Positions 1-64,000 of a DNA stretch of 64,000 nt are shown piece after piece; the stretch's first letter is position 1, and each line of letters starts with the position of its first letter. The position numbers were made by a program, and so were the translations under genes. The notes beneath the pieces were generated by a model. It was not told the origin of the DNA. It worked only from the letters and a program-made list of their open reading frames with translations, and made no database searches. Source of the stretch: an uncultured Gemmataceae bacterium (GTDB lineage: Bacteria; Planctomycetota; Planctomycetia; Gemmatales; Gemmataceae); the NCBI GenBank assembly GCA_963750165.1, contig CAVVPN010000011.1:864001-928000 (forward strand), read 5' to 3'.

Positions 1-211
1 TTTGAACAATCCTGCGAGAATTCCGTGAACCTCATGACCAGCATTCACCGCGCACGCGCCCTGAGCAACGGTATCGAGCGACGACACCGCGAGCCGGTGC
101 AACGCCGCCACGCTTAAGTGGACGTCCGGGAGGGAATCGGCGGGTGGTCGTGGGCGGCCGCTTGCCACGTGAAGATTGGTTCCAGACGAGTGACTGACCT
201 GGAGGACTGTC

Positions 212-1123
212 ATGCAGTGGAAGAGCATCGCGTTGTTCACCGTACCGGCCCTTGCGGTGCTCGGCGGCGGTTTGGCGGCGGCGCAGGACAAAGCGGCCCA
301 GGACCCCAAACGGGAGGCCGACCGCCAGGCCATCGACAAGTTAACCCGGGACATGATTCAGGCGTTCGATCAACGGGACGCGGCCGCGATCACCGCCCAC
401 TGGACTCGGGACGGCGAGTTCCTTCGCAATGACGGCGCGCCGATCCGTGGCCGGGCCGCGATCCAGAAAGGGTACGCGGCGTTTTTCAAGACCCTCAAGG
501 GCAAGCCGAAGCTGGAGATCCAGGCGGATGCCGTCCGCTTCCCGTCCGCGGACCTGGCCGTCGCCGAAGTCACGCTGCGGCTGAAAAACGACGGCGAAGT
601 CGTGGCGTCCGGCCGGCAAGCCATCGTCGTGGTCCGCGAGGGCGGCCGGTGGAAGGTGGCCATGATCCGCGAATGGGATCGCGACGCCGGCCTGGACGTG
701 GGCCTCAACGAACTCGAGTGGCTTATCGGGACGTGGCGGGCGGTCACCAGGGAGCGGGAGGTGACCATCTCGTACGCGTGGGACGAGCACAAGGCGTTCA
801 TCCGCGGGAAATTCACGGTCAAGGAAGGCGCCAAGGTCATCGAGTCCGGGACGGAGTTGATCGGCAAGGACCACGCCGAGGGCGTCATTCGCTCGTGGGT
901 CTTCCAGTCCGACGGCGGGTTTGGGGGCGGGGTCTGGGTCCGGGACGGCAAGAAATGGAGCGTCAACGTCCACGGCGTCCGGGCCGACGGCAGCCAACTC
1001 ACAGCGACCATCCTCTATGTCCCGGTTGATCCCAACACTGTCACCTGGCAGGCGGTCAACCAGCTCCTCGACGGTGAGCCGGTCGCGGACACCCCGCCGA
1101 TCAAGGCCGCGAAACAGAAGTAA
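212..1123 (+). CDS. Secreted SgcJ/EcaC-family (NTF2-like/DUF4440) protein
   Basis: 303-aa ORF with GGAGG RBS and signal peptide; motifs AFDQRDAAAITAHW, GRAAIQKGYAAFF, VVVREGGRWKV and a second domain starting LEWLIGTW. Confidence 0.75.
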   Translation: MQWKSIALFTVPALAVLGGGLAAAQDKAAQDPKREADRQAIDKLTRDMIQAFDQRDAAAITAHWTRDGEFLRNDGAPIRGRAAIQKGYAAFFKTLKGKPKLEIQADAVRFPSADLAVAEVTLRLKNDGEVVASGRQAIVVVREGGRWKVAMIREWDRDAGLDVGLNELEWLIGTWRAVTREREVTISYAWDEHKAFIRGKFTVKEGAKVIESGTELIGKDHAEGVIRSWVFQSDGGFGGGVWVRDGKKWSVNVHGVRADGSQLTATILYVPVDPNTVTWQAVNQLLDGEPVADTPPIKAAKQK

Positions 1124-1193
1124 GCGAAGTAGCCGATCCCAGCGCGATTGGTAGGCGCTTCACCTCAAGCCATGAGCATCGGGAGACGTGATC

Positions 1194-2399
1194 ATGAGTA
1201 CCCGAACATCGGTAACGGCCTGTGTGGTGGTCCTGGCCCTGTGGGCCTGCAACCATGACGAGGCATCGGCCCAGCCAAGGCCCCCCGGGCCGCCGCCCAT
1301 GATGAGGCCCCCTGGGCCTCCGCCCATGATGATGAGGCCCCCCGGACCCGTCTTCGGGCCGATGGGCGGGCCGCGGTTTCCCGGGCCGGGCATGATGCCG
1401 GGCGGTCCTCCCGGACAGGGCATGATGCCCGGCCGTCCCCCCGGACCCGTCTTCGGGCCGATGGGCGGGCTGGTGCGCCCGGGAGGCATCGGTGGCCCTG
1501 GTGGCCCCGGCGGCATCGGTGGCACCCCCCGGCCCCTGGGCGGCGTCGGCGGGCCGGTGCATCCGGGAGGCGGCGGCCCCGGCGGCCCTGGCGGGCCCGC
1601 CCACTTGCCGGGCCTGAGCGGCCTGGGTGCTCTGTCCGGGTACGCTGCGCTCGCGGGGAAGTCCTCCGCGCTCGCGGGGAAGTCCCCGACCGTCGCCGTG
1701 AACCGGCAAGCGCTGGTCAACCAGGCGAATCTGGTACGCAACAACTTCAACCACTCCGGTTCCTTCCGCGGCAACTGGTGGAACCGACACCGCGGCGCCT
1801 GGCGGGCGGCCGCGTGGGGCACTGCGGCGGCCGCTGGGGCGGGCGCCTACGGCAACGCCTCCTGGGGCGATTGTTCCAGCTACGGCGGCTATTCCTCCGA
1901 GCCGTCCTACTACGACTACGGCTCGAACGTCGTCTACGACGGCGGCAAGGTTTACTACAACGGCGACTCGGTGGGCACCCAGGAGCAATATGCGCAACAA
2001 GCGCAGACCATCGCCGGCACCGGCAAGCAAGCTCGGGCTACCGAGGAGGAAGACTGGCTGCCGCTGGGCGTGTTCGTCATGGCCCAGGGCCAGCAGGTGC
2101 ACGGCAACGACCTCTTCCAGCTGGCCGTCAACAAGTCGGGCGTGATCCGCGGCAACTATTACAACGCGCTGAGCGACACCACGCTACCCGTGTACGGCTC
2201 CGTGGACCGGAAAACCCAGCGCGCCGCCTGGACGATCGGCGACCGCAAGGAGTCGGTCTTTGAGGCGGGCCTCGCCAACCTGACCCGGTCGGAAACGACC
2301 ATGCTGGTGCATCACGGCAAGGACCGCACGCAGCAGTGGACCCTTGTTCGGATCAATCCGTCCGCTGAGTCCAAGCAGGCCGGCGGGGGCGCTCGCTGA
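1194..2399 (+). CDS. Pro/Gly-rich secreted protein with a conserved planctomycete-type C-terminal domain
   Basis: ATG at 1194 after GGAG; signal peptide; PPGP/MM repeats, including a duplicated stretch near 1340 and 1440; C-terminal WLPLGVF...FQLAVNKSGVIRGNYYN...QQWTLVR. Confidence 0.7.
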   Translation: MSTRTSVTACVVVLALWACNHDEASAQPRPPGPPPMMRPPGPPPMMMRPPGPVFGPMGGPRFPGPGMMPGGPPGQGMMPGRPPGPVFGPMGGLVRPGGIGGPGGPGGIGGTPRPLGGVGGPVHPGGGGPGGPGGPAHLPGLSGLGALSGYAALAGKSSALAGKSPTVAVNRQALVNQANLVRNNFNHSGSFRGNWWNRHRGAWRAAAWGTAAAAGAGAYGNASWGDCSSYGGYSSEPSYYDYGSNVVYDGGKVYYNGDSVGTQEQYAQQAQTIAGTGKQARATEEEDWLPLGVFVMAQGQQVHGNDLFQLAVNKSGVIRGNYYNALSDTTLPVYGSVDRKTQRAAWTIGDRKESVFEAGLANLTRSETTMLVHHGKDRTQQWTLVRINPSAESKQAGGGAR

Positions 2400-2633
2400 C
2401 CGAGGAAGTTAAGCGGGGGAGTTGACAGAGTGTGCGGATTTGGCCCCCCGCCGTGCGGCCCGAGTACAGTGGCGTTGGCAAGGCGACCAGGGCAGGTTGA
2501 CGCAAGCCGCATTACCGGAATGACCTGCGCCGCCAACCAGGAGGTCGGCATAGAAGGTGCGTCATGGGGCAAGAAACAGGGTTACCCGAAGCCGGCCAGG
2601 TTACCCAACTTTCGCCCGAGAAGGAGGACAGTC

Positions 2634-3125
2634 ATGTCCACGTTCCAGACCATCGTTCACCCGACCGATTTCGACGAACCGTCGAAGGAAGCCTTCCGGG
2701 TCGCGCGGTCGCTCGCCCAGGCCCTCAGGGCCAGGATTGTTGTCGTCCACATCGTCCCGCCACCTGCCATCGTCGCCCCGGACGGGAGCGCCATCATCGA
2801 CCAGTGCGACGCGGAGCCGATCGACCCCTGGGCGGAGTACCGCCGGCTGCAGGCGGACACCCCGAACGTGCCCGTCCAGTACGCGGTCGTGGTGGGCGAC
2901 CGATCCGAGTCCTGGCGCCTGCTCGAAGCGAAGATCCGTGAGCAGGGCGAAGGGACTCTGCTCGTGATGGGGAGCCACGGCCGGCGCGGCCTCCGCCGGT
3001 TCCTCTGGGGGAGCAAGGCCGAGGAGGTCGTGCGGGAGTGCCCCTGCCCCGTGCTGGTCGTGAAGGCGCCTGCGCGGCGGGAGCCTGCCCGTGCGGCGGC
3101 GGCCGAGGCAACCGCGAACGCCTGA
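2634..3125 (+). CDS. Universal stress protein
   Basis: AGGAGG RBS; IVHPTDFDEPS N-terminus and LLVMGSHGRRG...GSKAEEVVRECPCPVLVVK USP motif. Confidence 0.9.
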   Translation: MSTFQTIVHPTDFDEPSKEAFRVARSLAQALRARIVVVHIVPPPAIVAPDGSAIIDQCDAEPIDPWAEYRRLQADTPNVPVQYAVVVGDRSESWRLLEAKIREQGEGTLLVMGSHGRRGLRRFLWGSKAEEVVRECPCPVLVVKAPARREPARAAAAEATANA

Positions 3126-3200
3126 GCCGCGAATCACCCGAGTCCCGGGCGGACGTCCCGGGAGCACCCCGGTCGCCCCTAGCAGGAGAGTGAGGCCTTT

Positions 3201-4361
3201 ATGCGTTACCACCTTCCCCAGTTCGCTGGCGCCGCGCTGGTGCTCGGCGGTTGTCTCGGCCTGGCCGGCTGTGCCCAGCATCCCGCGGCAGCGCCGGCCG
3301 CGGCACCGCCGACGGTCGCGGTCAGTTATCCCGTCGAGCGCGAAGTCACGGACTACGCGGACTTCACCGCCCGGACGGCCGCGGTCGATTCCGTCGAGGT
3401 GCGGGCCCGCGTCTCGGGCTACCTGGACAGGGTTCGCTTCAAGGAAGGGTCGCTGGTCAAGAAGGGCGACGTGCTTTTCGAGATCGACCCGCGCACCTAC
3501 CGGACGGCCTTGCAGTCCGCCGCGGGGAGCCTGGCCGCGGTGGAGGCCCGCCTCAAGCGGCTGGAGTCCGACGTGGAGCGGGCCATGAAGCTGCGGGGCA
3601 CGGGCATCAGCGCGGAGGAGTACGACCGGCGGGTCGGCGACCGGGCGGAGACGGCGGCGTCGCTCCAATCGCAGCGGGCGGCCGTGGAGCGGGCCAAGCT
3701 GGACCTGGGCTTCACCAAGGTCACCGCGCCCGTCAACGGCCGCGTCAGCCGCTACTACGTCACCGTGGGCAACCTGGTGCAGGCGGGCGACCTGACCGGA
3801 GGCACCCTGCTCACCACGATCGTGTCGGTGGACCCGATGTACGCCTACTTCGACGTGGACGAGCGCACGGTCCTGCGCGTCAAGCAGTTGATCCGCGCGG
3901 GCCAGCTCAAGACGCCCGACGAGGCCCACATCCCCGTGTGGCTCGGCCTGGCCAACGAGGACGGGTTCCCCCACCGGGGGGCCATCGATTTCGCCGACAA
4001 CCAGATCAACTCCAAAACCGGCACCCTGCGCGTGCGGGGCGTCTTCCCCAACCAGGACGAGGCGCTCGCGCCCGGCTATTTCGCCCGCGTCCGGGTGCCG
4101 GTCAGCCCGCCCCACAAGGCCCTGCTCGTCACCGACCGCGCGCTGGACACGGACCAGGGCCAGAAGGTCGTCTACGTCGTGGGCAAGGACAACAAGGTGG
4201 TGTCCCGCCCCGTCCGCCTCGGGGCGCTCCACGACGGCCTGCGCGAGGTCACCGACGGCCTGCGGCCCGGCGAGCGGGTGATCGTCAACGGCCTGCAGCA
4301 GGTCCGGCCGGGCCTGACGGTGGAACCGAACGTCGTGGACATGCCAACCAAGAAAGGATGA
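3201..4361 (+). CDS. RND efflux periplasmic adaptor (MFP) lipoprotein
   Basis: Lipobox LAGC; VEVRARVSGYL, LFEIDPR, FTKVTAPVNGRV, GLRPGERVIVNGLQ. Confidence 0.95.
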   Translation: MRYHLPQFAGAALVLGGCLGLAGCAQHPAAAPAAAPPTVAVSYPVEREVTDYADFTARTAAVDSVEVRARVSGYLDRVRFKEGSLVKKGDVLFEIDPRTYRTALQSAAGSLAAVEARLKRLESDVERAMKLRGTGISAEEYDRRVGDRAETAASLQSQRAAVERAKLDLGFTKVTAPVNGRVSRYYVTVGNLVQAGDLTGGTLLTTIVSVDPMYAYFDVDERTVLRVKQLIRAGQLKTPDEAHIPVWLGLANEDGFPHRGAIDFADNQINSKTGTLRVRGVFPNQDEALAPGYFARVRVPVSPPHKALLVTDRALDTDQGQKVVYVVGKDNKVVSRPVRLGALHDGLREVTDGLRPGERVIVNGLQQVRPGLTVEPNVVDMPTKKG

Positions 4362-4427
4362 GGGATGAGGGGTGAGGGATGAATCAATCCGGTCTGGTCC
4401 ATCCTTCCTCCTTCCTCCATCCTCCTT
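4356..4427. repeat. Short tandem heptamer arrays: four GGATGAG-like units, then four CCTCCTT-like units, partly complementary
   Basis: ggatgag ggatgag gggtgag ggatgaa at 4356-4383; catcctt cctcctt cctccat cctcctt at 4400-4427. Confidence 0.7.
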
Positions 4428-4445
4428 CCAAAAAGGAGCACAGTC

Positions 4446-7400
4446 ATGCTGGCCCGTTTCTTCATCAACCACCCGATCCTGGCGTGTGTGGTCTCCATCG
4501 TGATCGTCCTGCTCGGGGCCATCGCGGCGGCCCTCTTGCCCGTCGCCGAGTACCCGGAGGTCACGCCGCCGATGGTCCGGGTGACCGCGGCCTACCCCGG
4601 GGCGAATGCCCAGGTGGTGGCCGACACCGTGGCCGCGCCCATCGAGCAGCAGGTCAACGGCGTCGAGAAGATGATGTACATGACCTCGCAGAGCAACAAC
4701 GACGGCTCCTACACCCTGGACGTGACGTTCGAGATCGGCACCGACGTCAACATGGCCCAGGTGCTCGTGCAGAACCGCGTCGCCATCGCCGAGCCTTCCC
4801 TGCCCGACGTGGTCAAGAGCATCGGCGTGACCACCAAGAAGCGGGCGCCGGACATCCTGCTGGCCATCAGCCTGTACGCCGAGGACAACCCCGCGACCGG
4901 CAAGCCGTATTACGACGCGCTCTACCTGAGCAACTTCGCCACCATCCAGCTCAAGGACGCCGTCTCCCGCCTGGAGGGCGTCGGCGACGTGTTCGTCATG
5001 GGCCAGCAGGACTACAGCATGCGCGTCTGGCTGGACCCGGACAAGCTGCAGTCGCGGAACCTCACGGTCACCGAAGTGATCAAGGTCCTGCGCGAGCAAA
5101 ACGTGCAGGTGGCGGCCGGCCAGATCGGCCAGCCGCCCGTCCCCCGGGGCCAGGACTTCCAGTACACGCTGAGCACTCAGGGCCGCCTGGTCGAGGCCGA
5201 GCAGTTCGCCAACATCATCCTCCAGACCGACAAGAACGGGGAGATCACCTACCTCAAGGACGTCAGCCGGACCGAACTGGGGGCTCGCAGCAAGGACCTG
5301 ATGGCGCGGCTGGACCGCAAACCGTCGTCGGGCCTGGCCGTCTACCTGCTGCCCGGCGCCAACGCCCTGGACACCGCCGACCGCATCAAGGCCCGGATGC
5401 GCGAGCTGGAAACCCGCTTCCCCGCCGGCCTCAAGTACGCCATCGTCTACGACACCACCCCGTTCGTCCGCGAATCCGTCAACGAGGTCTTCAAGACCCT
5501 GCGCGACGCCCTGCTCCTGGTGACCGTCGTCGTCCTGCTGTTCCTGCAAGACTGGAAATCCCTGCTCCTGCCCATGATCGGCGTGGTCGTGTCGCTGGTC
5601 GGCACCTTCGCCGTCATGAGCGTCATGGGCTTCACGCTGAACAACCTGACGCTGTTCGGCCTCGTGCTGGCCATCGGCATCGTCGTCGATGACGCCATCG
5701 TGGTGCTGGAGAACATCGAGCGCCACCTGGAGAAGGGGCTGCCCGCGCGCGAGGCGACCATCAAGGCCATGGACGAGATCACCGGGCCGATCGTCGCCAT
5801 CACCCTGGTGCTCAGCTCGGTGCTGCTGCCCAGTGCGTTCCTGGGCGGCCTGGTCGGCCAGTTCTTTCGCCAGTTCGCCATCACCATCTCGGTGTCGATG
5901 CTGATCTCGGCCGTCAACGCCATGACCATGACGCCGGCGCTGGCCGTGCTGTTCTTCGCCGGCCGCAAGCCAGGCGCGCACGGCGAGCAGGGCAAGGAGG
6001 CGGTGCCGTGGTGGAGCTTCGGCCTGTTCGGCGGGCTGGCGTCGCTGTGGCTGCTGACGCCGATCCTGGGGCCGTGGCTGGGCCTGCCCGGGGGCGAGGG
6101 GCACGACGAGGCGGCGCCCGGCGGCCTGCTCGCGAGCTTGCAGTCGTGGGGGGTCTCGGCCCTGTTCTTCCTGCCCGGCGCGGTCGCCGGCGGGGCGCTG
6201 GGCCGGCTGCTGGTGCGCCCCGTGAACTGGGTGCTGGGCTTCTTCTTCCGCGGCTTCAACCGGGTCTTCGACTGGACGACCCAGGTCTACGGTCGGTTCG
6301 TGGGCTGGTGCCTCCGCCTGTGCGTCATCGTGCTGGTGGTCTACGTCGGCCTGATCGGCCTGACGGGCTTCGGCTTCAGCCGCATCCCCACGGGCTTCAT
6401 CCCCATGCAGGACAAGGGCTATCTGGTGACGAACATCCAGCTGCCCGATTCGGCCTCGCTGGAGCGCACGCTCGAGGTGACCGACGCGGTCGAAAAGATC
6501 GCCCTGGAGACGCCCGGGGTCGCCCACACGCTCTGCCTGCCGGGGATGTCGTACGTCCTGAACGCCAACAGCTCCAACTACAGCAACGTGTTCATCATCT
6601 TCAAGCCGTTCCACGACCGGCGCGACTCCGAGCTGGGCGGGGATGCCATCGCGGCGAAGATCCGCGCCCGCCTGGCGCGCGAGGTCCCCGAGGCGCGCGT
6701 GCTGGTCTTCGGGGCGCCGCCGATCTCGGGCCTTGGGACCTCCGCCGGCTTCAAGCTGATGGTGGAGGCCACCGGCGACGTGAACTACGACGCGCTGCAG
6801 GCGGCGGCCGACGACCTGGCCGCCCGGGGCAACCAGCAGCCGGGCCTGGTCGGTCTGTTCGACGGCTTCCGCGCCCGCACGCCCCAGCTGTACGTGGACA
6901 TCGACCGCGAAAAGGTCAAGTCGATGGGCGTGCAACTGACCGACGTCTTCGACACGCTGCAGGGGTGCGTGGGCAGCTACTACGTCAACGACTTCAACCG
7001 CTTCGGCCGCACCTGGCAGGTCAACGTCCAGGCCGACGCCCGCTTCCGCACCGACGCGGAAACCGTCAAGCAGTTCAAGGTGCGCAACAGCGACGGCGAC
7101 ATGGTGCCGCTGGGGGCGGTGGCCGAGGTGCGCGACACCGCCGGGCCGGTGCAGATCACGCGCTACAACATGTTCCCGACGGCCTCGGTCAACGGCGCTC
7201 CCGCTGCCCGGGACCAGCACCGGCGACGCCCTGGCGGCCATGGAGCAGCTGAGCCAGGGCCTGCCGCGCGGCATGGCCACCGAGTGGACCGAGGTGAGCT
7301 ACCTGCAGAAGCAGGCGAGCAAGGTCGAGCAGTTCCGCGACCTGCGGAACAACCCCTTCAGCGCCTTCACGGTGGGGGTGATCCTCGTCTTCTTCGTGCT

Positions 7401-7894
7401 GGCGGCGCCTGTACGAGAGCTGGTCGCAGCCGTGGGCGGTGATCCTGGTGGTGCCGATGTGCCTGCTGAGCGCGCTGGCGGGCCTGGCTCTGGCCGGGAT
7501 GGACGTGAACATCTTCGTGCAGGTCGGCTTCGTGGTGCTGGTCGGCCTGGCCGCCAAGAACGCCATCCTCATCGTCCAGTTCGCCCGCGACCGCCAGCAC
7601 GAGGGCGCCTCGCGGTTCGACGCGGCCGTGGACGCCGCCCGGGAGCGGCTGCGGCCGATCCTGATGACGTCGTTCGCGTTCATCCTCGGCGTGTTCCCGC
7701 TGGTGATCGCCGAGGGGGCCGGCCACGAGATGCGGCGGACGCTGGGGACGGCGGTGTTCAGCGGGATGATCGGCGTGACGCTGTTCGGCCTCTTCCTGAC
7801 GCCGGTGTTCTATTTCATCGTCCGGTGGTTCGTGGAACGCAAGGCGGCGGCGCCGGCGACCGTCCCGGCGCCGCCGGTGCAGCGGCCGGCCTGA
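4446..7894 (+). CDS. RND efflux permease (HAE1/AcrB-MexF-like), with two apparent frameshifts near 7200 and 7408
   Basis: FFINHPILA, GIVVDDAIVVLEN, GLAAKNAILIV and RLRPILMTSFAFILG motifs spread over ORFs 4446-7442, 7240-7998 and 7439-7894. Confidence 0.9.
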
Positions 7895-8111
7895 ATCCCT
7901 GCCGGGCCGGCAAGACGCCGGCCCAGTCGGGTTCACCTGGTTGTCGTGTCGCCCCACCAGTTCGACTGCCGGAGGCAGCGTGTGCCGGATCGGCCTGATG
8001 GGTTCACCGGCAGAGGTGTAGAAGATTGAGACATGGATTCAAACCTGATCACCGCAACAGCCGCGGGGGCTTGGTTCCCTGCTGGGCGCGGCAGCCACGA
8101 TCGTTGCCACC

Positions 8112-8262
8112 TGGAATGCCCAGCGGTCGCTGTTTGCCGTCCGGCTTGGGAATCCACACCCGTCGGACGGCTTCCGGTCGATACGTCTTGGTCCTGAGTT
8201 CGTCCGTCAGTTCGCCCAACCAGCGGACGATGCTGACGCCGACAGATTTGATACGCGAAATC
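8112..8262 (-). pseudogene. Fragment of a group II intron reverse transcriptase (RT0/RT1 region)
   Basis: Translation [37 protein letters not shown]; similarity stops on both sides. Confidence 0.8.
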
Positions 8263-8303
8263 AGGGCTTGAACTGAACGTGGTGGGTGCGTTCCGTGCAT
8301 CCA

Positions 8304-8957
8304 CTATATTACCTGCCACGTCCAGTGCCGGTCACTGCTCTGCCGCACCGTCTCCGCCGCGAAGCCCAGCGGTCTCACCAGCGCCCGCACCTCCTCCAGC
8401 GTCAGCGCCGCCCGCAGCGAATCATCAAACATTTTCTGCTGATGCGTATTGGCGTCGCCGGCGTAGGTCGCCACCAGCTGGCGCACCGCCGCGTCGCTGT
8501 CGGGCCGCAGCAGGTCGCGCACGAAGATCGCGCCGTCGGGCCGCCGCACGCGCACCAGCTCGCGCAGCACCAGGAACGGCTCGGGAATGTGATGGACGAT
8601 GCTGTTGGAGATGACCGCGCCGAAGCTGGCGTCGGCGAACGGCAGCTGCTTGGCGTCGCAGCGCTCCAGGCGGATGCGGGCGTCGAGGCCGGCGCGGCGG
8701 ACGTTGGCGCGGCCCACGGCCAGCATGTGCTCGGCCAGGTCGATGGCCACGACCTGCGCTTCGGCAGCTTGGCGGCACAGCTCGATGGGGATTTGTGCGG
8801 TGCCGGCGCCCACGTCGAGGATGGGGTTGGCGGGGCGCGCAGCAGCGAGGAAGTCCGAGACGAAGACGCGATTGACCGTGGCGTGGTCCATGGCGTCGTA
8901 GTCGCGGGCTTCCTCGGCCGAGTCCATCACTTCAGGTTCGAGCACGCGCGGCAGCAT
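8304..8957 (-). CDS. Class I SAM-dependent methyltransferase
   Basis: ILDVGAGTA motif I, AIDLAEHML, LPFADASFGAVISNSIVHH. Confidence 0.9.
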   Translation of the reverse strand: MLPRVLEPEVMDSAEEARDYDAMDHATVNRVFVSDFLAAARPANPILDVGAGTAQIPIELCRQAAEAQVVAIDLAEHMLAVGRANVRRAGLDARIRLERCDAKQLPFADASFGAVISNSIVHHIPEPFLVLRELVRVRRPDGAIFVRDLLRPDSDAAVRQLVATYAGDANTHQQKMFDDSLRAALTLEEVRALVRPLGFAAETVRQSSDRHWTWQVI

Positions 8958-8960
8958 GGC

Positions 8961-9359
8961 TCAGACGGTCACCATGCGCGGCTTGCGCTCCTTGCGCGGC
9001 GCCTGGGCGACGAGCTGCTGATGGTGCTCCTTGAGGACCGCCAGCAGTTCGGCGCGCACCTCCCAATTGAAGGCGCCACAGCGGTCCCATTCGCGGATGA
9101 CGTGCGATGTGGCCGGGTTGAGGCCGGCGACGCGGTGCAACCAGTTGATGCCCGCGTCCAGCGTCAGATGGCAGGTCTGCGGATGGTTCCAGGCGACGTG
9201 CGTCGCCAGGCAGCCCATCGGCACCGCCCGCGTGAAACTGCCGTGGATCAACAGCGGACTACCCTTTTCCAGAAGGTCGATAAGGCGGTGCAAGGCCGCG
9301 GCTGTCATGTTCGGCAACCAGGCGGAACGCAGTTCGTGAAGGCATTCCTTGGACAACAT
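8961..9359 (-). CDS. Hypothetical protein (132 aa)
   Basis: ATG at 9359 with GGAG RBS; stop lies 3 nt from the methyltransferase start; LLIHGSF...MGCLATHVAWNHP looks like a conserved globular sequence. Confidence 0.65.
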   Translation of the reverse strand: MLSKECLHELRSAWLPNMTAAALHRLIDLLEKGSPLLIHGSFTRAVPMGCLATHVAWNHPQTCHLTLDAGINWLHRVAGLNPATSHVIREWDRCGAFNWEVRAELLAVLKEHHQQLVAQAPRKERKPRMVTV

Positions 9360-9608
9360 GATCGAACTCCTTTGTGACAAGGCAAACCGTTGGTGAACCG
9401 GGTCATCGGGACGGCGTCCGGGCGTCGGCGCCGGACTTATTCTAGCCGTGTCCGGCCTCGGGAGAACCACCGTGCCGTCAGGTCGAGGCGATTTTCCCCG
9501 GAACGGCTGGGCCGTTTGCCGATGAGCCAGGCTGGGAAGCGCAGGCAGAGTGGAAAAGGGAAAATCGCCTCGCAGGCCCCGGCGTCAGTTGGGGAATGCC
9601 AGGGGGTC

Positions 9609-9645
9609 AAAAAACCCCGCCGTTCGCGGGTGCGAAGCGGCGGGG
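9609..9645 (-). terminator. Rho-independent terminator
   Basis: Minus strand reads ccccgccgcttcgc-accc-gcgaacggcgggg followed by T6. Confidence 0.8.
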
Positions 9646-9679
9646 CCGGAACAGAGAAGAGGCCGAATCCTTCTAACAC
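9609..9679 (-). ncRNA. Candidate ~70-nt small RNA or attenuated leader
   Basis: Bounded by a near-consensus sigma70 promoter and an intrinsic terminator; no ORF inside. Confidence 0.4.
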
Positions 9680-9684
9680 CCACG

Positions 9685-9713
9685 AGAGTATCGAGCCCTT
9701 TCAACCTTGTCAA
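9685..9713 (-). promoter_or_regulatory. Sigma70-type promoter
   Basis: TTGACA (9713-9708), 17-bp spacer, TACTCT (9690-9685), with an A-tract upstream. Confidence 0.7.
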
Positions 9714-9730
9714 GCGTTTTTTTCCTATTT

Positions 9731-11269
9731 TGTCATGGAACAATAGAAATGTCCGCATTTTGGGAACAATAAAAATGTCCGCTGTCACAGGGTTGTCACT
9801 TTTGCTTTTTGAACGGCTGCCGCCAGGGGTGATCTTCGGCTGGACCGCGGCGCCGCTTCGGGGTATCTTCCCCCGCGCCGTCGGGAGGATAGGGCTCCGC
9901 AGGAGTGCGACCCGAGCGCCCGCCGGTCGGCTGCATGCCAGTCGGCTCGGCCCCCTCACCCGGGGCCGGGCTTTCTTCTTCCCCATTGGCATCGGCCGCC
10001 AAGGCGTTAAACTCCGGGGGTCTGGGGGCTCTGCCCCCAGGGCGGCACCCCGCTGGGACCTCCCGGTACTTCAGATAGCGGCCGCCGAAGCGGATCGCCA
10101 GCTCCCCATCCAGCCGCAGTTCGATCACCACTTTGCCGCCGCGCTGCCCCGGGTAGATCGGCTTGAGCAACTGATAGCAGCGGTTGCGGAAGCGGATCGT
10201 GTAGTCGTTGGCGACCACGCGCTCCTCCTGGAGCGACAGGATCGCCGCCAGGTCGTGCGCCGGCCCCAGCGGCCGGTGCGCGTCGCCGACGTGCCGCGCC
10301 GCCTGGGTGAAGCGGCGGTTGTGCGCGGGCAACAGCCGCTCCAGCACCGCATTGGCCTGCGCAGGTGGTCACCCCCGCCAGGCGCAGTTCCTTGACCCAC
10401 CGATCCTGGGCGGTGCCGAACGAGCGCTCGAGCCGCCCCTTGGCCTGCGGGCTGTGGGCGCGGATCAGGCCGATGCCCAGCTCGCGCAGCGCCCGGCCGA
10501 ACTGGGTCTCGGCGTCCGGCAAGGCCTTGCCCTTGTCCTGGGGCGCGAAGATGCTGTGCCGGTCGGTGTACAACTCCAACGGCCGGCCGAACCGGCGCAG
10601 CCAGCGGCCCAGCAGGTCCAGGTGCGTCTCGGTCGTGGCCGCCGGGTAGAAGCGCGCCAGCACGCGGCTGGTGGCGTCGTCGATCAAGCTGATCAAGACC
10701 ACCTCCTCGCCGCGCCCCTCGAGCCAGTCGTGGATCGAGGCGTCCATCTGGACCAGCTCGCCGAAGCAGGCGCGCCGAGGCCGGCGGCTGCGGTGTTGCT
10801 CGCGGCGGCGCTGGCGCTGCCACAGGCCGGCGGCCAGCAGCCAGCGGCGCAGCGTCTGCGGGCAGACCACCAGCCCCTCCTGGGCCAGCTTCTCGCTGGC
10901 GAAGGGGGGGCCGAAGTCGGCGTAGCGCTGGCGGTAGGCCCGCAGGACGGCGTGCCGGAGGGCGGCGTCGGCCTGGTGGTTGGAAGGCTGGCCGCGCAGC
11001 CCGTGGACCAGGGCGTCGTCGCCGTGCGCTTCGAGTTGCGCTGCAGGCGGCGGACCTGGCGGGTGCTGAGGTCGAGCACCCGAGCGGCCTCGGCCTGGGT
11101 GCGCTCGCCGCGCAGGACGCCGTGCATGACCTTGAGGACATCGCGTTCCTTCTGGCTCATGGCGATCCGGTCTGTGGGAAGCACGTCGATAGGCATGGCT
11201 CCTCCTTGGCCTGGGCAAGGAGGACATTTCTATCGCGTTAAGACCGGACATTTCTATTGTCGTTCAACA
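9731..11269 (-). mobile_element. IS1202-like (ISNCY/IS481-related) insertion sequence
   Basis: Terminal IRs TGT-N6-ACAATAGAAATGTCC at both ends, each with a second AAATGTCC copy inside; no target duplication seen. Confidence 0.85.
9796..11196 (-). CDS. DDE transposase with N-terminal HTH, frameshifted near 11040 and 10355
   Basis: AGGAGG RBS; GELVQMDASIHDW, IDDATSR, LYTDRHSIF, SPQAKGRLERSFGTAQDR. Confidence 0.85.
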
Positions 11270-11320
11270 GGTGAGTTGTACTGTCGCACGCTGTTCCGCG
11301 GAATTACGGTATATTTTGAA

Positions 11321-11479
11321 CTGCACTTTCCAAGAAAACCTAACAAGCGGCGGCAACCTGTTTGTGGTCAGTCACTTACAACCCATCAACGACTGTTGAT
11401 GCCTGGCCTCCCGTTTTTCAGAATCCCAGTGTTTTTCAGGGTTTTCGCCTTCCGTGTTAGCTTTTCTCGGAAAGTGCAG
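11321..11479. mobile_element. 159-bp MITE
   Basis: 25-bp terminal IRs (CTGCACTTTCC[A/G]AGAAAA[C/G]CTAACA, 23/25 identical) flanked by the 7-bp direct repeat TTTTGAA (11314-11320 and 11480-11486). Confidence 0.8.
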
Positions 11480-11549
11480 TTTTGAAGTATCCGGTACAGA
11501 ATCCGGTACGCCGGTACGGCACCCGATCGGTCTGTATTGAGACACTTAG

Positions 11550-13287
11550 CCCGGATTACGCACCGTGCGACATTACCGGCGCATAATATCTCTTGAATGA
11601 CAGGCCGTTCGTTTGTGTGGGTTGGCGCAGCTGTTGTCCTGGGCTTTTGCAGCTGCGCAACCCCTTTTTCCCGCCCCCGGCGCGCACCGCGCCCGCCGAC
11701 GGCCGCGCGGGCCGTCTACCAGGCCACCAACCCTCAGTTGGCCACCCCTTCACCGACTGGCACCCGCCCAGCCACCTGACTCACATAGCGCCGCCACTGC
11801 CGCCTGCACCCGCAGCCACACCCCCCGGTACGGCCAGGTCTCCGACACGTGCAACCACACCCGCCGCGCGCTCGTCACCACGACGGCACCGGCCTTCCAC
11901 AAGCGCTGCCGCAACGTCCCCACGGACGCCGTCGCCACCTCGGGCACCGCTGCCGCCGCCTCCCGGAAGAGCACCACCACCGCGTAAGCCAGGGCATGCA
12001 CCAGCAAGCGGAAGGCGTTGGCGCAGAAGCCGCAGGCGCTCAGCCGGTCGCAGCGCAGGCCGTTCTTCATCTCCCCGATCGGCTGCTCCGGCACTTGGCC
12101 CCGCGGCGTGTACAGCCCGTGGTAGACCTCCGCCGGCGGTTCGGAGCGGTTCGTGACCACGAAGCGCCGCTGACTGCCGTGCGGGTTCATCTCCACCTTG
12201 GCGATCACCCGCCGCGCGTGCGGCCAACTGCCCGCCTGGTAGTCACGCACCTCCTCGAAACGCTGCACGTGCGGCTCGCGCGCGCCATAAAACTGGTAGT
12301 ACAACTCCACATCCGCCAGCGCTGCCGCCGTGGCCCGCTCCAGCACCGCATTGCTGGCGTAACCGCTGACGTAGTCCAGGTGCTCGGCTTCGCAGAACTC
12401 CTAGACGGCGGGCACTCCCAGGCCGTTGTCGGCGCGCACCAGGATGCGGACCTCGGGCCAGGCGGCGCGCAGGGCGGCGACGATCGCCCCGAGGATGTCC
12501 ACGGCCCCCAGGCTGGCGTGGATGGCGCCGGGCCGTAGCCAGACGGCCAGGGGGAAGCCGCTGTGCCCCTCGTAGACGTGCAAGGGCAGGAACTGATGCT
12601 GCCGGTAGTAGCCGTGGTAGCCGCTGAGGGCCTGCGCACCAGGGGTGGGATCGTCGCTGGCATCGGCGTCGCGGATCACCTCGGCCGGCGCCTGGCCGCG
12701 CGTGCGGATGAAGAGGTCCACCAGGTAGCGGTTGAGGATCTTCAGGCGCTGGGTCTGGGCGGCACGGACCTCCTGGAGGACGGGCCGTTCTTCGGGGGGC
12801 AGTTCGGCATCGCGGCGGCTGAAGGCGTAAGCGAAGCGCGCCAGCGTGCTACCCGAGGCGAGGGGTTGCTCGGCGTCGGGACTGACGTCGGCGCGGATCT
12901 GGAAGAGGGGGTCGGCGCGGAGGTCGTCGTGGTCGTTGTGGTCGGGGTAGCCGGCGAGCAGGGCGTAGACCTCCTGGGTGAGCAGCGCCTCGACGGAGTG
13001 GCGGATGAACTTGGGGGAACGCGGGTCGGGCAGTTGGGGTGCGAGGTCAGCGATGACGCGCAGGGGGCGTTCCAGGGCGCGGACGGCGAGCAGGCCGGCA
13101 TCGGCGACGAGGCGGCCGCCCTGGAAATCGATAAGGAGTTGTTGCGAGCCAAGGTTCCACAGGGTAAGGTGGTCGGTAACTTCGGGAGCCATGATCTTGA
13201 GCCTCCACAGATGGTTAAGTGCCGGTCATCACAACACTTAACTACTGTGGCAGGCTCTTTTCACAAATCCTCGGTGCGTAATCCGGG
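11550..13287 (-). mobile_element. IS1380-family insertion sequence
   Basis: Perfect 16-bp IRs CCCGGATTACGCACCG; flanks TTAG and CTAG. Confidence 0.85.
11750..13192 (-). pseudogene. IS1380 transposase with an in-frame TAG at 12401-12403
   Basis: ORFs 12401-13192 and 11750-12346 share a frame; motifs FQGGRLVADAGLL, YHGYY, VRADNG, RFVVTN, EMKNGL. Confidence 0.85.
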
Positions 13288-14567
13288 CTAGGAAGTGCGT
13301 ACCGGGGCTCGGTCGGTGAGGATGAAAAGGAATGCCGTTTGGGATTGCCAGGTAAACGCCGGTGACTGATTCCTTGTCTGCAGCTCAGCCGCACTGGAGG
13401 CGTCTCTCGGTCTGCCGCCAGGGTGTTTGACACCGCCCTGGTGGACTCTTCGCATTTGCCGGGTGGTCGCCCTCAACTTTCTCTGCGACCGAATGGGGCT
13501 GTTGTCAAAGTCGGGTTAACAAAAGCTCCATTGACGACCACAAGACGGACAACGCAGATTGCAAAACTTCACAAGATTGCTTGCCCCGTGACGGCGGATA
13601 ACCGACCATCCACCCCTTCCTTGTCGCGTGGGTGCTTTTTTCAGGGAAAATGGCGAGGTTGGCACGGTGCCGCCCACAACGAGGAAGTATCCAAGGCGGT
13701 TGGGTGGCTTCCCAGCGGCGAGTTGGAGACGTTGAACGGGTGCGACCTCGACAACTGTCGGATCCATTCGAGGTTTCGCGGCAGACTTCCCCAGGGTGCG
13801 GCGCCCGGAAGTCTGTTCCCTGGTCCTTCTTCTCGTCGCCTGTGCCGCCTGGCTGCCGTGCGACATTTGGCTCTTCCATGAGCGTCATAGGCTGCACCGG
13901 ACACGCAAAACGGGGTTTTGCCCACCCACCCCCTTTCCCACGTCCTGTTGCACGAACAGTGCGATTCTTCGCCACACCTGGCACTCCTTCCCGGTCCGCC
14001 TCGCCGATCGCAGGGTTTTCTTGGTCCGTTTCACTCTGGGCGTCAGCGGGCAGACAGGAGAGCCTGAGCGGCAACCTCGGGCGCAAGTCCCGACCGTGAG
14101 CAAAGGTTGCTGCCAGTCCCGGGTGACGCACGTCGTCGGCGCGGTGACTTCCTGGCGCTCGTCAGCCCGACGCTCTGGGCGTAGCCCCCGAAAACGCATC
14201 GCTGGGGCGGACGACGCGCGCAACGGCCATTGGCTTGCCTGCGCTTGTCGATGTGACCGGAGAGCCCAGCGTGACGAGGCATATGCGCGGCGGTGGTCGG
14301 GACCGAAGCACGATGCAGAATTGGGTTTAGCCGCCAATCCCGGCGAGCGCAGCGGTTATGGCCGCACCGACTCCCACAGAGCCCACTTCGGATAACGCCC
14401 TACAGCGCCTGGCAGAACGACTCAGTTCACGTGCGGGCCACTCGACTCAATGCTCAATTGCAACCTCAGTTGGCCCGTCACGTGCAACCGCTAGTTCGGC
14501 CCATTTCACTTTCCAGACGCCTAAATCGAGCTGCGTCCCCTGGTATGTGGGTTTTAACAAAGAAATC

Positions 14568-16075
14568 GAGACTTTAGCATAGCCGGTGACCGAATCCGGC
14601 CCGACCAGGCGTAAAATGAATATAGGGGGGGCATTTGGGTGTGGAGGGCACAGCCATGTTCGGACCAGGCGAGTACGTCCCGGACGTCACCGAGGGCATT
14701 TCCTCGCCCGAAGACCTCCCCAAGCCGCGCCGCGAACGCCGCAGCCGTAACTACCGCGCACGCCGCTGCCCCCATTGTGGTGCCCGCGCCGGCCGCTACA
14801 GCATTGACGTCCGCACCTTGCACGACCTGGGCGACCCGCGCGTCGGCCGCCCCATCGACCTCAGCGTCACCTACTCCAAACATCACTGCCCCCACTGTGA
14901 CTGCTACTTCGCCGTCGAGCTCTCCGACCTGGCCTGGCCCAAGTGCCACTACACCCGCCGCGTCCAGGAGTTGGCCGTCCGCCTGGTGGCCGAGGATGGG
15001 CTGCCCTACCAGGCCGCCTCCTGGCATCTCTGGCGCGACCACCGCGTCTTCGTCCCCTACGCCACCATCCAGAACTGGGTCGAGGCGGCTGGGGAAAAAA
15101 AAGGTGGCCGGCCTGTCCAGCACCTATCTCGACGAGGCCCTGGCTGACTTCTCCGGTTACCTGGCCATCGACGAAGTCTACGATGGCCCGCACTGCATCC
15201 TCAGCGTGGTGGATAACCGCCGCTACCACCGGCTGGCCGTCCGCGTCCTCGAACACGACCCGACGCAGGACGACGTCCGCGTTTTCCTCACGGACTTCCA
15301 GGCGCAGTTGCAGCAACGCGGCCTGGCCGTGCGCGGCATCACCACGGACGGGTCGCCGCTTTATCCCAAGGTGCTCAAGGAGTTGTGGCCTGCTGTCCCG
15401 CACCAGCGTTGCCGCTTCCACATCCTCAAGGAGATCACCAAGGCGGTACTGCGGGCGCTGGCCAAGTTGCGCAAGCAGATCAAGGCCACGATCCCCAAGC
15501 AGCGGCGCGGCCGACCCCGCCAACAGGACCAAGCCCAGGCGCGGCGGAGCCAGCGGTTGCAGCAGCGCGTCGCGGACCTGTTCGAGCACCGTCACTTGTT
15601 CGTGCGACATCACCTCAGCGCGGCCCAGAAGCAACTGCTGAAGCGCCTGACGCGCGGCCAGCCGCACCTACGTGTCTTGCGTGACATCATGGACGAAGTA
15701 TACCGCTTGTTCGACCGCCGTTGCCGGCGAGTGACAGCGCTGTGGCGTCTGCTGAAATTGCGGCAACGGGTGCGGCGGTTCAAGCGCCTGGCGCGTGCCT
15801 TGCGGGAGTTGAATAGTCCCGGTTTGGCCAAGGCGCTGCTGTTTTTGGATGACCGTTTGTTGGGATCGACAAGCAACGCGGTAGAGCGGGCCAATCGGCG
15901 TTTCCGCAAGGCGCAGAAGAGCATCTACGGAGTGCGGACCAAGCAGCACTTGGACCAGCGCCTGGCCTTGGACATGAACCGCGAACTGCGCGCTGGCCAA
16001 CGCGCTCGGACTCTGAAAACCCTGCACCACGCTCGCTCCGATCCTGATTCGGGCCACTGTTGATGCTAAAGTGTC
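14568..16075 (+). mobile_element. ISL3/IS256-like insertion sequence
   Basis: 13-bp IRs GA[G/C]ACTTTAGCAT; 8-bp TSD AAGAAATC (14560-14567 and 16076-16083). Confidence 0.85.
14656..16063 (+). CDS. Transposase (Zn finger plus DDE), split at a G4A8 run (15091-15102)
   Basis: CPHC...HHCPHC in ORF1; LAIDEVY, ITTDGS, CRFH and SNAVERANR in the +1 frame. Confidence 0.8.
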
Positions 16076-16273
16076 AAGAAATCACCCCTTTTTCTTTCTG
16101 ATTGTTGGAGAAATGCGCGCCAGGGCCACGGCGCGTCGCAGATGGCCAACGCCTTTCCGAGTAACGAGTTGTGTCACCCACACCCAATTTCCTACCAGCG
16201 CAGGCGCTCTCATTCCGAGTCTCGGGCGGACCCCGCGCGGGACGCGAACTGCATACAGAAATGTCGCGCGCGT

Positions 16274-16328
16274 GTTAACCGGATTGGGGAAAAGTTCGGG
16301 CGCCAAAACCTGGAACAATCCGGTTAAC
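16274..16328. repeat. 13-bp perfect inverted repeat downstream of the RiPP genes
   Basis: GTTAACCGGATTG (16274-16286) and CAATCCGGTTAAC (16316-16328). Confidence 0.6.
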
Positions 16329-16469
16329 GGGGCGCGCGAGCGCGCGACTGCCTTCAGCAGACTTCCTCCTGCTCCCGAAACAGCGAGCCTCGCGACTCCT
16401 GCCTCGGCAAAGGCCGTGTCATCTCCCAGGCGGCGCCTTGGGGAGGTTCAACCTGAATCTCCACTTCCC

Positions 16470-16674
16470 TTAGCATTCCACCGAGACATGCACCGAAATA
16501 TTGGGGGCGCGTCGCCATGGACTGATGAATCCTGTTCGCCTCGGCGACGAAGTTCGCGAAGGCTTCGTTGCGGATGATCACGTTCCCCTCGTCGGTCATT
16601 TTGAACAACTCAGACATGTTCTCGCTGGGCAGCTTGAGTGCCAGCGAGCTGGAATGACCAGTAATCTGCGACAT
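16470..16674 (-). CDS. Putative RiPP precursor peptide (67 aa if one C of a C5 run is removed; otherwise 106 aa ending at 16354)
   Basis: AGGAG RBS and ATG at 16674, 85 nt after the radical SAM stop; MSQITGHSSSLALKLPSENMSELFKMTDEGNVIIRNEAFANFVAEANRIHQSMATRP, then NISVHVSVEC* in the adjacent frame. Confidence 0.55.
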
Positions 16675-16759
16675 GGAAAATCTCCTGATAGTGCTGTCGG
16701 GCGTGATGACACAGGTTTCATGCGGCCGGTTCCGCCCGATTCTCCCGGCCGAGCATGAT

Positions 16760-18877
16760 TCAGTCTGATGCCAAAGCATACTTATAGCAGTTCAGGGATG
16801 TCAGACCAGTGCCATTATCGCAATGTCCGATTGTCTGGAGCGCCTCCTGAAGGCGCTGAAGAACCCCGACACCGGGAGCGTAAGTGCCCAGCGGCACTGC
16901 CAGGGCGAGGTAACTGTCCTTATCTCGGAGCAATAAGCCACGCCCGCACATGGTTTCCAGCAGGAGTTCGACCCTTTCCACACCGGGATACTGTGCAGCA
17001 GCTGCACGCTGTAGATAGGGAAGCGTGCGTACCTGATCGCACTCCAGGTAAAGGAACCGTGCGAGCCTGGAGAGCGTCACCAACGGCGCGCCGGCAACCG
17101 GCCGAAAATCCCAAAGCAGCAGCCAGGGTCCGACTTCGAGAGAGAAGAAATCGGTCTGCGGATAGGAGCTCTGCCAGTCGGCGATCCGACGCGCCAGCGG
17201 GGCCGTGTAAGTTTGCGTGTCAACCCGATCCCTCCGGTCGTAGACAAAAAAGTAGGCGAGATTATGAACTGCCTCCTCGGAGAGGGGATAGACATACGAG
17301 TACGCAGGGTAGGGTCTCACGTTCTGGAAGCCGTGCTCCGCAGGTGTCTCAAAGTTGGGACTGAACCTGTCCAAACGAATCGATGAGGCGCCGTCAGGTG
17401 GGGGCAAATGGGAGAGCAGCGGTATCAGCGCTTCCATCCGGACGTATTCGGCAGGAGGCTCTCCCGGAAACCCCCAGATGATATTCCAGGATGGCACGAT
17501 ACCCAGTTCTTTACACCACTTGAGTAGTTGGATGTTCTGGATCGCACTTACCCCCTTACGCATCAGTCTCAACACGGCATCGCTCAGGCTCTCGATCCCT
17601 GGTTGGATTTGAGTCACTCCGGCCTTGCGGAGCAGGCGTAGCTGCGCCTTGGTTAGATTCGCCTTCACCTCATAGAACAACTCAAGACCTGAGCCGCTCG
17701 GCCCATGGGACGGGGCGGCGTTTCGCGCAGCGAGCGCTGGGAGAAAGTCCGAAAAGTAATGCATGTCCAGGATATTATCGACCACGGATACCTGCAAACC
17801 GGGGTGGTGCCGGCTCAATGCTTCCAGTTCATGCAAAGCGCGAGCGGCCGACTTGCTCCGGTGCGTCATGGTCTGGCCGTTGAGACCACAAAACGTGCAG
17901 TGATGTTTCTGGCCCCACCAGCAGCCGCGCGAGGTTTCGAACAGCAGCCGGGGCCGAACCGGCAAGTCCATTTCTGCACATTGGAGTTGTGTGAAGAAGT
18001 CATCAAAGTCAGGCACGGGTAAGTCGTCCATCCGCGCTACTTGCGGTGCGCTGTGTACCGGCCCTTCGGCTCCGATGTCCTGGCGAGTCAGCACCCCCGG
18101 GAGGCCAGCTCCGTCATGACCCTCCAGCGCCCGCATGGCTAGCTGAGTGATGATCATTTCGCCAGGGCCCGAGACGACCGCATCGACGAACGGGAATTGT
18201 CGGAGCAACTCGCGTCCCATCATGCCCTCGCAGTTGGCGCCGCCGAAGACCAGGAGAGTCTCGGGGAGCCGCTCACGAAGCTGGCGCGCCAAGGCCAGCG
18301 ATGCAAGGTTCTGCTGGAATACTGTTGTGAAGCCGACCATCCGTGGCTGTCGCGCGCTGATTTTCTCCACGCAGGCTTGGAGGAACGACGCGACGCGCTG
18401 GCGAACGCTGAGTAATTCGTCCTGGAACTCCTCGGAAACCTTCCTTCGGTTCTCCGCCGTTTTGTGGTGGGCTGGGTGCCCCCCCCGCAGGACTTCTCGG
18501 AGGTACTCCCACGCTGCTGAATCCGTCTGCTGGAAAACCGCAGCCGAAAAGATCCACTCCCCTGCTAGGTCGTGATTGGCCGGGGCGCCGGCTGCGATCT
18601 TGGAGTAGACGGTCGGATTTACTTGCTGAGCGAAGTCGATCCCGAAGTAAAGGATTTCTGAAGCGATCCTGTCGAACGCCAGCTTGGCTTTCAGCAGGCT
18701 AAGTCCTAGCGAAGGTGTCAGCAACGGGGCGAAGGGCATGGAGACGAACAAAATCTCAGCGCGCGTGGGTTTTTCGCGTACCGGCCACGGCAAGGGGTTT
18801 GTTGTGTCCGCGTTCGATAGTCCAGGATGAAGTTGAACGGATGACGTTCCTCGCTCAGCCAAAACGGGTAGTTCCAT
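16760..18877 (-). CDS. RiPP-maturation B12-dependent radical SAM C-methyltransferase (TIGR03975/PoyC-like)
   Basis: VSMPF...PSLGLSLLKA, GEWIF, VFGGANCEG (B12 domain); ETSRGCWWGQKHHCTFCG (CX7CX2C); FYEVKANL, IQPGIES, RLDRFSP. Confidence 0.92.
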   Translation of the reverse strand: MELPVLAERGTSSVQLHPGLSNADTTNPLPWPVREKPTRAEILFVSMPFAPLLTPSLGLSLLKAKLAFDRIASEILYFGIDFAQQVNPTVYSKIAAGAPANHDLAGEWIFSAAVFQQTDSAAWEYLREVLRGGHPAHHKTAENRRKVSEEFQDELLSVRQRVASFLQACVEKISARQPRMVGFTTVFQQNLASLALARQLRERLPETLLVFGGANCEGMMGRELLRQFPFVDAVVSGPGEMIITQLAMRALEGHDGAGLPGVLTRQDIGAEGPVHSAPQVARMDDLPVPDFDDFFTQLQCAEMDLPVRPRLLFETSRGCWWGQKHHCTFCGLNGQTMTHRSKSAARALHELEALSRHHPGLQVSVVDNILDMHYFSDFLPALAARNAAPSHGPSGSGLELFYEVKANLTKAQLRLLRKAGVTQIQPGIESLSDAVLRLMRKGVSAIQNIQLLKWCKELGIVPSWNIIWGFPGEPPAEYVRMEALIPLLSHLPPPDGASSIRLDRFSPNFETPAEHGFQNVRPYPAYSYVYPLSEEAVHNLAYFFVYDRRDRVDTQTYTAPLARRIADWQSSYPQTDFFSLEVGPWLLLWDFRPVAGAPLVTLSRLARFLYLECDQVRTLPYLQRAAAAQYPGVERVELLLETMCGRGLLLRDKDSYLALAVPLGTYAPGVGVLQRLQEALQTIGHCDNGTGLTSLNCYKYALASD

Positions 18878-19261
18878 GATCTCCTACTCCGAATATTCAT
18901 GGCCAAGTGACCGGACGACGCCACTCAGTAGCGGCATCTTTCTCGACGAATGTTCTCATCTGCGATTTATGACGCGCCCGTTTTCCCCGAATGATGAAAC
19001 GCGCCATCATCTGGCAAGGCCAGTTTGCGCGGCTGAGGTGAGAGCGGGAATACTGCGGGGTCGTCCCGCTCAACATTCCGGAGTTGAACACCTGCCGCGA
19101 TCTCTGTCAAGAAAAATCAAGAAAAAGATTCCGCCAGTGGCTGGTTGCCGCGGTGTCCGCGCAAGCATCTGAACATCGAGCACGAGCATTGCCGTGAAAC
19201 GGCGTTGCTCGAAAGGCCGGCTACGCTGACGAGCCAGGCGACAGGAGAGGTATTTCGCCGG

Positions 19262-19375
19262 GGCCACCCACACGGTGTAATAGGGGTTGACGAAAACGGC
19301 CTCGCGAACTCCACGGAACGTTGAGCCGTCGTACGCGTGGTCTTCCTCAGTGAAGCCTCGTGAGCCCGGCATCAT
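19262..19375 (-). pseudogene. 5' fragment of a second catalase-like gene
   Basis: AYDGSTFRGVREAVFVNPY matches EYDGSTFEEVREVVFREPY in the 29082-30344 product; similarity ends after about 36 codons. Confidence 0.6.
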
Positions 19376-19435
19376 TCCACCGTGGCTGGGAATTTGTTTC
19401 GTGCCAGCGTGGGGCGACAGGCAGCGGCCCCGTGT

Positions 19436-22048
19436 TCAAGCAGGGGCATCCCCATCTGTAGCAATATTGTGACTGTCCTGTACGAACAGGTTCTCACCCA
19501 CGTGCTCTCCGAGCTTGCGGTAGCTCTCCCACTGCGGCTCGTCGAACAACTGGTCGAGCGTGGTCTCGTTCGGGAAATCCAGGTGAAGGGCGGCGTAGTT
19601 TAGCACGTCAGCCGGTTCGTCCCCCGTGACCGTCGCCTTCAGGTAGAGCAGCCAGGTGTGCCGGCGGTTGACCCACGGATCCCCCGTCGGCTCGCGCGGC
19701 CCGGGGGGATAGCGGACGAGGAAGAGGGCGGCGTGCTTGCGGGAGAGTTGGTCCGCGGCGGTCAACAGGTCGCTGCGGGTGCCAAGGTACGGCGCCACCG
19801 AACCCGGTACGCCCTGCTTATGCAAGGCCACGGGGTCCGGGTCCACTTCCTGGATCTCCGCCTCGAGGTCCACCCGCGCCAGGCGGACGAGGTCGCCGAT
19901 GTCCGTCCCCTGGCGGGCCTGATCCTGCCCGGCGTCACAGATGATGACGAAGGGCACGCGCCGGCGGAGCAACTCGTACGCCCCCGAGTTCTCGAAGTTG
20001 CCGCCGTCCGACAGGTACCAGTAGCGGTACCAGGGGCCGCCGAACCGGCCGACCAGCTCGCTCAGCAGGAGCGACTGGGCACGGAACCAGTGCGACAGGC
20101 CGACGGTCACCGCCTGCCACAGGCCGCCCTTGACCGGCACGTCCCGGCGCTCCTCCACGTTCAAACCGGAGTTCCACCAGTACCCCAGGCGCACGTTGGC
20201 GAGGGTGAAGAGCAGGGCCTTGCCGAGCCCGGTGTTGCGGCCCATGCCGGGACTGACGGCGGCCCCGGAGATGGCGACCCATTCGCGCAGGTCGAGCGAC
20301 TCCACCGGGACGGGATCGCCCGCGCGGTCCAGGAACGGGTGCGGGCCGCCGTCGGCCGCCAGCGGAACCAGGGTGTCCCCCTGCGGCGCGTCGCCGGCCC
20401 ATAAGGCGTGCCACCGCTGCGCGACGTTGACCCCCGCGGGCCCCACGGCCAGGTTCTCGGCCTGGCGGTCGCGCAGACCGCGTTGCGAGGCCACGTCGAT
20501 GGTCTCGTTCACGGCGCAGTTGATCAGGTGGAGCGGGCCGCCGGCCGCGTGCGGCGCGTACTGGTCGAAGGCCACGTCGTCGCCCGGCACCACGGCGGTG
20601 ACGTTCCGCCCCTCGAGGTGCAGCCGGCGCTGCGGGTTGACGGCCCCCAGGAAGGCCCGCGCCAGCCGGCTGGCGTAGATCTCCCGCGGGCCGGAGCGGT
20701 TGATGAACGGCACGCATGCCCGTGTCCCCAGGAGCAGGCTGACGGCAACGGCGACGGCGGTGACCGCCATCCCCGGGGCGTAGGCCGCCCCGGCCCGGTA
20801 GGCGGCGTGACTGGCGAAGGACAGCACCACCAGGATCGGTAGCGCCCCGAGGACCAGGACCGCCACGGCCAGCACATACGGCCACTGCTTCTCCAGGAGG
20901 CTCGACCCGCGCTCCGCCCGCGTGAGGAACCAGCCTGACACCATCCGCAACAGGGACACCAGCCCCAGGAGGAACCCGCTCATTGAGGCGAACCAGACGG
21001 TGACGTTGCCGGCGTGAAAGCCCCCGCCTGCAAGCATGAACTGGGCCAGCCACCGGCCGAACCAGTCCACCACGCCAAGCACCGCGAATAGCAGCCCGGC
21101 GGACAGCCAGAACGCCAGCCGGGCCGTCAGGTGGTTGCGGGCGCGCAGCAGGCGGTAGCGGTTGCGCGGGTCCACGGCAGGCCCCTCGCTCCGCCGCACC
21201 GCCGCCCACGCCCCCAGGGCCCAGCACACCGTCGCGGCGAGGACGATGACGCTCAGCGGGCTGGAGGTGGCGATCAACACGCTGACGCTCACGAGCGCGG
21301 CCGCCACCAGGGCCGGGGCGATGAAGCTTTCGAGCCGGTCCTGGGAAACCAGCCAATACGCGGCCATCAGCGGCAGCACCGCCAGCCAGAGGATGATCTC
21401 GGCGAGGCCCGCCCATGGCCCCGGCCACTGGGCCGTCAGGTTGCCGGCGAGCGGCGTCAGTGTGGCGAGCAGGCCCGCGAAGGTCGATTTTACCGCCCCG
21501 TACGGGCTACTGTAGTTGACCGCGTTCAGCACGCCGAAGACAGCGAAGATGAACACGGCCAGGACGAACTGGACCGAGAGCAGGTTGCGCCAGAACCCGG
21601 CGACGTTGGTGAGCACTTCCCCCAGGCCGGTCGGGGACAGGTAGTTCGAGTTCTGCCGCAGCCAGAGCATCGGGGCCGAGTTGCCGTCGCGCAAGTCGCG
21701 GGCCACGCGCGCCTGGGCCGCCCCAGGGGCCTCGTCCGGGACGGCGCCGGTGAGCCCCCCGGGCTTGCCGCAGAGGTCGAAAAAGCGGCCGAGGAAGGCG
21801 CCGATGTAGCCGCCGCCGGACACGGTCGAGAGGAAGTCCACGTGCCGTAGCCAGCCCCGCCGGGCCAGGGACTGCAGGACGCCGAGACAGAACGCGGCGC
21901 TGCGGATGCCACCGCCCGAGAGCGCCAGGCCCAGCGTGTCGCCGGGAAGGCCACCTGGCTGGGTCTCGGGGGCCCCGGCCGGGCCCGGCCCCGCGGGGGG
22001 CTTCAGCGTCAGGAGCCACGGCTGGGGGCGCGGCGGTGTCATGCTCAT
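19436..22048 (-). CDS. Patatin/cPLA2-like phospholipase with a multi-pass membrane region
   Basis: GLALSGGGIRSA, STVSGGGYIG (nucleophile Ser) and YLSDGGNFEN (catalytic Asp); many hydrophobic helices in between. Confidence 0.85.
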   Translation of the reverse strand: MSMTPPRPQPWLLTLKPPAGPGPAGAPETQPGGLPGDTLGLALSGGGIRSAAFCLGVLQSLARRGWLRHVDFLSTVSGGGYIGAFLGRFFDLCGKPGGLTGAVPDEAPGAAQARVARDLRDGNSAPMLWLRQNSNYLSPTGLGEVLTNVAGFWRNLLSVQFVLAVFIFAVFGVLNAVNYSSPYGAVKSTFAGLLATLTPLAGNLTAQWPGPWAGLAEIILWLAVLPLMAAYWLVSQDRLESFIAPALVAAALVSVSVLIATSSPLSVIVLAATVCWALGAWAAVRRSEGPAVDPRNRYRLLRARNHLTARLAFWLSAGLLFAVLGVVDWFGRWLAQFMLAGGGFHAGNVTVWFASMSGFLLGLVSLLRMVSGWFLTRAERGSSLLEKQWPYVLAVAVLVLGALPILVVLSFASHAAYRAGAAYAPGMAVTAVAVAVSLLLGTRACVPFINRSGPREIYASRLARAFLGAVNPQRRLHLEGRNVTAVVPGDDVAFDQYAPHAAGGPLHLINCAVNETIDVASQRGLRDRQAENLAVGPAGVNVAQRWHALWAGDAPQGDTLVPLAADGGPHPFLDRAGDPVPVESLDLREWVAISGAAVSPGMGRNTGLGKALLFTLANVRLGYWWNSGLNVEERRDVPVKGGLWQAVTVGLSHWFRAQSLLLSELVGRFGGPWYRYWYLSDGGNFENSGAYELLRRRVPFVIICDAGQDQARQGTDIGDLVRLARVDLEAEIQEVDPDPVALHKQGVPGSVAPYLGTRSDLLTAADQLSRKHAALFLVRYPPGPREPTGDPWVNRRHTWLLYLKATVTGDEPADVLNYAALHLDFPNETTLDQLFDEPQWESYRKLGEHVGENLFVQDSHNIATDGDAPA

Positions 22049-22078
22049 AGGTCGTTCGTCCTCGGGTTCGCGGCGGAT

Positions 22079-24307
22079 TCAGAGACCTGCCCGGCGGCGG
22101 CGGCCGGCGATCAACTCGGCCTCGGCCGCCTCCATGGCCGCGGGGTAGAGCCGGCGGGCCTCGAACACGGCGCTCGACGGCAGCACCGGGTCGAGCTTCA
22201 GCGCCTCGGCGGCCCCGGGCGGCAGTTGGCCGGGGGGGATGGGGTGGTCCTCGGTGAGCACGTCGGCCGCCTTCTCGGCGACCATATACACGTTGGCGAC
22301 GATGAAGAAGCCAGGGATGCGCGGGAAGACGGAGGCGTCCACGACGCGGAGGCCCTGGACCCCGCGCACCCGGAAGCGGCTGTCGAGCACGGTCAAGGGG
22401 TCGTCCCCGGAGCCGATGCGGCACGTCCCGCAGGCGTGGTGCCCCCAGGCGATGTGCTTGATCCAACGGCGGACGTTGCCCTTGAACACGTCGATGCCCG
22501 GCAATCGGTAGTCCTGGATCGTGCCGTCGCCCTTGCCGATGTCCATGATGGAGCGCACGAACGCCACCCCCTGGTGCAGCGCCTCCAGGTCCGGGTCCCG
22601 GCTCGCGGGGAATTTGCCATCGGTCAGTTCCAGGCTCGGGTCGGGGGCCTGCGGGAACGAGCGGAAATTGATCTCCGGCCGCCGGAAGGGGTGGGCGCTC
22701 TGCAGGCGCACGTAGCCTTCGTTGTGCCGCGTCCGGGCCTTGAGGATCAGCCAGGTCAGCGTGCGCCGGTAGTACGGTTTGTCCCCGGGGTACGTCGGGT
22801 TGAGGGCTTCCGGCCGGGAGTAGCCCACAGAGTAGCCCGGGAAGTTGGCTGCCAGCGCCAGGGTGAACAGATCCGGGGCGGCGTCCTCCTGGCCGGAGCG
22901 GATGAAGATGCCGACCAGCCCGCCGTTGGTGGCGTAGACGCCGCGGCGGTACGCGGACTGGCCGGCGCGGGCGACCCATTGCCGCAGTTCGGGGTCGCCG
23001 GCGGACGACAGGATGAGGCCGTCCAGACTCCGGAAGCGGTCCGTCACCGTGGCGACGACCGGCACCTCGTAGCGGTCCTGCAGGTTCCGCCCCACACCAG
23101 GCAGGTCCACGTGCGGCTCGATGCCGTGGCCGCGCAGGTGTTCGGCCGGGCCGACGCCCGAGAGCAGGAGCAGTTGTGGGGTGTTGAAGGTCCCGCCACA
23201 CAGGATGACCTCGCGGCGGCAGTGGAGCGTGACCACCTGCTCGCGCCAGCCGTGGTCGTCGAGGACTGTAGCCGCCGGGTCGGCCTCGTAGACGTGCTCG
23301 CGCGGCAAGTAGCGGATGCCGGTCGCGCGGACCCGGGCCTCCATCCCGCCGACCCGGACCGGGGCCGAGTCCTCGGCGAACACGATCTCGGTGACGCACG
23401 CCCCGGTGAGCAGGTGCAGTCGTTCCGCGGCGGCCGAGCCCGAGTGTTTCAGACCGAGCAGCCGCTCCCGCGGGCTGGACCGCTCCCCCTCGGGCGTGAT
23501 CGCGCACGGGATGCGCGAGACGCCCACGCCCTTGCGCCGCATCGTCTCCCAGTGGTTCGGGTCCAGGTCGGGGAGCGTCCGGCCCGTGAACGCGGCCCGC
23601 GCCAGGTCGCCGAAGCGGTCCACGCCCGCCTTCAGCGAGGCCAGCGCCGCGGCGAGCACGACCTTCAGGAACTGGCGGTCCCGCTTCAACAGGCGCAGGT
23701 CGGACATGGTGGAGTCGAGCCAGCCGTGAAAGCCGTGCCGCCCGTCCTCCCAGCCCGTGCCGAAGCCGAGCCAGCCCTTGAGTCGCCCCCAAGGGGAGGG
23801 CCGGGCGTAGTGGCACCGCTCGACGCGCTGGAAGTAGGGGCGCATGCGCTCGCCGCGCCAGCTCTCGTCCTCGGTCGCCTCGGCAATCCCGTCCCAGTCC
23901 TCGGACAGGCCACTGATCGTGATCATGGCGTTGTGGATGGTGCAGCCGCCCACCCCCTGGGCCCGCGGGTAGAAGATGCCGCGCTCGTCACGGCGGGCGT
24001 CGTCGGGGCGGTGGACCTTGGGGTCCAGACTGCCGTCCGGGTCGTCGTCGAAGTGCTTGACGAAGTAGCGCAGGGAGTGGCGCGGATCCTCGGTGGACTC
24101 GATGTGGAGCAGTGGCACCACGGTGCTCTCCGCCTTCGCCCCGGCGGGCGTCGGCGGCTTTTCCGGCCCCATCTCCACCACCAGCACCGTGTACCCGCGC
24201 TCGGCCAGCCGCGCCGCCAGCGGGGCGCCGCCGGCCCCGGCTCCGACGACGATGAAGTCGAGCGGCGTCCTGTCGAGCGTTTTCCAGTCTTCCGGGATGG
24301 TAGTCAT
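22079..24307 (-). CDS. GMC-family FAD oxidoreductase
   Basis: DFIVVGAGAGG, YPRAQGVGGCTIHNAM, LLLLSGVGP, GVGRNLQDR, WGHHACGTCRIG, VVDASVFP. Confidence 0.92.
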   Translation of the reverse strand: MTTIPEDWKTLDRTPLDFIVVGAGAGGAPLAARLAERGYTVLVVEMGPEKPPTPAGAKAESTVVPLLHIESTEDPRHSLRYFVKHFDDDPDGSLDPKVHRPDDARRDERGIFYPRAQGVGGCTIHNAMITISGLSEDWDGIAEATEDESWRGERMRPYFQRVERCHYARPSPWGRLKGWLGFGTGWEDGRHGFHGWLDSTMSDLRLLKRDRQFLKVVLAAALASLKAGVDRFGDLARAAFTGRTLPDLDPNHWETMRRKGVGVSRIPCAITPEGERSSPRERLLGLKHSGSAAAERLHLLTGACVTEIVFAEDSAPVRVGGMEARVRATGIRYLPREHVYEADPAATVLDDHGWREQVVTLHCRREVILCGGTFNTPQLLLLSGVGPAEHLRGHGIEPHVDLPGVGRNLQDRYEVPVVATVTDRFRSLDGLILSSAGDPELRQWVARAGQSAYRRGVYATNGGLVGIFIRSGQEDAAPDLFTLALAANFPGYSVGYSRPEALNPTYPGDKPYYRRTLTWLILKARTRHNEGYVRLQSAHPFRRPEINFRSFPQAPDPSLELTDGKFPASRDPDLEALHQGVAFVRSIMDIGKGDGTIQDYRLPGIDVFKGNVRRWIKHIAWGHHACGTCRIGSGDDPLTVLDSRFRVRGVQGLRVVDASVFPRIPGFFIVANVYMVAEKAADVLTEDHPIPPGQLPPGAAEALKLDPVLPSSAVFEARRLYPAAMEAAEAELIAGRRRRAGL

Positions 24308-24343
24308 GGTGTCCGGGGTCCAGGGGTTCAGGGCCGCGCCGGG

Positions 24344-27300
24344 TCAGAACGTCTTGAGCAACTCGATCAGGGCCTTCTTGTCGTCGTCGGACATCTGGAG
24401 CAGGAACTCGAAGTCATGGCCGCGGTCCATGACGAAGTCGGGGCAGCGACTCGCGGCCATGAAGGCCGGGCCGACCTGCTCCTCGAACTCCTTCCGCCCG
24501 GGTTTCTTGCCCTCGGGGGCTCGCTGGTGCTCGATGACGAAATCGATCAGCGCCGACACGGCCGCCAGCTGCGCTTCCAGGGGGGCGTCCGGGTCGGTGT
24601 TGGCCAGCAGGTTCACCGGCACCCCCTCCGGGATCGGGCCGAAGCGGATGTCGCCGCCGCGGCCGGAGAAGAACTGCCCGAAGCCGAGGGCCACCAGCAC
24701 GGCCAGGAGCAGACAGGTGGCCCCGAAGAACTGCGTCAGCCGGTGCCCGAAGCCCCCCTTCGGCAGCCGGTGCAGTAGTAGCAATACTGTGACCGACCCG
24801 AAAAAGACCACGGGGACGAGTAGCGCCTGGACCCGCAGCAGAAAGCCCGATCCCTGCGTGCTCATGTCGAGCAGCATGAGGGTGGGCCAGAATTTGAAGA
24901 CGAAGATCATCGCGGCGACCCCCAGGAACAAGGCCGCGACGGTCAGCAGCCAGCGGATCGGCTCGAACAGGTATTCCAGCAGGGGCACCCGCTTTTCGAG
25001 CCGCTCGCGGAAGGAGAGGATCTGTCCGCTGAGCAGGAGCGTCACGCCCAGCAGCACGAAGGCAATCGACGGCAGCCACGGCACGAGGGCCACCCAGAAC
25101 GGCGACCAGCCGGTCAGGCCCGCCACCAGGACGGGGACCTGGTTGGCGTAGAACATCACCCAGGTTTCCTGCGCCGTCCGCCATACCAGGCCGCCGTCTT
25201 CCGCCAGCTGCTCGTTCACCTTCTTGACCACGTCGTCCTTTTCCTCGTCGGTCAGTTGGCTATACTTCTTCGCCTCGGACTTGCCCCCGGCTTTCGGCCA
25301 CAGGTGCTGGTGCAGGGCGTGGTAGTCGGACAGGTCGTCCTTCGTGACCCGCAGGCGCTTCGCGGGCCACAGCAGTTTCGCTGCGGCGTCGTCGAAGGCG
25401 TCCAGCCGGCCCTTGACCGAGGGGTCGTTGTTGAACCGGCCCAGGGCGTTATTGTGGAAGAACGGGGCCGTGGCCCAGATGCTGATGAGGGTGGGCACGC
25501 GGTAGTAGCCGCGGCCGCCGCCCGGAGCCTGGTAAGACTTGTCGGCCCCGGAGAGCGGGTCGCGATAGCCGACCCGGCCGACCGCGTCAAGTTCCTTGTA
25601 CGTCTGGGACGCGAAGTCCTCCCACATATGTCCGTGTAAGCCGTTGGTGGCCATCGCGCGTTGGGAGTTGGTCCGGGTGAGCGTCACTGGGATGCGCATA
25701 TCGGTGGACAGGTAGTTCTTCTTGCCCCAGTAGTCCGGGACGTTGACCGCCTTCTCGGCCCAGCGGGCGTAGGCCGGCGGCAGGACGCCGTCGCCGCGGG
25801 TGAGCCGGGTCAGGTCTTCCATCCGCAGGCGCAGCCCCCGTCGGGCCGCGGCCAGCTTCGTCGATTGTTCCGCCGTGAGGGTTTTCCAGTCCGAAGGGAG
25901 GCCGTCGGGCTGCGGCACTCCGTCGCCCTTGATCTGCTTCTCAATGTCCGGGTCATCCCCCGGCTGGATGCTTGAATGGCAGGCGATGCACCCTCGGGCA
26001 AAAGCCTTGCGGCCTGCCTTGTGGTCGTCGTGCATGGTGTCGCCGTCACCCTTCAGCTTGCCGATCTCCTTGACCCGTGCGGCGTTCTTCAGGCGCATGG
26101 GGTCGGTTGCTTTCATGAAAAACTGGAACATCGGCTCGACGCGGATCTTGGTCGCGTGCCAGAAGAGCGAGTTTTCCTCACAGACCTTGACTTTGAACGG
26201 CTCCTGCTTGCGGAAGCCCAGCAGCGGATTGTGCAGGCGGATCCATTGCTGATGGTAGGTGCCGATGTTCAGGTAAACCCGGGCCAGAGCCAGGTTGATG
26301 CCGACGCTGTCCGAGCCGTCGAGCAGCACGCGTGGCACGAATTGCGGGTTGGGGCTGTTGGGGTCGATGACTCGCAGATACGCCATGGTGTCCGGGCCGA
26401 TGGTCTCCTTCGGGTTGTGCTTGGCCCGCTCTCGGCGGGCCGGCAGGTTATAAAAGGCGTTGATGGTGTTGGCGTTGTTGATGTTGTCGGACGGGACCAG
26501 GGACGTGTCGATGGTTCCCGGCAACTGGACGTCGATCACCTGGGCAAGGAAGTTGTTCGCCTCCAGGGTGTTGGCGAAGATGTAACGGAAACGCAGGTAC
26601 TGGCCGCCGATGTTGTTCGACAGGTTCTCCCACTTCGGCGCCTCGGGATCGGCCGGCGGGTTGAGTGGGTGTGGGGCAATGTGGCAGAACCCACAGCTCA
26701 TGCCGACGCGGAAGGGGCGGATGGTGTCCGGCCGCGCGGCGTACTCGGGGTCGTTGTAGTAGCGAGCCGGGTCCTTCTCGCGGGCGCGCTTCCAGGCCGT
26801 CTCGGCGGCGCCCTTGAACTCCGGGTTCGGGAACAACCTCAGCCCGACGACGCCAGACGGATATCCGTAATACTCAGGGTTCGGCGCGTGGTTCACCCGC
26901 TCAACGTGGTTATCTGTCGGACGGTCGTAGCGGACGCCGTTGGCTTGCTCGGTCTCCTCCGCCGTCGGCGGCCGCATGCCCGGCTCGGAGAGTAGCCCCG
27001 CCTTGCCGAACCGCTTGCCGCGTTCCTGGCTGTCGATCAGCTTCAGCAGGTCGATCGAGCCGTAGCTGTTCCGGGAGAGCCAGTCCCAGAATGCCTCGTT
27101 GCCGCCGGTCCACAGCACCCAGGCGTTGCGGCCCTTGACCTCCTCCGCACTCAACTTCAATTTTTCGATGGGCGGGCCGCCCTTCGTGCAGTCCATGTCC
27201 TCGAAGTAATTCGCGGCGGCCGGCTTGTAATACCGCAGCGCCGCCTCCTCCAGCCTGCGCCGGCGTGACCGCCGCCCCGCCGAAATGTTTCTCCTTGGCC

Positions 27301-27395
27301 TCGTCCGGCGGCGGCGTGGTCGCGGCGCACCCGGCCAGGATGGTCACGAACAGAGGCAGGGTAAGCCACGCACACCGAGTCATCTTCATCGCCAT
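24344..27395 (-). CDS. Large diheme cytochrome c (RoxA-like) lipoprotein with a C-terminal transmembrane insert; frameshift near 27240
   Basis: CGFCH and CIACH heme motifs; YYRVPTLISIWATAPFFHNN; ends LIELLKTF; signal peptide with LAGC lipobox is in the adjacent frame from 27395. Confidence 0.8.
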
Positions 27396-27465
27396 GAGAC
27401 GACACCTTGTGTAGAGCCCCGGAGGGGCGACAGATGTTAGCCAGGGTGCCAACCCCTGAGACATT

Positions 27466-29052
27466 TCACGGTCCGATCATCAACCGGCCCACCCGCTCAG
27501 CCAGCGCCGCAATGGTCATGGACGGGTTGCGGCCGATGGCACGGGGCAGGATCGCGCCGTCCGTGACGTAAAGGTTGCGGTAGCCGAACACCTCCCCGCG
27601 GTGGTCCACGACGCCGTTTTCCCAGGCCGTCCCCGTTTTGCAGCCCCCGAGGGGGTGGACGGTGACCAGCGCCTTGAGCCACGACCAGTACCAGGGCACG
27701 TGCAGCGTCCCGCCACCGGCCTGCGACAGCTGCCGCTGTATGCCAAGGATGGAGTTGATGACAGGCAGGGACCGGCGCGGGTTCCAGGCAACCTTCAAAG
27801 TCGTTCGCCACGGCGGAAGCCAACCACGGCCCAGCGTGAGCCGGCCGTCGGCGGCATCGACCCCTTCGCCCAGCCAGACCATCGCGTTGCCCAGCGGGTT
27901 CTTCTCGTTGAGGCCGCGCCGCAGGTATGCGCGTAGCACCCAGGTGATCGGCCGGAGCCAGTCCCAGCCGCGCTTCGCCAGCACGGCGTTGAGCAACAGG
28001 TTCGGGAAGCCATCGTCCTCGATGAAAAACCGCTGCCCGTCCACGCTGCCGTCCATGAAGTCCAGGCCCGCCGAGATGGTAGGACCGATGGACTGCCGGA
28101 CGGTCTCGGCCTTTTGATACAGGTCCAACGTAAAGAAGTTGGCGTTGGCGCTCCAGTGCTGGCCGAGGAGTGGGCTGACTCCGGGCAACGTCCGATACTC
28201 GTCCCGGCAGCGCAATAACAACTCGGTCGAGCCGAGGGAGCCGGCGGCCAAAACCACCCGCTCGGCGCGCTCCTCGCCGGGAACCAGTCGGCCGTCGGTG
28301 ATGCGGTCGAACACCACCCGATACCCCTGCGGCGTGGGTTCGACGTATCGGACCAGGTGCAGCGGCCGGAACTCGGCGCCGCGCTGCTCCGCCGCCGGAA
28401 TGTAGTTCAGGTCCAGGGTGTTCTTGGCCCGCACGTCACAGCCGATGTCGCAGTTGCCCAGGTGGACGCACGTCCCTTGCCGCTGCCCCTGGGCGTTGAC
28501 CACCGGCTTCGAGTGCTTCGGGTCGAGGGGCTCGGGCAAGTCGTAGTTCCACTCCGGGTCGAAGGTCAGGGCCAGCGGCACGTCCTGGTAGCGGGCGGCG
28601 GCGCCGGTCTTTTCCGCGGCGTGCCGCAGGAGCTTGGCGCGCTGAGTGTGCTGGCCGGCGGGGATCGGCCGCACGCCGAGCATCTGGCCGACCTTCTCGT
28701 AGTACGGGGCCAGCTCCTCCAGCGTGATTTCCGGCGCCCAGCCCTCCCGGAAGCGCTCGGCATCGGCGCGCATCAGGACGCTGGAATAGCACAGGGAGCC
28801 GCCGCCCACACCGGCGCCCTGGGCCACGGCCATCCGCCGGAAGAAGCGCAGGTCCAGCCAGCCGTTGTGCTGCTCCGGCCGGGCGGCGTGGTAAAGCCAG
28901 GCGTCGCCGGGGCGGCGCGGGTACTGCTCGGGCGTCCAGCGCCGGCCCCGCTCCAGGACCAGCACCCGCGCGCCCGCCTCCGCGAGCCGGCAGGCCACGA
29001 CCGAGCCCCCGAACCCACTGCCAACGACGATCACGTCATACGCTCCGGCCAT
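27466..29052 (-). CDS. GMC oxidoreductase, cholesterol-oxidase-like
   Basis: YDVIVVGSGFGGSV, GVGGGSL, CVHLGNCDIGC...AKNTLDLNY, TVHPLGGC, GRNPSMTIAALAER. Confidence 0.9.
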   Translation of the reverse strand: MAGAYDVIVVGSGFGGSVVACRLAEAGARVLVLERGRRWTPEQYPRRPGDAWLYHAARPEQHNGWLDLRFFRRMAVAQGAGVGGGSLCYSSVLMRADAERFREGWAPEITLEELAPYYEKVGQMLGVRPIPAGQHTQRAKLLRHAAEKTGAAARYQDVPLALTFDPEWNYDLPEPLDPKHSKPVVNAQGQRQGTCVHLGNCDIGCDVRAKNTLDLNYIPAAEQRGAEFRPLHLVRYVEPTPQGYRVVFDRITDGRLVPGEERAERVVLAAGSLGSTELLLRCRDEYRTLPGVSPLLGQHWSANANFFTLDLYQKAETVRQSIGPTISAGLDFMDGSVDGQRFFIEDDGFPNLLLNAVLAKRGWDWLRPITWVLRAYLRRGLNEKNPLGNAMVWLGEGVDAADGRLTLGRGWLPPWRTTLKVAWNPRRSLPVINSILGIQRQLSQAGGGTLHVPWYWSWLKALVTVHPLGGCKTGTAWENGVVDHRGEVFGYRNLYVTDGAILPRAIGRNPSMTIAALAERVGRLMIGP

Positions 29053-29081
29053 GCTCCCTCCGACGGGGCCTGCCGCCCGGC

Positions 29082-30344
29082 TCAGTTGTGACTCGGGATG
29101 TCCTGCGGGATCCAGAAGTGCAACCGTTTGTCGCCCCCTTCCGAGACCACGTCCTCGGTGAACGCGATGGTGCCAATCCGCGTCCAGTCCTTTTCCCAGA
29201 AACTCTTGACGCTGATGGTGTAGACGAGGGCGTGGTTCGGGTAATGCTTCAGCCGCAATTCCTCCCGGAAGTCAGCCGCGACCACCCGGGGCGTGCCGTC
29301 CTGCACCTGCAGCATAAACAGGTCCGGCGTGACCACCTTGCTGCCTGGCTTCAGCCCGAGCGTGGACAGCGGGTGCAGCAGGCGGTAGCCCGGCCGGGTG
29401 TCCATCATGCGGAAGATGACGCGGTTAATGAAATTGGCTCCCGGGTCCAGGCCGATGGTGGGCTGGTTGGTCACGGGGATGTTGGTGATGTACTTCTCCC
29501 GTGTGCCGCTCAGGTGGCTGACCGTGACGAAGTTCCCCGGCTTGACTCTCAGGCCCCGGTCCAGGGTCGGAAACACCTTGCCGGCGATGCCGAAGGCGCG
29601 GCGCTGGCCGCGCATGATTTGCGTCCCGGCGACCGAGAGCCGGGCGATGACCAGTCCCTCCGAGCCTTTGGCGAAGTAGCCGGTGTAGGGCGAATCCTGG
29701 TCGATATGCCACACGCCAGTGTAGCAGATGCCGTTCGTGTGAATGAGCTTGTCGAACCGGGGCCGGAGGTCGCGCCGGTCGGCCAGGTTGCGGGCCGAGG
29801 CGTTGATGAGCTGGATGAACGTTCCCAGGCCGACCCCACGATGGTAGGGCAACTCCTGGTACGGCTCGCGGAAGACGACCTCCCGGACCTCCTCGAACGT
29901 GGAGCCGTCGTACTCGAAGACGTACTGACCTTTGGCCTCCGGTACGCTGTCTTCCGGGATGTCCCCGAGCGGCGGCGGGGTGCGCAACACCCAGATCAGC
30001 AGCGGCAACTGGATGAGGAACACTACCAGGTCGATGAGGCCCAGCAGGGGGTACTGTCCGGGGTACAGACACAGGAAGAACAGGGCCAGCAGCAGCCGCG
30101 CAGGCACCGCCAACTTGGCGCTGATGAGGCAGCGGTACGGGTCCATCGCCCCGGGGATGTAGAACAGCGACAGCAAAAACAGCAACAGCGCGGAGAAGGC
30201 GACCCACAGGGAGTTTTCGGTCGCCTTCAGCCCGGTGACGGACAGCGCCCAGTCCGGCGCGAAGACCGCTGGCACCGCCCGGAGCCAGTCCACCAGCACG
30301 CCCAGCCACAGGGCGCGACCCAACCAGACGGCAGGCTTGTTCAC
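29082..30344 (-). CDS. Four-TM membrane domain fused to a catalase-like domain
   Basis: GTG start with AGGAGG RBS; N-terminus is homologous to 31915-32307; KLIHTNGICYTGVW...YTGYF...IARLS...FGIAGKVFP resembles the distal-His region of catalase-fold proteins. Confidence 0.6.
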   Translation of the reverse strand: MNKPAVWLGRALWLGVLVDWLRAVPAVFAPDWALSVTGLKATENSLWVAFSALLLFLLSLFYIPGAMDPYRCLISAKLAVPARLLLALFFLCLYPGQYPLLGLIDLVVFLIQLPLLIWVLRTPPPLGDIPEDSVPEAKGQYVFEYDGSTFEEVREVVFREPYQELPYHRGVGLGTFIQLINASARNLADRRDLRPRFDKLIHTNGICYTGVWHIDQDSPYTGYFAKGSEGLVIARLSVAGTQIMRGQRRAFGIAGKVFPTLDRGLRVKPGNFVTVSHLSGTREKYITNIPVTNQPTIGLDPGANFINRVIFRMMDTRPGYRLLHPLSTLGLKPGSKVVTPDLFMLQVQDGTPRVVAADFREELRLKHYPNHALVYTISVKSFWEKDWTRIGTIAFTEDVVSEGGDKRLHFWIPQDIPSHN

Positions 30345-30381
30345 GTGACACCCTCCTGGGGCCGGCACAACGTTCCGCCGA

Positions 30382-31902
30382 TCAAAGTGTTTTCAGGTAC
30401 TCCACCAGGGCGCGCTTCTCATCGGCGGTCAACTCGGTCCCGTACTCTCTGCCCTCGTGGCCGCCGTTGCCGTTGCCCTGGACGCTGGTGTCGTAACGGA
30501 AGTACATCCGGTCGAGGAGTTCCTTCGGGGTGAAGCTCTGCTTCAGCGCATCGTCCAGTTGCAGGATCTCGTCGCCCTGGTGGATGAAGCCGACCTGTCT
30601 GCGGTCGTACACGTCGTAGCCGCGGTAGAACACCTTCGGGCGTTTCGCCTGCGGCTCCAGCAGGGCCTCCAGGGTCGGCACCGATCCGTTGTGCAGGTAC
30701 GGCGCCCGCAGCCACAGCCCGTCGAGCGGCACAGCGACGTACCCGGTCGTCTTGACGAAGTGCGTGAACCCCCACGGATACTGAGAATACTTCTGGTTGT
30801 AGATCTGCGCCGCCTGGCTCTCGCCGTTCTGCGTCCACATCTCCAGGCGGTTCCTGTCTGTCTTCACCTTGTCCAGGGGGATCACTGTGCCCGTGCGCTT
30901 GCCGCCGGGGCCGTGACAGGTGGCACATTGTTTCTCGAAGATCGGTTTGCCCTTCGTCTGCGCCAGGTCCCAGTCGATGGAATACGGGTACTTCGGCGGC
31001 CGCAGGCGCCGGATCCAGTCTTCCAGCTTCTTCAACTCTGCGACGGGCAGCGAGGCCGGCGTCGCGCCGTCGCCGATGGCCCCGCTCAGCACCACTTCGC
31101 GGAGGGAGGTGTTCAGGCCGTCCCAGTGCAGGGGGCTGTGTTCCCGGCTGGCGACGGTCCAGAGCGGTTCCATGTCCGAGTTGCCGACCGACGAATCCTT
31201 GGCCGGGTCCATGCCCAGTTGGTGGAACTTCACCGGGTTGAACGGGTCGATCCGCCCCCGACCCCAGGGCGGCCGTGTGTCGGTCCAGGCGAAGCGCTGC
31301 TTGGCCGCCAGCAAGGCCGACTTCGTCTGCGGGATGAGCACATGCCGGTACAGCGCCTGCTCCAGGGGGGACAGATTCACGTCATACGCGATGGCCGTGA
31401 GGATGTCGTCGGCGTTGAACCGTGGGTCATCGACGCACTTGAACAGAAAACGCTGGTAGCCGAGCACGTCGATGCGCGTCGCCGGGGCCCCGGGCACTAC
31501 CCGCGGCGCCTCCTGCGGGTCGGTGCGGTAGGTCCCCGAGTGGCACAGGGCGCAGTTGATACCGATCCGCGCGAAGCCGATCGTTTTCTTGGAGAAACCG
31601 ACGGGGACCTCCTGGCCCTCTTCCCAGACGAGCCCCAGCGAGGCGTACCCGCCTGGCCCCGGCAAATATTCCGAGAACATCCGCGGCAGCACCAGCCAGA
31701 TCCAGTAAGGCATGCCCTCAGGGCCTTCGGTGCCGATCGAGCCGTACTTGAATTGCTCCTCGAACGAGTCGAAGTGTTGTGGCTCCTCGCGGAACAGGTT
31801 GTACCACGCGCCGAAGGCGACTGCCCCGACGAGCACGAGCACGATGACCAGGATTTTCAGCCAGACCGGCCAGCGTTTGCCCGATCGCGCTTCACCGCCC
31901 AT
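30382..31902 (-). CDS. Membrane-anchored diheme cytochrome c (RoxA/MauG-like)
   Basis: N-terminal TM; FKYGSIG, CALCH, GRIDPFNP, LHWDG, CATCH, PLDGLWLRAPYLHNGSVPTL, GNGNGGH, ALVEYLKTL. Confidence 0.85.
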   Translation of the reverse strand: MGGEARSGKRWPVWLKILVIVLVLVGAVAFGAWYNLFREEPQHFDSFEEQFKYGSIGTEGPEGMPYWIWLVLPRMFSEYLPGPGGYASLGLVWEEGQEVPVGFSKKTIGFARIGINCALCHSGTYRTDPQEAPRVVPGAPATRIDVLGYQRFLFKCVDDPRFNADDILTAIAYDVNLSPLEQALYRHVLIPQTKSALLAAKQRFAWTDTRPPWGRGRIDPFNPVKFHQLGMDPAKDSSVGNSDMEPLWTVASREHSPLHWDGLNTSLREVVLSGAIGDGATPASLPVAELKKLEDWIRRLRPPKYPYSIDWDLAQTKGKPIFEKQCATCHGPGGKRTGTVIPLDKVKTDRNRLEMWTQNGESQAAQIYNQKYSQYPWGFTHFVKTTGYVAVPLDGLWLRAPYLHNGSVPTLEALLEPQAKRPKVFYRGYDVYDRRQVGFIHQGDEILQLDDALKQSFTPKELLDRMYFRYDTSVQGNGNGGHEGREYGTELTADEKRALVEYLKTL

Positions 31903-31914
31903 GACGCCCTCCTT

Positions 31915-32307
31915 TCACGAAGCCTCGGCCATCGGCCCATCGAGCAAGGTCAGGAGCAACAGCGTCCCTTGCAGCACGGTGAGGGTCAGGTCGATGTACC
32001 CGAAGAACGCTGGGAACTGGCCGGGGTAGAGGAAAAAGAAAAACACCACGCCCCCGGCCCGGGCCACCACCGTACACGCGGCCAGGGGAGCATAGCGGAT
32101 CGGGTCCACAGCCCCGGGGATGTAAAAGACGCTCAGGAGCATCAGCAAAAGACAGGCGCAGGCCGGCCAGATCGGCTGCACTGCCGGCTCGGTCCCAGCC
32201 AGTCCGAGTACCGCGTTCGGGATGAAAATCCCGGGCAGCGCGAAGAACCAGTCCTGCAGGATGCCGACAAACACCGCCCAGCGGAACCAGCGGCTGTACT
32301 TGCTCAT
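31915..32307 (-). CDS. Small four-TM membrane protein
   Basis: 130 aa, hydrophobic; LLSVFYIPGAVDP versus LLSLFYIPGAMDP in 29082-30344. Confidence 0.8.
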   Translation of the reverse strand: MSKYSRWFRWAVFVGILQDWFFALPGIFIPNAVLGLAGTEPAVQPIWPACACLLLMLLSVFYIPGAVDPIRYAPLAACTVVARAGGVVFFFFLYPGQFPAFFGYIDLTLTVLQGTLLLLTLLDGPMAEAS

Positions 32308-32349
32308 GTGACCCTCCTTCCCCGTCCAGGACTCGGACCCGCCCGGCGT

Positions 32350-34004
32350 CTACAGTTTCTTGAGGTACTCCAGCAGCGCCCGCTTCTCACCGTCGGAAAG
32401 CTCCGTGCCGTAGACGCGGCCCTCATGGCCCTGGTTGCCGTTGCCGCCCAGGGTCGTGTCATACCGAAACAGTTTGCGGCCGTCGGCGGATCGATCGCGG
32501 TCGGAACGGAAGCCAACGTTTATCGGGTCGTACTCGTCGTCCCCGCGCCAGAAGTAGAGTTTGTCTTTTGGCAAACGGTCCGACGCCTTTTTGAGCAGAT
32601 CGTTTAGCGTAGGCACCGAACCATTGTGCAGGTACGGCGCCCGGGCCCAGAGGCCGTCCAGCGGCATGCTTACGTAGCCGTTCGTCTTGCGAAAGTTGTG
32701 GAACCGCCACCACTGCCCGGCGCCGAACGTGTTCTGGTTGAAGGCGAAGTCCACGGTGTACGAGTCCAAACGGGCGCTGTCAGTGCCGATCTTGTCAATG
32801 GGCACCACCTGGCCGACCTGGGCGCCGCGCCAGTCATGGCAGGCCGCACAATATTGCTGGTAAATCGCCTGTCCCCGGGCGGCCAGCGGCTCGTCGATCG
32901 GGAACGGGTATTTCGGGATGGGCAGTTCGCCCTGACGCGGCACCGGGTTGGCGCGGGCCGCTTCGATCTCCTCGACAGTGAGCGGCTGTTTCGGGTCGGG
33001 CGAGCCGATCCACCGCGCCACGCGCAGGATGCGGGGGATGTCCACGCTGACGGGTGTGGCGCCCGCGCCCATCGCGGCACTGAGGTTGCGCTCGAAGACC
33101 GACGTGTTGTTGCCGTCCCAGTGCAGGTGCATGCCCTCGCGCGGCCGCTGGTTCCACAGCGACGGGAGGTCCGCCGTGCCGATGCTTTTGTCCTGCGGGA
33201 AGCCGAAATACTGGTACTTGTACGGGTTGAACGTGTCGATGCGACCCGGCCCCGAGCGCGGGTTCTTGTAGAGGAAGGCGAAGTCCTTTTGTTTCTTCTC
33301 CAGGGCCTTGCGCACCTCGGGGATCGCCTGTTTGTACACCAGCCGTTCGATCGGCCGCAGGGTCGTCCGCTTGCCGATGGCCGCCAGCACCTCGTGCTCG
33401 GTGAAGCGGCTGTCGGTGCCGCACGCGATCAGGAACTTGACGTACTCAGCGAGGTCCACGGTAATGGCTGGCATGCCGAGGATGATCACCCGCTCCTTCG
33501 CTTGCGGGGACAAGTAGTCCGGCTCGGCCCCGTAAATCCGCGTGGGGTCCATGCCCGGCACCACCTTTACTGTACCCACGTGGCAGACCGCGCAGTTGAG
33601 GCCGACGCGGTCCACCAGCACCCGGCGTTTGGTGAATCCTATCGGCAACTCGCGCCGGACTCGTGTAGGAAGCCGAACTGGGCGTAGCCGGCCAGGGCGG
33701 TCCGCTGCTCGGCCGGCAGCGACCGGAACTTCTCCGGCTCGGGCAGGTGCTCGGCAAACATCTCCGGCAGGGCGTCCCAGATCCAGTACGGGATGCCCTG
33801 CTCCACGTCCGAGCCGATGGAGCCGTACTTGAAGTGGTCCCGGATGTCCTCGTAGTCGGTTGGCACCTGGGCAAAGACGCCCCAGTACACGGCCGTGATC
33901 AGCAAGAAGATCACGGCCCCGACAACGATCCAGACCCTCCGGGCGAACCGGAGCCGGTAAAGTTGCACCGGGTCGCGCCATTCCGTCACTATGGGCTGGC
34001 TCAT
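32350..34004 (-). CDS. Membrane-anchored diheme cytochrome c (RoxA/MauG-like); frameshift near 33660
   Basis: N-terminal part in ORF 33639-34004 (HFKYGSIG); CAVCH, GRIDTFNP, LHWDG, CAACH and APYLHNGSVPTL in ORF 32350-34359. Confidence 0.85.
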
Positions 34005-34034
34005 GCGACGTTCCCCCTTGCAGAATCGGCTGGC

Positions 34035-34175
34035 TTACGCGAGATACAGATACCAGTAGGCCGCGGCGATCACCGCCACCACGACGATGCTGAGGATGAT
34101 GAGCCACCGGCGGCGCGCCCGGAGGCAGTACAACTGCACCGGGTCGCGCCACTCCGTCACCTTGGTCTGGGTCAT
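34035..34175 (-). CDS. 46-aa single-TM peptide paralogous to the N-terminus of the next gene
   Basis: AGGAG RBS; MTQTKVTEWRDPVQLYCLRARRRWLIILSIVVVAVIAAAYWYLYLA. Confidence 0.6.
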   Translation of the reverse strand: MTQTKVTEWRDPVQLYCLRARRRWLIILSIVVVAVIAAAYWYLYLA

Positions 34176-34454
34176 GGGCCACTCCTGTTTCCGTGGTGGG
34201 CTCAGGCATGCTGCCGGGCCACGTCCACCACATTCGGTTCGTGCTTGCCGTCGTTCTCGAGCCGTTTGCGGATGGGAGTAGCGGGGAGTCACTGGGCCAG
34301 AGGGCCACCGGGCCACCCTGTCGGAAACCGTGGCCGTGCCGTGCCCACCCCTGCCACACCGCGCAACCGGGCCACCACCATTTCCTCCCACACAGAGCGT
34401 TTTTTTTCGGAACAACCGACTCAACCCCACCGCTTCACCCATGCGCACACTGCT

Positions 34455-35807
34455 CTAGGCAAACGGCGAGGGCTTGTAGACAGACATGGCCGTTTCGATC
34501 ATCTTCTCAAAGTCGCCGTCGAAGCGGCTCAGTTCGTAGCACGCCAGCGGCCAGGCGACATCGTTGAAGCAGCACTTGTTGCAGTAGGTACACAGCTTAT
34601 TCTCCGGCACCTCCTCGCCGCGCGCGAAGTATTCGACCAGGTTGTTGTTGGCGATCAGCGGTCGGGCGATGCTGACGGCATCGGTCTTGCCGTCGCGGAT
34701 CGCCGCGCGGATGAAGGCACCGTTCTGGAAGCCGCCGGTGCAGATGACCGGGATTTTCAGGGCCTTCTTGATGGCCTCGGCGTACCCGAGGTTGATGCCC
34801 TGCACTGGCCCCTTGCCGGCACCGCGGTGCCGCCACCACCAGGCGACGAACGGCCCCACGAGCCAGCTGTAGAAGAACAGGTAATTGCGGTGCGTGAGGG
34901 TGCCGCTCGACAGGACAGTCGAGTAGGTGCGCTGCACGTCGATCAGCGGCAGGTCGCCGGCGGGGTTGCGCGGGTGCGGGAACAGACTGCCGCTGGACAC
35001 GTGGATGGCGTGGACCCCCTCGGCCTCCAGCATCTTGCACAGCTCGATCTCTTCCTCCAGGGTGTTGCCCTTCTTGTACCAGGGGAACAGGGCGTTATTG
35101 TGGTCGGCGCCGTTGATCTTGCACTGCAGGTGAAAATCCTTGCCTGCCTCGCGCTGGATCGCCCGGACGATCTCGATCAGGAAGCGGGCGCGGTTTTCCA
35201 GCGAGCCGCCGTACTCGTCCCTGCGGTCGTTGATACCGCTGCTGAGGAACTGGTTGATCAGGTAGCCGTTGGCCGAGTGCGTCTCCACGCCGTCCAACCC
35301 CGCCGCACGGGCGCGCCGAGCTCCCGCCCCAAACCAGTCCACGACCTCCTTGATCTCCGCCTTCGTCATCGCCCGGCAGAGAATGCCGTGGAAGTAGTCA
35401 CGCTGGTTGGTGGAACTCTGTGCGAGCTTGAACAGGTTCTCGACGCCGCCCATGTCTTGCTGGCGGCCGGAGTGGCTCAGTTGCAAGATGTAGCGACACG
35501 GGACGCCGTTCTCGTCCTTGTACTGGTGGACTCGTTCGCCGACCGCACGCCAGAACGGGATCTTGTCGTCGTTGTCGATCACGGCGAAGTTGGGCAGGAT
35601 ACGGCCCCGGACGTGGACCGGCACGTAGGACGAGATGATCGCCCCAACGCCGCCGCGGGCGAACTTCTCCTCCCAGTTGATGCGAGCGTGGGTTCCCGAG
35701 CCATCGTAATTGTCGAACCGCCCCGAGATGCTGGAGCGGAAAATGCGGTTCTTGACCGTCAGGTGCGGGAAGATGAGCGGCTCAAACAGGATGTCCTTGG
35801 CTGGCAC
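34455..35807 (-). CDS. NADH:flavin oxidoreductase (Old Yellow Enzyme family)
   Basis: GTG start with GAGGAGG RBS; LFEPL..VKNRIFRS, QLSHSGRQ, GLDGVETHSANGYLINQFLS, RRDEYGGSLENRARF; C-terminal CxxCxxC...C. Confidence 0.92.
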   Translation of the reverse strand: MPAKDILFEPLIFPHLTVKNRIFRSSISGRFDNYDGSGTHARINWEEKFARGGVGAIISSYVPVHVRGRILPNFAVIDNDDKIPFWRAVGERVHQYKDENGVPCRYILQLSHSGRQQDMGGVENLFKLAQSSTNQRDYFHGILCRAMTKAEIKEVVDWFGAGARRARAAGLDGVETHSANGYLINQFLSSGINDRRDEYGGSLENRARFLIEIVRAIQREAGKDFHLQCKINGADHNNALFPWYKKGNTLEEEIELCKMLEAEGVHAIHVSSGSLFPHPRNPAGDLPLIDVQRTYSTVLSSGTLTHRNYLFFYSWLVGPFVAWWWRHRGAGKGPVQGINLGYAEAIKKALKIPVICTGGFQNGAFIRAAIRDGKTDAVSIARPLIANNNLVEYFARGEEVPENKLCTYCNKCCFNDVAWPLACYELSRFDGDFEKMIETAMSVYKPSPFA

Positions 35808-36080
35808 GGGATCCTCCTCTCCAGGCGGACGGTCGGACTTAGGAGCGGGTTGAGAAGGCCGCCGACTCACCCTGCCGCCCAGACCGGCCTGAGCTGGGGG
35901 CCCTGGGCGGCAGAGGAAGCGGCGCTGGCCACACAAGAGTAATCGCAATCGCCGGTAAAAAAGGGACACGCGTTTTGGAAAAAAACTCTCGCCCGCGTCT
36001 GAGCCCCTCGGACAGCAGCCTTCCGCGCGTACGCGCCGACGAGTGCGGGTGCGTGGTTCTTCGCCATCGCTGTGCCGGGC

Positions 36081-37160
36081 TCAATCGCTCAGGGTCGTCC
36101 GCCAGAATGGTTTGACCCATTCCTGAATTTGCTCCAGAGGTCGGTGGTGTACCACATTGGTCACGCTCAGGAACTCCATCACCACCAGGGCGGCACGGGC
36201 CTCGCTCGCCAGCATCTCCTTCAGGATGGCCCCCTGGGCCTCGTCGATGAGCTGCTCGCGCAGGGCGGCGTGCTGGTCGCCTGGCAGCAGGATCGTGATC
36301 AGCCGCTCGGCGCCGTCCAGCCGCCCCCACATCAGGTCATTGAACCGCCAGCGGCGGTCCAGGAAGGCGCCGAAATGGAACAGGGCGGTGCCGGCCAGTT
36401 TGCGGCGGCCCCCTTTCTGTCTCCCCTCCATCCGTTCATCGATCAGGTTCGTGGCGTCTTCCGGACTGATGCGGAAGATGTCCACCGTGGCAGGTTCACC
36501 AACACCCGAGCCGAACAGGATCAGATAAATCACCATGTCGTACTCGTCGTAGGTGTAGAAGTAGCGCCGCAGGACGCTCCGCACGACCCGCAATGACTCG
36601 GAATCCTCCCCCTCTATGACGACCAGGGCCAGCCGGCACTTTTTGTCCACCTCCGCCACCAGGGGGCGCAGCAGGTGGGCCAGTCGATCCGCCGCGTAGT
36701 TCAGATTGGCCTTGATGGCTCCCGAGTTGGCCTCCAGCAGCCAATGGGCGCACTGCCGCATCGCCTCTTCCGGGCTGCGCTCGAAAGCGTCCTCCGGGAC
36801 GGGCGGGAGCCCGGCCAGGGGTTTGCCCAGGATGTAGCTCAGGTGGTCCGGCGCGACGCCGAGTTCCACGACGATGTCGCCCACCTGGATCGAGGAGGGG
36901 CGGCCGGCGGTGGCCGGCGGCTGGGTCAGCAGCTTCCCGCTCAGGCGGGCTAGCGTGACCGAGCAGCGGTTGAGCATCTCCTTGATGCGGCGCAGTTCCG
37001 CCTGGATCCGCGTTTTCTCCGCATCGGGGAGGTTCTGCCATCCGGACACGTCGGCGAGCGGGCTGCCCTCCTCCGCCCAGCGGGACAGGACCTCAAACGT
37101 CGGCCCGTCCAGGCGGTGCAACTGGTTGATCTTGGTGCGGACGAAGTTCAGGCGGCGATT
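36081..37160 (-). pseudogene. C-terminal DUF3376 part of a patatin-related protein; catalytic N-terminus missing
   Basis: RRKLAGTALFHFGAFLDRRWRFNDLMWGRLDGAERLI; no patatin motifs or convincing start upstream. Confidence 0.7.
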
Positions 37161-37574
37161 GAATGACCGCGCTTGCCAGCAAGCGTCCCCTGGCTTGTTC
37201 GCCGTGTTTGTGGGTAATTGACAGCGGCCGGTCTCCGCGCAGACGCCGGGCAACAACACCGTGGCCGACGACCTGCAGCGGGTCAGACGGTAGGCCGGCG
37301 CATTGCCAGGGTTTGTGTCGGCGACCACACCGCTGAAAACACCGGCGCGACGATTTTGGTCGGCAGGCACCGCCAGGTCCTCCGCCTGGCGGTGCCTTCA
37401 AATTGGTTGCGTCAGCGTCGGGTGCTCTCTGCCGCGCCCGGCATCTTCCAGTTACTCTGTGTCGCTGTCAACGGAAACGGGGCGGCTTTGGTTGATCATT
37501 GATCAGATGTCGGGGTCGCTCGACCAACAAAGGAGGCCCCGCACATGGCGGGGCTTCCTGGGGCGCACAGGGGT

Positions 37575-37685
37575 TCAGTTGGTGTTGCGCCTGGCGAACT
37601 TGCCGCGCTCGGTCTTGACGAACCGCGCCTGTTGGCCCTTGATGCTGAGCTCACGCAGGATGGCGCTGTGGCTGGTCGCCGCGTC
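37575..37685 (-). pseudogene. C-terminal fragment of a HARE-HTH (winged helix) protein
   Basis: AATSHSAILRELSIKGQQARFVKTERGKFARRNTN*; no start or N-terminus. Confidence 0.5.
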
Positions 37686-37822
37686 GTCTCGCCCTCTTGT
37701 GAAGTCCAGTAACCTTTAGAAAAACCCGGGGGGCGGTGAGTGCGGAACCGAACTCTAAACCGCGCAAGCAGCCTGGCGCGCTGGCGAACGCCAGGCCGCT
37801 TGCGGCGGCCCGGGCAGGCCGG

Positions 37823-39060
37823 TTACAACAGTTCGTCGATCGGCGTCGGGTCGTCCATGACGTTGACCGGGCGGCCGCTGGGGTCGAGCAGCTGCAGGCG
37901 CGGGTCGATGCCCAGCACGTGGTAGATGGTGGCGTGGAGGTTGCAGGGCGTGAGCGGCCGGGAGTTGGGCCGCGTGCCGAGCCGATCGGTGGAGCCGACC
38001 ACCTGGCCGCCGCGCAGCCCGCCGCCGCCGAGCAGGCAGAACATGGCGTTGCCCCAGTGGTCGCGGCCCGGCGTACCCATGCTCCGCGGCGCCCCGCCGT
38101 TGCCGCCGTCGTTCATGCGCGGCGTGCGGCTGAACTCGCCGCACAACACCACCAGCACCCGCCCCAGCAGGCCGCGCCGCTCCAGGTCCTCGAACAGCGC
38201 CGACACCGCCGCGTCCACCATCGGCAGGTAGCGCTCCATGCCCGCCTGCAGGTCCCAGTGGTGGTCCCAGCCGCCGAAGTGGACCGTGACGAAGGTCGTG
38301 CCGGCCTCGACCAGCCGGCGCGCCAGCAGGGTGCTCTGGCCCCAGTGGTTGCGGCCGTACTGGTCGCGCACCCGGGGGTCCTCGCGGCCGATGTCGAAGG
38401 CCAGGCGGGCGGTCGGGCCGGTGACGAAGTCGAAGGCCTCGCGGTTGAAGCGGTCCATGGCCTCGGCGGTGCCGTGGTCGTCCAGGTGGTGGCGCGAGGC
38501 GTCGAATTGCCGGCACAGGGCGCGGCGGTCTTCCAGGCGCTCCAGCGTCAGACCGCGGGCCAGGTTCAGGTTCTGCACGCTGAAGTTGGGGCTATTGGGG
38601 TCGCCGCCCGGCTGGAAGGGGTTGTGCTGGGCGCCGAGCAGGCCGCCGCCGAAGTAGCCGGGGGGTCAGGCCGATGCTGCTGGCGTGCGGCACGCCGACG
38701 TAGGCGGGCAGGCCCGGCCGGCGCGGGCCGGCCTCGCGCGACACGAAGGCGCCGATGCCGGGGAAGCGCTGGCCGTTGTTGACGCCGCTGACGCCCAGAT
38801 CCTTGGCGGTGAGCATACGGTGGCCGCCGGCGAAGTGGTCCCCGGTGTCGTGGTGCAGCGAGCGCACCACCGAGAACAGGTTCGTCACCCGGGCCTGGCG
38901 CGGGAACAGTTCACTGATGTCGAAGCCGGGCACCCGCGTGCGGATCGGCCGCCAGATGCCGCGGTACTCCGCCGGGGCCTCCGGTTTCAGGTCGTACAGG
39001 TCCATGTGGCTGGGGCCGCCGTCCAGCCAGATCAGGATGACGGAGGTGTCCCGCGTGCCC
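37823..39060 (-). pseudogene. DUF1501 protein, 5'-truncated at the Rhs junction; frameshift near 38660
   Basis: SVILIWLDGGPSHMDLYDLKP, LLARRLVEAG, WDHH, GEFSRTP, GRDHW, GGQVVGSTD. Confidence 0.85.
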
Positions 39061-41435
39061 CCAGACGCAGTACGTCTTCGACGCGCTCAACCGCAGCACG
39101 GTGACCATCGACGCGCTGAGCGGCAGCACCACGAACACCTACGACGCGGCCGGCAACCTGACGCAGACCGAGGACGCCGACGGCAACGTCACCACCTTCA
39201 GCTACGACGCCGACGAGCGGCAGATCACGAATACGGACCCGTTCGGGCACACCACCACCAACGCCTACAACGCCGTGGGGTTGCTCACGGACACGACCGA
39301 CCGGCTGGGGCGGCAGATCCAGTACCTCTACGACGCGGATAACCGGGTGACGGGGCAGACCTGGGTGGCGTCCGACGGCACGACGGTGGACCAGCGGCTG
39401 ACCTTCACCTACGACAACGACGGCAACCAGCTGACCGCGCAGAGCAGCAGCGGCACGTACACGATGAGTTACGACGGGCTGGGGCGGGTCACGGGGGTGC
39501 AGGAGCCGTTCGGCCAGCAGTTGACGTTCAGCTACGACGCGCGCGGCAACCGCACGGTGGTGCAGGACAGCCAGGACGGCGTGACCACCTCGGTCTACGA
39601 CGACAACAACCAGCTGGTGGAACTGGAGCAATCGGAGAGCGGGTCAGCGCCGCTGCGCGTCAACCTGACGTACAACCAGCTGGGACAAAACGACTCGATC
39701 ACGCGCTACAACAGCCTGGACGGGCTGGTAACCGAGGTGGTGGCCACGACGAGCCTCAGCTACGACGTGTACGGCCGGGAGACCAACATCGACCACACCG
39801 ACGGCACGCCCACCAGCATCACCTACACCTACGACGCCCAGGGCTGGGTCAACACCGAGACGCGCGACAGCACCACCGTCACCTACACCTACGACGCGGA
39901 CGGCGAGTTGACGGGGGACGGCGCCACCACGGTGACGTACGACGCCGACGGCAACCGCGACAACGGCAGCAACACGCCGGGCACGGCCAACCAGCTGACG
40001 ACGGACGGGACGTGGGACTACAGCTACGACCTGGAGGGCAACGAGACCAAGAAGGTCAACGTCAGCACCGGCGAAACCTGGACCTACGGCTACGACCAGC
40101 GCAACGAACTCCTCTGGGCCAAGGACCGGGTCACCGACGGCGGCACCTTGATTTCCCGCACCAGCTACAAGTATGATGCGTATGGCAACCGCATCGAACA
40201 AGACATTGACACGAACGGCGACGGTACGGTAGATATTGAGCAGCGCTACGCGCTGGACGGCTGGAACCCGGCGCTGGCGGGCTCAACAGGGAACTCCAAC
40301 TGGAACGTGTGGGCGGACCTGGACGGGCTAAACAGCAACGCGCTGGTCTCGAAGTACCTGCGCGGAGACGTGGTGGACCAGCTGTTCGCGCGGGTGGACG
40401 ATGTCAGTTCGACGCTGACGCCGTACTGGATGCTGACCGACCACCTGGGGTCGGTGATCGCCGTGACGGATGATAGCGGCGCGGTGCAGGCGAGCGTCCA
40501 CTACGACGGCTGGGGCAAGGCCACGATCACCGGGAGCAATACGGCGGCGGTGGGCCGCTACGAGTGGACGGGGCGCGAGTACGACGCCGAGACGAAGCTG
40601 CAGTACAACCGGGCACGCTACTACGACGCCGCGACCGGGCGCTGGATGAGCCAGGACCCGCTCGGGTTCGATGCGGGGGATAGCAACCTGTATCGGTACG
40701 CATCAAACAAGCCCACTACCTTAACAGACCCGAGCGGTTTGCTATGGACACCAAGGAATACGTGGGAAAATCACCTGACAGGCGCGACAAAAAAGAAATG
40801 GGAAAAGCTTTGGGATCATGACTGGCGAATCGTCGGGAATAACGGCAAGAAGTTCGGCAGTTTTGCGTTTGGTCCTGCGGTAGAGGATGTTCGCACGACC
40901 TTCGATGAAGAGGACATGAAGAAGGGAATGATCAAGGGACGTGACATTCAATGGTATCGAGGCTATTACGTCGGTGGGTCCTACGGTTGGCTCGTCGATT
41001 TCGACAAAATGACCATTCAGATCGACGCTGTGACCGATGAGTACGCTGCCGAGGTGTTGAACGAATTGATCCCCAGGCTGGCCGATGGTGAACAGAAGAG
41101 TGGGAAAAAGTATGAATACCACATCGATCTCTACTCGGGGAAAAAAGTGAACGATGCGCCTGCGCGATCGATGGGACACGCGATTCGATCGCGACATTCG
41201 CGGCAAAGACTACCCACCGCCGGCTGCCCGCTTTTTGTTGAACCTGAGCCAACGAGTCGGTGAGGCTGCTGACAGGGTGATTCAAGGGACCGTCGGCTTC
41301 TGGACCGTGACTCGACCTGACGGCTGGAGGGACTTGGTGACTGCGGTTCGTGATGGCGTCCGGTACATCTACGACGCCAAGCAGGGGGCCGAATGGCAAC
41401 GATTTATTGATGAGGCGATGAAGAAAGCCAAATAA
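39061..41435 (+). CDS. Orphan Rhs module 1: YD repeats, core and unknown C-terminal domain; frameshift near 41160
   Basis: YD repeats; WTGREYDAETKLQYNRARYYD...WMSQDPLG...NLYRY...DPSGL; lower-GC tail from about 40742. Confidence 0.88.
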
Positions 41436-41686
41436 CCTCATGGCAGGGTTGTCGCATTAGACAGCTCTCGCCTGCACGGATATAGTTCAGGTTTAGCTCT
41501 GACCGGTGTGGCTACACAACCCCCGCCCCTGTGGAATCGGAAACCGCGACGGCCTACGCCAACGACTGGCTCCCGCCGTAACGCGCAACCCGGTTGACAC
41601 TCCCTCAGTGCCCCCGAACCGGCCGGGGCGGCTAGGCTAAAGGCTTTCGCGCGGCGGGTAGGACAATTGGCAGCACAATCGAGAGT

Positions 41687-42707
41687 ATGATGGCAACTAT
41701 TTTCAAAACCTCAGGGCGGTTTATGGGCAGCGGCTTTGTGGTTGTGGTGGCGACGCTGTCACCCTGGTTGGTCGGGCCAGTTTCCCTTGGCGGAGATGCC
41801 AAGGGACAGGACCGGGTGGTGATGGCGTTGGAGAAAGCCGGGTGGGAGGTGCAACTGGGCAAAGAATTTGACGGCTCCCTGGTCTGCGCGCTGAGGTTCC
41901 AACGCGAGAAACCAGACGACGACGACTTGGTACACCTCAGAGAAGCCCGAAAGTTGCCGCACTCCCTATACCTAATCCTGGCGAGGAGCAAGATTAGCGA
42001 CCAAGGACTGTCGCATGTGTCGAGACTTACCAACCTCAAAAAGTTGAGCCTTTTCGACACCCGCATCGGTGACCAAGGGGTGGCGCGCTTGAAGAAACTA
42101 TCACATTTGCAGAGACTATCTCTCGGGGGAACGGATATTTCAGACCAAAGTTTGGAATACATCAAAGAACTGAAAGCACTGCTCCATCTTGATTTGTCCT
42201 CGACAAAGGTTTCCGACAAGGGGTTATCTCATCTGCGCGCTTACGAGACTGGAATCCATCGATTTGCAGCAAACATCTGTGACTGACGATGGATTGATGC
42301 ACTTGAAGGATTGTAAAGACATGGTGTTCCTCAGCATCCCGTTTACCAAGGTGAACGGAGTTGGTTTTCAAATGTTTGGCGAAATGAAACGACTGCAGAT
42401 TCTTGACCTTCGTAGCACTAAGATCACGGATGAATCTCTGCATCATTGTACCCACCTCACTAAGCTGGAAGTCCTATTACTTGACGAAACTCCGATTGGG
42501 AATGCGGGGTTGGCGCACGTCGGCAAGTTGAAGAGCCTGAGGCGGCTCTCCCTCTCTGGAACGAAAATTACGGACAAGGGACTTCCCTCGTTGTACAGGT
42601 TGCGGATTTTGCAAGAGTTGAATTTGTCCGCCACAAGTGTGTCCGCAGATGCGATTCGGTTGCTCAAGGAAAAGTTGGGGGCGGATGTGAAGATCGCCGC
42701 TCCGTGA
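41687..42707 (+). CDS. Leucine-rich-repeat protein, candidate immunity protein; frameshift near 42235
   Basis: Repeats of LxxLxLxxTxIxDxGLxxL across ORFs 41687-42286 and 42189-42707; hydrophobic N-terminus. Confidence 0.8.
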
Positions 42708-42758
42708 AGGATTCTGTGCTTAGGTCCCGTGTCAATACCCCCCTAATTCGGCGCCAAC

Positions 42759-43029
42759 CCGCCGTGGGCGAAGGTGCGGCTGCCGAAGTGGTGGACGAAC
42801 AGGTCCTTGCACACCGCCAGCGTGAACCCCACCCCTGCGCTCTCGCCACCCTCGCACCAGCCAGGGCGCCAAGCCCACTTCCCCCTTTTTCCCTCCGCCA
42901 CGCCCCTAGCCACTACAGCACGCTGAAACCGACGCGATACCGGCCGAGGGCGAAGAAACCGCTTGACCGAGCCGTCGGGCCGATCTACGGTCGGTCTCAT
43001 GCGGACGACTCTTAACTCCATTTCCAATC
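42759..43029. repeat. Repeat A, copy 1 (271 bp)
   Basis: Near-identical to 49356-49626 (about 3 mismatches seen); minus strand encodes a GT2-like tail LAVCKDLFVHHFGSRTF. Confidence 0.9.
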
Positions 43030-43153
43030 AGCCTTTTCGCGCTGCGAGTGCCGAGTCGTCCGCAAACCTCTTTGCGCCCGTAGCGCCGAGGTGCTGGAGC
43101 AAGCATAGGGAGGGAGCATGACCACAGCCCCATTTCAGGAAAGCGGAAAAAGG

Positions 43154-43309
43154 GACATTCATCATTTCCAAACCTGAACGTCCTGGGTTCCGCTGCGCGG
43201 CCGGCAAGGCGCTCAAGGTAGGGGTTCGTAAATGGTTGAGCGCCTTGCGTCCTCGAAAAGCTTCACAACGGTAGCGCCCGGCACGCAAAGACTTCACTGG
43301 ACACGCTCA
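43154..43309. repeat. Repeat B, copy 1 (156 bp, with internal hairpin)
   Basis: Colinear with 49153-49308; 13-bp IR GCAAGGCGCTCAA/TTGAGCGCCTTGC at 43204-43248. Confidence 0.85.
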
Positions 43310-43325
43310 TCCGCCCTGCGCCGCT

Positions 43326-46300
43326 TGACCGTGACCATCGACGCGCTGTCGGCCCGCTCCACGAGTCTGTACGACGCGCAGGGCAACCTGACGGGCACGC
43401 AGGACTTCAACGGCACGCTCACGGCCTACCTGTTCGACACGCTCAACCGCGCCAGCGTCGCCATCGACGGCAACGGCGGCCGCACCACCACCCTGTATGA
43501 TTCCGCCGGGAATGTCACGGGGGTGGACGACAGCGACGGCCACCTGACGCAGTACCTGCTCGACGCCGACGGCCGCGTCACCGGCACCGTCTACTTCGAC
43601 GGCCTGCGGACCACCACGGTGTACGACGCGGCGGGGAACGTCACGCTGCAGACCGACATCTACAGCCGCGCCACGACGATGCAGTACGACGCGCTGAACC
43701 GCGTGACCCTGAGCGTGGACGCGGAACACACGACCACCAACCTGTACGACGCCGCCGGCAACCTGACGGGCACCTACGACTACGGCGGCAACCTGATGGC
43801 GTACCTGTACGACGGCCTGAACCGCGTCACGCTCAGCATCGACGGCGGCGGCCACAGCACGACGACGCTGTACGACCACGCCGGCAACGCCACCAGCGTC
43901 GACGTCGGCGGCGACCAGACCCAGTACCTCTTCGACAACCTGAACCGGGCCACGGTGACCATCGACGCGCTGGGCCAGCGCACCACCAGCGTCTTCGACG
44001 CGGCGGGCAACCTGACGGAAATGACCGACCCGGACCTGAACGTCACCACCTTCACCTACGACGCCGACGAGCGCCAGGTGACGCAGACCGACCCGTTCGG
44101 GCACACCACCACCTACGCCTACAACGCCGCCGGGCTGCTGACCGACACGACCGACCGGCTGGGCCGGCAGATCCAGTACAGTTACGACGCCGACGACCGC
44201 GTGACGGGGCAGACCTGGGTCGCCTCCGACGGCACCACGGTGGACCAGCTGCTGACCTTCACCTACGACGGCGACGGCAACGAGTTGACATCGCAGAGCG
44301 CCAGCGGCACGTACACGCTGAGCTACGACGGGCTGGGCCGGGTGACGGGGGTGCTGGAGCCGTTCAGCCAGCGGCTGACGTTCAGCTACGACGCGCGCGG
44401 CAACCGCACGGTGGTGCAGGACAGCCAGGGCGGCTTGACGACCTCGACGTATGACGACAACAACCAGTTGGTGGAGCTGGACCAGACGACGAGCGGGTCG
44501 GCGCCGCTGCGCGTCAACCTGACGTACAACCAGTTGGGGCAGAACGAGGGCATCACGCGCTACAACAGCCTGGACGGGCTGGCGACCGAGGTGGTGGCCT
44601 CGACCAGCATCACCTACGACGTGTACGGGCGGGAGACCAACATCCACCAGGTAGACGGCAGCGGCACGAACCTCACCAACGTCACGTACACCTATGACGC
44701 GCAGGGGTGGGTGAGTACGCAGACGCGCGACAGCACCACGGTGACGTACACCTACGACGCCGACGGGCAGCTGACGGGGGACGGCGCCACCACGGTGACG
44801 TACGACGACAACGGCAACCGCAACAACGGCTCGAACACGCCGGGCACGGCCAACCAACTGACGACGGACGGGACGTGGGACTACACCTACGACCTGGAGG
44901 GCAACGAGACCAAGAAGGTGAACGTCGGCACCGGCGAGACCTGGACTTACGGCTACGACGAGCGCAACGAACTGCAGTGGGCGGACGACCGGGTTACGGA
45001 CGGGGGCACCTTGATTTCGCAGACGACGTTCGAGTATGATGCGCACGGCAACCGGATCGAGCAGGAGGTGCAGGACGGCAGCGGGACCTCGGTGCAGCAG
45101 TACGCGCTGGACGGCTGGAACCCGGCGCTGGCGGGGGCCACGGGGAACGCCAACTGGAACGTGTGGGCCGACATCGACGGGCTGAAGCTGGAGCTGGAGT
45201 CGAAGTACCTGCGCGGCGACGGGGTGGACCAAATCTTCGCGCGGGTGGATAAGACCCTCTCGACGTACACGCCGTACTGGACGCTGACGGACCACCTGGG
45301 GTCGGTGATCGCGGTGACGGACGACAGCGGCACCGTGCAGGCGAGCGTCCACTACGACGGCTGGGGCAAGGCCACGATCACGGGGAGCGACACGGCGGCG
45401 CTGGGCCGCTACCAGTGGACCGGGCGCGAGTACGACGCCGAGACGAAGCTGCAGTACAACCGGGCACGCTACTACGACGCCGGCACCGGGCGCTGGATGA
45501 GCCAGGACCCGCTGGGGTTCGACGCGGGGGATAGCAACCTGTATCGGTATGTGAGTAACTCCCCTGTGGAATCAACTGATCCCGCTGGCTTGAAGCCGTT
45601 CATTCCCAGAACCGTGGACAATTTCGGGGTTATAGTTACAACAAACATCGACGGAAAGGTGTACAGGAACGACCGTTTGGATCCGAAAAAAACCGGTGGT
45701 TTTGGTGGGGAAGTTATTGTATCCCCCAATGCTCTCGTTGACGGCAAAACCAAAGTGGCATTCGTTGCTTACAACAACAACACGCAGGCCGAAAATGTGA
45801 GGTGGATTCAATTGTTCAGAATCTATATCAGGCCTGTGATCAAGGCGAAAGTTGGGGGTAAGGACATCGAAGTGCTTGGGAAGGGGACGGTCAAACTCGC
45901 AATTCCTGACTTTACTGGAAACTGGGGGAAGCCATTCCTTACTTCTGCATACGATCGTGACGCTCCTGCAAATAACACTTTCAAGTATTACGTCGATGTC
46001 GTCGCCAAAGACGCAAAGTCGCCTTATTACTTTGATGATACAGAGGGAAAGGGCCGGACTTATCTTGGCAAATATGGGGGCACATTGAGTTGGATCGCGG
46101 ATACACCTACGATCGTGGATAGGTGGGCGAAGCTATTGAAAGACCTCCAGAATCAACGTGGGCAACTTCCGAAAGGGGTTCAGACGAACGTTGTGTGGAT
46201 GCAATTTGATGATTTTGCCGTTTCTGCAAAAACAAATGAAGCCTTCGCTCATGTTGGCTGGGCGGCTTACAGCAGTCTTGATAACATCGGACAAAAGAAC

Positions 46301-47870
46301 CTCGTGGATGAAATGGATGGCAACAATAAAACGTTGATGCTTGATGGCACCAGGAATATCATTAGGCAGCCGTTCAAAATTAGTCCGCAGCTTACACCTG
46401 GGTGCTGATGTTAGAATATTGTCCAACGTGGCTTGATGGTGTAATTCCAACTGGGGCAGACGGCATGCCTTTGGAGGCGCCACGTCTGCATTTCTGCGTC
46501 CGGCACCTTGACCCCCTTCGCGTACTCCGCGTCCAGCAACGTCGCACGTACCGCCCAACCGGCGTCCGTCTCCGTGCCCCGGATGCAGGCCAACAGCGTC
46601 TCCACGGTTCGCAGCGGCTCCCCCGCCCAGTTGACGCTGATGCGGCTGAACAGCCGGTGCTCCACCGGGTTCCACTTCGACGCCCCCCGCGGGTAATGGC
46701 ACACCGTCACCCACAGCCCCCAGCGGTCGGCCAACTCCTCCTGGAGGCGCTGTTTCCACAACCGCACGCGGCAACTGTTGCTCCCGCCCGCGTCGCACAG
46801 GATCAGCAACTCGTCGGCCTGCGGGTACCACAGCCGTCCCTCGCCGCGCCACCACCGGCCGATCACGTCCCCCGCGAACGCCGCGGTGTCGGCGGACAAC
46901 CCCACGTAGACATGGCCGCGGTCCTGGCGCACGTCGTAGACCCCGTAGGGGACGGCCCGGCCCAAGGCGTCGTCCAGGAAGTCGTGGGCGTTGACCTCCG
47001 TGGCGCGCCGGCACCACTGCCGCCCTGCATTCTTGAAGTTGCCGATCAACTCCTTTTTCTTGCTGTCCACGCTGATCACCGGCTGGCCGAGGATGGCGAA
47101 GCGGCGCCGCTGCCCGGCGATGTACGCGAACTGCCGGTCCCGGTCTGGGTGAGGCGGGCCGGTGAAGCGCTTGCGGTTGGCCTTGAGCGAATAGCCCAGG
47201 TCGTCCAACAGGCGATAGACCGTGGCGGGGCTGACGGCGAAGCCTTGGCCTTGCAACCGCGTGCTCAGGTAGGCGACGCTGTGGCGCACCCACTTCTGAC
47301 AGGTTTGCGGGCTGCCGGCGGTCTGCTCCTCAACCAGCTGCCTCAAAGCGTTCATGAGGCCCGGCACTTTTTTTTCACAGCGGGCCGTCCTGCCCCGGGC
47401 CGGCGGATGCGATCCGGGGGGCAGTCCCGCAGGGAGTCCTCGAGTTCCCGGCGACCGCGCCGGATGGTTTCCACGTTCAGGCCGGTGATGAGGGACAGTA
47501 GGCGGTCGCCGCCGCGGCCGACCTTCTGGGACTCCCAGGCTGCCAACCACCGGCGTTGGTGCTCATCCAACCGGCTCAGGAGAAGGTTGAGCCGGTAATG
47601 GAGGGCGCGTTCGGGGTGGTCCGCACCTTGTCGGCAGTGAGGGCATTGGCATTGGTGGATGTCCACGGCTCTGCCTCCCTTCCAAACCAGGCCCCCGGTT
47701 GGGCCAGGGTTATTGTAGAAGGGAACTGCGGATTAATTTTGAAACGTTGCCTTACTTTCGCCCCCACCCCAATCAAGGCGAATGACATCAACGCATTCCA
47801 GGACGCAATGATGCCAAGCGGAAAAACATTAAAAGACTCCTTTTCAATCGGATGGAGCCGATTGAAATGA
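43326..47870 (+). CDS. Orphan Rhs module 2 with a different C-terminal domain, interrupted by ISAzo13
   Basis: YD repeats and a core highly similar to module 1, ending DPAGL; removing the IS and one TTA copy restores ...RNIITFAPTPIK...WSRLK*. Confidence 0.88.
46365..47751 (-). mobile_element. ISAzo13-family insertion sequence
   Basis: Imperfect ~26-bp IRs GGCA....TTCAAAATTA.TCCGCAG; 3-bp TSD TTA. Confidence 0.88.
46411..47666 (-). CDS. ISAzo13 transposase, two ORFs joined by a -1 frameshift
   Basis: A_AAA_AAG slippery site at 47367-47375; PVISVDSKKKELIGNFKN, HDF, DAGGSN, SKWNPVEHRLFS, WNYTI. Confidence 0.9.
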
Positions 47871-47971
47871 GTGCAGCAGCCTCTAAACAATTTCAGGAGG
47901 TTCCGGCGAATCAAATGCCATTCAGCAAAGAACCAGATGTTCCTTGTTTCCAAAGCAACTGAGGTACACTA

Positions 47972-49027
47972 ATGCATCTTTTTCTTATCTGTTTGTTTTT
48001 CTTGTGCCGCCTCGTCGATGTGTATTCGAGTGCAAAGCCTCCTGCACCAGCAGTTTCATTGAATTTGGGTGCCGAAGTTTATTCAATTTCATGGCGCTGG
48101 GATCGAACAATTGCGGTATTAGTAAAAAGTGGGCAAATCCACGTCGCGAATCTGACCAATCAGAACAAATATACCATGAACCCGTTCAATGGCGAGTTGT
48201 CAGCTCGCCGGATGATTGCGTTTAGCCCGGATGGCAGGATGCTTGCTATGTGCGGGAATCAAGCAGAAGTCTGTGTGTTGGAATTTTATTCCGGAAAAAT
48301 GCGCCACAATCTATTGGGTCACGACAGAAACAGCACGGTCATTTGCGTTGCATTTTCACAGGACGGAAAGCTGCTTGCATCGGCAGGATCGGATCACACA
48401 ATCAGAGTATGGGATGCATTGACAGGAAAAGAATTATCATGCTTGAAGGGCCATGAGTCCTTTATTTGCGACGTTACGTTCGCCGATAATGGGCTTTTGG
48501 TTTCAGCAAGTCATGATAATACTATTAAGGTTTGGCAACCGCTCAATGGCAGTGAAATTGCTACGCTCAAAGGCCACTGCCATAATGTTGTGTCCGTTGC
48601 AGCTTCGGTCAATTCCAAGGTGATCTTGTCAGGCTCGCACGATAATACGATTAAAGTGTGGAGTACTACGACGAAGAAAGAGCTCTACACATTTCATAAA
48701 CATCGCAGCACTCCGTATAGCATCGCGTGCTCGCCCACAACACCAATTGCTGCTTCAGGAAGTGAAGACGGCGTGGTGCGGATTTGGGACATCAAAACTG
48801 GCAAAGAAATCACCAACTTGAAGCACTCTGGCACGGTTAATTCAGTGTGCTTTTCACTGGACGGACAGTTTCTTGCCACTGGATCTTCGGATGGTACAGT
48901 GAGGATCTGGAATGTTAGATCTTTCCTTGAAGAAAGAAAAAGTGTTAGGACCGAATGGCACAGGGACGAAAAGGGGACGAAGGGGACGGGCACATTAAAC
49001 AGGGAAAACAAAGGGGGCGGGAGCTAG
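47972..49027 (+). CDS. WD40-repeat protein with signal peptide, candidate immunity protein
   Basis: GH...VAFS.DG..LASAG.D.TIRVWD repeats; lower GC, like the adjacent toxin tail. Confidence 0.85.
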   Translation: MHLFLICLFFLCRLVDVYSSAKPPAPAVSLNLGAEVYSISWRWDRTIAVLVKSGQIHVANLTNQNKYTMNPFNGELSARRMIAFSPDGRMLAMCGNQAEVCVLEFYSGKMRHNLLGHDRNSTVICVAFSQDGKLLASAGSDHTIRVWDALTGKELSCLKGHESFICDVTFADNGLLVSASHDNTIKVWQPLNGSEIATLKGHCHNVVSVAASVNSKVILSGSHDNTIKVWSTTTKKELYTFHKHRSTPYSIACSPTTPIAASGSEDGVVRIWDIKTGKEITNLKHSGTVNSVCFSLDGQFLATGSSDGTVRIWNVRSFLEERKSVRTEWHRDEKGTKGTGTLNRENKGGGS

Positions 49028-49035
49028 AGGGGAAA

Positions 49036-49107
49036 GCGACTGTCTTGAAATGCCGGGGTTGTTATGCTCGAGAGATAGCGAAAACCCCGGCATTTCAAGA
49101 CAGTCGC
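49036..49107. repeat. 25-bp perfect inverted repeat with a 22-nt loop
   Basis: GCGACTGTCTTGAAATGCCGGGGTT and AACCCCGGCATTTCAAGACAGTCGC. Confidence 0.9.
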
Positions 49108-49152
49108 CTTTGAGTTCGCCCCTCCAACACCAGGTCGGCGAACATACAAGGT

Positions 49153-49308
49153 GACATTCATCATTTCCAATCCTGCACGGCCTGGATTCCGCTGCGCGGC
49201 CGGCAAGGCGCTCACGGCAGGGGTTCGTAAATGGTTGAGCGCCTTGCGTCCCCGATAGGCTCCACAACGGTAGCGCCTGGCACGCACAGACTTCACGGGA
49301 CCCGCTCA
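49153..49308. repeat. Repeat B, copy 2
   Basis: Colinear with 43154-43309; hairpin retained. Confidence 0.85.
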
Positions 49309-49355
49309 ATCGTCCTGCATCAGTACTGCGTCAGCGGTCTCCGGCCGGTGCCGAA

Positions 49356-49626
49356 CCGCCGTGGGCGAAAGTGCGGCTGCCGAAGTGGTGGACGAAGAGG
49401 TCCTTGCACACCGCCAGCGTGAACCCCGCCCCTGCGCTCTCGCCACCCTCGCACCAGCCAGGGCGCCAAGCCCACTTCCCCCTTTTTCCCTCCGCCACGC
49501 CCCTAGCCACTACAGCACGCTGAAACCGACGCGATACCGGCCGAGGGCGAAGAAACCGCTTGACCGAGCCGTCGGGCCGATCTACGGTCGGTCTCATGCG
49601 GACGACTCTTAACTCCATTTCCAATC
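49356..49626. repeat. Repeat A, copy 2
   Basis: Near-identical to 42759-43029; ends exactly at the IS66 terminus. Confidence 0.9.
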
Positions 49627-49732
49627 GTAAGCGCCCGGCCAATCACGTCGATTTGCCAAAAGCAAACGGCGTCCGCCCGTGGATCACTGCGATCCGCAGG
49701 CTGACGCCGTGTTTTTCTGGCTCCGTGTTTAC

Positions 49733-51314
49733 TCACCCGGCCCGGGCGGCACTGCCCGGTGATTCCCGGCCACGTCGCAGGAGCCACCGATCTGGCAGCC
49801 AGTCCAGTAATTGCTCTGCCGTTGGCTGCTCTCCCAACGCGAACATCCCCGGCAGCGCCTCGCGCAGATACCCGAACGGGTCGATGCCCAGGTGCTTACA
49901 CGTCCCTACCAGCGTGTGCAGCACCGCCGCCGTCTGACCCCCGGCCTCACTACCGAGCACGCCCCAGTTGTTCCGACCCAGGGCGATGGCCCGTAGCGTC
50001 CGCTCGCTCAGATTGTTGTCGATGGCCAGATACCCTTGCTCCAGGTAACGCGCCAGCGCCGCCCAGTTGTTCAAGGCATAGCCGATGGCCTGACCCAGCG
50101 CCGTCTTGGGCAAGGCCCGCGGACGCTCCTCGTCCAGCCACTGCTTCAGTGCGGCCAGGATCGGTTCGGCTTGCTGCTGGCGGCGCTGCCGGCGTTGCTC
50201 TTCGCGCTGGCGGCGCTGTTCCCGGGTGGCCGGCTCGTCCGCGGGCGGCAGCAACAACGGCAGGTCGCGCTCGATGGCGTACAACTGCCGGATGCGTTCC
50301 AGAGCCGCGTCGGCACGCGCGTCGCCCCCTTCGGCGGCCGCCACGAACTTGCGGCGGGCGTGCGCCCAGCAGCAGACGTGCTTGACCTTGTCCGCGCCGT
50401 ACAGCCCTTCGTACTGGGCCAGGGCGTCCGCCTGCAGATAGCCCCGGTAGCCTGCCAAAAAGGTCGTCGGCCCCGCCGCCGTGTAATCGGCGGTGAAGTC
50501 GAACACGGCATACGGGGAGTCGGCGTCGCCGATGCCCACCCACAGGTGCGCCTTGCGGGTCCGATCCGCCCCCGGCACGCGCAACTTCACCGTCGTGTCG
50601 TCGCCGTGGATCACCCGCGCGAGCAACAGGCGTTGGTGCATCAGCTGGTACAGCGGGTCGAGCAAAGCCGCTGCCCCGGCCAGCCAGTCGCCCAGCGTGG
50701 ACCGCGCCACGGTGACGCCGGAGCGACCGAGTTGCCCGGTCAGGCGGTGCAGCGGCGTGGGGTCGGCGAACTTGGCCGTGATGACGTGGGCCAACAGACC
50801 GGGGCCGCACAACCCCTTGGCGAGCGGCCCGACTTGCTCCGGCCCGGCCGTCTGCAAGCGCTGCTCGACCGGCACACAGGCCGGGTCGCAGTGCTGGCAG
50901 GCATAGGTCTTCTTGACGGTGCGGCGCACGAAGAAGCGGGCCGGCTCCAGGTCCAGTTGCTCGGCCGTTTGCGTACCGATGCACACCCGCCCTTGGCCGC
51001 AGCAAGGGCAGAGCTTCTCCGCCTCGGTCAAGTCGTGGACCACCTCGCGGCGCTCCAGGTGTTCGGGCAACGCGGCGCGGCCGTGCTCGTCGCGGCGTGG
51101 CTTGGGCTGGTCCTCGTCACGCGTCTTGGGCTGGGGCCGGCGGCGTTCCGAGCGGCGGCCGAAGCGGTGCTGGAGCGCCTGGTCGAGCTTGCTCTTGAGT
51201 TCCGCGTTCTCGGCGCAGCCGGGCCACTTCCGCGAGCAGTTCGCGGATCAGGGCTTGCAGCGCCGCCACGTCATCGGGCAACGGAGCATCGGGAGGGAAG
51301 GAGGAGGCGTCCAT
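49733..51314 (-). CDS. tnpC: IS66 transposase TnpC, frameshifted in the 5' part
   Basis: CPCCG...CQHC Zn finger; IHGDDT, YLQADA, CWAHARRKF, IDNNLSERTLR. Confidence 0.9.
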
Positions 51315-51354
51315 GCCTGGTGAAACCCCGGCGCAGCTGCCGGGTAGCGGTGGC

Positions 51355-51708
51355 TCAGCGCGGCGGCGTGAAGCGCTTGAAGCGGCGGACGCGGGACAGG
51401 TCGATGCCGTCGAGGATCATCTGGAACTGGCCGGCGGTCAAGGCGACGCTCGTGCTGTCGGCGGCTGCCTCGGGGAAGTGGTAGCGGCCCGCCTCCAGGC
51501 GCTGGCAGAACAGGCACAGGCCGTGCCCGCCCCAGTACAGCACCTTGAGGCGGTCGGCGTTCTTGTTGCGGAAGATGAAGAGGTGGCCGGACAGCGGGTC
51601 GGCCTGGAGGCGGTTGCGCACCAGGGCGAACAGGCCATCGAAGCCGAGGCGCATATCGACGGCATCGGGGCAGTACCACAGTTGAACGGCGGGAGAGAAG
51701 CTCAGCAC
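51355..51708 (-). CDS. tnpB: IS66 accessory protein TnpB
   Basis: VDMRLGFDGL, LFIFRNK..DRLKVLYW, RLEAGRY. Confidence 0.92.
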   Translation of the reverse strand: MLSFSPAVQLWYCPDAVDMRLGFDGLFALVRNRLQADPLSGHLFIFRNKNADRLKVLYWGGHGLCLFCQRLEAGRYHFPEAAADSTSVALTAGQFQMILDGIDLSRVRRFKRFTPPR

Positions 51709-52064
51709 GGCAGCACTCCCAACAAGCGGAGCAAGGAGCCGAGGGTGGCCGCATCGGCGCCAGGGCCGAGGCGCAGGACGGCGCCGCCGGGCAGGACCAA
51801 CTCGATGGCCGGGGTCTGGTCGGCGAGGCGCACGGGCAGCAAGCGCGGGCCGGCTTCCGGCCGGGAAAACTCTGGGCCGGCAGAGAGGTTCTGTGCGGCG
51901 AGGCGGCGCTTCCAGAGGTAAAAGGAGGCGACGGAGACGCCCTCGGCGGCGCAGAACTGAGCGGTGGTCAGGCCGGCGGCGGCGAAGCGGGCGAGGCGCT
52001 CGGCCCAGGTCTGGCGGACGGCGTCACGGGAGGCGCGGGGAGTGAGGGACTTCGGTCGGAGCAA
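51702..52064 (-). CDS. tnpA: IS66 accessory protein TnpA
   Basis: GLTTAQFCAAEGVSVASFYLWKRRL; IELVLPGG. Confidence 0.85.
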   Translation of the reverse strand: MLRPKSLTPRASRDAVRQTWAERLARFAAAGLTTAQFCAAEGVSVASFYLWKRRLAAQNLSAGPEFSRPEAGPRLLPVRLADQTPAIELVLPGGAVLRLGPGADAATLGSLLRLLGVLPC

Positions 52065-52155
52065 GAATCGGTTCGGACATGGGAGACCTCCAGAGGATCG
52101 GGCGACCCCTCCAAGGTACTCATCTCGTCAAGGACGTGATCCGCCGGGCGGGTAC

Positions 52156-53471
52156 CTTCCTGCCGCCCCTCTGGCAAGCCTGCACCGCACGGCTGGCCGC
52201 CTTGCTGCACGGCCGCCACGCCTGGCGCCTCCAGGTCCTGTTGCGCGGCGCCCTCTTCGCCCGGGGCCGGCGCACCGTCACCAGTTGGCTGCGCGCCGCC
52301 GGCGTCGGCCTCGGCTTCGCCGCCTACTACTACTTCCTGGCCGCGTTGGGCCGCCACGCCCGGTTGGCTGGCCGGGCTGCTGCTCGGCCATGCCCGGCGT
52401 CACCTGGCCCCGGCCGGGCCGCTGCTGTTCGCCCTGGACGACAGCCCGACGAAGCGCTACGGCCCCCAGGTGCAGGGGGCCGGCCACCACCACCACCCCA
52501 CGCCCGGGCCGACCGACCAGCGCTTCCTGTACGGCCACGTCTGGGTCACCCTGGCCTGGGTGGTCACCCACCCGCTCTGGGGTGCGATCGGCCTGCCACT
52601 CCGCGCCCTGCTCTACGTCCGCCAGAAGGACGTGCCGCGTTTGCCCGAGCGCTGCCGCTGGGCCTTCCGCACCAAGTTGGTGTTGGCCGCCGAACTGCTC
52701 CGTTGGGCCGCCGACCAGGTCCGTGCCGCGGGCCGGGTCGTGCGCTGTGTGGCCGATGGCGCCTACGCCAAGCGGCCGTTCCTGCGCGCCGCCGCGGCCG
52801 CCGGGGTCGTGGTCGTCAGCCGGCTGCGCCGGGAGGCGGCCCTGCGCACCCTGCCGCTGCCGCGCGGGCGGCGGCGCGGCCGGCCGCCGGTGTACGGCAC
52901 GGGGCGGATCAGCCTGGCCAAGCGCGCCGGCCAGAAGCGCGGCTGGCAGGTCGTGCAGGCGCACCAGTACGGCCAGGTCCGGGACAAGCGCATCAAGACG
53001 TTCGAGGCGACCTGGCGGCCGGCGGGCGGCCGCCTCCGCGTCGTGCTGGTCCAGGAGGAGCACGGCTGGCTGGCGCTGTTCAGCACCGACCCGAGCCTGA
53101 CCGCCGAGCAGATCCTGGGCCTGGCGGCGGAGCGGTTCAGCATCGAGCAGGACTTCCACGACCTGAAGGAAGTCGAAGGGCTGGGCCAGCAGCAGTTGCG
53201 GGACCTCTGGGCGAACGTGGGGGCGTTCCACGTCTGCGCCTGGGTGCACACGCTGACGGAGCTGTGGGCCTGGGGCCAGCCGCGGGAGGCGCTCTGTGAC
53301 CGCAGCGCCTCGCCGTGGGACGACCCGGAGCGGCGGCCTTCGCACGCCGACCGGCGCAAGGCGTTGCAGCGGCAGTGCCTCGGCCAGGAATTTATGCAGC
53401 TGACCGAGGGCCAACCCCTGACGCCAGAAATCCAACAGTTCGTCCGGCGCGTGATCCATCATGCGGCCTGA
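52156..53471 (+). pseudogene. IS701-like (DDE_5) transposase, 5'-truncated, frameshift near 52365
   Basis: LDDSPTKRYGP, YGHVWVTL, VADGAYA, RFSIEQDFHDLKE, RRPSHADRRKAL. Confidence 0.8.
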
Positions 53472-53496
53472 TGTTAGCTCTTTTCAGAAAGTGCAG
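52156..53496 (+). mobile_element. IS701-like element with its left end removed at the IS66 junction
   Basis: Transposase followed by the terminal sequence TGTTAGCTCTTTTCAGAAAGTGCAG, which resembles the MITE IR. Confidence 0.7.
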
Positions 53497-53865
53497 TTTG
53501 GAGTACAGGCCGTGCAATTCGGCCTCGTCCTTCAGCACCGCCAGGGCCGTCCGCAGATCGCCGGTCAGCAGTGCCTGGGCGAACAGTCTGCGGCGCGTGG
53601 CCAGTTGCAGGTTCAGCACGTCGCCCCGGTCCTTTTCGAGATCCCTGGCCAGGAGTTTGTTGCTGGCCACGATGTATTTCCGCAACTGGCTGTCGCTGAC
53701 CATCCAGGGGCGGCCCGTTTCCGGGTCGTTTTCGCCCGCATATGCCCGTATGTCCTCGAACTGGGCGCCCGCCAGGCGGATTTCCAGCACCTTGGCGACG
53801 CGCGCCTGCGTGACGGCCTGGGTAGACTTCCTGGCCCGCTTACCCTTCTTCTTCTTGGCAGGCAT
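53497..53865 (-). CDS. Phage-type helical protein, possibly terminase small subunit-like; 3' end hit by the IS
   Basis: VLEIRLAGAQFEDI...VSDSQLRKYI (HTH-like)...ALAVLKDEAELHGLY; overlaps the upstream gene. Confidence 0.5.
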
Positions 53866-54466
53866 GTTTGGCCACCTCCGCGTCGATCCAGGCGGCGTGC
53901 CAGTCGTGCAGGTCGTCATGATGGAACAGGGCGATCTGCTCCCGGTTGCTGTTGGTGCGCAGGTTGGCGCTGCCCTCGGTGACCAGCTTGCGGCCGTCGG
54001 CGAAGTGCAGGCAAACCACCTCGCAGTGGTTGCGGGCGGCGGCCAGCCGGCAGCCGCGGGCCTGGGCCAGTTCCCGGCGGCCGAACAGGAATTCTTCCCG
54101 GCTCTGCCGCTGGAAGAACGACGAACAGAGCAGCGTCGCGGCCTTGACCCGGCCGGAGTCCAGCAAGCCGGCGATCTCGTAGACGTTGCGCTTGGAATAG
54201 GCCAGGGTTGCCATGCGCAGCCGTTCGCAGGGGACGGCGGACTTGTCCAGGATAACCATGAGCAGGGCGGTCAAGTCAAACCGGCCGGTCATGATGGCGT
54301 GCAGCGCTTCGCCGGGGCCGGGCAGGTGCGGCACGATCTGCGCCGCCTCGGCCAGCATGGCGAAGCGTTTCTGGCGGTCCCGGGCGGTGAAGACGCCGGG
54401 CAGGGGATCGGGGTTGGCGGCGGCCTGGCGGCCGAAGTTCGGGGGTTTGATCTTGGAAAAGTCTAT
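53840..54466 (-). CDS. Phospholipase D-like domain protein
   Basis: NHCEVV...GSANLRTNSNREQ; the open frame extends to an ATA at 54466 preceded by GAGGG (first ATG at 54358). Confidence 0.55.
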   Translation of the reverse strand: MDFSKIKPPNFGRQAAANPDPLPGVFTARDRQKRFAMLAEAAQIVPHLPGPGEALHAIMTGRFDLTALLMVILDKSAVPCERLRMATLAYSKRNVYEIAGLLDSGRVKAATLLCSSFFQRQSREEFLFGRRELAQARGCRLAAARNHCEVVCLHFADGRKLVTEGSANLRTNSNREQIALFHHDDLHDWHAAWIDAEVAKHACQEEEG

Positions 54467-54477
54467 CGGTCAGTCCC

Positions 54478-54621
54478 TCACGACCAGGATTGGCCGTTCT
54501 TGAAGCGGCCGGGCGGGCGCTTCTTGCCCTTGCTCTTGCCGGCCCCATTCTTCTTGCCCTTCTTCTTCGCCTGCGCGTTGAAGCCGAAGCTGAAGTCGCC
54601 CACCTTGTCTTTCTTGGCCAT
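54478..54621 (-). CDS. 47-aa Lys/Gly-rich basic peptide
   Basis: AAGGAAGG RBS; MAKKDKVGDFSFGFNAQAKKKGKKNGAGKSKGKKRPPGRFKNGQSWS*; GC-rich third positions; absent from the supplied ORF track. Confidence 0.6.
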   Translation of the reverse strand: MAKKDKVGDFSFGFNAQAKKKGKKNGAGKSKGKKRPPGRFKNGQSWS

Positions 54622-54702
54622 GCTTGGTCCTTCCTTTTCATTCTAAACGCCTGGTGTCATCAGCCCACGAGAACGAGGGTTGTCCGGCTCACCATCTTAT
54701 TA

Positions 54703-54747
54703 GTCAGGGTCTTTCGTCAGGGTACACCCAGACGTACACCCCTGACG
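54703..54747. repeat. Short direct and inverted repeats, possible replication origin
   Basis: GTCAGGGT twice, GTACACCC twice, and a CGTCAGGG/CCCTGACG inverted pair just downstream of the primase gene. Confidence 0.3.
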
Positions 54748-54817
54748 GGGCGCGCACGAACGCCAGTCCGTCCGTGGTCTACGTCATGGGTCAACGTAAT
54801 GGCCAAGTGCTTGTCGC

Positions 54818-56728
54818 TCATGACGATTGCCCCTCCCCTGACGCATCTTGTGTGGGTTCCTCGCGGGCGCGCCCGCCTGAGGGCCGTGCGTCCGTCTGTC
54901 CGTCCGGCCGCGCCTCGAAGTCGCGCTGCGCGCCGTCGGGTTGCGGCGCCTGTCCGGGCGGCGCCACAGGAGCCGCCGGGTTTTCCGGCTCGGCCAGTTG
55001 GTCCGCGAGGAACTCCTGGGAAAGCTCGATGGCCCGTAAACTGCCGCCCCGGACGTGGCAGGGGGCGCCGACGTCGTACAGCTTGCACAGCTCGGTGAAG
55101 TGCCGCTGGCTCATCCCGGCCAGTTCGGCGCAGTGGATTTGCTTGAACAGCTCGACGCGCAGCGCCACCCGCACCTTGCCCTCGTCGCGCCGCGCCCAGA
55201 GGCGGTGACCGCGCACGTCGCCCCACGCCGGCCTGGTCGCGAACATCTGGGCCCACAGGATCAGCGGCCGGCGCTGGACCTCGTTGCGCTGCTGCCCTTC
55301 CGTGCCGGCCTTGTAGGTGTAGGTGATGGAAACCAGGGTCCACAGCGCGCCCGCCACCTTGGCCCGGAATTCTTCCCGCGCCGGGTCGCAGACCTCGGCC
55401 GTTTCCGTCTCGGTGGGCAGGGTGCACAGCAGGTTCCCCCAGGCCACCTTGAACAGGGTGCCGAACGCCCGCACCACGTCAAGGCGTTCGGCCTTGTGCG
55501 GCACGTCGCTGGCCTGCTGCAGCTTGTCGATCAGCGCGGTGGTCGGGATGGCCGCCTCGCTCATCCTCACCAGGCGGCCCTGACTGCTGCTGTAGACGCT
55601 CGTGTCGCGCTTGTGGGTCGGCACCAGGGTTTCGAGCAGGTGGGCCTGGATGGTCCGCTCCATACTCAGCCGCTCGCCGGCGGCCTCGGGGCTCGCGCCG
55701 GCACCGCTCGGCGGCCCGCCGCCGTGGCCGTCCGAACCTCCACGCCGCTTGCGCCCCTGTCGCGGTTGGTAGGTTTCCTGGCAGTCGGCAACGGCCTTCT
55801 CGACGGTGGCCTGGCCGTAGGTGCGGCCGTCGGCGTAGTGGACTTCGTCCCACTTGGGGCGCATGCGGCCGGACTGGCGAAAGAGCGCGTCCACGCGGTG
55901 CGCGTCGCGGCCGGTCCAGAAGGCCAGCATGTTACACAGGGCCAGGTCGCCCTCGGATGCTGAGTCGTAACCGGCGTCGTCGCCGCCCCACAGTGCGGCG
56001 AACCTGGCACCGTTCTTGGCCTTCCTCGCGCGCTCCAATAGCTCCTGGTCATCCGGGCAACCGCCGTGCGACTTGCCGTTGCCGTTGGGGGAAGGCGTCG
56101 GCCGTCGCGGCTCTTTCGCCGGGAACAGCCGCGCGTGCAGCGCTTCCAGTTCGGCTTGCCGCTCCTCCACGGTGGGCGGCGCCGACGGCAGGCGGTCGCC
56201 TGTCATCGTGAAGAAGCGGTGGGAGTCGTACAGCTCGTGGTGGCCGCTCTTGTTGCCGCCCGGCGGCAGGTTGCCCCGGATGAACACCTTGAGGCCGGTC
56301 CCCGAAGGCGAAACCTCGGTGTAGCTTTTCAGCGCCGCCACGTCCTCGGCCGCCCACGGCGCGAGCGCGCCAGTCTCGGGGTTGCGGCAGTCGTCCAGGT
56401 CGATGCCGCAGAACGGGTCATCTTCGCTGAAGACGAAGCCGATGCCGTCCGCCTTGCCGCGGCGAACGCGCAGCAGGGCGTCCGCGAACGAGCCCCAGGT
56501 ATCCGGGTCGTTCGTCCGGGCCTTCTTCGGCGCGTCGGCCCGGAGGGGGACCTTGGTCCACTTCAGTTCGCCCTTGCTGTTCTTGACCCGATCCCAGCAC
56601 CACGTCACCCACTGCGGCCGCTCGCGCAGCTCCTGGGGGATGGCGTCGGGGTTGATCGGGTAGGGCGCAGGCTTCTTGTCGCCGCGCAGGACGGTGTCCT
56701 TCCAGCTGGCCCCGTTGGCCGTCGTCAT
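54818..56728 (-). CDS. Primase-polymerase (AEP, NrS-1-like) with an unknown C-terminal domain
   Basis: GIGFVF...GIDLDDC, YTEVSPSGTGLKVF, ELYDSHRFFTMTG; SEGDLALCNMLAFWTG...LFRQSG..RPKWD...TYG..TVEKA. Confidence 0.85.
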   Translation of the reverse strand: MTTANGASWKDTVLRGDKKPAPYPINPDAIPQELRERPQWVTWCWDRVKNSKGELKWTKVPLRADAPKKARTNDPDTWGSFADALLRVRRGKADGIGFVFSEDDPFCGIDLDDCRNPETGALAPWAAEDVAALKSYTEVSPSGTGLKVFIRGNLPPGGNKSGHHELYDSHRFFTMTGDRLPSAPPTVEERQAELEALHARLFPAKEPRRPTPSPNGNGKSHGGCPDDQELLERARKAKNGARFAALWGGDDAGYDSASEGDLALCNMLAFWTGRDAHRVDALFRQSGRMRPKWDEVHYADGRTYGQATVEKAVADCQETYQPRQGRKRRGGSDGHGGGPPSGAGASPEAAGERLSMERTIQAHLLETLVPTHKRDTSVYSSSQGRLVRMSEAAIPTTALIDKLQQASDVPHKAERLDVVRAFGTLFKVAWGNLLCTLPTETETAEVCDPAREEFRAKVAGALWTLVSITYTYKAGTEGQQRNEVQRRPLILWAQMFATRPAWGDVRGHRLWARRDEGKVRVALRVELFKQIHCAELAGMSQRHFTELCKLYDVGAPCHVRGGSLRAIELSQEFLADQLAEPENPAAPVAPPGQAPQPDGAQRDFEARPDGQTDARPSGGRAREEPTQDASGEGQSS

Positions 56729-56742
56729 GGCTGGACCCCCGG

Positions 56743-57108
56743 TTAGATGCCGATCTTGCTCAGTTCCTCGCCGGCGCGCTCGGCGTCGCGCTGCCGCTTA
56801 CCTGGGGTGCGCGGGGAGGGTGGTGCCGAGTCCGGGGCCGTATCCTGCTGGGCGGCAATGAACCGAATGATGGCCTGGGAGGAAGTGAGGTGTCGGCCGG
56901 CCAGGCGGGCGGCCTCCAGTTTGACGCGGCTGCCGTTGGGGCCGCGCACGCCCTGCAGTATCCAGCGGGCCAGACAGGAAGGCGTGACGGGCCGGCCCTG
57001 GCGAAACGGTGGGAAGCGCTCGGCGGCCTGGCTCAAGGTCAGGCCGCCGCCCTCGGCGATCTCCTGGGAGAGCAGGTCCAGAGCCGTGGCGGTCGTTGCG
57101 GCAGACAT
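56743..57108 (-). CDS. DUF1580-like HTH protein (excisionase/AlpA-like)
   Basis: LTLSQAAERFP...PSCLARWILQG...VKLEAARLAGRHLTSSQAIIRF. Confidence 0.75.
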   Translation of the reverse strand: MSAATTATALDLLSQEIAEGGGLTLSQAAERFPPFRQGRPVTPSCLARWILQGVRGPNGSRVKLEAARLAGRHLTSSQAIIRFIAAQQDTAPDSAPPSPRTPGKRQRDAERAGEELSKIGI

Positions 57109-57202
57109 TTTGTTCTTCCTCGCATGAACTTGCGGGCGTTCGTCATGCAAGGAAGGATGACACAAAGGATGGCCGCGCGGATACTGCGCAGATACTGCGC
57201 GG

Positions 57203-58635
57203 TCACTGCGGGGTTGCCTCGCGCCGCCTCCAGCAAACCTGCTCGCCAGTGCCGTTGCGCTCGAACACCAGGGGAGAATTGAGCAGCCAGTCCTTGAACC
57301 GCGGCAACACTTCGGCGAGTTTGCCGGGGTCCAGAGGGTCGTCGATGGCTGCCGGCCAGCCCGATTCGTCAAAGGCGTTCAGCAACTTGACGGCGTGCGG
57401 GGACTGGTTGCGGTTGAAAGACTTGACCAGCTGCTCACCGAACCATAATTCCCGCCGGTCGGGATCCCACCGGGGGCGTTCAGGCGCGGCGTGAACCCGG
57501 GGGCTGCCGCCGGCCGGCGGCAGCCGGTTGTCGAGAAAATCAATCAGCGGCTTGTGCAGGTCGGCGGCGGCCTGGGGGTTCACGCTCGCCAGTCGGCTCG
57601 GGTATGCGGCCAGATCGCTGAGCGTTTGGTCGTGCGTCCTGTCCGCCGCGCTTTCGCGAGACGCTGATCCCATCGGCTCGGGGGCTGCGGTTGGATCGGG
57701 CGACGAATGAGGTCCGGCCTTCCTTTCCCGCCTCTTCTTGTAGCGCTCGACCTCCTCACGGTCCAGGATCGTTCCCTTCCGCAAATATCCCCCTTTGCAA
57801 ACGGGGGTGCCGATTTCGGCTTTCAAAACCCCGCGCCGGATCAGCGCGTGAACGCTCACGGTGCGGAGCTTCAACGTCGTCGCTGCTTCCCGAACAGTAA
57901 TCTTGCTGTCAGGCGGGCGTTTCTTCTCCTGAGCGGAAACGCAGGCTTTCACGGCAACGGCCGGCACGTAGGACCGTGGTAGCGCCCTTCCGTCTATGCT
58001 CTTGGCCGGAAGGTCTTTTGGAGTCGCCTTCACACCTCGGCTTGCGCATTCCTGCAGACGGCGGCGCAAGGTGCGCACGCTGACGCCCAGGTCTTCCGCG
58101 GCCGCAACGACATGGACGCTACCGGGGTGTACCGGGACGGTTACTCTCTCGGCCCGGGCGTCGTTCACCCTGTCGAGCGCCTTTTGGGGGAAGAAGCGGA
58201 TTTTTCGGTTGTAGGCAGTGGGCAGCAGCCGAGTTGGAATTGCTTGGCCGCCGAGCCAGGGGCATCCCTTCTTTTCTCCGCTGGCGTTCTGGTTCGCGTA
58301 ACCGATCAGCGTTGGATACGAAACGCCCAGGTAGCGGGCAGCCTCGCGGGGGGCGAACAACCATTCCCCGTCAACGAGGATTCGCGCCGTCGCCTTGTGA
58401 GCCTGCCTGGCAGCCTTGCGAGTGAACGGTCGGCCACAACGCCCTTCGCGCACAAGGCAGCCGCAGGACTTGGTTTTGCCGGAGAGCAGCTGGCCGGCTT
58501 GAACGCTGGCTCTTCCCCCGCAGGCCTGCATCTGCAAACCCAGCGCCGCTTGCCGCAGAGAGTTCTTTCCTTCAACAGTCGAAGAACCGTCAAGCGACCG
58601 AATCGTTGCCCTGTGAGGTTGAGTGGCGCAGGCAT
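57203..58635 (-). CDS. Multi-HTH DNA-binding protein with a Cys-rich N-terminus; frameshift near 58515
   Basis: NLTGQRFGRLTV...WVCRC...LLSGKTKSCGC; HTH-like segments EAARYLGVSYPTL, AAEDLGVSVRTLRR and VREAATTLKLRTVSVHALI; C-terminal PRWDPDRRELW. Confidence 0.65.
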
Positions 58636-58862
58636 GGCTGTTTCCTCTTTCGGCAACCTCAAGATCGAAAAGGCAGGGGCAACCCGTGAGGTTGGCGGGC
58701 GTTCGGGCTGCAGACCCTAGCCCCTGCCAGATGGAAAGCCTACCAACTTCGCTGGCGCATTGCCATGCTGTCAGCGTTCAGCCAGCTGGCCCATACCGAC
58801 CGCACCCAAGGCCGACCCAGGACAAGCCCGGAGCGTGCCGGGCTTGTCCTGTTCTTGAACCC

Positions 58863-60214
58863 TCAGCCGATCTCCTTCATGATCTCCTGGGCCTTGTTCA
58901 AATCTCGTTCGGCGTAAATCTGCGTCGTCTCAACCCGCGTATGTCCGAGGATGACCTTGGCAGCCTCGACGCCGTACTTCGCCCGCAGCAGCGTCGCCGC
59001 CGTGTGCCGCAACTGCAGCGGCGACCAGGGCGGAACGTTGGCCGCCCGACACGCCCGGACGATGGCCTGGCGGTAACTGCGCCGGTCGTACCGCTCGGCG
59101 GGTAGGCGCTTCGGCCGGGCCTTCCGCTTGCGCTTCATCTCGCTGGGAGTGCGCTTCGTCTTCCGCTGCGCGGCGCGGCGGCGCGCAGTTCCTCGACGTG
59201 GGTCCGCGGTGAGAACAGGTGCGCTTGCACGTCCGGCTTGAGGAACGGCTTGACCACTTCCTGGGCCTGCGGTCCCAGGTAGATGACGCGATCAAGTCCG
59301 CGGTGGCTGTTCTTGTGCTTGGAAGGCGAATAGATCCAGACTGGCCCGGTCGTGTTCAGGTCGATGCCGCGCATCGCCATCGCCTCGCCCGCCCGCATGC
59401 CGGTCAGCAGTTGCAGCCGCACCATCGCCGCGACCGGCGCCGGCATCTTCGCCGTTGCAGACTCGACGACCGCGACGGCCACGGGCTTGACGCCCTCGGC
59501 TTCCGGGGCGTCGGTGCGGCCCTGCTGCAGGCCGGGAACGGCGGTCAAGCCACGGTGGACGGACTCGGGCACCATCTCCTCAGCGACCGCCCAGCGGAAC
59601 AGGCGAACGATGTGGCCGACGCGCTGGTTGATGACACCGCGCGACAGGGCCTTCTCGGAGCGGAGCAGTTCGCCGGGCAGCCACTTCTCTTTCCACAGCG
59701 CCTCGCAGTTGGCCGCGGTCTGTCGGAAGCAGTGCTCCCAGAACCAGCGCTCCAGGGTTCTCTCTTGTTCGCCCACTTTGAGCTTGAACCGGACGAAGTA
59801 GCGCCGGGAGTCGGCCATCTTCTGGCGGACGGCCTTCAGCTTGAGCGGGGAGAACTCCGCGGCGGGAAGCAGGCCGTACAGCGCCTTGAGCGGCCGGAGC
59901 GAAACGCGGATGTTCTTCAGTTCGTCGGTCGGCTCGCCGTCCACGTCGCGGTAATGCTGCTCAGCGTGCTTCCAGTAGGCCACCATCAATTCGTTGATCG
60001 ACAACGATTTGGTGTCCCGCTGATCTGCCGTGAGCTGGCGGCCGGACGCCTCCCACTCGGCGATCACCCGTGCGTACTCTGCGCGGCTTTCGGGCGTGCC
60101 GTGGCGCCCGAGCAGCACGTCGCGGCGCCGCCCCTGACCGTCCGTGAGGGTGACGACGGCCTGGCCGGATTGCTTGTGGAGGCGGTAAGAGGGGACGTTG
60201 AGCGTGCGGGACAT
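58863..60214 (-). CDS. int: Tyrosine recombinase/integrase; frameshift near 59180
   Basis: PSYRLHKQSGQAVV N-terminus; TGMRAGE, HKN, QLRHTAAT, LGHT, TTQIYAE. Confidence 0.9.
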
Positions 60215-60323
60215 GCGGTTAACCCTTCTGCGGAAGACTTCCGCAACTTTCAGGGTTTTCGGCCGCACTCCCGACCGTCGAGAGGTACGCTTAACTAGCG
60301 TCAGGCTATCGGTTTGTGTTCAG

Positions 60324-60365
60324 AGCGGGCGATGGGATTCGAACCCACGACGTCCAGCTTGGGAA
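60324..60365 (-). tRNA. 3' half of tRNA-Gly(CCC), att core only and not a complete gene
   Basis: Minus strand TTCCCAAGCTGGACGTCGTGGGTTCGAATCCCATCGCCCGCT gives the anticodon loop, T-arm and acceptor 3' strand; no D-arm or 5' strand upstream. Confidence 0.8.
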
Positions 60366-60487
60366 ATCCGCGTAATTTCAACCAGATAGCCCGGAAAAGT
60401 CTTCTCCTCCAACATGTTACGGCACGGACCTGCCATTTTCAAGCACAGCCGACTACTGACGAAAAGTTGCGGGAGAATGTCGTAGTC

Positions 60488-60516
60488 TCCGTAGTTTTTC
60501 CGTAGAGTCTCCGTAA
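60488..60516. repeat. Three TCCGTA(G/A) direct repeats at 11-bp period, candidate integrase arm sites
   Basis: Copies at 60488, 60499 and 60510. Confidence 0.5.
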
Positions 60517-60539
60517 CCTGAAGGACATACAAGCTGTCC

Positions 60540-60790
60540 GAGAACGCCGCCTTCCCGTGGACGCCCGAGACGCCGCTCGCGCGGCCCGGCGACGCTCAGT
60601 GGGGTGACTGCATGAGCGGTGAGCCAGGCGGCTGTGGTAGGGGCGTCCGGTATGCCGTCCAGGTCAAAAAACCGATGGGGCTTGCCCAGACGGCGATGCA
60701 CTTCGACGGTCAGCCTCGTGCTGCTGGTGTACCCGCGCTCAGGATCAGCGCGGCGTCGCCGTCGAGTATGTCCCCCTCGTGCGCCGGGAT
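60540..60790 (-). pseudogene. Degraded putative molybdenum-carrier/SLOG-family gene
   Basis: ILDGDAALILS...TRLTVEVHRRLGKP..FDLD...AAWL....TPLSVAGPRE split over two frames. Confidence 0.5.
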
Positions 60791-61133
60791 AAACATGCTG
60801 TTGATCTTTCTGTTGACACGCCGGTCGATGTGTCCGACGCGCCGAAGACCGTGACACCATCTCAACGCGGTGGGGCGGACCGACGCACGCAACGGACATC
60901 AGCTTGCCTGCGCAGGTCGAGGACGCCTCCGCTCCGAACACCCTGCCGTCTCCACCTCCCTTTTCTCTCGAAATTTCTCTCGAAATGAACCCGGGTACGC
61001 GGGAACCCCGGTCCCCGGTCAATTCCCTTACGAACGGCCATGCGTATATCTATCGAGACTGACACGAACGTCGCGACCGCGACCTTGCCAGGTGATCCTT
61101 CCCGACCGCTTGCCTTTTTTGGGAGACCTACTG

Positions 61134-62395
61134 ATGCGGAGATTTCTCTTGGTGTGCGCACTTCTCCTCGGCTCCGCCGCGCACCCACGCGCCCAGGTTG
61201 CAGAGGAAGCAGTCACGTTTGGCCCGAACGACTGGCCGTGGTGGCGTGGGCCGCATCGCAACGGCGTCGCCGACGCCAGGCAGAAGCCGCCGACTCGATG
61301 GAACGAAACAGACGGCATCCTCTGGAAGGCGCCGATTCCCGGGCGCGGGCACGGCTCGCCGATCGTCGTCGGCGATCAGGTCTTCCTCGCGACTGCGGAG
61401 CACGACCAGCAGTCTCAGTCGGTCCTCTGCTTCGATCGAAACACCGGCAAGCGGCTTTGGCAAACCGTGGTCCACCAGGGCAAGTTTGAAAAGGGGGGCA
61501 ATGGCAAGGCGTCGCTGGCCTCCGCGACCGCGGCCTGTGACGGCCGGCGCGTTTTCATCAACTTCCTCCACGATCAGGCGATCTACACCACCGCCCTGTC
61601 GATGGACGGTAAAAAACTCTGGCAGACCCGCGTCACCGGCTTCCAACTCCATCAGGGGTATGGGCCGTCGCCGACCGTCTACAAGTCGCTCGTGCTCGTC
61701 ACGGCCGACAACAAGGGGACTGGCCTCGTCGCGGGGCTTGACCGGGCGACGGGCGGCATCGTTTGGAAGCAGGAACGCCCGAAGTGGCCGAACTACGCGT
61801 CGCCGATCATTATCAAGACCGCCGGGCGCGACGAGTTGATCTTGACCGGCTGCGAACGGATCGCCAGCTACGACCCCCTCACCGGCAAGCCGCACTGGGA
61901 CTTCAAAGGGACCACACAGGAAACGGTCACCTCGATCGTCACCGACGGCGAACACATCTTTACCAGTGGTGGGTACCCGAAGAAATACGTCTCCGCGATC
62001 AAGGCAGACGGGTCGGGCCAGACCGCCTGGGAGATCAAGACCCAGGTCTATGTGCCGTCGATGCTGGTGCACGACAAGCACCTGTACGCGGTGACCGACG
62101 GAGGCGTCGCGGTTTGCTGGGAGTGCGCCACGGCGCAGAGGCCTGGAAGAAACGCCTCCACGGCGCATTCACCGCGTCGCCGGTGCTTGTCGGCGACCAG
62201 ATTTACGCGACCAACGAAGACGGCAACACGTACATCTTCAAGGCGACTCCCAGGGGATACGAAGCGATTGCCGAGAACCAACTCGGCACCGAAGCATTGG
62301 CCACGCCGACGATCTGCGGCAGTCGCATCTACATGCGTGTCGCCACCAACCAGGCCGGCAAACGGCAGGAGTTGCTGTACTGCATCGGGAAGTGA
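61134..62395 (+). CDS. PQQ-binding-like beta-propeller protein; frameshift near 62135
   Basis: Signal peptide; DWPWWRGP..NG, LWKAPIPGRGHGSPIV, YASPII, ASPVLVGDQIY, ATPTICGSRIYMR. Confidence 0.88.
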
Positions 62396-62627
62396 CGTTG
62401 GATTTCCGCGGCGCACTTACCACAGGGGAGGGCGGGAGAACGCTGCCAAACGCTTCGGCTCGTGCGCGCTCCGATTTGACACGCCGAAGCACCGGCCGTT
62501 CCGAGCGTCGCCGATGTGATTGGAGCGCGCAGTATCGCGAGCCAGGTTGCATTCGGGGGGGCGGACCGAGGCGCGCAACGGCCACCGGCTTGCCTGCGCA
62601 AGTCGATTAAACCGACGCGCGCGGCTA

Positions 62628-63610
62628 GGCTCTATCTGATAATAGGCGGCCGATCTACAATATCCTTGATTCCGGCCCACGAGTTCGGAAATTGCTCCCA
62701 GGAGTCTTCCCGTGCATCGCTACGAACTGACCGATGCCCAATGGGATCAGATCGCCGCCTACTTCCCCGATTGCGGCCATGACGGCGGTCCCGGAGCCCC
62801 CTGGAAAGACCACCGCCGGATGGTCAATGGCATTCTGTGGCACCTCCACACTGGCGCCCCGTGGCCAGACCTCCCCGAGCGCTACGGCCCGTGGAAGACC
62901 GTCTTCGACCGCTTCCAGCGCTGGCGCCGCGACGGTACGTGGGCGCAGATCCTGGACGCGCTGCTGTTGCGCTTGGACCGAGCCGGTCTCATCGACCGCG
63001 ACCTGTGGCTGGTCGATGCCACCGTCATCCGCGCCAGCCGTGCCGCCGCCGGGGCGAAAAAAAAATCCGCGGCAGCCGCACGTGCTGGCCGGCCCTGAGT
63101 CGCTGCAAGTGGTGGAGCCGAAAGACCATGCGCTGGGGCGATCCCAGGGAGGCTTCGGCACCAAGGTCCACCTGGTCTGCGACAGCCACGGCATCGTGTT
63201 GGCGGTCTGGGCTACCCCCGGCCAGCGGCACGAATCCCAAGCATTCGCGGTCGTCCTGCTGCGGGCGAAGCGGCCGCGGCGTGCGGGCCGCCCGCGCTGG
63301 CCCCGTCAGGTCGCAGGGGACAAAGGCTACAGTTACCCGGGCATCCGGCAGTGGCTCCGACGCCGCCACATCGGCGGCGTGATCCCGACCCGTAAGGACC
63401 AGGTGCGGGAGGAGTCCTTCGACAAGGCGGCCTACCGGCGGCGGAGCCGCATCGAGCAGGTGATCGGCTGGTACAAGGAGTGCCGCGCCTTGGGGACTCG
63501 TTACGAGAAACTGGCCGTCAATTATGTCGCCCTCTGGATGGTCGCCATCATCGACAAACTCCTTCACAAGTACTTAAAGTGGCTGAAAAACTAATTTATC
63601 AGATAGAGCC
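62628..63610 (+). mobile_element. IS5-family (IS427-like) insertion sequence
   Basis: Perfect 15-bp IRs GGCTCTATCTGATAA with TA on both flanks. Confidence 0.9.
62712..63594 (+). CDS. IS5 transposase, two ORFs meeting at an A9 run (63057-63065)
   Basis: ELTDAQW, TGAPWPDLPERYGPW, VDATVIRA; LGRSQGGFGTKVHL, GDKGYS, YRRRSRIEQ, TRYEKLA. Confidence 0.9.
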
Positions 63611-63686
63611 TAATGCCTGCTCAACGAACCAGAGCCATTGGCAACCTTGCTCGGCAACTGTTTGGAGGCGTCAGGGGGCAGTGTCC

Positions 63687-64000
63687 TCAAGGCACCGGCG
63701 GGCCACCGAGTTTCTCCAAGCGATCGCGGCGCTGCTGCCAGGTGGCGGCGTCGAGGACGCGAACCAGTCCGTGCTCGTCCAGCTCCTGGCAGGTAATGAC
63801 CTGGGTCCAGAGGAAAACCTGTTCCGGATTTCCACGAACTTGGGGGACCCGCCACAACCGCGCCATGCCGTCAAATGTCCCCGCCATGCCTTCATGACAT
63901 CCCGTCAGAACGGACTTGCCGTCTGGGCTGAAGGAGGCGACGAAAACGCTGCCTTGATGCAGCAGGGGTGGTCCGAGTTGCTTGCCCGTGGCCGCCTCCC
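63687..64000 (-). CDS. 3' end of a WD40-repeat protein (partial; continues beyond the window)
   Basis: EAATGKQLGPPLLHQGSVFVASFSPDGKSVLTG...ARLW...RLEKLGGPPVP*. Confidence 0.7.
   Translation of the reverse strand, partial: EAATGKQLGPPLLHQGSVFVASFSPDGKSVLTGCHEGMAGTFDGMARLWRVPQVRGNPEQVFLWTQVITCQELDEHGLVRVLDAATWQQRRDRLEKLGGPPVP

Follow-up and report, generated by a model that had tools for sequence, protein, structure and literature searches.

The window, a 64,000-nt stretch of DNA from an uncultured Gemmataceae bacterium (assembly GCA_963750165.1, contig CAVVPN010000011.1), contains a two-gene peptide-modification locus consisting of a B12 radical SAM gene and a small precursor gene that carries one extra base. 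The extra base is likely an assembly error and the true product likely a peptide of 67 aa, and the enzyme likely methylates the β-carbons of Ile and Val in its core, ISVHVSVEC; as a whole, we consider this reading fairly probable. The features of the locus and its borders, with positions in the window, are as follows.

14567–16075, plus strand: multi-copy IS element with ISL3/IS256-like transposase, bordering the low-GC island
16263–16348, minus strand: strong hairpin downstream of the operon (z –3.9, reached by 0 of 200 shuffles)
16354–16502, minus strand: non-conserved tail of the ORF as sequenced (106 aa), most likely an artefact created by the extra base
16470–16502, minus strand, shifted frame: predicted core NISVHVSVEC and TAA stop
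16495–16516: stretch containing one extra base (best fit 16512–16513; G5 run of the plus strand at 16503–16507)
16513–16674, minus strand: leader of the precursor (about 54 aa); a predicted helix comes after the family motif F-K/Q-x-x-x-x-G-N/E-V-I-I
16681–16686, minus strand: Shine-Dalgarno sequence AGGAGA, 6 nt ahead of the precursor ATG at 16674
16760–18877, minus strand: radical SAM ORF of 705 aa, TIGR03975, 647 bits

The two genes and their surroundings

The radical SAM ORF covers the whole TIGR03975 profile (positions 1–606), the cut-off of which is 281.85 bits. Its cluster-binding motif CWWGQKHHCTFC is of the CX7CX2C type, in agreement with the sequence-only reading of this DNA, and the enzyme is a full member of the TIGR03975 family of RiPP maturation radical SAM C-methyltransferases. 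It is encoded by the only TIGR03975 gene of the genome (9.6 Mb in 12 contigs). The B12-binding domain PF02310 was matched with an E value of 2.9e-6 at 27.6 bits, which is below the cut-off of 32.1 bits, and the matches in the PDB were TokK and TsrM, with no others. Judging from family membership, C-methylation of a peptide is the likely activity of the enzyme.

An intergenic gap of 85 nt (16675–16759) separates the enzyme gene from the precursor gene. Uncorrected, the latter encodes 106 aa, and skipping of one base results in a 67-aa peptide with the C-terminus NISVHVSVEC; gap, ribosome-binding site, both lengths and the G5 run were all given correctly in the sequence-only reading. The window peptide did not match any Pfam or NCBIfam family at E ≤0.1, and the NHLP leader of a Nostoc locus (L050), searched against the same library as a positive control, scored 97.6 bits (TIGR03793), consistent with the earlier statement that the leader is not recognisably of the NHLP or Nif11 type. 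No matches were obtained when the leader by itself was used as query in a word-indexed search of proteins.

The GC content of the two-gene island is 58.7%, compared to 64.8% and 69.1% in its flanks. Opposite the IS element, the island is bordered by genes coding for a patatin-like protein and a GMC oxidoreductase; with a transposase and these two as neighbors, the locus indeed lacks an adjacent protease or transporter, as had been noted. The peptide would have to be processed and exported by proteins encoded elsewhere; an M16 peptidase 22% identical to that of a Lysinibacillus locus (L006) is encoded on another contig. A search for DUF5825 (PF19142) in the genome, which is 93% complete, gave a best score of 17.9 bits, below the cut-off of 25, for a sequence on another contig that contains a stop. 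The hairpin downstream of the operon is formed by a perfect inverted repeat of 13 bp (16274–16286 and 16316–16328); it was not called as a terminator, because a U-run is absent. Counts in a scan for promoters and terminators were at chance level.

A leader family next to TIGR03975 genes

The best 80 of 325 enzyme matches led to 73 loci of related enzymes, which were inspected. At six of these loci, an ORF of 54–75 aa with the leader motif of the window peptide and, mostly, a tail of alternating Val/Ile adjoins the enzyme gene. They belong to Eremiobacterota (L001), Acidobacteriaceae (L005), Lysinibacillus (L006, L009 and L015) and Pseudalkalibacillus (L008, with two paralogues). Profile searches added 15 and then another five proteins, and a full-library search with the leader retrieved P0019 with an E value of 2.2e-9. 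The leader family, which is unnamed, comprises 23 proteins besides that of the window, from Bacillota, Acidobacteriota and Eremiobacterota. When a profile of 14 homologues was run against the 170,527 six-frame segments of the genome, the window ORF ranked first (E 0.0072, and 5.1e-7 after addition of P0019 to the profile); since the window sequence had been left out of the profile, its link to the family is not circular. Pfam searches with 15 members of the alignment gave weak matches alone (best E 0.01), and a PDB search with the family profile returned nothing better than E ≥0.2. Matches usable as evidence for or against novelty were not obtained from the ESM Atlas. With 23 further members and no Pfam or NCBIfam match of the window peptide, the earlier suggestion of a possibly new precursor family gains substance. 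The family appears, from these searches, to be new and to have a leader outside Pfam and NCBIfam, its presumed chemistry being already known. Among the papers listed, mostly open-access, on TIGR03975, clavusporin, and B12 radical SAM enzymes and RiPPs, a description of the precursor family was not found.

A tblastn search of plasmids with P0019 as query did not yield a match, and 251 further genomes from the taxonomic family of the host contained no member of the peptide family. Of 401 genomes from the host's phylum, 15 have a TIGR03975 match above cut-off; apart from the window locus, none of these loci has the leader in the 1.5 kb around the enzyme gene. Its absence both from the genomes of the host's family and from these loci suggests that the island was probably acquired horizontally. 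The actinobacterial loci among the 73 likewise did not match the leader profile.

Genes of the TIGR03975 type adjoin the peptide gene at all nine other loci for which context was available; seven of these enzymes were scanned and scored above cut-off, while L009 and L015 were assigned by tblastn, and six of the nine loci had been reached through the enzyme, several being kin. A search of 802 genomes with the peptide profile alone identified three new loci, each of which (3/3) abuts a TIGR03975 gene scoring above cut-off. Homologues of the leader thus do lie beside TIGR03975 genes and mostly end in VxVxV-type cores, as the sequence-only reading had anticipated. In a tree of 95 enzymes from 98 loci (L104, L106 and L112, which the motif search missed, were left out), all ten enzymes paired with the peptide fall into one clade of 20 members (FastTree support 0.90), and the three closest to the window enzyme (L125, L126 and L001, 45–46% identity) all co-occur with this leader. 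The family peptide was not detected with the remaining ten enzymes of the clade.

The loci L001, L005, L125 and L126 are as minimal as that of the window. The Bacillaceae loci inspected contain the enzyme and precursor genes together with genes coding for an M16 peptidase, an HTH protein, an αKG-HExxH hydroxylase and an MFS transporter. Two paralogues occur in one genome at L008 and again in Rossellomorea (P0006 and P0021, with longest contigs of equal length); a conserved leader, a variable tail and such pairs fit the role of a precursor, and the combination of conserved leader, variable core and adjacent maturase is the one by which RiPP precursors are recognized. The tails of P0005 and P0024 are not Val-rich. 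In an AlphaFold model of P0019, a hairpin and a helix were predicted at low confidence (mean pLDDT 54), and the tail is unstructured (pLDDT <50). The predicted complex of enzyme and peptide of L008 lent weak support to their association, scoring 0.46 as compared to 0.00 for the best control, with a contact agreement between runs of at least 68% and a partner pLDDT of at least 57. The mark applied to such scores was reached by 51 of 78 solved pairs and 2 of 108 mismatched pairs; scores of ≤0.60 that pass it were, however, found for just 5 of the 78 solved pairs, yet for all four passing mismatches (of 180).

Two longer proteins of Acidobacteriota, P0026 (222 aa) and P0027 (157 aa), carry the leader motif at the C-terminus, behind Pro/Val-rich units of which P0026 has two copies and P0027 one. 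This arrangement suggests a motif module usable either as leader or as follower. An O-methyltransferase gene follows the enzyme gene at both loci; a YcaO gene was not seen in their ORF lists, the domain scan having covered the gene after the enzyme only. Two other candidates were discarded, namely L094, the one confirmed stretch of 553 from a leader scan of metagenomes, which matched by chance within an ORF of 256 aa unrelated to the family, and P0020, an 1810-aa repeat protein with a compositional match. Taking the family as a whole, the leader might be a recognition module of TIGR03975 enzymes, portable and so far undescribed, used as leader in precursors of 53–75 aa and as follower of repeated Pro/Val cores in Acidobacteriota, in the absence of NHLP or DUF5825, to direct iterative tert-leucine formation on alternating Val-Ser strands that become self-assembling surfactants, in at least three phyla, with the Bacillaceae clusters also performing β-hydroxylation, cleavage and export. 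This extended proposal is tentative, and we rate it as possible rather than probable.

Reading frame and origin of the extra base

The three closest homologues (P0019, P0023 and P0025) each consist of 69 aa and share 45–48% identity with the 67-aa read-through. They end in VTVSVSVKF or VEVSVKVKF, and so have a V-x-V-x-V-K-F terminus resembling that of the read-through. For the 106-aa form, the alignment ends at residue 54, whereas for the read-through it extends into the tail. All 21 short homologues have lengths of 53–75 aa (range searched, 29–132 aa). A conserved long tail of the 106-aa type, which by the earlier account would have spoken against a frameshift, is absent from every homologue found. 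The family profile scored the peptide with the shifted tail at 37.0 bits versus 30.1 bits as sequenced; among random tails, 2 of 5000 derived from the genome and 1 of 5000 derived from the island reached 37.0 bits, and the 106-aa tail scored at the null median. The GC3 values of the two tails (0.61 and 0.60) are uninformative for the choice of frame. The 67-aa form is likely the true product of the small precursor gene.

Comparison with P0019 placed the optimal single-base skip at 16512–16513 (score 158), compared to scores of 149 for a skip in the C5 run, which is the G5 run of the plus strand, and 130 without skip. P0019, P0023 and P0025 all have the motif (M/L)ARA before the core. The extra base probably sits 5–10 nt upstream of the C5 run, although the family profile does not separate the two sites (36.6 and 37.0 bits), and the core sequence is identical whichever of them holds it. 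The shift proposed in the sequence-only reading, hiding a Val-rich core, therefore stands, but probably not its placement in the C5 run.

Errors of this type occur elsewhere in the assembly. In rpoC, the frame is broken twice by single bases, once by an extra C within GC-rich sequence outside a homopolymer and once by a missing G, and the 3' part of the gene is present as an exact duplicate of 958 bp. Five of six essential genes tested (rpoB, ileS, valS, alaS and dnaE) are intact, indicating that errors are sparse, about one per 5–10 kb; for a gene of 204 nt, this corresponds to a prior chance of error of 2–4%. In repeats with at least three copies, 21 columns with an indel in the odd copy were counted in 83,732 bases. 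Some of these columns may be real mutations. The suggestion of a homopolymer origin was not sustained, because only 2 of the 21 columns lie in runs of ≥5 and the best skip is outside the C5 run; among G/C five-runs in repeats, 1 of 132 differed in length. Three of the odd-copy indels (11036, 11658 and 11791) are located in IS copies within the window. By judgement rather than computation, we hold the extra base to be probably an assembly error, because the enzyme gene is intact and equally minimal layouts occur at L001, L005, L125 and L126.

Alternatively, the extra base could be real, the island having been acquired horizontally and its precursor gene having recently become a pseudogene; the strain would then make no peptide, and the ancestral function would be unchanged. 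An IS-bordered island of low GC content is a setting where real pseudogenes occur, there are no matches to the family in the 251 related genomes, accessory genes are absent beside the pair, and the error rate of about one per 5–10 kb is low. However, a gene ten times longer, that of the enzyme, has stayed intact in the same island, four other loci do with equally few genes, and a lesion of the same type affects the essential rpoC. A pseudogene is therefore unlikely, albeit not negligibly so. That the 106-aa ORF is native, or that a programmed +1 shift at CCC-C yields both forms, we regard as extremely unlikely. The hairpin begins 6 nt past the stop of the 106-aa ORF and about 120 nt past that of the 67-aa form, and its position is a point against an assembly error and a 67-aa product. 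CCC-C is a context prone to +1 shifts, and the P0001 cluster comprises two member sequences on one contig. Against this, the long tail is found in no homologue and scores no better than the null median, and the homologues place the lesion outside the C run. The mechanism outlined below is that of the 67-aa peptide.

Proposed chemistry and relation to known systems

As described in the publications cited, PoyC, which has a CX7CX2C motif, β-methylates Ile and Val by hydrogen abstraction with a 5'-deoxyadenosyl radical and transfer from methylcobalamin (PMC11285071), EreB of the pythonamide pathway adds up to seven methyl groups (PMC9259500), and MpcB, also of the CX7CX2C type, depends on the leader and acts iteratively, β-methylating Pro, Val, Ile and Thr residues within KPSVGITITVPFR (bioRxiv 10.1101/2024.01.23.576971). 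By analogy with these three enzymes, the conserved leader would dock on the window enzyme, a 5'-deoxyadenosyl radical would take the C-β hydrogen of Val or Ile, and methylcobalamin would donate the methyl group, iteration converting Val to tert-leucine. With Val/Ile in alternate positions, the resulting strand would be very greasy on one side and polar, with Ser, His and Glu, on the other. Since the core I-S-V-H-V-S-V fits the pattern of MpcB, tert-leucines would likely line one side of the product strand, a β-methylated, amphiphilic Val/Ile peptide similar to clavusporin. More tentatively, a protease encoded elsewhere may cut off the leader near the Arg ahead of the core, and the product might act as amphiphile or surfactant.

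The small protein could instead serve the enzyme as a partner or recognition subunit, in the manner of MpcC or of a leader supplied in trans; the last strand would then be structural, and the true substrate would lie elsewhere. P0026 and P0027, in which the whole motif including the tail is located at the C-terminus behind Pro/Val-rich units, would be compatible with such a role, as would a genome that lacks DUF5825 above cut-off although MpcB needs a partner. Conserved leaders with varying tails, paralogues with different tails in one genome, the unstructured tail of the P0019 model (pLDDT <50), and Bacillaceae clusters in which no other precursor candidate accompanies the protease, hydroxylase and exporter genes all argue against it, and we deem a subunit role decidedly unlikely. 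If the peptide is the substrate, a chemistry other than C-methylation of Val/Ile, such as a cross-link or a modification of His or Cys, appears very unlikely. PbsB, a B12 radical SAM enzyme of another RiPP pathway, is described as cross-linking instead of methylating (PMC12257519), and the window core contains His, as does that of L001, and a terminal Cys; however, it is the alternating Val/Ile that is conserved in the family and not His and Cys, and the CX7CX2C enzymes PoyC and MpcB are reported to β-methylate (PMC11285071; bioRxiv 10.1101/2024.01.23.576971).

Methylation of Val/Ile in a core of this kind would matter beyond the window. Reconstitution of the B12 methylases responsible for tert-leucine is difficult, and a system reduced to one enzyme and one short peptide, with its new leader, would offer the simplest access to this chemistry; it would also reveal whether such enzymes depend on DUF5825 in general. 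Since species of Lysinibacillus, Pseudalkalibacillus and Bacillus with five-gene clusters are in culture, their product is open to direct testing, and clavusporin-like surfactants could prove to extend beyond actinomycetes. Heavily C-methylated peptides are few, the clavusporin preprint naming just clavusporin itself and polytheonamide (bioRxiv 10.1101/2024.01.23.576971). Since the enzyme family and the likely chemistry are already known, the window copy is mainly a pointer, and the cultured Bacillaceae are the best systems to pursue.

Among characterized pathways, that of clavusporin (mpc) of Streptomyces clavuligerus is the closest model. The sequence-only reading had proposed polytheonamide and PoyC, which remains valid with respect to β-methylation of Val by PoyC (PMC11285071) but not as the nearest relative. 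Both the clavusporin and the window locus encode a CX7CX2C B12 radical SAM enzyme, the two being likened by this motif alone, and in both an Arg precedes a core of alternating Val/Ile (KPSVGITITVPFR in clavusporin, R-x(1-2)-NISVHVSVEC in the window). According to the preprint, MpcB is inactive without its DUF5825 partner MpcC, the mpc product is a surfactant, all 229 mpc clusters are actinobacterial, and short, follower-less precursors with alternating Val/Ile are listed as well (bioRxiv 10.1101/2024.01.23.576971). In contrast, the window genome lacks DUF5825 above cut-off, the window genes lack an adjacent S9 peptidase or MFS transporter, and the window leader, of 54 aa, belongs to another family than that of clavusporin, which has about 18 aa.

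Proteusins carry an NHLP leader. With PoyB/PoyC and EreB, the enzymes of this group, the window enzyme has in common the CX7CX2C motif (PoyC) and a family that β-methylates Val/Ile (PMC11285071, PMC9259500), whereas the window leader does not match NHLP or Nif11 (E ≤0.1), its core has about 10 residues compared to about 49 in the proteusin precursor described there, and an epimerase or other tailoring gene is not adjacent to the pair. The Nostoc locus L050 has a near-identical type of core (RVKISVSVEF) and a related TIGR03975-type enzyme; its leader, however, is the classical NHLP leader mentioned above and does not match the new leader profile, and it is accompanied by a dedicated transporter set. 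The bottromycin precursor has a follower-peptide layout. Likeness to it concerns P0026 and P0027, where the motif follows the Pro/Val-rich units, whereas the window peptide has the motif as leader; in the bottromycin pathway, as the article consulted for PoyC relates, B12 radical SAM enzymes methylate Pro, Val and Phe (PMC11285071). Having no NHLP leader on the one hand and no DUF5825, S9 peptidase or MFS transporter on the other, the window locus falls outside both the proteusin and the clavusporin group, and from its sequence it appears to work in the manner of the methylases of both.

Surroundings of the precursor island and assembly quality

The low-GC island formed by the TIGR03975 gene and its precursor gene is flanked in the window by the following features:
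9729-16075, three clustered IS elements, all of them multi-copy
16263-16348, strong hairpin (perfect 13-bp inverted repeat, without a U-run), downstream of the operon
19436-27196 (-), gene cluster coding for a patatin-like membrane protein, a GMC oxidoreductase and a di-heme cytochrome c peroxidase-like protein, upstream of the island, apparently unrelated

Odd-copy one-base indels occur within the IS cluster at positions 11036, 11658 and 11791. Elsewhere in the host assembly, rpoC (G000:C12:312568-321531) contains two one-base frameshifts, and its 3' part occurs a second time as an exact 958-bp copy; both are signs of assembly error.

Related clusters in Bacillaceae and Acidobacteriota

The complete Bacillaceae cluster (loci L006, L008 and L122; also L009 and L015) comprises genes coding for the TIGR03975 enzyme, the precursor, an M16 peptidase, an HTH protein, an aKG-HExxH hydroxylase and an MFS transporter; in L008, a second precursor paralogue is present. 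An HTH-TPR regulator is encoded upstream of the L122 cluster, together with a small secreted-looking peptide (11890-12060).

Two Acidobacteriota proteins carry the leader motif of the precursor family at the C-terminus:
L125:7964-8632, P0026
L126:7953-8426, P0027

The motif is preceded by two copies (P0026) or one copy (P0027) of the unit FAPPYVPVGPVVMGDNI, and both genes are located immediately 5' of a TIGR03975 gene and an O-methyltransferase gene. P0026 and P0027 are possibly multi-core precursors with a follower.

Other enzyme loci with short ORFs or precursors

In Nitrospirillum (L060:4870-5849, L057:5339-5898), the region 5' of the TIGR03975-type gene holds between two and four short ORFs with LP-x-x-W-F/Y at their C-termini. 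Short ORFs 5' of the enzyme gene in Bradyrhizobium and Sphingomonas (L033, L034, L041, L044, L049, L058, L063, L065, L062) have IHID-type tails or SVHVDF ends and a leader different from that of the window family; some of these loci contain a SPASM-like ORF downstream.

In Nostoc, an NHLP-leader precursor (L050:5562-5843) adjoins a TIGR03975-type gene. Since its core, RVKISVSVEF, is of almost the same type as that of the window peptide, the comparison suggests leader swapping on a common core.
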